A stretch of 64,000 nucleotides of DNA from Eledone cirrhosa (Eukaryota). Under the pieces are notes generated by a model. The model had not been told where the DNA came from. It ran no database searches and saw only the letters and a program-made list of their open reading frames with translations. Positions within the stretch are counted from its first letter, which is position 1; the number at the start of each line of letters is the position of its first letter. Shown in pieces: positions 1 to 64,000 of the stretch. The DNA lies in NCBI GenBank assembly GCA_964016885.1, contig OZ024746.1:99324001-99388000 (forward strand). Direction: 5' to 3'. A program made the translations under genes and the position numbers.

Positions 1-364
1 ATGGTGTCCGACTCTACCAATACTGCCAATCCACCTCCCTTGGTTTGCGGAATAGTATGCCAAGTGGCAAAGAAGTCTGTCTGCGAAAAAAGGCTGCTGT
101 CAGTTGAGTATCGGAATCTAACACTTATTCATTACCAGAACACACAATCCTCACTAAATCGACCATTCACGTAGATACAGAAAACACTAATGCTAATGAC
201 TAAGAATCTTTATAATCATATTAGCCTAAATATTCAGCAGCAGATCTGTTGCTTTCTAAAAATGTCTCTAGTTTATTTAGCAGAGCAACACAGATCGTAG
301 TTGACTGGATTGGACATTACTATAATTTGTTAAACTATACCTCTGTTGTGATGATGAAGAAATT

Positions 365-3095
365 GTCACTACACATTCTCCAGTGGTAACCTGGTGCAGT
401 CTGTGACTAACCCAGGCTCTGCTGCACTTTGGGCTGAGGAGAGTAAACTCTCCAAATATCGGTCACTTTCTGACAGGTTTGCAGTGGAGCCCGTAGCAGT
501 TGAGACTTTGGTCCTAGGACCAGCTCCTTATTCACCATCATAGGCCACAGTGGAGCCTGTAGCAGTTGAGGCTTTGGTCCTAGGACCACCTCCTTATTCA
601 CCATCATAGGCCACAGTGGAGCCTGTAGCAGTTGAGGCTTTGGTCCTAGGACCACCTCCTTCTTCACCATCATAGGCCACAGTGGAGCCTGTAGCAGTTG
701 AGGCTTTGGTCCTAGGACCACCTCCTTATTCACCATCATAGGCCACAGTGGAGCCCGTAGCAGTTGAGACTTTGGTCCTAGGACCACCTCCTTCTTCACC
801 ATCATAGGCCAGTGGAGCCCGTAGCAGTTGAGACTTTGGTCCTAGGACCACCTCCTTCTTCACCATCATAGGCCACAGTGGGGCCCGTAGCAGTTGAGAC
901 TTTGGTCCTAGGACCACCTCCTTATTCACCATCATAGGCCAGTGGAGCCTGTAGCAGTTGAGACTTTGGTCCTAGGACCAGCTCCTTATTCACCATCATA
1001 GGCCACAGTGGGGCCCGTAGCAGTTGAGACTTTGGTCCTAGGACCACCTCCTTCTTCACCATCATAGGCCAGTGGAGCCCGTAGCAGTTGAGACTTTGGT
1101 CCTAGGACCACCTCGTTATTCACCATCATAGGCCACAGTGGGGCCCGTAGCAGTTGAGACTTTGGTCCTAGGACCACCTCCTTCTTCACCATCATAGGCC
1201 ACAGTGGGGCCCGTAGCAGTTGAGACTTTGGTCCTAGGACCACCTCCTTATTCACCATCATAGGCCACAGTGGAGCCCGTAGCAGTTGAGACTTTGGTCC
1301 TAGGACCACCTCCTTATTCACCATCATAGGCCACAGTGGGGCCCGTAGCAGTTGAGACTTTGGTCCTAGGACCACCTCCTTCTTCACCATCATAGGCCAC
1401 AGTGGGGCCCGTAGCAGTTGAGACTTTGGTCCTAGGACCACCTCCTTATTCACCATCATAGGCCACAGTGGAGCCCGTAGCAGTTGAGACTTTGGTCCTA
1501 GGACCACCTCCTTATTCACCATCATAGGCCACAGTGGGGCCCGTAGCAGTTGAGACTTTGGTCCTAGGACCACCTCCTTCTTCACCATCATAGGCCACAG
1601 TGGGGCCCGTAGCAGTTGAGACTTTGGTCCTAGGACCACCTCCTTCTTCACCATCATAGGCCACAGTGGGGCCCGTAGCAGTTGAGACTTTGGTCCTAGG
1701 ACCACCTCCTTATTCACCATCATAGGCCAGTGGAGCCTGTAGCAGTTGAGACTTTGGTCCTAGGACCAGCTCCTTATTCACCATCATAGGCCACAGTGGG
1801 GCCCGTAGCAGTTGAGACTTTGGTCCTAGGACCACCTCCTTCTTCACCATCATAGGCCAGTGGAGCCCGTAGCAGTTGAGACTTTGGTCCTAGGACCACC
1901 TCGTTATTCACCATCATAGGCCACAGTGGGGCCCGTAGCAGTTGAGACTTTGGTCCTAGGACCACCTCCTTCTTCACCATCATAGGCCACAGTGGGGCCC
2001 GTAGCAGTTGAGACTTTGGTCCTAGGACCACCTCCTTATTCACCATCATAGGCCACAGTGGAGCCCGTAGCAGTTGAGACTTTGGTCCTAGGACCACCTC
2101 CTTATTCACCATCATAGGCCACAGTGGGGCCCGTAGCAGTTGAGACTTTGGTCCTAGGACCACCTCCTTCTTCACCATCATAGGCCACAGTGGGGCCCGT
2201 AGCAGTTGAGACTTTGGTCCTAGGACCACCTCCTTATTCACCATCATAGGCCACAGTGGAGCCCGTAGCAGTTGAGACTTTGGTCCTAGGACCACCTCCT
2301 TATTCACCATCATAGGCCACAGTGGGGCCCGTAGCAGTTGAGACTTTGGTCCTAGGACCACCTCCTTCTTCACCATCATAGGCCACAGTGGGGCCCGTAG
2401 CAGTTGAGACTTTGGTCCTAGGACCACCTCCTTATTCACCATCATAGGCCACAGTGGAGCCCGTAGCAGTTGAGACTTTGGTCCTAGGACCACCTCCTTA
2501 TTCACCATCATAGGCCAGTGGAGCCTGTAGCAGTTGAGACTTTGGTCCTAGGACCACCTCCTTATTCACCATCATAGGCCACAGTGGGGCCCGTAGCAGT
2601 TGAGACTTTGGTCCTAGGACCACCTCCTTATTCACCATCATAGGCCAGTGGAGCCTGTAGCAGTTGAGACTTTGGTCCTAGGACCACCTCCTTATTCACC
2701 ATCATAGGCCACAGTGGGGCCCGTAGCAGTTGAGACTTTGGTCCTAGGACCAGCTCCTTATTCACCATCATAGGCCACAGTGGGGCCCGTAGCAGTTGAG
2801 ACTTTGGTCCTAGGACCACCTCCTTCTTCACCATCATAGGCCAGTGGAGCCCGTAGCAGTTGAGACTTTGGTCCTAGGACCACCTCCTTCTTCACCATCA
2901 TAGGCCACAGTGGAGCCCGTATCAGTTGAGACTTTGGTCCTAGGACCACCTCCTTCTTCACCATCATAGGTTCTGAGCTGGTTAACCACAGGTATGAACC
3001 TCGTGAGCTGGAATGACTCTTCCAATGCGTCTCCCTCTCCATCCTCCGGGGAAACGCCTTCTCTAGTCTGTCCGCCGGGGCCACGTGGCGGCATG
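365..3095 (+). mobile_element. CRE-type non-LTR retrotransposon 3' remnant (restriction-like endonuclease region) with an internal segment expanded into a satellite
   Basis: Left flank (aacctggtgcagtctgtgactaacccaggctctgctgcac) and right flank (gagctggaatgactcttccaatgcgtctccct) match the unexpanded copies at 6795-7130, 16760-17560 and 59370-59680. Confidence 0.75.
483..2970. repeat. 66-bp tandem satellite, about 38 units, with a 788-bp higher-order repeat
   Basis: Unit agtggagcccgtagcagttgagactttggtcctaggaccacctccttattcaccatcataggccac. Some units lack 2 bp. The variant pattern recurs after 788 bp (ORFs 986..1723 and 1774..2511 are near-identical). Confidence 0.97.
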
Positions 3096-3159
3096 TATGC
3101 ATGCATTGATGCATGTATGCATGCGTGAATGTATGTATATATGATGTATGTATGTAGGT

Positions 3160-3560
3160 GTCGAAGAGGGCACCTAACACTGAAAAGGAAGATGGGTGCT
3201 GTTGAACAACATCTGGTTTGCTAGCCGTGTGGTCGAGTCTGCCTGAGTAAAGCTGATTTGATTAGACACAAACAAAGTCATATCAGTAGACCTCATGTAG
3301 ATTATGATCTGAAAAAGGTGTAAGGAATGTGGAAAGGAATGTGCTAGCATGGGAGGTCTTTAAAGACACATGAGAACACACAGCCAGAACCAAGCAATAG
3401 AAAATCCCAGAAGAGCCTACAGTTGCCATATATGTGCCAGAGGGTGCAAGTCTTTGGCTGGTTTAAAGAGCAACATCTCTGCTTCACATTTTTGAGCTTT
3501 TTATCGGGCGACGACAATGCTCGAACACGAGTTTGCAGCCATCATGTATGTATGTATGAG
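3160..3560 (+). mobile_element. RTE-clade LINE 3' end (degenerate C2H2-like zinc fingers, (ATGT)n tail)
   Basis: Encodes CKECGKECASMGGL..RHMRTH and CHICARGCKSLAGLK. Ends gtttgcagccatcatgtatgtatg, like the RTE at 13740-15125. Confidence 0.75.
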
Positions 3561-3765
3561 TTATATTTCTTTTTTTAATCTTGTGAATTCTTCCTACAGT
3601 GAAGGAACTGATTCCTAACAGGATGACAAAGCTACATCGCCGGAATTAGAATAATAACAATTATTACAATGATCTGTTGAACTTTAGAAACGGTTTGGGT
3701 ATCTCTCCGCTGACAAATTGTATTGTAAAGTGTTTTACTTGGCTGGTCATGTTCTGTTTAGTGAA

Positions 3766-4070
3766 GGCGCGTGGCTTTGTGGTTAGGGTGTTCGGCTCAC
3801 AATCGTAAGTTCGTGTGTTCGATTCCTGGCTGCGTGTTGTGTCCTTGAGCAAAACACTTTATTTCACGTTGTTCCAGTCCACTCAGCTGCAAAAATGAAC
3901 GATCAGCTTTGTCACATTCTGTGTCACACTGAATCTCCCTGAGAACCACGGTAAGGGTACGCATATCTGGGGAATGCTTCGCCACTTTCACGTTGATTTC
4001 ACGAACAGGCTTTTCCATTGATCAGATCAACTGGAACAGTCGTCGTCGTAAACGACGGAGTACATTCCAT
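3766..4070 (+). mobile_element. tRNA-derived SINE
   Basis: A-box TGGCTTTGTGG and B-box GTTCGATTCC, followed by a gtgtccttgagcaaaacactt core-like segment. Confidence 0.75.
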
Positions 4071-4650
4071 GTTTTGTTTGTTTTGTTGTTTTTTAGTCTG
4101 AAAAGCACAGTTCTCCGAGATTGTTACTGAAACATTTATCAACATCTAAACCATAATAAAGTAAGAAGCGCGAGACTGCGTACGGTTTATAATTTTTTAT
4201 CCCATTAGTAAAATAAGTTGGATTACTTTGAATAAATAATTTTCTACTTTTGGCACAAGGCCAGCAATTACCCAGTGTATTACTGGTACTTTGAATAAAT
4301 AATGAATGAATATTACACAATTTATCCCCTACATTTCGTGGCTGTTCATTAAATATATTTTATTATTTCTTTAATGATTCACTTCTTTAAAATGTTCAAA
4401 TGTCAACACTTCCGGTGGCGATCGCTTAAATAAACATACTAATTTTCCGTCACTAATTTTCTCCTAATGCAGTTTATATATAATATCGTATTTTTTTAAT
4501 GTATCATGGATTACGTTACTGATTACATAAGACAGTGTAACACAGTCTCTCTTCAATTTCTGTGCATATTGTCAATTACGATTTCATTTGATGTATCATA
4601 TCTACATGTATATATACTTGCGTATAATATAAATATACACACTACACATG

Positions 4651-4691
4651 CTAGCAGAAAAACCACCCCCGAAGGGTGGTTTTTCTGCTAG
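4651..4691. repeat. Perfect hairpin, 18-bp arms and 5-nt loop, CTAG at both ends
   Basis: ctagcagaaaaaccaccc-ccgaa-gggtggtttttctgctag. Confidence 0.9.
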
Positions 4692-5007
4692 TACAATATA
4701 ATGCACGAATAATTGTTGTTAGAATTGTGAAATTATTATCCGGAAAAGAAGTTGTATGTTTTGAAGCAATTGTCTCGATATTTCTTCTCCACAGATTTTG
4801 GCAGAAATGTTCTCGTCTGCATGATAGCTGGCATTTATAATTATACATATTTCTTTCCAGTGCCAAACAACTACGTCTCTAAAATACCTGTTATGTATTC
4901 ACTTGCCGGAAATATATATTCAGCAACAAAGATATTTTCTATATTTATCTCAAGGTAGTCTTTCCTACGGATCGCCTTGCATATAGGGTTTGTAACAATA
5001 TCGTGTC

Positions 5008-5230
5008 GCGGATTGGCAGTATCGGTGGAGCGCCGGACATCAGGCTTTATGGCATAGGGTTACGTCCCTTTACGATCTGAGTTACGATCTGAGGTTAACT
5101 TTGCCTGTCATCCTTACTTATGGGGTTCGATCATATAAAGCACCAGTAATGCACTGGGGTCGATAAAATAAAGTACCAGTAATGCACCGGGTCGATTTAA
5201 TCGACTTTCCTTTCCCCAAAACTGGTACTA
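5008..5230 (+). mobile_element. tRNA-derived SINE (dominant family in the window), degenerate
   Basis: ggattggcagtatcggt...gaggttaactttgcctgtcatccttac...aaagtaccagtaatgcac. Confidence 0.75.
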
Positions 5231-5854
5231 TAAATATCTTTTGAGATATTCACTTGTTGTAAGAGGAAAGTTTCGGCTGCCATATTTTCTAAAATTCTGC
5301 TATAACATTTTGGCGGAGGGATGGATGTGTCCTTAACAACATCATAAAAAGAAATTGATATAAAAATACAATCATTTGCACCCAATCCACTTTCAGTTAT
5401 ATTTATATGTTTATGTACATGTCTATGGAGGTGTCTCTCTCCTATTGTGACGTTGAGGCACCACAGTGATCCTGCTATTTGTAGAAAAATATTTAAATCT
5501 TAGTAAATGAATCAAGCTGTGCTGAAAGTATTCAAACAGTTCGAAAAAAAGGGATTTTGAATCGGAACACTCACCCCGACACCCACACACCCATCGCCCC
5601 ATACACTAGCCCCCCACCCCCATACATCAGTATCCCCACACCACACACCTACACCCACCCACCAGCCTCCCCCCACACAGCAACGAATCTCCCCCACCCA
5701 CGCACACATCACACACACACACACACATGTTTGCAGTTATGTCGGCGTTGCTGATGACATTCTAATAGATGAGATGCTTATCTGACAATGATGACTAATA
5801 CCAAAATGGACGATACGTAATGAGAGAGATTTCTAGACGTTAGCATGTCAATAT

Positions 5855-6015
5855 CATACATACACATACACACACATACACATACACACATACACACACA
5901 TACACACATACACACATACACATGCACACATACACACATACACACATACTCATACACACATACACATACACACATACACATACACACATACTCATACGCA
6001 CATACACACACATAC

Positions 6016-6052
<37 letters not shown>

Positions 6053-6240
6053 TACACACACACATACACACACACACACACACACACATACACACATACA
6101 CACATACATACATACACACACGCACATTCACACACACGCACATTCACACACACGCACATACGCATACACGCATATGCACAGACACACATACACATATACA
6201 CACATGTACACACACACACACGCACACACATAACTCACAT
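5855..6240. repeat. (CA)n/(CATACA)n microsatellite
   Basis: Directly visible. Confidence 0.95.
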
Positions 6241-6256
6241 TTTAGCCTTAATAATA

Positions 6257-6440
6257 ATTGTTTCTACTTTAGGCACAAGGCCAGCAATAACCCAGTGTAT
6301 TACTGGTACTTTATTTTATCGACCCCGTAAGGATGAAAGGCAAAGTTAACCTCGGCGGGATTTGAACTCAGTCCGTAAAGGGACGTAACTGTGCTGCAAA
6401 GCATGGCGTCCGACCCTCTACCGATACTGTCAATCCCCTA
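6257..6440 (-). mobile_element. tRNA-derived SINE, full length
   Basis: Reverse complement of the copy at 39445-39630. The B-box GTTCAAATCC is seen as ggatttgaac. Confidence 0.85.
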
Positions 6441-6597
6441 TAATAATGAATATTAAAACTCTTCTTCGCTATTGAGTACTCCTTTATGTGTCAACCACAC
6501 ACACACACAACACACATACATACACGCTCACACACACATATATATGAACAAATTGGGGTTGAGCGCTGAACTTTCTGCACACACACAAATATATATA

Positions 6598-6780
6598 TAA
6601 TTGTTTCTACTTTTGGCACAAGGCCAGTAATTACCTCAGTGTATTACTGGTACTTTATTTTATCGACCCCGTAAGGATGAAAGGCAAAGTTAACCTCGGC
6701 GGGATTTGAACTCAGAATGGCAAGGGCCGTAACTATGTGCGTGAAAGCATGGTGTCCAACCCTCTGCCAATCCACTGCCC
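6598..6780 (-). mobile_element. tRNA-derived SINE
   Basis: Near-identical to 6257-6440. Confidence 0.85.
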
Positions 6781-6794
6781 TATATATATATATA

Positions 6795-7130
6795 TCGGTG
6801 GCAAACCCCTCGTCTGGGATGCCACTTGCACCGCCACTTACACCAGCTGCAACCTGGTGGAGTCTGCGACTAACCCAGGTTCTGCTGCACGTCGGGCTGA
6901 GGAGGCCAAACTCTTCAAATACCGGTCGCTCTCCGACAGGTTTGCGATTGTACCCTTGGCGGTGGAGACTTCTGGTGTCCTCAGCCCTAGGGCTACCTCC
7001 CTACTCACAACCATAGTCGCTGAGCTGGCCAGCCGCAGGTGTGAGCGTCTCCCTTACCGTCCTCCGGGTAAACGCCTTCTCCATTCTGCTCGCCAGGGCT
7101 GTGGGGAGGCCAGCAATATGATTGACTGAC
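6795..7130 (+). mobile_element. CRE-type LINE endonuclease fragment
   Basis: GKPLVWDATCT...AARRAEEAKLFKYRSL..FAIVPLAVETSGVL, a PD-(D/E)xK-type C-terminus of CRE-clade elements. Confidence 0.8.
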
Positions 7131-7319
7131 TTGTCATTTTATTAGTCATATGTTGTCTCTCTCTATTCTTTAGAGAAGCTCTGGAAGTGTTCGGTATTTC
7201 AACCTTTCACCAAACTTTTGATAGAAATGCCTTCTACATGACTAGAACTGTTTGATTCGATAGGAATCATATTGAGTCCCTTAATTACTGTGGTTACCTC
7301 TGATTGAACCCGGGACTCA

Positions 7320-8600
7320 CACACACACCCACATGTATATATATATTCCCCACCATCAATAATACTAACACCCACTAACACCCTCTCTACCACACACACA
7401 CACTCATCCAAACACGCACACACACACACCAGTACGTACACTACACTCCCTCCTCCGTCCCCAACACCTTTTCTCTCCCTCTCCCTCCCCCCGCTCCACC
7501 TACACCCCTTCACACACACATCCCATTAACACCTCCACTAATATACACCCCATCCCCCACACCACCACCTTCTCCCTCCACCTTTCACACCTACCCATCC
7601 TCTCCCCTGTCCACCGCACCTCCGCACACACGGACACAGTCCACACCACATACAGACCCTTTCTTCACCTGTCATCCTCATCTACTGTTATCTCTTTACC
7701 CTCTGACCACTTCCTATTGCGCGCGCACCCCACATTTCTCCACTTCCGCACTACCACAACAGGTTTTCACACCACCGGTCATCGCTCCAGCTATCCACTC
7801 CATAACACGTGGAATCTCCAGGATCTTGTCTCACACTCCACGGAACTACCTTAGTAACTTACCCAAGAACAAACACTCACATTATTTTCGAACCACGTCT
7901 CTTACATCCACACCACGTATAAACACAAACACACTCGTGCGTATCCCCACATACACACACTCAGACTCCGGAATCCACCTGCCTGTCCCCCCTCCCCTCT
8001 ATCCACACGCACGCACACACCGACTTACACCCCACTGCATGTACACACCGGCTCCCCTTTACCTGAACATGGAACCTCGTTCCTCCCCCAACTCTCACAT
8101 TCACATACACACACACACGCACATACACACATACACATACACCACCTTCAGCCCTCCCCGCATGGACTCCCCCCCCCCAGCCACTCCACCCCATCCACCT
8201 GCCACCACGCCTACACGCCTCACACCCTTCCACCACTTGTTTATTTTTATGTTTAATTTTGTTTTTATTTGTACTTCTAAAAAAAAAAAATCGACCCCCC
8301 CCCCTTTTTTTTAAAATGTTTTTCCACCACTCCCCCACACACCCTCGGAACTATCTTCCTACCCACTTTTCTCCTGATGAAGGGCTTATGTCTGAAACGT
8401 CCCCCCCCTTTTTTTAAAATGTTTTTCCACCACTCCCCCACACACCCTCGGAACTATCTTCCTACCCACTTTTCTCCTGATGAAGGGCTTATGTCTGAAA
8501 CGTCCCCCCCCCCACACACACTCTCAAAAGCGTGAACCTAATAAACTACCATTTTTACTGCCTCTCTGTTTTTTCTTCCTGTCTAATATTTAACTATATT
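7320..8600 (+). mobile_element. C/A-rich Penelope-like element remnant ending in a duplicated HHR
   Basis: Homologous to the reverse complement of 28580-30390 (shared cacttcct.ttgcgcgcgcaccccac and ccaccttcagccctccccg). HHR motifs near the 3' end, followed by (TA)n. Confidence 0.6.
8366..8510 (+). ncRNA. Two tandem minimal type I HHR motifs, 103 bp apart (cores at 8374 and 8477)
   Basis: CTGATGA-AGGGC-TTAT-GTCT-GAAAC-GTC, twice. Confidence 0.7.
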
Positions 8601-8660
<60 letters not shown>

Positions 8661-8664
<4 letters not shown>

Positions 8665-8960
8665 AAGAAAGAAGAGTAACATGGCTGGCTGTACAATAAG
8701 GGCTTTATTTAAAGTACTGACAATTGTTTCGTTGATCAGGTGTGTCTAGAGTTCGCTAATCGCTTGAGGTTGCGTCAATCGATCTCCAATACATTGTTTA
8801 CCCCAGCACGTAGATATGAAAATAGTTCACTCGAGGCAAGACTTATATAGAAAAGTAGTGTAACACCAAACCAATAACATCAATAATAAAATAGCGTATA
8901 ATTAAAAGAATAACATCAATAGTAAAACATGTATGGTAAATAGGTAGAGAAGTTACAGAT
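8661..8960 (-). mobile_element. Penelope-type terminal repeat (same family as 19655-22062 and 24505-24720), HHR 5' half lost
   Basis: Shares acatggctggctgtacaataagggctttattt and, on the minus strand, GAAACAATTGTC. Abuts (TA)n. Confidence 0.6.
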
Positions 8961-9084
8961 GTAAATGAGTAAAATATAAGATAGGGTACATTGGATTACC
9001 TATAACGATAACTTGTTATCCCATATATATATATATATATTAATTCAAAATATTAATAAATATAGATATTCGTGTGATCAAATA

Positions 9085-9150
9085 TATTTTATTATATATA
9101 TTTCAGAGGTACTGTGCTGTTTCCTCAGTACGTCCTCATCAGATAAAATA
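9085..9150 (-). ncRNA. Type I HHR
   Basis: Minus strand: tattttat-CTGATGA-GGACGTACTG-loop-CAGTACCTCT-GAAA-TATATA-TA-ataaaata. Confidence 0.65.
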
Positions 9151-9224
9151 AATTGATGTCTGACATACCTCAACTGTGTTGATGGTACAATTCCAGTCTT
9201 GGACCAACATATATATATATGTAC

Positions 9225-9300
<76 letters not shown>

Positions 9301-9305
<5 letters not shown>

Positions 9306-9712
9306 ATACTTTGGGAGGGTCATGTTGCCAATAAGAAACACACGCACCAGTTGCTTTCACTCCAATTTATTAATTAAATTATAAATTTTAAAATTTATTA
9401 ATTTCCGGTTGGTTGGTTGCTTCCACAACCGGACGGTTGTTTATATATTGTCAAAGTTCTTTCGCCACACATTCTGTGACCTCTTCAGTGACTGGGGATT
9501 CTTCTCTTTGTTTTGTGCCTCTCCTTTGTTCTGTCCTACGCCATCTTGTTTTTATGTGTGACGAAAGAACTTTGACAATATATAAACAACCCTCCGGTTG
9601 TGGAAGCAACCAACCAACCGGAAATTTATACATTTTAAAATTAATAATTTAGTTAAAAAATTGGTGCATGTGTTTGTTATTGGCAACATGACCCTCCCAA
9701 AGTATAACAATA
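9301..9712. repeat. Long inverted repeat (arms about 170 bp) beside (TA)n
   Basis: ttgttatactttgggagggtcatgttgccaataa ... ttattggcaacatgaccctcccaaagtataacaa. A related single copy lies at 56805-57030. Confidence 0.85.
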
Positions 9713-9903
9713 TCGGTTTCAACACACGTTTTCAGATGAAGAATCTTGCTAAACAAATTCAGAAACGATATATATATATATATATATATTTGAGGAAAGT
9801 CGGGACTCTTAGAAGATAACGAAACATATTTCATTAGCTTTACTTTTTTTGTAGTGTAACTAACACTAACACTTTGTACTGCATTCTTCGCTTTGTTTTT
9901 TGT

Positions 9904-9992
<89 letters not shown>

Positions 9993-10610
9993 CTACAAAA
10001 AAAGTAAAGCTAATGAACTATGTTTCGTTAGTCTTCTAAGAGTCATTATTGTCAATGTTTATGAGGAGGAAGAAAGGAAAGTGGTGTATGCAAGGTGGAG
10101 AGAAGTTAAAATGGAGATAGACGTGTTGATAAGATGCAATAGTTTTGGAGGTTAACGCTAATTAGCAGCCAGTGTGGGGTGAGGCAGGCTTATGTTGGCT
10201 GAAAATACTTGCCATTTCTATACACATTCAGGGATGGCCACAGAAAAGTTTCTAGAATTTTCTTTTCTCCTTAGTTACAACTCACATCTGTTTAACGTCT
10301 GCTTCTAAGTTTATTGTTCTCTTTCTGTCTTTCCTTCATTCCTTTCCTTCATTCCTTTATTCACCCGTTCCCTCATTTAACTCTTCTTACTATTATCCTC
10401 CTTTTCTTTCTTTGCTTCTTTTATTTCCTTAAATCGTATTTATTCAGAATATTTATTTACTCCAACGCTGTCTATACATACATATATACATACATATATA
10501 CATACATATATACATACGCATATACATACGTACATGTATACATACATACATGTATACATACATACATACATACGTACATACATACATACATACATACATA
10601 CATACATACA

Positions 10611-12543
10611 TGACTGTCGTGTGGCTGGACTATCAAAAAGCATTTGATAGTGTACCTCATGGGTGGATTATTAAGGCTTTACAGTTAGCTAAAGTCCCAC
10701 AACCATTAGTAGCTGCTGTTGAACGCCTGACCAAGAACTGGTACACCAATTTGATCCTTAGAGGTGAGAAGGAGCAGGTTAAGACTGATAGGATACATTA
10801 CCAGAAGGGCATCTTTCAGGGTGATAGCTTGTCAGTACTACTCTTCGTTCTCTCACTGAATCCACTATCTTACCTACTCAGGAAACAAGGTGGACAAAGA
10901 AGTGGGCCCAGAAGTATCTCCCATCTTTTCTTTGTTGATGACCTGAAGTTGTATGGGCCAAATATCAATGACATCAAGAAACAATTGGACCTCATTACAC
11001 AATTTTCAACCGACATCAAAATGAAATTTGGTGAGTCCAAGTGTGCATATTTGGCAGTAAAACGTGGAAGAGCTGTGCCCTCCTCTAGAAATCTAGATAT
11101 GAACGGCCTGACAATACAACCTCTGCAGTCAGGTGACAACTACAGATATCTTGGACAGGATGAGAATATCAGATATGATGGACCCATAAATAAGGAGAGA
11201 ACCAGAACTGAATACCTCAGAAGAGTAAAAAAAATATGGTCATCAGAACTGTCAGCATACAACAAATACATTGCCCACAATACCTATGCTGTGCCAATTC
11301 TAACGCCAACATTTGGCCTACTGAACTGGTCATTGCAAGAACTAAGTGAGATGGATGTTAGAACTCGTAAACTTCTCAGTGTTACTGGGAACTTTGACAT
11401 CAATGGTGATGTGGATAGGCTATACTTCTCACGCAAGGAAGGTGGCCGGGGTTTAAATCAATATTAACAACATATGAGATCCGGATAGTAACACTGAAGC
11501 AACACCTTCAACAGAGGAAAAAGGTTGGCGACCATCTTGCTCAGGTTTATGAGCATGAAAAAAGAAATATCATTAGAATAGCGACTGATCTGGAGGAGAG
11601 ATATGGAATAAAGCCTGATATAAATCTCTCACTCAGAGAAATCGGAAGATCCTATTCAATGTTCAAACAAGAAAAAAAAATTGACCAATTTACAGAGAAA
11701 GTTGTGCATGGATACTTGAGGCGTAAAACACAGACCATAGAGGGGATAAACCACTCAAAAAGCCTGGCATGGAGTTCCGACAAGTTTATGACATCACACC
11801 TTGAGGGATATCTCTATGCAATACAGGAACAAGAACTCCCTGCCAAATATCTGCTGCACAAAAGAGGAGGGCCAGCAGCTGACAATAAATGTAGGCTATG
11901 TAAAACAAAGATCGAGGATGTAAGCCACATTGTTGCCAGCTGCGAAAGAATGTCATCTCGCTACTACCTCCCCATGAGACACGATGGGATAGCTAGAACT
12001 ATCTGGAACGCACTTCGGAAAACAAAATTAACAACAAACGAGGAAGAATATATTGAGACAGATGGCACTAAGGAATACTGGTGGAACCTGAAAATAAAAA
12101 CTGCCACCAAATTAAAGCACAACCGGCCTGATATTGTAGTTTGGGACCACACATTGAAAACGTGTTCTGTTGTGGAGATCAGCTGCCCACTTGATGTAAA
12201 CGTTGTCAGAAAAATACAGGAGAAGGAGGACATCTACGGACCATTGATGAGGAGCTTACAAATCCAGTATCCAAGATACACCTTTAGCTTCATACCCATC
12301 ATTATTGGTGCTACGGGTTATATACCAACCCGCTTGGACCAAAGTATGACCGAACTTGGATTTGCGGACAAAAAGCGCAGCTCCCTAATTCATAGTCTAC
12401 AAATGGCTGCGATAGCTGGCACCTTCAAAATATGCAAAACATTCTTGCGATTCAAGGGATGACAATTTCTTTTCTTTTACAACCTTGCCACCAGGAAGGT
12501 GGCCGGTCAAAAAAATATACTCGAAATTAAGAGAAAGAGAAAA
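10611..12543 (+). mobile_element. R4/Dong-clade non-LTR retrotransposon, 5'-truncated (RT, CCHC finger, restriction-like endonuclease), one frameshift near 11457
   Basis: LDYQKAFDSVPH, GIFQGDSLS, SHLFFVDDLKLY, DRLYFSRKEGGRGL, CRLCK..EDVSHIVASC, RHD, HNRPDIVVWD..VEISCP. Flanked on both sides by (CATA)n. Confidence 0.92.
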
Positions 12544-12637
12544 CATACATACATACATACATACATACATACATACATACATACATACATACATACGTAC
12601 GTACATACATACATACATACATACATACATACATACA

Positions 12638-12670
<33 letters not shown>

Positions 12671-13252
12671 GTAAAACATTCCAAAAATTTTGCATATGTA
12701 AAACATACCAAAAATGTTGCATCTAATAACAGCATATACACATGTACAGATACAAAGCATATACACATGCACACATACAACTCAAAACATCCACATCCAC
12801 ACATACAATAACATCCATATCTACACATGCATGCATATCTACCTAGTTGATGATGTGTGAATTTCAATGAGAGTCTTGTGTCTATGTTAGAAACTGACTC
12901 TCTCTCTATTGGCAAAAAATGTGTGAAATTATAAAACCAGAAGAACATACATACATACATACATACATACTTACATATACATACATACGTACATACGTAT
13001 ATACATACAAACGTATATACATACAAACGTATATACAAACATACATACACACACACATACATATGTACATACGTATACACATACATACGTATTTACATAC
13101 ATGCATACGTACAGACGTATATACATACATACATACGTATAAACATACATACGTATATACATACGTACGTACATACATACATATATACGTACGTACGTAC
13201 GTGCGTGCATACATACGTACGTACGTGCATACATACATATGTATATACATAC
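12544..13252. repeat. (TACA)n microsatellite field
   Basis: Directly visible. Confidence 0.9.
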
Positions 13253-13662
13253 ATGGTGGCTGCCAACTCGTTTTCGAGTACGGCCACTACTTTATATCCA
13301 TGTAGGAGAACCCCTACCGATGCGCTGAACGAGTGTGACTTTTTAGTCCAGCCAGCGACTTGAAAACTCTGGTACAAACACTACACCTGTGACAATTATT
13401 GACATATAGTGCTGGGCCCATGGTACCATGTGACGACAAGTGCAGAGAGATCTCCAGATATAAAGCAATGCCTGTGCCGTGAAGCTTTTATAGTGAGCAA
13501 AGGCACTGCACAAAGCCAGTCCCACTCTCTTAACCAAGATATTTACCAAAAAGAAGAACAAGTCAACATCATTGGATACCATCAGGGTTGCAGGTGTTAT
13601 ATCAGAGTTTTCCTCCTCCTAGAATTCTACCTTGACAAATGCTAAGAGGTCATCTCTCCCGG
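13250..13662 (-). mobile_element. RTE-derived non-autonomous element (SINE-like), 5'-truncated copy
   Basis: Reverse complement of 33697-34120. Its 3' end resembles the RTE 3' ends, with an (ATGT)n tail. Confidence 0.8.
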
Positions 13663-13739
13663 ATATATACATACATACATACATACATACATACGTATAT
13701 ACATACATAAATACATACATACGTATATACATACCTACG

Positions 13740-13825
13740 TACATGATGGCTGCCCCCTCGTTATCGAGTATGGCCATTGCAAGAAAAAATACATTAATAA
13801 TAATAACGACAATAATAATAATAAT

Positions 13826-13868
<43 letters not shown>

Positions 13869-15128
13869 TATATATATACATATCTATACACACATACATA
13901 CACATACACACACATACACACACGCGATAACAATTAAGTGCTGCGATCGAATGTGGCTTTTTAGCCCAGCCAATGATCTAAAATGTCTTGCACAGAGTCG
14001 GTAACCAAAACATTCACTGGGAATAGTCGGCTGTGGTTGGAGTTCGTGTATTTTGCATGTCGCTTGAGCCCTCCTGCTGATTTACATTCTCTACCACATG
14101 TTTGGCAAGCATGATGAGTAGCATCTCCAACAGCAGCCTGGTAGTCAACCACTGGTCTCACTTTATGACTGCCAAGATGACTTTCGAGTCCAGCTGTGCT
14201 TAGGCAGAGTCTCGCACAGACGCTGCATGTCAGCACCATAGGAGGACCCTCGCCGTCTGGAAGTGCAACAGCAATGCCCTTCCTCACATCCCGCTTTACT
14301 TTCTCGAATACGATTCGAGATGCCTCAAAGGCAACTTTCCCCTCATATACAGTCTTTCTCCATTTATTACGATCAGCAGCTACACTTTCCCATGTATCAG
14401 CAGAGATGTTAGCGTCTTTCAAAGAGGCTTTCAAGGAATCCTTATACCTCTTTTTTGGTTTATGTGGCGGTCGTTTTCCTTTAACTAACTCTCCATACAA
14501 GAGTTGTTTTGTTATTCTAGAATCCTTCATCCTGGCAAGGTGACCACTCCAACGGAGTCTTTGCTTAAGCACAAGAGCTTCTATACTGTCACACAGAGAG
14601 CTTTCCAAAATCTCGTTGTTTAAGGTGGTGTCGATGTGTGACTCAGGTCTCGCAAGCATAACGAATAGAAGAGAGCACGCATGCCTTGTACACCTTTACC
14701 TTTGTCTTCTTGCATATGTCTCGCCTACCCCAGAGTCGCCTTTCTAGCTTTCCGATAGCATCACTTGCTTTCCTAATCCTGAGTGGAATTTCATTATCAA
14801 GGTTGGTGTATCGATTGACAGTGCTTCCCAGGTAGACAAACTGATCAACCACTACAAGATCGCAATCATCTGCATACAAGAGGTCTCTTATGCTTGGTGT
14901 AAATACATTTGTTTTTGCAGCAAAGCGCCTGATGTTAAATATGCTGCCTGAGCTTCAAATACCATGCTCGCAATTCCTGAATGCAATATAGAAAACAATT
15001 GCAAAGTATATGGCAAACAGGGTCGGTGCTGGAATATCCCCCTGTTTCACTCCATTTTTCACTGAGATAGTCTCCGACATATTACCTCTGACATTAACCA
15101 AAGCCTTCATGTCGTCATGGAAAGACCT
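13740..15128 (-). mobile_element. RTE-clade LINE remnant (RT C-terminal half plus two C2H2-like fingers), deleted and frameshifted
   Basis: NGVKQGDIPAPTLFAIYF, YADDCDL, FVYLGS, RLRWSGHLARM..KQLLYGEL..G.RP..PKKRYKDSLK, CSVCARLCLSTAGLESH. The 3' end gggggcagccatcatgta is split from the body by a microsatellite. Confidence 0.9.
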
Positions 15129-15902
15129 AACGTACATACATACGTACGTACGAATGTGCATACATACATATGTACATACGTGCATACATACATACACACG
15201 TAGAAACGTGCATACATACATACATACATACATACATACATACATACATACATACATACATACATACATACATACATACATACATACATACATACATACA
15301 TACATACTTCTTCAAATTAGACATTGAGTATATGTGTAGGAGTTAGGAAAATATACATGTATTCATAAGTTTATTTGTGTAATTGAGTTAGTTCTGACAG
15401 TTTTATCTTTTTAATCATATGTGAAAGACTTTAATGGGCAAACTGCTTAGCAGCGATGAGTCTGGCGAGAAGGTGACTTCGGAGAACAAGTGCAAAAGCT
15501 AAAATAAACTCAAGTATAACGTATACAACCGTGTGAGTATGTGTATGTGTATATATATATATTTACATATATATATGCTGCTATATATGTGTGTACAAAC
15601 AAATGTACGCATGTATTTATGCATCAAATAAAAAGAAAAATAGATGTAAAGGAAGCAGAACGAATAGAAAGAAGAAATGAGAGGAATAACGACAAATACA
15701 TAAATAAGTTAACAAATATATAGAGTGAAGGAAAGCAACAACTAGAAGTAAAATATATGAAATATTAGAAAGGAGATAAGGTATTACGTCATGGCTGAAA
15801 AAAAACTTCAAAAGTGTTAATAAGGAAACAAGACAAGAATGATGAAGAGAAGCTGATTATATCTCGGTATGTCTTCCAGTGAGACATTTCAACAAACTTA
15901 AT

Positions 15903-16092
15903 AACTTTCTATTTTTGGCACAAGGCCAGCTATTACCTCAGTGCATTACTGGTACTTTATTTTATCAACCCTCGTAAGAATGAAAGGCAAAGTTAACCTC
16001 GGCAGGATTTGAACTCCGACCGTAAAGGGACGTAACTCTATGCTGCAAAGCATGGCGCCCGACTCTCTACTGATACTGCCAATCCACCGCCC
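15903..16092 (-). mobile_element. tRNA-derived SINE
   Basis: Same family as 6257-6440. Flanked by the direct repeat aacaaacttaataac, a target-site duplication. Confidence 0.88.
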
Positions 16093-16148
16093 AACAAACT
16101 TAATAACGGAACGAAATCATAAACATACTTGAAATCTCTAACTTTATT

Positions 16149-16590
16149 ATAGAATTAGCATTTACCTTCAGGTATAGCTGTATACATATATGTATAGAAA
16201 TTTCGTATTTCTAAGAAAACACGGTATGTTTACAGGTAAACATTTAGAAAGCTATGCAAAAAGCACCGGCGTTAACGCCCTCTACTGGTGTCCAGCAGAA
16301 GCAAGGGGGACAATCGTCGATGCATTTCGGACTTAACTGGTCCTCATCAGGATAATCCCTTCCCCTCTTGCTACTGTTGGACTTGAAAACAGTCGAGAAT
16401 ATATAGTTTTCTCGTCTGTGTAAATGAGGTGATTAATCTCATTTGCATATGAAGCTGCATAAGTTGGCTCAACTTAGAATAGAATAGAATTAGGATTTAG
16501 CTTCAGGCATAGCTGTATACAATATGTATAGAAATTTCGTATTTCTAAGGAAACGCTGTATGTTTAGAAGTAAACATTTAGAAAGCCGTA
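16149..16590 (-). mobile_element. Retrozyme-like element, about 1.3 units of a 335-bp monomer
   Basis: A direct repeat of about 105 bp at 16149 and 16484 flanks an HHR and is similar to the 311-bp unit. Confidence 0.75.
16300..16372 (-). ncRNA. Type I HHR
   Basis: Minus strand: agcaagaggggaagggattatc-CTGATGA-GGAC-CAGTTAA-GTCC-GAAA-TGC-ATC-gacgattgtccccttgct. Helix III palindrome ATGCAT. Confidence 0.85.
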
Positions 16591-16759
16591 ACTATGCAAA
16601 TTTATCGCTGTGAGTAAAGGAATTACTTGTGTCTTTATTAACACTGTTTCCGCTTGGCTCTTTATATTTCCGTTATATTTCCGGAATTTTCCTGCCTTAG
16701 GTTTCCGTTATATTCCATTATATTCCGTTAATATATTCATATAAATGTCGTTGCCAATC

Positions 16760-17560
16760 CACCATAGACTCTTTCCGCCCTCACCCACTCTCCTGTTGCT
16801 ACAGTGCTGGCCGTCTTCCACGCCATGCTGCTCTTAATGATGTCATAAAGCAAGGCTTGGGTGTTGCAGGCGTCCCCTCCCAACTCGAGCCAGCGAGGCT
16901 TGACTGATGGAACGGCAAAAGGCCAGACGGCATGACCATCTCCTCGTTTCGCGTTGGTAAAACCCTCATTTGGGATGCCACATGCAGCGACACATTCTCC
17001 TGTGTTAACCTGGTGCAGTCTGAGACTAACCCAGGCTCTGCTGCACTTCAGGACGAGAAGGGTAAACTCACCTAGTATCGGTCGCGCTCCAACAGGTTTG
17101 CAGTCGAGCCTGTAGCAGTGGAGACTTCTGGTGTCCTTGGCCCTAGGACCACCTCCCTACTTACCACCATCAGCACCCCGTAGCAGTAGAGACTTCTGGT
17201 GTACATTGGCCCTAGGACCACCTCCCTACTTACCACCATCAGCACCCCGTAGCAGTAGAGACTTCTGGTGTCCTTGGCCCTAGGACCACCTCCCTACTTA
17301 CCACCTCAGCACCCCATAACAGTGGAGACTTCTGGTGTCCTTGGCCCTAGGACACCTCCCTACTTACCACCATCACCACCCGGTAGCAGTAGAAACTTCT
17401 GGTTTCCTTGGCCCTAGGCCACCTCCCTACTCACCACCATCGGCACGAAGGTGGCTACCCACACGTGAGAGCCTCGCGAGCTGGAATGGCTCTTCCAACG
17501 CATCTCCCTCACCATCCTCCGGAGAAACGGGGCCCCATTTTCTTATAGTAGTGAGAGATG
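16760..17560 (+). mobile_element. CRE-type LINE 3' remnant with a 68-bp internal tandem repeat (about 5 units, 17112-17445)
   Basis: GRLPRHAALNDVIKQGLGVAGVPSQLEP..GKRPDGMT..GKTLIWDATCSDT, with in-frame stops. Confidence 0.85.
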
Positions 17561-18136
17561 GGGAGAGCAGGAGAGATGGAGGCAGTGAGTGAAAGTGAGA
17601 GATGGAGAGAGCAGGAGAGATGGAGGCAGTGAGTGAAAGAGAGAGATGGGGAGAGTGAGAGAGATGGAGGCAGTGACAGTGGGAGTCTGGTTATATTATG
17701 TTCAGACCTGGTGTATATGTATATATTTATTTTTCGTTATGTTCTCTTGTATTCCTTGGTCGGAAAACATAATGCCTTTCTGAGAGGGGCATCTCCCCAC
17801 TCCCACCATCTTCATAGTTATTGTTCTTCAATATCTGTGTTTATTATCAACCTTAGTTGCCCAAAGGCAATGATTAACTGCTCCCCAACCCTTCTCCCCC
17901 TCCCCTCTCATTCTCTCTGACCTCTCTACATTCTTTCACACTCCCCCCCCCCCCCCACCATTCATAACATGCCATGCCTTTGACTGTCCTCTATAGAAGC
18001 CCCCTCCCCGGCCATCACTCAGCACAGTATAGCAACATTGGCATTAAAAGTTGTTAATGGGAAACTAAAGTCAACGTCCTTCACTTTGAACTCATAAAAA
18101 TAATACATGAATATATTTAATTGCACAATTATACAG

Positions 18137-18244
<108 letters not shown>

Positions 18245-18344
18245 CCAAAGATAACCTAAGATTAGAGTGGTTCGTTGATTACTCAACGAATACAATTTTA
18301 CAATAGGTTAGAAGCACTCAACAATTGGTTTTCCTGGAGTTTTT

Positions 18345-18590
18345 AATATTATTCAAAATATTAACAAATGAAGAATATTCTCATAATCAAAATATATACT
18401 TTATTATACATATTTCAAAGGTACTATGGTGTTTAAGTACGTTTTCATCAGACCGTAGTGGTATGTCACATCATATATTTTGTTTGATGAAAACGTACTT
18501 AAACACCACAGTACCTTTGAAATATGTATAATAAAGTATATATTTTGATTATGAGAATATTCTTCATTTGTTAACATTTTGAATAATATA
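18345..18590. repeat. Inverted repeat carrying an HHR in each arm (minus-strand core 18445-18451 intact, plus-strand arm mutated to TTGATGA)
   Basis: CTGATGA-AAACGTACT-loop-AGTACCTTT-GAAA-TATG-TA. Same family as 9085, 30391 and 50500. Confidence 0.75.
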
Positions 18591-18858
18591 CATATATATA
18601 TATATATATATATAAAACAAACATAAATTATCGAGATTCGCATTTCGGCCCACGAAAAGACGAAAAACAACCTCCGAGATGTGCTCAATGATTCAGATGA
18701 ACCAGAGCTATAACAAACGTTAAAGGCCAAACACACTGAGACGATGGTTAAACAATCATTCGCATAGCAAAAAAAAACGATCAAGTAATTCGGGTATTGA
18801 AAATTTACCCGGACCCCTGGAATAAATAGATTGAACAAGGAAGCCACTTTCTCAACAG

Positions 18859-18899
<41 letters not shown>

Positions 18900-18909
<10 letters not shown>

Positions 18910-19198
18910 GTAATTTTGGTATGTTTATATACATTTCTTCTTCTAACTTTGATTTTATACCTAATTGTGTATAGTTGACGATATATTTAATCGATTCCCA
19001 CGTGCTATTGGAAATGCTGGGTAAATATTCTATGGCTGTTGATCGCGAATAGATAGCTGTCGTTTATTTATCTATTATTTCTTCATAGGTGTCTTAATCT
19101 TATAGCCTGGTTTAATTGTTTTTTTGTGTGGTTGATTATGCTGATTGGGAGAGGAAATGGTGTATATATTTTATCAAATGATTCTATGGACTTACTTT

Positions 19199-19200
<2 letters not shown>
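18900..19200. repeat. Dispersed repeat, second copy at 62800-63095
   Basis: Collinear similarity from taattttggtatgtttat to tggacttacttt, both copies ending at (TA)n. Confidence 0.8.
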
Positions 19201-19274
<74 letters not shown>

Positions 19275-19281
<7 letters not shown>

Positions 19282-19450
19282 GTGAGTTTTTTTTTACAAA
19301 ATGAAAAATAACCGAGGTGTCCTACACGAGTGAAAGTATAAAGAAAAAAAGATGAAAACGAAAATGTAACTGGAGTCTTATTTAAAAAAAATTATATATA
19401 TATTAATTTGGTTCCTTTACCGGTTTCGCAGTTCTTCTGCTTTTCAAAAC
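19275..19450. repeat. Dispersed repeat with a degenerate HHR, second copy at 32419-32660 (palindromic there)
   Basis: ttagaaagtga.tttttttacaaaatgaaaaataaccgagg. Minus strand reads TTGAAAA-GCAG-AAGAA-CTGC-GAAA-CCGG-TA. Confidence 0.7.
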
Positions 19451-19711
19451 TAGAGTTGAGATGGAGGGTCTGTGGTTTTTCTCACATATATATATGGGAT
19501 AACAAGTTATTGTTATAGGTAATCCAGTGAGAGGTTGTGAGTACTCTGCGTCGTGGATAGTTTTAACGTACGGCTTTGTTTGACTCAACAAGAGGTTTCC
19601 ATAGTTAGGCAGCGAGTTCGCGAGAATTCCTATGCAGGTTATTCTTGGAGTAATAATAGTGAAAGATTGAAGAATAACATGGTCGGCTGTACAAAAAGGG
19701 TTTTATTTCAG

Positions 19712-19822
19712 GTATTAACAATTGTTTCATTGATCAGGTGAGTCTAAAGGCCGCTAATTACTCGAAGTTGTGTCACTCGACCTTAAATACAGTGTTTACC
19801 TCTGATCAAATCATCGGAATAC
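19712..19822 (-). ncRNA. Variant HHR (CCGATGA core, long helix II) in the inverted arm
   Basis: Mirror image of 21900-22008. Confidence 0.6.
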
Positions 19823-21899
19823 TAGAGTTTTTACATATGGCATTGGTATATATAGATACAACGGAGAATCAAAACAATAACATCAATAATAAAAGATAAT
19901 GATAAAGAGGTAAAGAAGTGAAGAAGGTACAGATGTAAAACATAAGTAAAAAAATAATAAGTACAGAATGCGATTGCTGATAATAGTGGTGGTGGTTAGT
20001 AAGTGTATGTATAAAGATAATACTAACATGAAAAGCAACATCAAATATATACATATATACGTGGTGGTCAAATCTCAGAGGGTTAGAAAATAAAAATAGT
20101 AACAAATGACAGATAAAAGATAAAAAATAATAAATGAAAAAATAAGTGATAGGGGAAGAGATACGAGGATGAGACATAAGGGGTAGGGTTAAGGATGGAG
20201 AAGGAGTAGATAGGAGATTTTAACGAACACGCAAACTACTATAACCTAGCTTTACATAAGGCAGGCCATAAGGAGGGGCTCAAATACATACCAGATAGAG
20301 ACAACAACAACAAACCTAACGACATCTACACCACCCATCCCTATAAAAATAACAAAAACATAGAACTAAACATAGAAATAGACAACGAGCATAAGAAATA
20401 ACCGAACTGAACAGTAATGTAGGGACCCCTAGGAACTATAGAAAACCCAGAGATAGGAAATACTTATGGTTCAATCCAATAATCAACTCCTCTATAAAAA
20501 TCAAACTACCTTCTACATTCTTTAAGCTAATTGACAAACACTTCCCTAAACTACACAAATATTATAGAATCTTTAACAGAAAAACTATCAAACTCTCTTA
20601 TTCTACTGCAGCCAACATAGAATCACACATACATAAAATCAACTACAAAGGAATCTCTAAAGAAAATAACCTACCAACATACACCATAGCACCAAATACA
20701 AAACGCAAACACATAACAACATCACAACCACACACACATCAGGGCGCATCACAACAAAACATTAATAAGCCTAAATCTCAGCCCATACATAACAACATAC
20801 AAAACCGCAACGGAGAACCTGCACACAGGAAGGCCTCCACCTGCCGGATAAGTGCCCACTACAAAATAGATGCCTGGAATCAAGTATGGTGTACCTGTGT
20901 ACTATACATTCAGGCAACTTAACATGGTGCTACATAGGTTCCAGGGCTGGGGAATTAAAAAAAAGAAAGATAGTACGTTCACAGACACTCTATGAAGAAC
21001 CGTAGACTAGAGAACTCAACAACGCTGGCCAATAAAATCTGGCAGCTTAAGGACACAAACAGAGAATATGGGATTAGTTGGTTGAAATTATCGGGAGCAA
21101 GGGCCTACAACAACGGAATGTCCCACTGCGGACTTTGCAATATGGAGCTGTTCCATCTTTTAAAGTATGATAAGGTGCTGCTTATCAGCAAAATAGAACG
21201 ATCAATTTTCTGTAGGCACAAAGCAGCTACCAAATTCGCAAATTTCAAACCAGCATGATTCGATCCAGCAATCCCAAAATTCGAACTGAACCACCCGGAT
21301 TTTAATATACTAACTACTTACCTCCCCACTGTTATTAGCTGTCAACTGACCGACTGGTCACTAGATCAACATCATAAATCTCCTAACCTTTCTTTCACTC
21401 TCTCTCTAAAGCCACATCACCCCCATTAAGATAAGGCAATCAGCATGCGAGATATTTACCACACACACACATATATCAAGTCTCTCCATCTCAATTCTTA
21501 TTCTCTATCTACTCCTTCCCCATCCTTAACCCTACCCCTTATGTCTCATCCTCGTATCTCTTCCCCTATCACTTAATTTTTAATTTATTATTTTTTATCT
21601 TTTATCTGTCATTTGTTACTATTTTTATTTTCTAACCCTCTGAGATTTGACCACCACGTATATATGTATGTATTTGATGTTTTCATGTTAGTATTATCTT
21701 TACACATACACTTACTAACCACCACCACTATTATCAGCAATCGCATTCTGTACTTATTATTTTTTTAACTTATTTTTTACATCTGTACCTTCTTCACTCT
21801 AACTCCTTTACCTCTTTATCATTATCTTTTATTATTGATGTTATTGTTTTGATTCTCCGTTGTATCTCTATATACCAATGCCTATATGTAAAAACTCTA

Positions 21900-22008
21900 G
21901 TATTCCGATGATTTGATCACTGTATTTAAGGTCGAGTGACACAACTTCGAGTGATTAGCGTCCTTTAAACCTTTAGACTCACCTGATCAATGAAACAATT
22001 GTTAATAC
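21900..22008 (+). ncRNA. Variant type I HHR (CCGATGA core, helix II domain of about 80 nt)
   Basis: GTATT-CCGATGA-TTTGATCA...TGATCAAT-GAAAC-AATT-GTT-AATAC. Helix I GTATT/AATAC is perfect. Confidence 0.65.
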
Positions 22009-22081
22009 CTGAAATAAAACCCTTTTTCTACAGCCGACCATGTTATTCTTCAATCTTTCACTATATATATATATATATATA

Positions 22082-22980
22082 CAGGTACTCATCGTTTAAC
22101 GAACGGGTTACGTTCCAATGACCCGTTCGTTAAGCGAAATGATCGTTAAACGAGTGACTTTCTGCCAACATTGGACATATAGGCCTGTACAGTATATATT
22201 CTTGATATTGTTTCTTTATTTCGATTAATAGTTTTTAACTTAAAATCATAAACACAGAACTATAGCTTTTCTTTATAAAGTATATTAAAGCCTTACTTTT
22301 TGTTTTAGCTGTGGATTTCAAGGTTTTCAAAGCTAGGCTAGGCTACCTTATTGGCACCGAATAGCTTCTCTCTTTAACACTCGGCAATATATTTTTCATG
22401 TTATCTTTTTATTTTCTCTCTTCTATGATAAGCTATTTTCACAATACATATCATATTATAGTACTACAGATATTTGGTATGTATGTGGGGTTGGAGTCGG
22501 AGTTTTCACCAGAAAGCTCAGCATAGATGACTGTTTTGTTTGCTTTTTTTCTCATCATAAATTTCACGATAGCAACGTAGTCCATCTTCCAAATGTCTTT
22601 GAAATTTTGCCAAGCGTTCAATGTTAGGATCCATTGCCTCCAATCCTGACATCGCCTTACTCATATGCGTGAATACTTCCGCCAAGCCCTTAACAGTGAA
22701 CTTTTTCTGTTCCTCATCTGGTTATTCTGGTGCTTCTTCCAACTCTTCTCTATGTCGCTGCTCTTCCAACTCTATTACATCTTCCTCCGTCAACTCTCCT
22801 TCAAAAAAGTTCACTAAATTTTCGACATCTTGCATATCCACTTCCAACCGCAACTTTTGAGCAAGACCAACAATTTTATTACTTATCACTTCAAAATCTG
22901 AATTGTTATCAAAACCTTCAAAATTATTAACAAACCTTTTCAAGCACTTTTTCCATACACCTTTCATACATTTTACACTT
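22082..22980 (-). mobile_element. Tigger/pogo DNA transposon 3' part (transposase C-terminus and TIR)
   Basis: MKGVWKKC..FEGFD..EVDMQDVENLV..ELTEEDVIELE..FTVKGLAE..MDPNIER..CYREIYDEKK. TIR TA|CAGGTACTCATCGTTTAACG. Confidence 0.88.
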
Positions 22981-23380
22981 GGTTCGATCTCATCTGTCGG
23001 ACAGGACTTGGTAATGGACTGAGTTCAGACTAAACTGGTGGTGAATTGACAGACTCCATAGAAAGGTGATCAGAATTATTCATGGTGCTTCTTCTAGGCT
23101 TCTGCGTTCTCTGTTTAAATCCCACAAAAGACAATGTTGCCTTTCATCCTTTCGAGATCGACATATAAACTACCAGCCCAGTACAATGGTTGATTCTTCC
23201 TCGATATCCCCAACTCTCTCCTTCTCTTCTGGAAATAGACTGTGTTAAGATCTGCCGGGTTTAAATTCTCATATCACCACAGTGTCTCTACAAACCCCTT
23301 AGAAGGGAAGGACCCATAGAACATGACATATTACAGTCTAAGCCATTAAAAATAATAGAAAAAAATGTGGAAAGGAAGTA

Positions 23381-23742
23381 CTGTGTATCCCCGGCATTCG
23401 TGGTTTCGGTAATTCGCGGAATTTTCCTTTGAACCTAACTAATAATTGTTCGTGGAAACCACCGCATTTTCGCGGAATCGTAAATATCTTCCGCGATTTA
23501 TTTTATGGATTTTTTCGTGGCAATATATATATATTTTAAAGCTAAATTAATAACAATATCCTGTATCTGCTAGGCCTATTGGGTGCTCCTTCGCATAAGA
23601 CGCTCCCTCTTTTTATTATTATATTTTACGTTATATTTTGACGTTTATAGGCATTTTTATGGACCACGTCCAATATTCGCGGTTTTTCATTCTTCGCACG
23701 TGCTCTACGAACGTAACCCCCGCGAATAGCGAAGGACAACTG
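23381..23742. mobile_element. Tigger-type MITE
   Basis: Imperfect TIRs ctgtgtatccccggcattcg / cgaatagcgaaggacaactg, flanked by TA. Confidence 0.7.
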
Positions 23743-24157
23743 TATTAATAATAATACGTTTTAAGAAAATTACCCAGGATAGTTTTGTTAATCAGAAAAA
23801 GAAAGTTACGATTGTGAATGTGGTTGGTCTAAAAGTTGAGAATATAGTAATGAAACATTTAGTGAACAATCCTATGTGGCTATGATAAATTGATGAAAGA
23901 TTAGAATAGCTTTCAGCGATATGTCATGGTTGACAAAGGATTTCTATAACACAAGACGGCAAAGAATTTCCTAAAATTCTAAATTCGAAAATAGTTTGTT
24001 TCTTTTTTATTCCTATTCGTTGTTATTTTTGCAGTAAATTTTTATTTTTAGTTGTTGATGTACGAGAAATTTAATTTACACCTGCCATCATTAGTAGCTG
24101 TCCCGTGAGAAAAAAGTGACGCAGTTAGTTATATTGTTTTTTTCACACATGCCCATG

Positions 24158-24360
24158 AGTGGAGAATTCTGGTGTCCTTGGCCCTAGGACCACCTCCCTA
24201 CTCACCACCATCAGCACCCCGTAGCAGTGGAGACTTCTGGTGTCCTTGGCCCTAGGACCACCTCCCTACTCACCACCATCAACACCCTATAGCAGTGGAG
24301 ACTTCTGGTGTCCTTGGCCCTAGGGCTACCTCCCTACTCACCACCATAAGCGCTATGGTG
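24158..24360 (+). repeat. Three 68-bp tandem units of the CRE-derived segment
   Basis: gtagcagtggagacttctggtgtccttggccctaggaccacctccctactcaccaccatc repeated. Confidence 0.9.
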
Positions 24361-24555
24361 ATCTCTCTCTATAATTCTTAGTCTTTCTTTTTAGATAGAT
24401 ACATAGATATAACGTTGCGCCCTTATAATATCTGTCTGTATGTCTGGCTGTCTGCATTACGACATTATGACGCTATATGTGTGTGTGTATATATATATAT
24501 AAATCAAGAAAGAAGAGTGACATGGTTTGCTATACAATAAGGGCTTTATTCACAT

Positions 24556-24662
24556 AGCTGACAATTGTTTCTCTGAACTGGTAGGTCTAGAGATCGCTAC
24601 CCGCCTGCTTTTGCGTCAATCGATCATCAATACTTTGTTATAACCAGTCAGTTCATCAGAAC
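24556..24662 (-). ncRNA. Type I HHR with long helix II, in a Penelope terminal repeat
   Basis: Minus strand: CTGATGA-ACTGACTGGT...ACCAGTTCAGA-GAAAC-AATT-GTC-AGC. Confidence 0.65.
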
Positions 24663-25012
24663 GTGCGAGAATGAAGGGATTACACAGGCATTGCTTCTAT
24701 ATATAGTAGTGGCATTAAATCAGAACAATACTAACAATACTAACAATACTAGCAATACTACAATAAATTAGCTAGACCGTAAATATTTAAAATAATCACA
24801 TCTATCTAAGTAAGACATAGAGTATACTGATGACTTTAGCATGTAAAACGAGCTGATACGAAGCAGATGTATGAAATTGACATGTAAAAGCTGTCACGGG
24901 GTGTATTATATATAGTGTAGAGATAACCTGGGGCTTGAAACAATGGACCATTTACTTTACTGTAGGTTTGCTGACCATAAGAATTATTTATTATTTGACA
25001 GATAAAGTATTT

Positions 25013-26110
25013 TCATTGTAGTGAGGATGGTAATTTTATGTGGTGTAAAGCGGATTTATTATTTAAGTGTGGGCTAATATATGTGAGTATTTCACCTGGT
25101 TTATGGTAAGGGTAATATAGGTTATTGTTAAGATCCAGGGTGACGTCAAGGAAGTTTACTACTTTAGAGTTCGGCTCGATGGTGATAGAGAGACCGTTAT
25201 TTTTAAAGAATTTATGTAATTGTTTTTTGAGCAAATCAATGCCCCGATTAGTGCAATTGTGGACTGCAAATAGGGTGTCGTCCCTGTATATTCCGCCTTG
25301 CAAAGGTTGGATTTCGGCTCTGATGTTATGTAATAGGTAAATTCCAACTAAATCGGTGATTTGCGCAGAGTCACTTGAGCCCATCGTGATGTCAAAGTTG
25401 TCTGTTCTGTCTTTTCTAGTCCAGAGTGCTCCGTTGAATTCAATGATGCTCTGCCTAGCCATAAGTATGATGTCAATATCATTATTGGTTATGTCCGAGT
25501 TGGTGCTGGCTAGGGTTAATGCTTTGTTGAGCAGTTCCCGGGTTATTGAAGCGTAATAGCTGTCAATGTCAAATTGGATGAACCTCATAGATTGCTTGGA
25601 CCTTAGATCGGAGAACCATCTAATGACTTGGCCGGTGTTGGACCACAACTTGTAGGTGATATCGTCCCGTATCAAGGATGTTCTTACTGATACGACCCAG
25701 GTCGAATGTGGTTGGGCTTATAAGTCTAATAGATGGGTTCTCTATAAAGTTTGGCTTATGATCCTTGAGAGAAAACCTTGTGGTTGTATGTACATAAGGG
25801 TGGGTAAATCTATCCAGATGCAAGTCCTTAACCAAAGCCTGGGCTTTTCGGTTAAGTACGTTTACACTGGAGGGTATAGTTTTTTTATAGTTTTTATTAA
25901 GTTCCTTAAGAAGGAAAGAGTTGTAAGTTTCAGGAGTCATGGTGTATAGATTTTTAGTTTTGTCAGACATAACATGTAAGAGGTGGCTATCTTTAAATTT
26001 TTTAATAGTTGTTGCTAATTTTGTGAGGAAATTATTCTTGTGTCTATAATGCTTTTTGAATTTAATGCTCCTGACGAAGTTGAATAGATCTTTCTCAAAA
26101 GGGTCAGCAG
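25013..26110 (-). mobile_element. Penelope-like reverse transcriptase remnant (frameshift or deletion near 25660)
   Basis: SDKTKNLY, LKDHKPNF..IRLISP, FDIDSYYASI, MGSSDSAQITDLVG, YRDD, VNFLDVTLDL..PYHKP. Same strand as the downstream HHR at 24556. Confidence 0.9.
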
Positions 26111-26500
26111 GATGTTGTGTGGGGGGCTCTTGCAGGTGGTAAATCTGCATTGTCACTCAATTAACAATTAGCACTTAACTATAAACTACCCACAATTTCT
26201 AATCTCTCGAGGAGTTACTTCCCCTGAAACCACCCTCTAATTAGTAAGGTAAATATGTCCATTGGCGGCCACCTTGTTACCCATAGGCAGATCTCACACA
26301 ATGCAGCCTCGACAGATGAATACTGCTTGATTATGGCTGACAATTGATACCCCCAGGACACCATAAATTTGGACATTATTTGCAATTTTTATGTTTTATT
26401 AATAATAAAACAAAAATAATATTCGCTTTAAATATATTTTTTTACTACACTCCTAAAATGTTTCTCCTCGGTAAAGAATTAACATTCATGAAAGAATGTT

Positions 26501-26995
26501 ATGACACATGTATGTATCATATATCGACAATATGACACATGTATGTATCATATATAGACAATATGACACATGTATGTATCATATATCGACAATATGACAC
26601 ATGTATGTATCATATATAGAAAATATGACACATGTATGTATCATATATCGACAATATGACACATGTATGTATCATATATAGAAAATATGACACATGTATG
26701 TATCATATATCGACAATATGACACATGTATGTATCATATATCGACAATATGACACATGTATGTATCATATATCGACAATATGACACACGATATATCGACA
26801 ATATGACACATGTATCATATATCGACAATATGACACATGTATGTATCATATATCGACAATATGACACATGTATGTATCATATATCGACAATATGACACAC
26901 ATATGTATCATATATAGACAATATGACACATGTATGTATCATATATCGACAATATGACACATGTATGTATCATATATAGACAATATGACACATGA
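26501..26995. repeat. 31-bp minisatellite, about 16 units
   Basis: atgacacatgtatgtatcatatatcgacaat. Confidence 0.95.
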
Positions 26996-27960
26996 ACGTA
27001 AAGTGCCGAAACTCTATGCTACAAAGTATGGTGTCTGACGCGCTACCGATACTGCCAATCCATAGGTTTGTGAAAGTAGCGTCTGGCCTGGGGTTAAACA
27101 GCAGCAACTCGCATTGAACGCACATTTAACAGCAGAGGTTTAAACCATTTTAACCAATTCTAAAGAGTAGTTTTGGGAAAGTTACTTCCAAATGTCGCTG
27201 AGTTGTCTAAGGCATGAATCTATATAAGTGTTTGCCATGCGACAACTGTCGCTAGCTGAGTTGTCTAAGGCATGAATCTATATAAGTGTTTGCCACGCGA
27301 CAACTGTCAATATCTCACTGGTATTTTAGTAAACCGGAATGATAAATAAACGCCGCAGATAAGAAACGACCAAATTGAACCTTATAGAGTAAAGTTTAGA
27401 CTTAACTGAATCACTATCTTGATTGATAACAGGATAACAGGAAGTGCTAGGCTGCTAGTAGAGAGGACCTTGAGGTGTGTGTGGGTGGTGCTATTAGTTT
27501 GCTCATACAGAACACTGATACTATCTTTGTACACACAGAAGAAAAAAAGAAAACACAACAACCGGTCTGTGCTTCTTTACAAGTAGTTTGTGATGGTGAC
27601 CAACTATTTTACATATATACTATTAAAAGTTGGTTAGGGGGTAGAAGACATGCTGGCTTATTTTTATTGGCTCAGTTTTTCTCTTTGAAACATTTATATG
27701 TTTATTACCGTGTAAGTACTCTCGAGTTTCAAATAATGGGGGTAGGGGGGATAAGCGGTGGTTTTGGACATTTGCTTAAATTCTTATAAGCAGGCGTGGG
27801 GTGGGGAATCGGTAATTGTATAGTGTACGTTCGTAAATATGAGATTTCTTGTAATGTTCTTTTTTTTTATCATATACGATGTTTTTTTTAATGTAAAAGA
27901 AAATTATTATCTATATATAATATAAAAGAGAGATGTCTATTGGTTGGTTGCTTGGTTGAA

Positions 27961-28027
<67 letters not shown>

Positions 28028-28036
28028 CACACATCT

Positions 28037-28073
<37 letters not shown>

Positions 28074-28507
28074 ATGCTACCATTTAATCGGCAGTGTACT
28101 ACCCCGGCCTAATACGGAAGTTTTATTATTGTTTTGCTTGTCTCGCTCTCACACACACTTACACACACACACACATTACGGTCTCACTTCATACCAGACA
28201 ACACATCTAATGCAGTCATTTTCCCTTTTATCCGTTCTCGGTGATAGATTAGCAACATTTAATGAGTGGCGGGGTGAGGGAGTGACGATTATTCAAGACC
28301 TGATAGTAGAAGCGACACGTTTCTCTCCGATCCTTCTTTTCCATAACTTCCTATTCCTAAAAAAGAAGACTAGTTATGCATAGATACAAAGTGATGTTCC
28401 ACCAAATGATTACAATTGCGTTATTTCACACAATGGTGGTTTACATACACACATACATAACATACACACATGTATAACATACACACATGCATAACATACA
28501 CACATGC

Positions 28508-28579
<72 letters not shown>

Positions 28580-28581
<2 letters not shown>

Positions 28582-30390
28582 GGAAAATTTGAACAGGAAC
28601 AAAACAGAGAGGCAGTACAACGAATGTTTATTAATTTCACGCTCTGGAGAGTGGGGTGGTGGTGGGGGACGACGTTTCGGGCATAAGCCCTTCCTCAGGT
28701 GAGAAGTGTGTGGGAAGAGAGTTCAAAGGGTGTGTAGGGGAGTGGTGGAGAGACATATAGCGAAAAGGGGGTGGGAGGAAACGGTGCGAATGAAATTAAA
28801 AATAAAAATAAAAATAAAGCATGATCAAAATAAAATGAAATGCAATAAAAATAAAAGCATGATCAAAATAAACTGAAATTAAAAAGGGGGTAAAACAGGT
28901 GGTGGAAGGGTGTGTTGGGGTGGTGGCGGGTGGAGTGGGGAGAGGGAGACGGGGTGTCCGAGCGGGGAGGGCTGAAGGTGGTGTGTGTGTGTACGTGTGT
29001 GTGTGTGTATGTGAAAGCAAGGGTTGGGGGAAGAACGGGGTTGCATGTTCAGGAAGAGGTGGTATGTGCGTGTGTGGATAGAGGGGTGGGGGGAGAGGAA
29101 TCCGGAGGCTGAAGGTGTAAATATGTGGTGGAAAGCACGTGTGTGTGGTGTTTAAGTGTGTTGTGGGTGTAGGTGGCGTGTGGGAGAAAAAAAATGTTTT
29201 TGGGTGTGTGTGTGGGTGAGTTATATAGGTGATTCCGTAAGAGGATGTGGTTGAAATGTTGGTAAACTCCTATGATGGTAGTAGATTCCACGGTCAAGCT
29301 CCACATACGAGTATTCCATGAAGAGATGGTCGGAAGAGGAGAGATGTGGGGTGCGCGCGCAACAGGAAGTGGTCAAGGCGGTAGGAGTTTTGTGTGTCTG
29401 TGTGGGCTCGGGGGTGGTCAGAGGGCATAGCAGCAGTCGGGTGGAATGGTAAAGGGGCGAGGATGGGTAGGTGTGAAAGTTGGAGTGAGGAGGGTGTGTG
29501 TGTGTATTAGTAGAGGTGTTAGTGGGATGAGTGAATGTGGAGAAAGGGTGTGGGTGGAGCGGGGAGAGAAGGGTGTGAGGGTCGATGGAGGGAGTGTGGT
29601 GTACTGGTGTGTGTGTAGTTTGATGAAGGCGGTGTTAGTGGGTGTTAGTATACGGGAGGTGGAGAAAGGGTTGAATGCAGGTGTGAGTGGGGGTTAGTGG
29701 TGGTAGGGTGTGTAGAGTTGGTGGTGTACGAGGGTGTGTGAATACGTGTGCGTGGGGTTGGGGGTGTTAGTGTTGTTAGTTGCGTGTGGGGTGGGTGGTG
29801 TAAGTGGGTGCGTGTGTTCGTGTGCTTGGGGTCAGGGGGTGTTAGTGATGTTAGTTGCGGGGTGGTGGGATGGAGGTGTGGGGGTGAGGGTTAGTGGTGG
29901 TAGTAGGGTGTATGTTTAGTGTGAGCGCGTGTATATATGTGCCGGTGGGTGTGTGCGTGTGATAAGGAGGGAGAAGGGAGGGATGTTAGTATGTTAGTTG
30001 GGGAAGGGTGGTCGGATGAGGGGTGGAGTAGAGGTGTTAGTATTGTTAGTTGTGGGGTGGGCGGTGAAAAGGAGGGGTGTGTTAGTGGTGTTAGTGGGGG
30101 ATATGTGTGGGGGGAGGGGGGCGGTCGAAGGCTAAAGGAATAAGGGTGGGGAGTTCAGGCCGGGGGGGAGTGTGGGTCTGTAAGATGAAGATGGTTCTTT
30201 GTTCAACTCTGAGGAGATTGGCGGGTGTTCCGTGGCATTGGAGTAGGCCACAGACTGTGAGATGGCGTGCGGAATGTCCAGGGGCACCAAAGTGACGGGC
30301 GATGGGGGAACTACCACCGAGACGAATATCCCGGAGGTGCTCAGTGAATCGGTCCGCCAGGCGACGTCCCGTCTGTCCGACGTAAGTATC
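28580..30390 (-). mobile_element. G/T-rich (plus strand) Penelope-like element, longer relative of 7320-8600
   Basis: Collinear homology to the 7.3-8.6 kb copy, HHR near its 3' end, abuts (TA)n. Confidence 0.6.
28661..28706 (-). ncRNA. Minimal type I HHR
   Basis: Minus strand: CTGAGGA-A-GGGC-TTAT-GCCC-GAAAC-GTC-GTC. Confidence 0.75.
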
Positions 30391-30460
30391 ATTTTATTTT
30401 ATCTGATGAGGACGTACTGTTGAACTTGATTCAGTACCTCCGAAATATGTATAATAAAAT
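30391..30460 (+). ncRNA. Type I HHR
   Basis: attttattttat-CTGATGA-GGACGTACTG-loop-CAGTACCTCC-GAAA-TAT-GTA-taataaaat. Confidence 0.75.
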
Positions 30461-30598
30461 TTAATCGATCACAAGAATATCTATTTTGTTAATATTTGAA
30501 TTAATATTAATAACTCTGGAAAATATTTCTTGTAGAGTGCTTCCAATCTACTGTAAAACTCATTCTTTGATGTACTCATTGAATCTTGTTTAACTCTT

Positions 30599-30638
<40 letters not shown>

Positions 30639-30737
30639 AGTAATAAAACTCGATATGCAAATTAGGCTGCTCAGCCGTTAATATGCATAAGGAAAGTATA
30701 TACTTTCAAACATTCAATCGACTGACAGGTAGGTATA

Positions 30738-30778
30738 CGATACTGATGACAGCTAATAAGCTAGAAACTAGTTCATCC
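30738..30778 (+). ncRNA. Minimal type I HHR
   Basis: CTGATGA-CAGC-TAATAA-GCTA-GAAAC-TA-GTT. Helix III palindrome AACTAGTT. Confidence 0.65.
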
Positions 30779-30986
30779 TTCCTTAGTCAGTGTTGAACAA
30801 AAGGGCAACGATGGTTGCCGAACACTGTACGGCTACTAATTCGGGCTGTTTGTTTACAAACAAACCGAGCATTATAATAAATGTTCGGTAAACCCATACG
30901 TACATATATATATATATGTGTGCATGTATGTATATACATACTAGTGTACGTCTGTATACATATATGTATGTACGTATACATACTTA

Positions 30987-31029
<43 letters not shown>

Positions 31030-31788
31030 ATGTAGAAATCTTATAATGAAACGATCATATGGGGAATGAGATTTTCAATATGTCTCATATAAAATAATAC
31101 AGTCAATTATCCACACAATACAATATAGTTAGCACCCCAAACGTTTAATTGGGAATATACTCCGGTATTTCCTAATGTTTCTTGAGTGAGTTGAAAATTG
31201 GTCGGAGTATCGCTAGTAGCTTTCTCCGTTTATGTATTTATGTAATATACTCTTGGATCACCAGACATGAACTTTCCCGATATAAGGTATGACTCTCTTT
31301 ATTTATTTTTTATATGAATATTGATTGTTTGTTCCTGTGTCTCATATTTGTTATTTTGCCTGAGGAAATACCTCTATGTGTCCTTAAACAGTACACATAT
31401 ATTTATTTATTCATATCCAATTGAGTTCTTCGCACGAGGCTTGAATTCTTGTCGGGGTTCAATGACCTGCGTGTGTATTATTTTCACGATGGCCTCCTCA
31501 TCCCATTTTCGGGACAGTGTGAGATTTTCTTCAGAACTGCTGGACTTACAACCTAACAGTTCCTTCAAGCACTGATGGTGATTATCGCTAAATATTGATG
31601 TTGATTTAGTTATTAATATTAATACTATTGGCCACCTACTGAAGGTTTGTAAGAGCCCACTTGCATAAGAAGCCATCGATCTCACACAAGTTTCTACAGA
31701 ACTTGGTATAATTTCACCCACCATGTAGAAATCTTACAATGACACGATTCGTTTGGGGAATGAGATTTTAATATATCTCATATAAAAT

Positions 31789-32110
31789 AATTGTTTCTAC
31801 TTTTTGGCACAAGGCCAGCAATTACCCAGTGCATTACTGGTACTTTATTTTATCGACCCCGTAAGGATGAATGTAAAGTTAACCTCGGCGGGATTTGAAC
31901 TCAGAATGGCAAAGGCCGTATCTCATATAAAATAATTGTTTCTACTTTAGGCACAAGGCCAGCAATTACCCAGTGCATTACTGGTACTTTTATTTTATCG
32001 ACCCCGTAAGGATGAAAGGCAAAGTCAACCTCGGCGGGATTTGAACTCAGATCGTAAAGGGACGTAACTATTCTGGAAAGCATGGCGTCCGACCCTCTAC
32101 CGATACTGCC
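31789..32110 (-). mobile_element. tRNA SINE (partial plus full copy) inserted into a locally duplicated sequence
   Basis: AAAATAAT is duplicated on both sides. The empty-site version is visible at 31028-31240. Confidence 0.85.
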
Positions 32111-32229
32111 AAAATAATACAATATAATTAGCACCCCAAACGTTTAATTGGGAATATACTCCAGTATTTCCTAATGTTTCTTGAGTGAGATGAAAATTGG
32201 TCGGAGTATCGCAAATAGCTTTCTCCGTT

Positions 32230-32316
<87 letters not shown>

Positions 32317-32339
32317 GGTTCCTTACCACACTTCCTTCG

Positions 32340-32425
<86 letters not shown>

Positions 32426-32820
32426 GTGAAGTTTTTTTACAAAATGAAAAATAACCGAGGTGTCCTACACGAGTGAAAGTATAAAGAAAAAAAGATGAAA
32501 TCGAAAATGCAACTGGAGTCTTATTTTAAAAAATATATATATATATTTATTTGGAAAAGCAGAAGAACTGCAAAACCGGTAAAGGAACCAAATAAATAAA
32601 TATATATATATATATGTTTAAAAATAAGACTCCAGTTGAATTTTCGATTTCATCTTTTTTTCTTTTTATATATATATATAAACATATAAACATATCTCTC
32701 TCCGTGGCCTAATGGTAGGTATTAGAGACGGTGGAGAACCTGCTCTGGGTTTCGATTTCAGTCAAAGTCTATAGATAATAATATATAAACATATATATAT
32801 ATAACTATATATATATGCAC

Positions 32821-32852
<32 letters not shown>

Positions 32853-32858
32853 GCACAC

Positions 32859-32891
<33 letters not shown>

Positions 32892-32983
32892 TATACATAT
32901 ACATATGTGTGTGTGTGTATGTATATATGTGTGTGTGTATGTATATATGTGTGTGTGTATGTATATATGTGTGTGTATATATG

Positions 32984-33014
<31 letters not shown>

Positions 33015-33495
33015 ATGTATATGTGTGTGTGTATATATATATATGTGTGTATGTGTGTGTGTATATATGTATATATATGTATATATGTGTATACGTGTAT
33101 ATATTTGAGGAAGTTTGCCAAAATAAGGACATTAAATACTTTTGGTTAAAAATATAGTTCCCGTTGTCAAAGGGATAAAACTTGAAACCCACCAGAGGAT
33201 AGAAATAAATAGCTAGGCTGTAGCTGGTGGCCCCCTCCGCCCTGCGATAGTCCCCTTCCCCCGCCCCTTCTCTTTGGTTCCCATTACTTCTTTATCTCTT
33301 TATTACATTCAGTTACAGATAAACATCTCTCACCTCCAGACGTCGAGATTTCTCAGCACCTCCCTCCATCTGCCAATGTACTATTTATTTCACCAGTTTA
33401 GATATGCTAATAAGAGACAAACTTTTGCATACATACATGCATGTATGTATGTATGTATGTATGTATGTATGTATGTATGTATGTATGTATGTATG

Positions 33496-33524
<29 letters not shown>

Positions 33525-33526
<2 letters not shown>

Positions 33527-34122
33527 CATGTATCCCAGTACAACCTGTCTCATGGTCGGGTCATTGGCGACTAAACTAGCAACCCCACCAAGGTTTCTTG
33601 GTGAGGAGGGTGACTTTGGACATCCTGCAGGACTAAAAACAAAACCTGCCAAAGGGCAAAGGAGCTCTTAAGAGTCAATGGCCATCCAAAATCACCGGGA
33701 GAGATGACCCCTTAGCCTTTGTCAAGGCAGAATTCTAGGAGAAGGAAAACTCTGATATAACACCTGCAACCCTGATGGTATCCAATGATGTTGACTTGTT
33801 CTTCTTTTTGGTAAATATCATCTTAGTTAAGAGAGTGGGACTGGCTTTGTGCAGTGCCTTTGCTCACTATAAAAGCTTCACGGCACAGGCATTGCTTTAT
33901 ATCTGGAGATCTCTCTGCACTTGTCGTCACATGGTACCATGGGCCCAGCACTATGTGTCAATAATTGTCACAAGTGCAGTGTTTGTACCAGAGTTTTCAA
34001 GTCGCTGGCTGGACTAAAAAGTCACACTCGTTCAGCGCATCAGTAGGGGCTCTCCTACATGGATATAAAGTAGTGGCCGTACTCGAAAACGAGTTGGCAG
34101 CCACCACCATGTATGTATGTAT
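33525..34122 (+). mobile_element. RTE-derived non-autonomous element, about 600 bp, between (ATGT)n runs
   Basis: No RT-like ORF. 3' end gtggccgtactcgaaaacgagttggcagccaccaccatgtatgt resembles the RTE 3' ends at 3515-3560 and 13740-13785. Confidence 0.78.
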
Positions 34123-35153
34123 CTTTTTTTTTCTCTTTCTCTTAATTTCGAGTATATTTTTTTGACCGGCCACCTTCCTGGTGGCAAGGTTGTAAAAGAA
34201 AAGAAATTGTCATCCCTTGAATCGCAAGAATGTTTTGCAAATTTTGAAGGTGCCAGCTATCGCAGCCATTTGTAGACTATGAATTAGGGAGCTGCGCTTT
34301 TTGTCCGCAAATCCAAGTTCAGTCATACTTTGGTCCAAGCGGGTTGGTATATAACCCGTAGCACCAATAATGATGGGTATGAAGCTAAAGGTGTATCTTG
34401 GATACTGGATTTGTAAACTCCTCATCAATGGTCCGTAGATGTCCTCCTTCTCCTGTATTTTTCTGACAACGTTTACATCAAGTGGGCAGCTGATCTCCAC
34501 AACAGAACACGTTTTCAATGTGTGGTCCCAAACTACAATATCAGGGCGGTTGTGCTTTAATTTGGTGGCAGTTTTTATTTTCAGGTTCCACTAGTATTCC
34601 TTAGTGCCATCTGTCTCAATATATTCTTCCTCGTTTGTTGTTAATTTTGTTTTCCGAAGTGCGTTCCAGATGGTTCTAGCTATCCCATCGTGTCTCATGG
34701 GGAGGTAGTAGCGAGATGACATTCTTTCGCAGCTGGCAACAATGTGGCTTACATCCTCGATCTTTGTTTTACATAGCCTACATTTATTGTCAGCTGCTGG
34801 CCCTCCTCTTTTGTGCAGCAGATATTTGGTAGAGAGTTCTTGTTCCTGTATTGCATAGAGATATCCCTCAAGGTGTGATGTCATAAACTTGTCGGAACTC
34901 CATGCCAGGCTTTTTGAGTGGTTTATCCCCTCTATGATCTGTGTTTTACGCCCCAAGTATCCATGCACAACTTTTTCTGTAAATTGGTCAATTTTTTTTT
35001 CTTGTTTGAACATTGAATAGGATCTTCCGATTTCTCTGGGTGAGAGATTTATATCAGGCTTTATTCCATATCTCTCCTCCAGATCAGTCGCTATTCTAAT
35101 GATATTTCTTTTTTCATGCTCATAAACCTGGGCAAGATGGTTGCCAACCTTTT
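34123..35153 (-). mobile_element. R4/Dong-clade LINE, second 5'-truncated copy with a premature stop
   Basis: Near-identical to 11520-12543. TGG has become TAG after GTKEY. Confidence 0.92.
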
Positions 35154-35472
35154 TCCTTCCCTCCTTAACCTCTCACATATACGATGATCATCTGTCCAAA
35201 AGCTGCCTACTATATTTTTTCACTTCCTCAATGTATTTCTCTCTCCCATATCTCCTTGTCTCTCTGTCTCGCTCTGTTGTTTTTCTTTACATACATCTCT
35301 TCATCTTCTTCTTTTTTTTATTTACATACATCTCTTCATCTTCTTCTTCTCATCTTCGTTTTTCTTTCTATATAACTGTCATAACAGTTTCACTACCAAA
35401 TCAACTTTTTAAATGGAAGTTGCATTATTATAAGGTATGTCAATAATTATTTATAAAACAGCTTATGTATTG

Positions 35473-35540
35473 TATTTTGTCTGAGGAAGGCATACCATAT
35501 TTTTAATATGATATCCCAGAAATATATATAACGAAATAAA
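35473..35540 (+). ncRNA. Type I HHR-like motif
   Basis: tattttgt-CTGAGGA-AGGCATACCATAT-loop-ATATGATATCCCA-GAAA-TATATA-TA-acgaaata. Confidence 0.55.
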
Positions 35541-35665
35541 TATGGTTTTATAAATATAGTTTCCATTTGTTTAATATCGTAAACCTACTCCAGAAACTGT
35601 TGAGTGCTTTTATATCAGTTATAAATATTTACTCGTTGTAACCCAACAATCTTAAATAAAACTTT

Positions 35666-35733
<68 letters not shown>

Positions 35734-36252
35734 TGTATATATATATATATACATGTGCGTGGGTCGTGTAGGTGTGTGTGTGTATATATGTGAGTATGTG
35801 TGCGTGTATATCGTTTGTGTAATGTAAAGCAGTTCAACCTTCCTAGCCCCATCATTTTTATCCTCTCCACCTTCCCCTCATCACCATCATCTTTGATAGG
35901 GCGGCCCCGTATTATAACACAGAATGAGGCAAATGGTTTTTATTTTAATCAGCTAATATTTAGGTCATTGTCACATCCGGCCGCTCCTTTCGGGTTTGAA
36001 GGTTGATTTCACTCTGGTCGTTGTGGTGTGAGGTGTCACTGCTATTATGGCTAAATACTTTGGCTTCGGCTCGCCTATTCTGCCTCTAACGTAACCACAC
36101 ACACAAACATACGCACACACACACACAAACATACGCACGTACGCACACACATACACACACTCTCCTACCTACGCACAGAGTTACACCTCTGCAGGCACAC
36201 GTATCTTCATATAAGCAAATACACGCATATATATACGTGTGTGTGTGTATGT

Positions 36253-36348
<96 letters not shown>

Positions 36349-36377
36349 GAATAAATAAAGAAATAAATATATATATA

Positions 36378-36636
36378 TAAGAAAAGAGTCAGGCCGTTTC
36401 GACAGCTAGATCCGAACTGTTCGGATTTAGCTGTCGAAACGACCGGAGCTCAGCCGTCGGGGTCCTGACTTTATTCCTATTACCCATTTTACTACCCTTA
36501 GTATCGAGTACTCTGGAGCGTTATGGTCAACCTGGTTTCTTACTTCACCTTATTTGTTTATATATACATATATATATAAAGGAAAGTAGTCAGAACCCCG
36601 ACGGCAGAGCTCAAACCATTTTGACAGCTATTTCTG

Positions 36637-36685
<49 letters not shown>

Positions 36686-37410
36686 AGATGTAGAAAGGAC
36701 AAAACATTAGAAGGAGAGAGTCTGTGCGATCAATAAACAAGGAAACCACCAGTGGATGGAATCTATAAACTACGTGTGATATATAGTTATAGAGGTGGGT
36801 ATATTCATTTTGATTTATATTTTTAATTATTATGTGTCTACCTCACCTTCCGTAGTTTATAGATTCCATACACTGGTGGTTTCCCTGTTTGTTGATCGCA
36901 CACACTCTCCCTCTAGTGGGTTATCCTTTCTACAGATTGTATTTTGAAGAGCCCAGGATTCCTTTTCCTTTGAAGACATAATTTACAGAGACTAATGCAA
37001 GTCTATTGACTCCGTTAATATTTGTATATATATATAAATTTGAGTATGTATTGGTTAGTTACCGATACTTCAGTATGCAGGGTAGAGCACTCGACGAGGT
37101 GTACAGGTGGCTCTGTTTACGCCGGAGTAATTTCAAAACAAGAAGTGTAAGTGAACAGGTTAAAATTAACTTCGTTTATTCACATTCGCTCTTATATATA
37201 TTCCTGTGATAACTATTTCGATTTTTCGATATGCTCAGTGCTGAGGTTTGGTGTTGTTTTCTCAAAACACTGGACACATATATGACCAGTGCTTTGAAAA
37301 AAACATCAAACCTCAGCACCGAGCATATCGAAATGGTTATCACAGAAATATATATAACAGCGAATGTGAATAAACGTGGTTAATTTTAACTTGTTGAGTT
37401 ACACTTCTTC
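36378..37410. repeat. Cluster of three palindromic insertions between (TA)n runs (36378-36640, 36685-36940, 37150-37410)
   Basis: Examples: cgtttcgacagcta...tagctgtcgaaacg; accagtggatggaatctataaactacg...cgtagtttatagattccatacactggt; tgctgaggtttg...caaacctcagca. Confidence 0.8.
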
Positions 37411-37640
37411 ATATATATATATATATATATATATGTTGAGTTACACACACACGGGAACGAAAAGGATTTGTTTTCTAGTCTCCCGCCACCACGTGAAGTT
37501 TATAAATCGGTGGCTAGTCGAGGGACAGAATTGTATCGGATTCCAGCTACTAATCGCTTTACCGTGACGGCCGTCACAAACTGTCATGGCCGTCATGGGT
37601 TGGGTGTTTGGATTCTGTCGATCAATTGGTTATTGATTAG

Positions 37641-37760
37641 GCGAGACCCGCTGATGAAGCCACATAAGCCGATTATGCATTGTTGCATAATATATGCAGA
37701 CGAAGGGTGCAGTGCACCTTACTGTTGCATTAAGTGTGGCCGAAACTCGAGTCCGCGAAC
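37641..37760 (+). ncRNA. Type I HHR with a large helix II insertion
   Basis: CTGATGA(37651)-AGCCACA...TGTGGCC-GAAAC-TCGA-GTC. Helix III palindrome ACTCGAGT. Confidence 0.75.
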
Positions 37761-37902
37761 TATTATAGTCACCATTTTTACGTGTGTTGTATTGAAGCGA
37801 ACAACTATGTGTATACTCTGGGAATGTATCTTACATTGCCTATTGAGTACCCTGAGATACAACCGGTCCAGGCATTGATAAATATGCTGGGTCCGTCAAC
37901 TC

Positions 37903-42408
<4,506 letters not shown>

Positions 42409-43272
42409 AACTTTGAATAACTTTGAAATGTTTTGGCCAGTATTGGCCCAGGCCATGTCTAACTTAATAGCACCACCTGGCGAAGTCTTTCAATTCAGGA
42501 TTTGGGCACCATGGCCCATTCGAGAAGAGAATTACTGTTTGCGGAGACATATCCGGGTGTGGGTGGTTTGTCCGGGATTACTTGGAGGAATTTGTCCAAA
42601 GACTTCTTGAATTTTGTGTGGTCAGTTTCTGTTTTGACGTGTCCTGGTGTGATGTTGAAGAGAGCAGGGCCGATTGAGGTGAAATAATTGTGCCGTATTG
42701 TTGTTATGAGTTGCGATTTAGATTTTTGAATGGGACGGATAGCACGGGGCCCAAGCCTTGGGTGTATCTTGAAGGCGATGCCAACATCATTTGGGCAGTG
42801 ATGATGGAACATTTTCCACATCATGCAGATAATATAACGCTCACGGCGACGTTGGAGTGAGTAAAGTTTCAGGTTTTCCAATCGACCCCAGTAGTCAAGG
42901 TCTGACATGCCATCTATCTTTTTCGTGATTGCCCTTTGAGGAGCTTCAAGTTTCATGATACTTTGTTTCGTGTGGGGAGACCACAGTGGACAACAGTATT
43001 CAAGGTGTGGTCGGGCGAAAGTAGAGAAGAGAAGGATAATGGTGCGGGAATCTCTCGACTGGAAGGTTCTGAGGATCCAGGAACACATTCTGCGGGCCAT
43101 GTCAACTTTGCTGCTTATATGCGTGGTCCAGCTTATGTTGCTGTCCACGGTTACTCCCAAGTCTCTGATGTTGTTAGATGCCACGAGAGTTTCCCCGGAG
43201 GGAAGGGAGTACGGGAGTTTCAGAGCATCCTCTTTTCCAAAGTGGATCAGTTCGAATTTGTCTTCGTTCAGT
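42409..43272 (-). mobile_element. CR1/L2-group LINE 3' fragment (RT C-terminus), ORF uninterrupted
   Basis: [51 protein letters not shown]. 3' tandem tail ttcaaagtta twice. Flanked by (TATATG)n. Confidence 0.88.
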
Positions 43273-43432
43273 AATATATATATATATATGTATATATATG
43301 TATATATATATATATGTATATATATGTATATATATATATATGTATATATATGTATATATATATATATATATGTATATATATGTATATATGTATATATATG
43401 TATATATATGTATATATATATATATATGTATA

Positions 43433-43473
<41 letters not shown>

Positions 43474-43548
43474 GTATATATATATATATGTATATATATG
43501 TATATATATGTATATATGTGTATATATATATATATATGTATATATATG

Positions 43549-43581
<33 letters not shown>

Positions 43582-43582
<1 letters not shown>

Positions 43583-59680: not shown

Positions 59681-59984
59681 GCGGTGGGAGTTCGGCTCTT
59701 CCGTGTTCGGACACATTGCACCTGTCATGTGGATCACGTGATAATTTCATTTTACGTGCAGGAAACAGACAGAGAGAATAACAGAGAGGGTTGGAATAAG
59801 TGAAGTAGGGCGTTGGTGGGTTGGTTGAATAGACGAGGCGGGGGGAAATCGGGAATGTATAGTATACGTTCGTAAATATGGGATTTCTTGTAACGTTCTT
59901 TTTTTGTCATATATTATGTTTTTTTAAATGTAAAATAAAATAATTATTAGATTCTCCAGCTGCTGTATCGATATATCAATATGA

Positions 59985-60330
59985 ATCATCTTCATCATCA
60001 TCATCATTTTACGTCCGCTTTTCCATGCTTGCAAGGGTGGGATGGGTCCTATTCAGGACAGCATCTCTCCACTTGTCACGGTGCTTCATCTCCTCTGTGA
60101 GCTACAGCGATCTGAGGTCTGCTCTCACCACCTCCGCCTATCTTTTTCGTGGTCTTCCTCTACTGTGTCTTCCTTCTACTGGGATTTCTTGGCACTTCTT
60201 TACCCAGTGGTCATCCTCCATGTGCATCACATGTCCATACCATCTCAGTCTTCTCTCCCGCACACCACAACTTACCCCTCTTATACACATTTTCTCTCTC
60301 AACTCACTTATGATTGGTCGTTCAAACACA
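59985..60330 (-). mobile_element. RTE-clade LINE 3' end with a (GAT)n tail
   Basis: RERRLRWYGHVMHM..WVKKC..VEG..RGRPRKR. catcatcatcat tail seen on the plus strand. Confidence 0.85.
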
Positions 60331-60467
60331 TTGACATGAATTACAATAAAATTTCACCGGAGATAGATTAGCAAAATCTAATAGACGGTGGGGCTGGAAG
60401 AAATCTGAAAAATTAATAAGCGGGGTAGGGGGACGATTATTCAAGACCTGAGAGCACACATACACGC

Positions 60468-60555
<88 letters not shown>

Positions 60556-60904
60556 GGAAGAGGCTATGTAGCCGGTAAGAGTGTCAGACACCAAGAGCTG
60601 CAGCCCAAGTTAAGAGAATTTGAAATATTTCCACCATAAATTGATTATAAACAACTTAAAATCATTTAGTCGTCCATTTGTAACATACATTACACTTTAG
60701 TTACATACACACACATCTACAGGTAAAACATAAACAGATAGAGACAACAGAAAGAAGGTGAAACGCTATAGCAATGTGTGTTGTGTCTCTCTGGGGTTTA
60801 CCGGCTATATAGCCTATTCGTATATATATATATATAACAAAGGAATTGTGGTAAGGAACCAGATGGACCATAACGCACCAGAGTACTCAATACTTAGGGT
60901 AGTA

Positions 60905-61030
60905 GAGTGGGAAATAGAAAAAAGTATGACCCCGACGGCAGAGCTCTAGCCGTTTCGACGGCTATTTCTGGACTCAGAAATAGCCGTCGAAATGGCTAGA
61001 GCTCTGCCGTCGGGGTCATACTTATTCCTA
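60905..61030. repeat. Palindromic insertion, arms carry the HHR 3' half
   Basis: aagtatgaccccgacggcagagctctagccgtttcgacggctatttctg and its mirror. Contains GAAA-CGGC-TAGAGCTCT-GCCG-TC. Related to 36378-36640. Confidence 0.85.
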
Positions 61031-61080
61031 TATATATATATATATATTCGTGAATTTTATATACTCCGAGCGAAAAGAAG

Positions 61081-61161
61081 CCTCTGATGAAAGTCTTTCT
61101 TTTCAATGGATTTCCGCATGGATTATCCATTTATTTTGAGACTTGAAACCGTCCGGTAAGG
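61081..61161 (+). ncRNA. Type I HHR
   Basis: CCT-CTGATGA-AAGTCT...AGACTT-GAAA-CCG-TC-CGG-TA-AGG. Confidence 0.82.
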
Positions 61162-61230
61162 GTAATTACAGCAGGTACAGTGAACTTTTTAAAATTTATT
61201 TTAAAACTTTTTCTTATTTGCTAAATCTTG

Positions 61231-61325
<95 letters not shown>

Positions 61326-61708
61326 TCACACTCACACAGACATGCACGCACACTCCAACATATCCTGTTTCTCACCCTCTTTATCTCTGGTTTAGTCTAT
61401 TTTCTCTTTCTCCTCCTCCAAAACATCTACTTAATGTAAGTGTTACAAGACGTATTTATAATGTCTCAAGATAAAACATTTAAATCGCCACAAATGCCGA
61501 TTGGATTGCTACAAACCAACAACACTTTCTGATGTCAGCCAGTTTTACTCCCACAACACGCTTTCTCACAACTTTTTCGTTGACTTAAAAGATAAATAAA
61601 CGCTTCAGCCTGACTTGTTGATTAGGTTTATCTAAATGTTAAACCCACAGAGAGTATATTATCACCGATCGTTATCAACCACCCCCGTGTGTGGTGAGTG
61701 TGTGAGCA

Positions 61709-61747
<39 letters not shown>

Positions 61748-61844
61748 CAGGGAGTGTAACTTGGAGTTACTGCAGGTTCACCCGGGTGAGCACTCGATGT
61801 TTAGGTTCACTTCTGTGTTGAGGTGTAGAGCTAGACAGTGTATT

Positions 61845-62025
61845 ATAGTGAAAAGATAACAAGGACGATTGGTTACTCCTTCATTACATTTATTGGTTGG
61901 TGACGCGCGTTTTGCCACTGAGTCGGGTAAGATCGATATAGATCGAACCTTGAGCTGATCAGTGGCGAAACGCGCGTCACCAACCAATAAATGTAATGGA
62001 GTAACCAATCGTCCTTGTTATCTTT

Positions 62026-62032
<7 letters not shown>
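61845..62032. repeat. Palindromic insertion, arms carry the HHR 3' half GAAAC-GCGC-GTC
   Basis: atagtgaaaagataacaaggacgattggttactcc ... ggagtaaccaatcgtccttgttatcttttcactat. Confidence 0.85.
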
Positions 62033-62076
<44 letters not shown>

Positions 62077-62169
62077 TTTACATTATTTAGAAAACGTATG
62101 AGAAACACAAACATAAACACAAGGACAAATCCCGCTCATCAGCTGTCTATCGTGGGTCACTGATGTTTC

Positions 62170-62229
<60 letters not shown>

Positions 62230-62372
62230 ATAATAATAAATATGAAGACTAAAATCCAAAGGGGCTCGATAAGGAGGTTCAGAAGATCCCGTTAAGGGTG
62301 AAAGCAGCGATTCTTTGCTTAATCTTTAATCTGTTATTTTAATAAATATTTGCTCTAAGGTTCTTATATATT

Positions 62373-62478
<106 letters not shown>

Positions 62479-63091
62479 TATTTACATATACATAAACTAG
62501 ACAGAGCCATAGATATATATATGCGTTTTGGGCAAAAACGCATATATATATATATATATATATGGTCCTGTCTAGTTTATGTATATGTGAATCTATATAT
62601 TTTATAAACTCCCGTATGGTTGAATAACAATTTAGGCAGTATTCGTCTGCGCTTTCTAGCAACCAGCCTACTCGCCGTCAGGCACCAATCACAAGCTTTC
62701 TAACTTGACCACTGGCCATGTGACGATTCTTAGCCATTTTGAATTCGTTTCTAGCGGGGATCATTTAAGAAAAATCTTTGTCCAATTGAGTTTGTTTCAT
62801 AATTTTGGTATGTTTATGTACATTTTTTCTTCTAACTTTGATTTTGTACCTAATTGTGTATGGTTGGCTATATGTATAATCGATTTCTACAGGCTATTAG
62901 AAATACTAGGTAAATCTTCTGTGGCTGTTGATCGTGGATAAAATAGCTATCATTTATTTATCTATTGTTTCTTCATAGGTACATATAAAACTTATAGCCT
63001 CGTTTAATTGATATTTTTGTGTGGTTAATTATGCTGATTGGGAGAAGAAATACTGTATATATTTTATCAAATGATTCTATGGACTTACTTT

Positions 63092-63142
<51 letters not shown>

Positions 63143-63229
63143 AGGAGGTGAGTTTTATTGTAGTACAATAAAGCAATGCAGATATCGGATAAGTAGCACT
63201 CTACAGTTTGTAGGACTGGAGTATAAATA

Positions 63230-63475
63230 ATATATAAGATCAAAAGATGGTTAAAAGAGTTCCATGTATTTTATTATGCGCATTTCAAAACTACATCAAT
63301 CTAAAACTACTTTTCATATGTTGATTTAAAACTGCACTATCCACAAGTGTGTTTTAACCTTCATATCATGTCTCCCTATTTTATCTGACGAAAACGCAAA
63401 TGTTATTGCATGATGATATTTGTTTTTGAAATGCGCATAATAAAATACATGGAACTCTTTTAACCATCTTTTGAT

Positions 63476-63482
<7 letters not shown>
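63230..63482. repeat. Palindromic insertion with a complete HHR in the right arm
   Basis: ataagatcaaaagatggttaaaagagttccatgtattttattatgcgcatttcaaaa and its mirror. Confidence 0.88.
63377..63447 (+). ncRNA. Type I HHR
   Basis: TATTTTAT-CTGACGA-AAACGCAAATG...TATTTGTTTTT-GAAA-TGCGCA-TA-ATAAAATA. 8-bp helix I, palindrome ATGCGCAT. Confidence 0.82.
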
Positions 63483-63548
<66 letters not shown>

Positions 63549-64000
63549 TACAATGATATTAAATAAATGGAAACTATATTTATAAAACCATATTTATTCT
63601 ATTATATATATTTTAAGGGTATCAAAAGACTTTGGTACGCTTTCATAAAATAAAATACAAAGAGTGTTTTATAAATTTTGACATAGCCAAGGAAAATCAT
63701 AGCTTATCAGTTGAATATTCCCTGGGTAGTGAGAATATAGAATGGATTTTTCAAACTTATGGATGTATATGGAAATGAATATGTAAATAATTGAAAAACC
63801 GTTATTTTAAACGCTAAGGAAAGTTTAGATATATAATAATAAGAGAAAAGGAAGGAAAAAAGAAAAGGAAAGATAAAGGAAGACCACATATAACGTTAGT
63901 TTGGGGGAAATATATTCGAACATTTATCTATGTATATATGTAAGTATTTATCTTATTATATTGTAGTCGGTTAAATATATATATCTATATATATTTTAAT

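Follow-up and report, generated by a model that had tools for sequence, protein, structure and literature searches.

The window considered here is a stretch of 64,000 nucleotides from the genome of Eledone cirrhosa (contig OZ024746.1, positions 99,324,001–99,388,000). Its positions 16149–16600 hold an insertion that, judged from its sequence, is a decayed copy of an abundant non-coding hammerhead repeat, termed family A. The features of this insertion and of its relatives in the window are as follows.

16149..16600, minus strand: whole family A insertion (subfamily A1), equal to 1.33 of the 341-nt units
16319..16350, minus strand: type I hammerhead core (from the sequence, and from subfamily A2, in which helices I and II have changed in a compensatory way)
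16290..16381, minus strand: extended helix I surrounding the core (folds of the copy and of the family majority; alignment)
16507..16597, minus strand: complete copy of the shared four-way domain (covariance model, 130 bits)
16149..16257, minus strand: the domain covered a second time, up to site I at unit position 176 (alignment, covariance model)
16560..16577, minus strand: AUGUUUA/UAAACAU hairpin, core of the motif quoted in the first-pass annotation, missing from A2; second copy at 16226–16243
16449..16506, minus strand: stem with an unpaired pyrimidine-rich loop of about 20 nt, which holds site I, and a capping hairpin (folds)
43582..49289, unstranded: young back-to-back array of family B, bounded by (TA)n, with unit positions 167 and 140 at its outer limits
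54287..54393, minus strand: D-type family fragment, whose end is at site I and adjoins (TA)n (found with a profile of the shared part)

The family A insertion and its class

Numbered from the predicted ribozyme cut, the insertion runs through unit positions 59–341 and then 1–176, and it is identical to the family A majority at 427 of 452 aligned bases, with 7 gap bases. A direct repeat (16149–16252 and 16484–16586; 104 columns, 91% identity, period 335) flanks the minus-strand hammerhead, as the first-pass annotation had described with a repeat of about 105 bp. The limits given there hold in part: the repeat is real, but the copy runs to 16600 instead of 16590 and the family unit is 341 nt instead of 335 nt. 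Relative to this unit, the window copy carries a 6-nt deletion. Its designation as a 1.3-mer is apt and typical of the family; in a position-ordered sample (see below), 36 of 161 arms exceed one unit, the longest is 1.76 units and none reaches two.

The hammerhead is of type I and has the helix II, ATGCAT palindrome and extended helix I already recognised in the first pass. It consists of CUGAUGA (16350–16344), helix II GGAC/GUCC, GAAA, the palindromic helix III AUGCAU (16325–16320) and the AUC triplet, after which cleavage is predicted between 16319 and 16318. Decay of a CpG adjoining the core (16354–16353) leaves helix I of this copy with one mismatch and one wobble, so that its ribozyme is probably impaired; a search of the locus against Rfam gave no hammerhead match at E up to 10. 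The copy has one arm only and is flanked by AT-rich sequence which is not a repeat. A target-site duplication was not found beyond a chance-like AT-rich match of at most 5 nt, and DNA runs compared with the locus added nothing, holding no record that spans the empty site.

Throughout the 3.0-Gb genome, a first look gave 3731 family A candidates (40 scored) spread over many chromosomes. The circularly permuted unit was reconstructed from the 30 top copies, from which individual copies diverge by 5.7% outside CpG and by 18% at CpG. No reading frame for reverse transcriptase (RT) plus GIY-YIG is present in the unit; the longest stop-free frames are 64 aa in A1 and 108 aa in A2. The A2 unit is 322 nt and shows compensatory changes in ribozyme helices I and II. 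Among 80 family A loci, the core and helices I–II are intact in 22, the core only in 29 and neither in 29.

Non-LTR retrozymes are an already known class. Family A, a short, dispersed, non-coding unit without LTRs and with a type I hammerhead bearing helices I–III, is like the metazoan members reported by Cervera and de la Pena (2020; PMC7229834), whose mussel units are 350–390 nt, in its hammerhead type, its non-coding unit of 300–350 nt, low GC content, lack of LTRs, highly paired predicted circle and presence of several families per genome. Those elements were described as tandem arrays, whereas family A copies are dispersed 0.1–1.8-mers whose repeat length differs from copy to copy. Plant LTR retrozymes have type III hammerheads and fixed LTRs, in contrast to the type I fold and variable repeat length found here. 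Like the vertebrate retrozymes in a recent preprint (Li, Clavereau and Pollet, 2026; 10.64898/2026.07.22.740005), family A has many monomeric copies and co-occurs with Penelope-like elements; it would fall outside the two-ribozyme definition of 'active' elements in that preprint because its arms reach at most 1.76 units.

Other repeats lie in and near the window. A very common SINE-like repeat of about 190 bp (15906–16092) adjoins the family A element and occurs also at L062, L082 and L064; it has an apparent ATTAT insertion site, and at two or more loci it interrupts family A, at position 180. A 66–68-bp minisatellite is found at 482–2970, 17112–17446 and 24158–24351, in each case beside or within retroelement-like frame fragments. 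A 1029-bp inverted pair (11515–12543 and 34129–35157; 99% identity) has an open frame and is a young element.

Homologous families and a shared folded domain

The first-pass annotation held that a motif in the repeated part resembles the 311-bp unit of family B, in the same position and orientation relative to the ribozyme, and that the two families are diverged sisters. The motif lies at unit positions 76–101 in A and 74–98 in B, at an equal distance from the cut and on the identical strand. The match is modest by itself (strict local score 28 versus 19.6 ± 2.2, equalled by 5 of 1000 shuffles). The sister relationship is well founded, as homology spans the entire unit and is wider than one domain: the two monomers align end to end and fold into one common series of elements, and the proposed alignment against shuffled controls gave a global score of 218 versus −28 ± 31, with none of 1000 shuffles as high.

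End-to-end homology links family A not only with the 311-nt family B but also with four more families or subfamilies. The further families were located with a profile of the shared part, at unrelated loci and at window positions 54287–54393. Family D (320 nt; 2764 candidates) was rebuilt from 29 loci and family E (316 nt; 599 candidates) from 24 loci; family C is represented by single copies only. Pairwise comparisons of families reach z of at least 7 in nine of ten cases, and z is 2.8 for A2 versus D. Pair 3–8 of the hammerhead core is C3-G8 in A and B and U3-A8 in D and E. This variant is known from Penelope-like elements (Cervera and de la Pena, 2014; PMC4209133) and is also present in several Neptune-like elements of this genome. 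Together with the compensatory helix changes in A2, it suggests that the ribozyme is under selection. Older copies intermediate between A and E (L255, L264, L286, L295 and others) point to at least one further family.

Family B forms arrays of head-to-tail units, each with a hammerhead, which reach 19 units per arm and are near-uniform within a locus. The array in the window has 15 of 15 units identical, both arms share an identical majority unit in 9 of 11 loci, and most young loci differ by 0–8 changes. Besides the main 5′-to-5′ junction, the window array contains an internal fold-back of about one unit in its right arm (45077; 47090–47401), which turns at a hairpin near unit positions 118–135. 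Elsewhere (L222; G000:C14:25021000-25030999), B pieces and (TA)n spacers form a higher-order array of at least 270 kb.

Beyond the ribozyme core, the most conserved part of the unit is a four-way domain (55–63 of 90 positions, versus 27–29 of 61 in the adjoining segment). The domain is built from an AUAGC/GCUAU closing stem, an unpaired GGYYUUCWAA linker, whose motif is conserved though unpaired, and three hairpins. In an alignment of 14 genomic domain copies from six families, 92.8% of cells in four helices are paired, and double changes occur in 12 of 26 pairs, where shuffles give 7.1 and slid controls no more than 5; these figures exceed all or nearly all shuffles and every slid control. 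Fold z-scores range from −3.9 to −10.8. The third hairpin and the loop stem were left out of the covariation count because the alignment is out of register there; they are predicted by the fold of each family itself, with ambiguity in A2 (stem) and B (hairpins). Because the structure was derived from the same sequences and the lineages are few (six, related), covariation supports the domain but does not prove it.

What subfamily A2 is missing is precisely the 17-nt ATGTTTA/TAAACAT hairpin; both of the start sites described below are retained. This loss is derived, since B, D, E and A1 carry the hairpin, and A2 is at least as numerous as A1: exact 16-mer matches number 1377 for the A2 junction, 901 for hairpin-bearing A1 and 0 for a control, these being lower bounds and not copy numbers, and the A1 pattern also taking in older related copies. 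The hairpin is thus dispensable, and the quoted motif, of which it is the core, is not itself the signal for the mobilising RT that the first-pass annotation had suggested.

Insertion ends at two fixed sites

In five families, the 3′ ends of copies cluster at two sites 28–40 nt apart, at the edge of the domain, and the 5′ ends scatter. The sites have the following unit positions on the ribozyme strand.

A1: site II about 137; site I 172–181
A2: site II 115–118; site I 151–161
B: site II 140; site I 166–168
D: site II 134–143; site I 169–172
E: site II 126; site I 155

For the position-ordered sample, loci were taken without regard to their ends: going along the largest contig and skipping loci of the earlier samples, the 50 pattern loci met first were used for each of A1 and A2. 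The end windows, covering 16–17% of the circle, had been preset from other samples. The 3′ ends of 130 of 161 arms fell in the preset windows (A1, 61/76; A2, 69/85), versus 19 of the 161 5′ ends (11 in A1 and 8 in A2). The sampling pattern sits just upstream of the sites and therefore favours ends near them; the outcome was the same in samples picked by the ribozyme or by positions 190–270 (60/74). The two sites are likewise used in D (44 of 48 ends), in E (26 of 32) and in B.

More than half of the sampled loci (56/100) are two-armed. Both ends lie at a site in 33 of these, with one end at each site in 29 of the 33, and 23 of the 56 have an end outside the windows. The earlier samples, from which duplicate loci and microsatellite artefacts of D were dropped, gave one site each in 31 of 32, out of 47 pairs, and in family B each arm uses its own site in 12 of 13 loci, one locus at the fetch edge being excluded. 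In the window copy, site I of the complete domain pass is at 16484, inside the pyrimidine-rich loop, and site II is at about 16522, inside the third hairpin. The end of the second pass at site I is the 3′ end of the element and would be the start of reverse transcription, the copy being a lone site I arm.

Flanks are AT-rich and 105 of the 130 site ends adjoin a dinucleotide repeat; most ends close with ...AT and continue into (TA)n. This, the conservation of the unpaired linker and the dispensability of the quoted hairpin would fit an account in which the domain acts as an internal promoter or as a protein-binding site that stabilises, and the ends are fixed only by AU-rich unpaired stretches that pair with nicked (TA)n primers. 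Other AU-rich unpaired stretches, for example near 255–262, are seldom used, however, and free microhomology would not be expected to produce strict pairing of one site each, which makes this account scarcely probable. That the shared domain as a whole marks the RT signal is supported indirectly, by fixed 3′ ends at the domain in five families; the suggestion holds for the whole domain because two-site ends match the footprint described for Penelope-like elements, a 'tail at one end'.

Telomerase-like repeat addition was considered as a source of (CT)n and (CA)n flanks, prompted by 8 of 8 single A1 arms with (CT)n, in which it is absent from the 5′ flank. The idea was dropped on two grounds: unrelated sequence likewise favours (CT)n(AT)n over (AG)n(AT)n, with counts of 25 and 2, and the flanks of young B copies are plain (TA)n. 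This strong polarity of compound microsatellites was counted in 568 kb of sequence lying away from family A; such microsatellites occur at many loci, in the window at 18139–18243 and 59075–59226.

Template, enzyme and mobilisation

The ends described above have close parallels in Penelope-like elements. Anole Poseidon has two internal RT starts between which the tail lies (Frangieh, 2024; PMC11167929), and Penelope-like elements with a 30–40-nt tail at one end only have been reported (Craig, 2021; PMC8557442). The retrozymes share with these elements two internal starts downstream of the hammerhead, a one-end tail of 30–40 nt, inverted 5′-truncated arms and AT-rich or (TA)n targets; unlike them, family A encodes no protein. 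Two further differences concern the anole enzyme (PMC11167929): it starts without homology, whereas starts here have an AU match of a few bases to the target, and its start site was reported to be no different by strand, whereas the two arms here nearly always differ.

Penelope-like elements are abundant in this genome, with about 10,600 GIY-YIG candidates, of which a small part was inspected. They too have two-site, two-arm ends in (TA)n; the spacing of the sites is about 60 nt in two families and 35–40 nt in another two, and most of the elements have the CX2-5CxxC linker of the Neptune and Nematis clades. A search of Penelope 3′ ends, as suggested in the first pass, turned up no copy of the shared domain: it is absent from the 3′ ends and pseudo-LTRs of seven families (profile, covariance model and pairwise alignment), out of a larger number in the genome. 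No helper element was identified. The best guess for a helper, on spacing and core only, is the two Penelope-like families with 35–40-nt tails and U3-A8 cores; their tails do not match the domain, one having been compared solely by profile and covariance model.

Candidate junctions were also inspected. Among 231 loci, two have a Penelope reading frame near the 5′ end, neither convincing, and one has a direct 5′-to-5′ junction with a Penelope arm, the ages being 0.7% versus 5.4%. Hybrid L005 was ruled out as a pointer to the helper by its age mismatch, and hybrid candidates L333 and L013 are ambiguous.

Several Penelope-like sequences lie in the window itself. Ends of two young families are found at 19418–19447 (minus strand) and 9460–9774, and also at L355:1-1905. 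The family of the L005/L355 type has 34,629 candidates, with top copies 96–98% identical in protein, a spacing of 61 nt between its two 3′ sites and no Pfam match over 635 aa. Fragments lie at 25016–26156 (minus strand) and 20395–20919, the first from a family with 33,476 candidates, which we take to be Hydra-like in appearance. At least eight more hammerhead-like cores are present (8298–8511, 9120–9142, 18413–18451, 28675–28698, 30403–30445, 30743–30767, 59012–59033 and 63385–63431); several have a short tail into (TA)n, and they are probably the ends of other Penelope-like families.

In vertebrates, 24 of 57 retrozyme families are homologous to annotated transposons, nearly all of them Penelope-like, and those of Xenopus share homology with pseudo-LTRs (Li, Clavereau and Pollet, 2026; 10.64898/2026.07.22.740005). 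That sampling included no mollusc, and here, where seven families show no homology, the link is the insertion footprint. The repeats might on this ground be pseudo-LTR pieces orphaned from a Penelope-like family that escaped detection, and be copied within its mRNA, as their end footprint equals that of the Penelope-like elements in the genome, whose many candidates were inspected in small part. Copies longer than one unit nevertheless run on into the same repeat unit and not into coding sequence, only the two unconvincing loci above carry a Penelope frame near the 5′ end, and the unit folds as a closed circle with pairing that spans the cut; such an origin is very unlikely.

The reading we prefer, and consider probable, is that family A is a 341-nt non-LTR retrozyme whose template was a small RNA, probably a circle, and whose copying relied on a borrowed Penelope-like RT with two fixed starts beside the domain. 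Arms cross the cut site freely (105/161), and one of 161 begins within 5 nt of it, there being no pile-up of 5′ ends at the cut; the template is therefore a circle or an uncut RNA. Read-through of the cut is also explained by an uncut linear transcript and, since tandem arrays are absent from family A, the case for a circle depends on family B together with this read-through. The B arrays favour a circular template, being near-uniform over as many as 19 units in one arm and mostly sharing their majority unit between arms.

A linear template would imply the same enzyme and start sites, with uncut read-through of a tandem source, the ribozyme as a passenger and long arrays that grow later by unequal exchange. 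The anole element chiefly uses uncut RNA in vitro (PMC11167929), all family A arms are below two units, and eight of nine Xenopus retrozyme dimers were reported without in vitro cleavage (10.64898/2026.07.22.740005). On the other hand, helices I and II and core pair 3–8 are held by compensatory changes across families, no multi-unit source array was seen in about 180 A loci, and long B arms are near-uniform and match across both arms. We regard this alternative as unlikely.

Scars of RNA editing were dropped as a template signature, as they are inconsistent between families. The expected A-to-G excess is present in D (T-to-C 20 versus A-to-G 43), reversed in A1 (ribozyme strand, 58 loci; T-to-C 108 versus A-to-G 64, p 0.003) and absent in A2 and E.

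Under the preferred reading of a borrowed enzyme and a small RNA, the source locus would be transcribed, the hammerhead would cut as a dimer, as proposed because helix III is palindromic, and a host ligase would close the monomer. A Penelope-like RT-endonuclease would then bind the domain and nick both strands of (TA)n or other AT-rich DNA. One nick would prime at site I, in the unpaired loop, and the other at site II, in the third hairpin, each aided by a few bases of AU pairing. Each cDNA would extend backwards past the cut site and stop at random, after at most about 1.8 turns in A and 19 in B, and the two arms would be joined 5′ to 5′, or one would be lost.

More tentatively, and with less confidence than an even chance would express, the domain may be a structure-defined, portable start cassette that docks a Neptune-type Penelope protein, probably dimeric, so that the nicked strands prime one circular RNA at two set positions. 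At least six families would have retained the cassette even as their ribozymes diverged, pair 3–8 included. Its minimal form, by natural variants, would be the closing stem, the unpaired linker, an 8-bp tetraloop hairpin, an AU hairpin and the pyrimidine loop, and sequence homology to the helper would be unneeded.

Mobilisation by Penelope was proposed earlier, and the portions of that paper covered here do not map start sites, two-arm insertions or a shared non-ribozyme domain (PMC7229834). A literature search over main texts found no paper that deals with retrozymes in cephalopods or with the start sites of retrozymes, and the main text of a paper on Octopus vulgaris repeats, in the portions covered, does not mention ribozymes (PMC13282606). 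To the known class, this locus adds family A, a structural comparison of six families, the placement of both starts on the structure and a natural hairpin deletion. The re-entry of retrozymes into DNA, by Penelope enzymes acting on RNA circles, has been proposed but is unmapped in the literature covered. Insertion ends that fall on a covarying RNA structure supply an exact template, predicted start nucleotides and a natural deletion mutant for in vitro work, and they bear on the choice of internal start sites by Penelope-like RTs, the closest relatives of telomerase RT.
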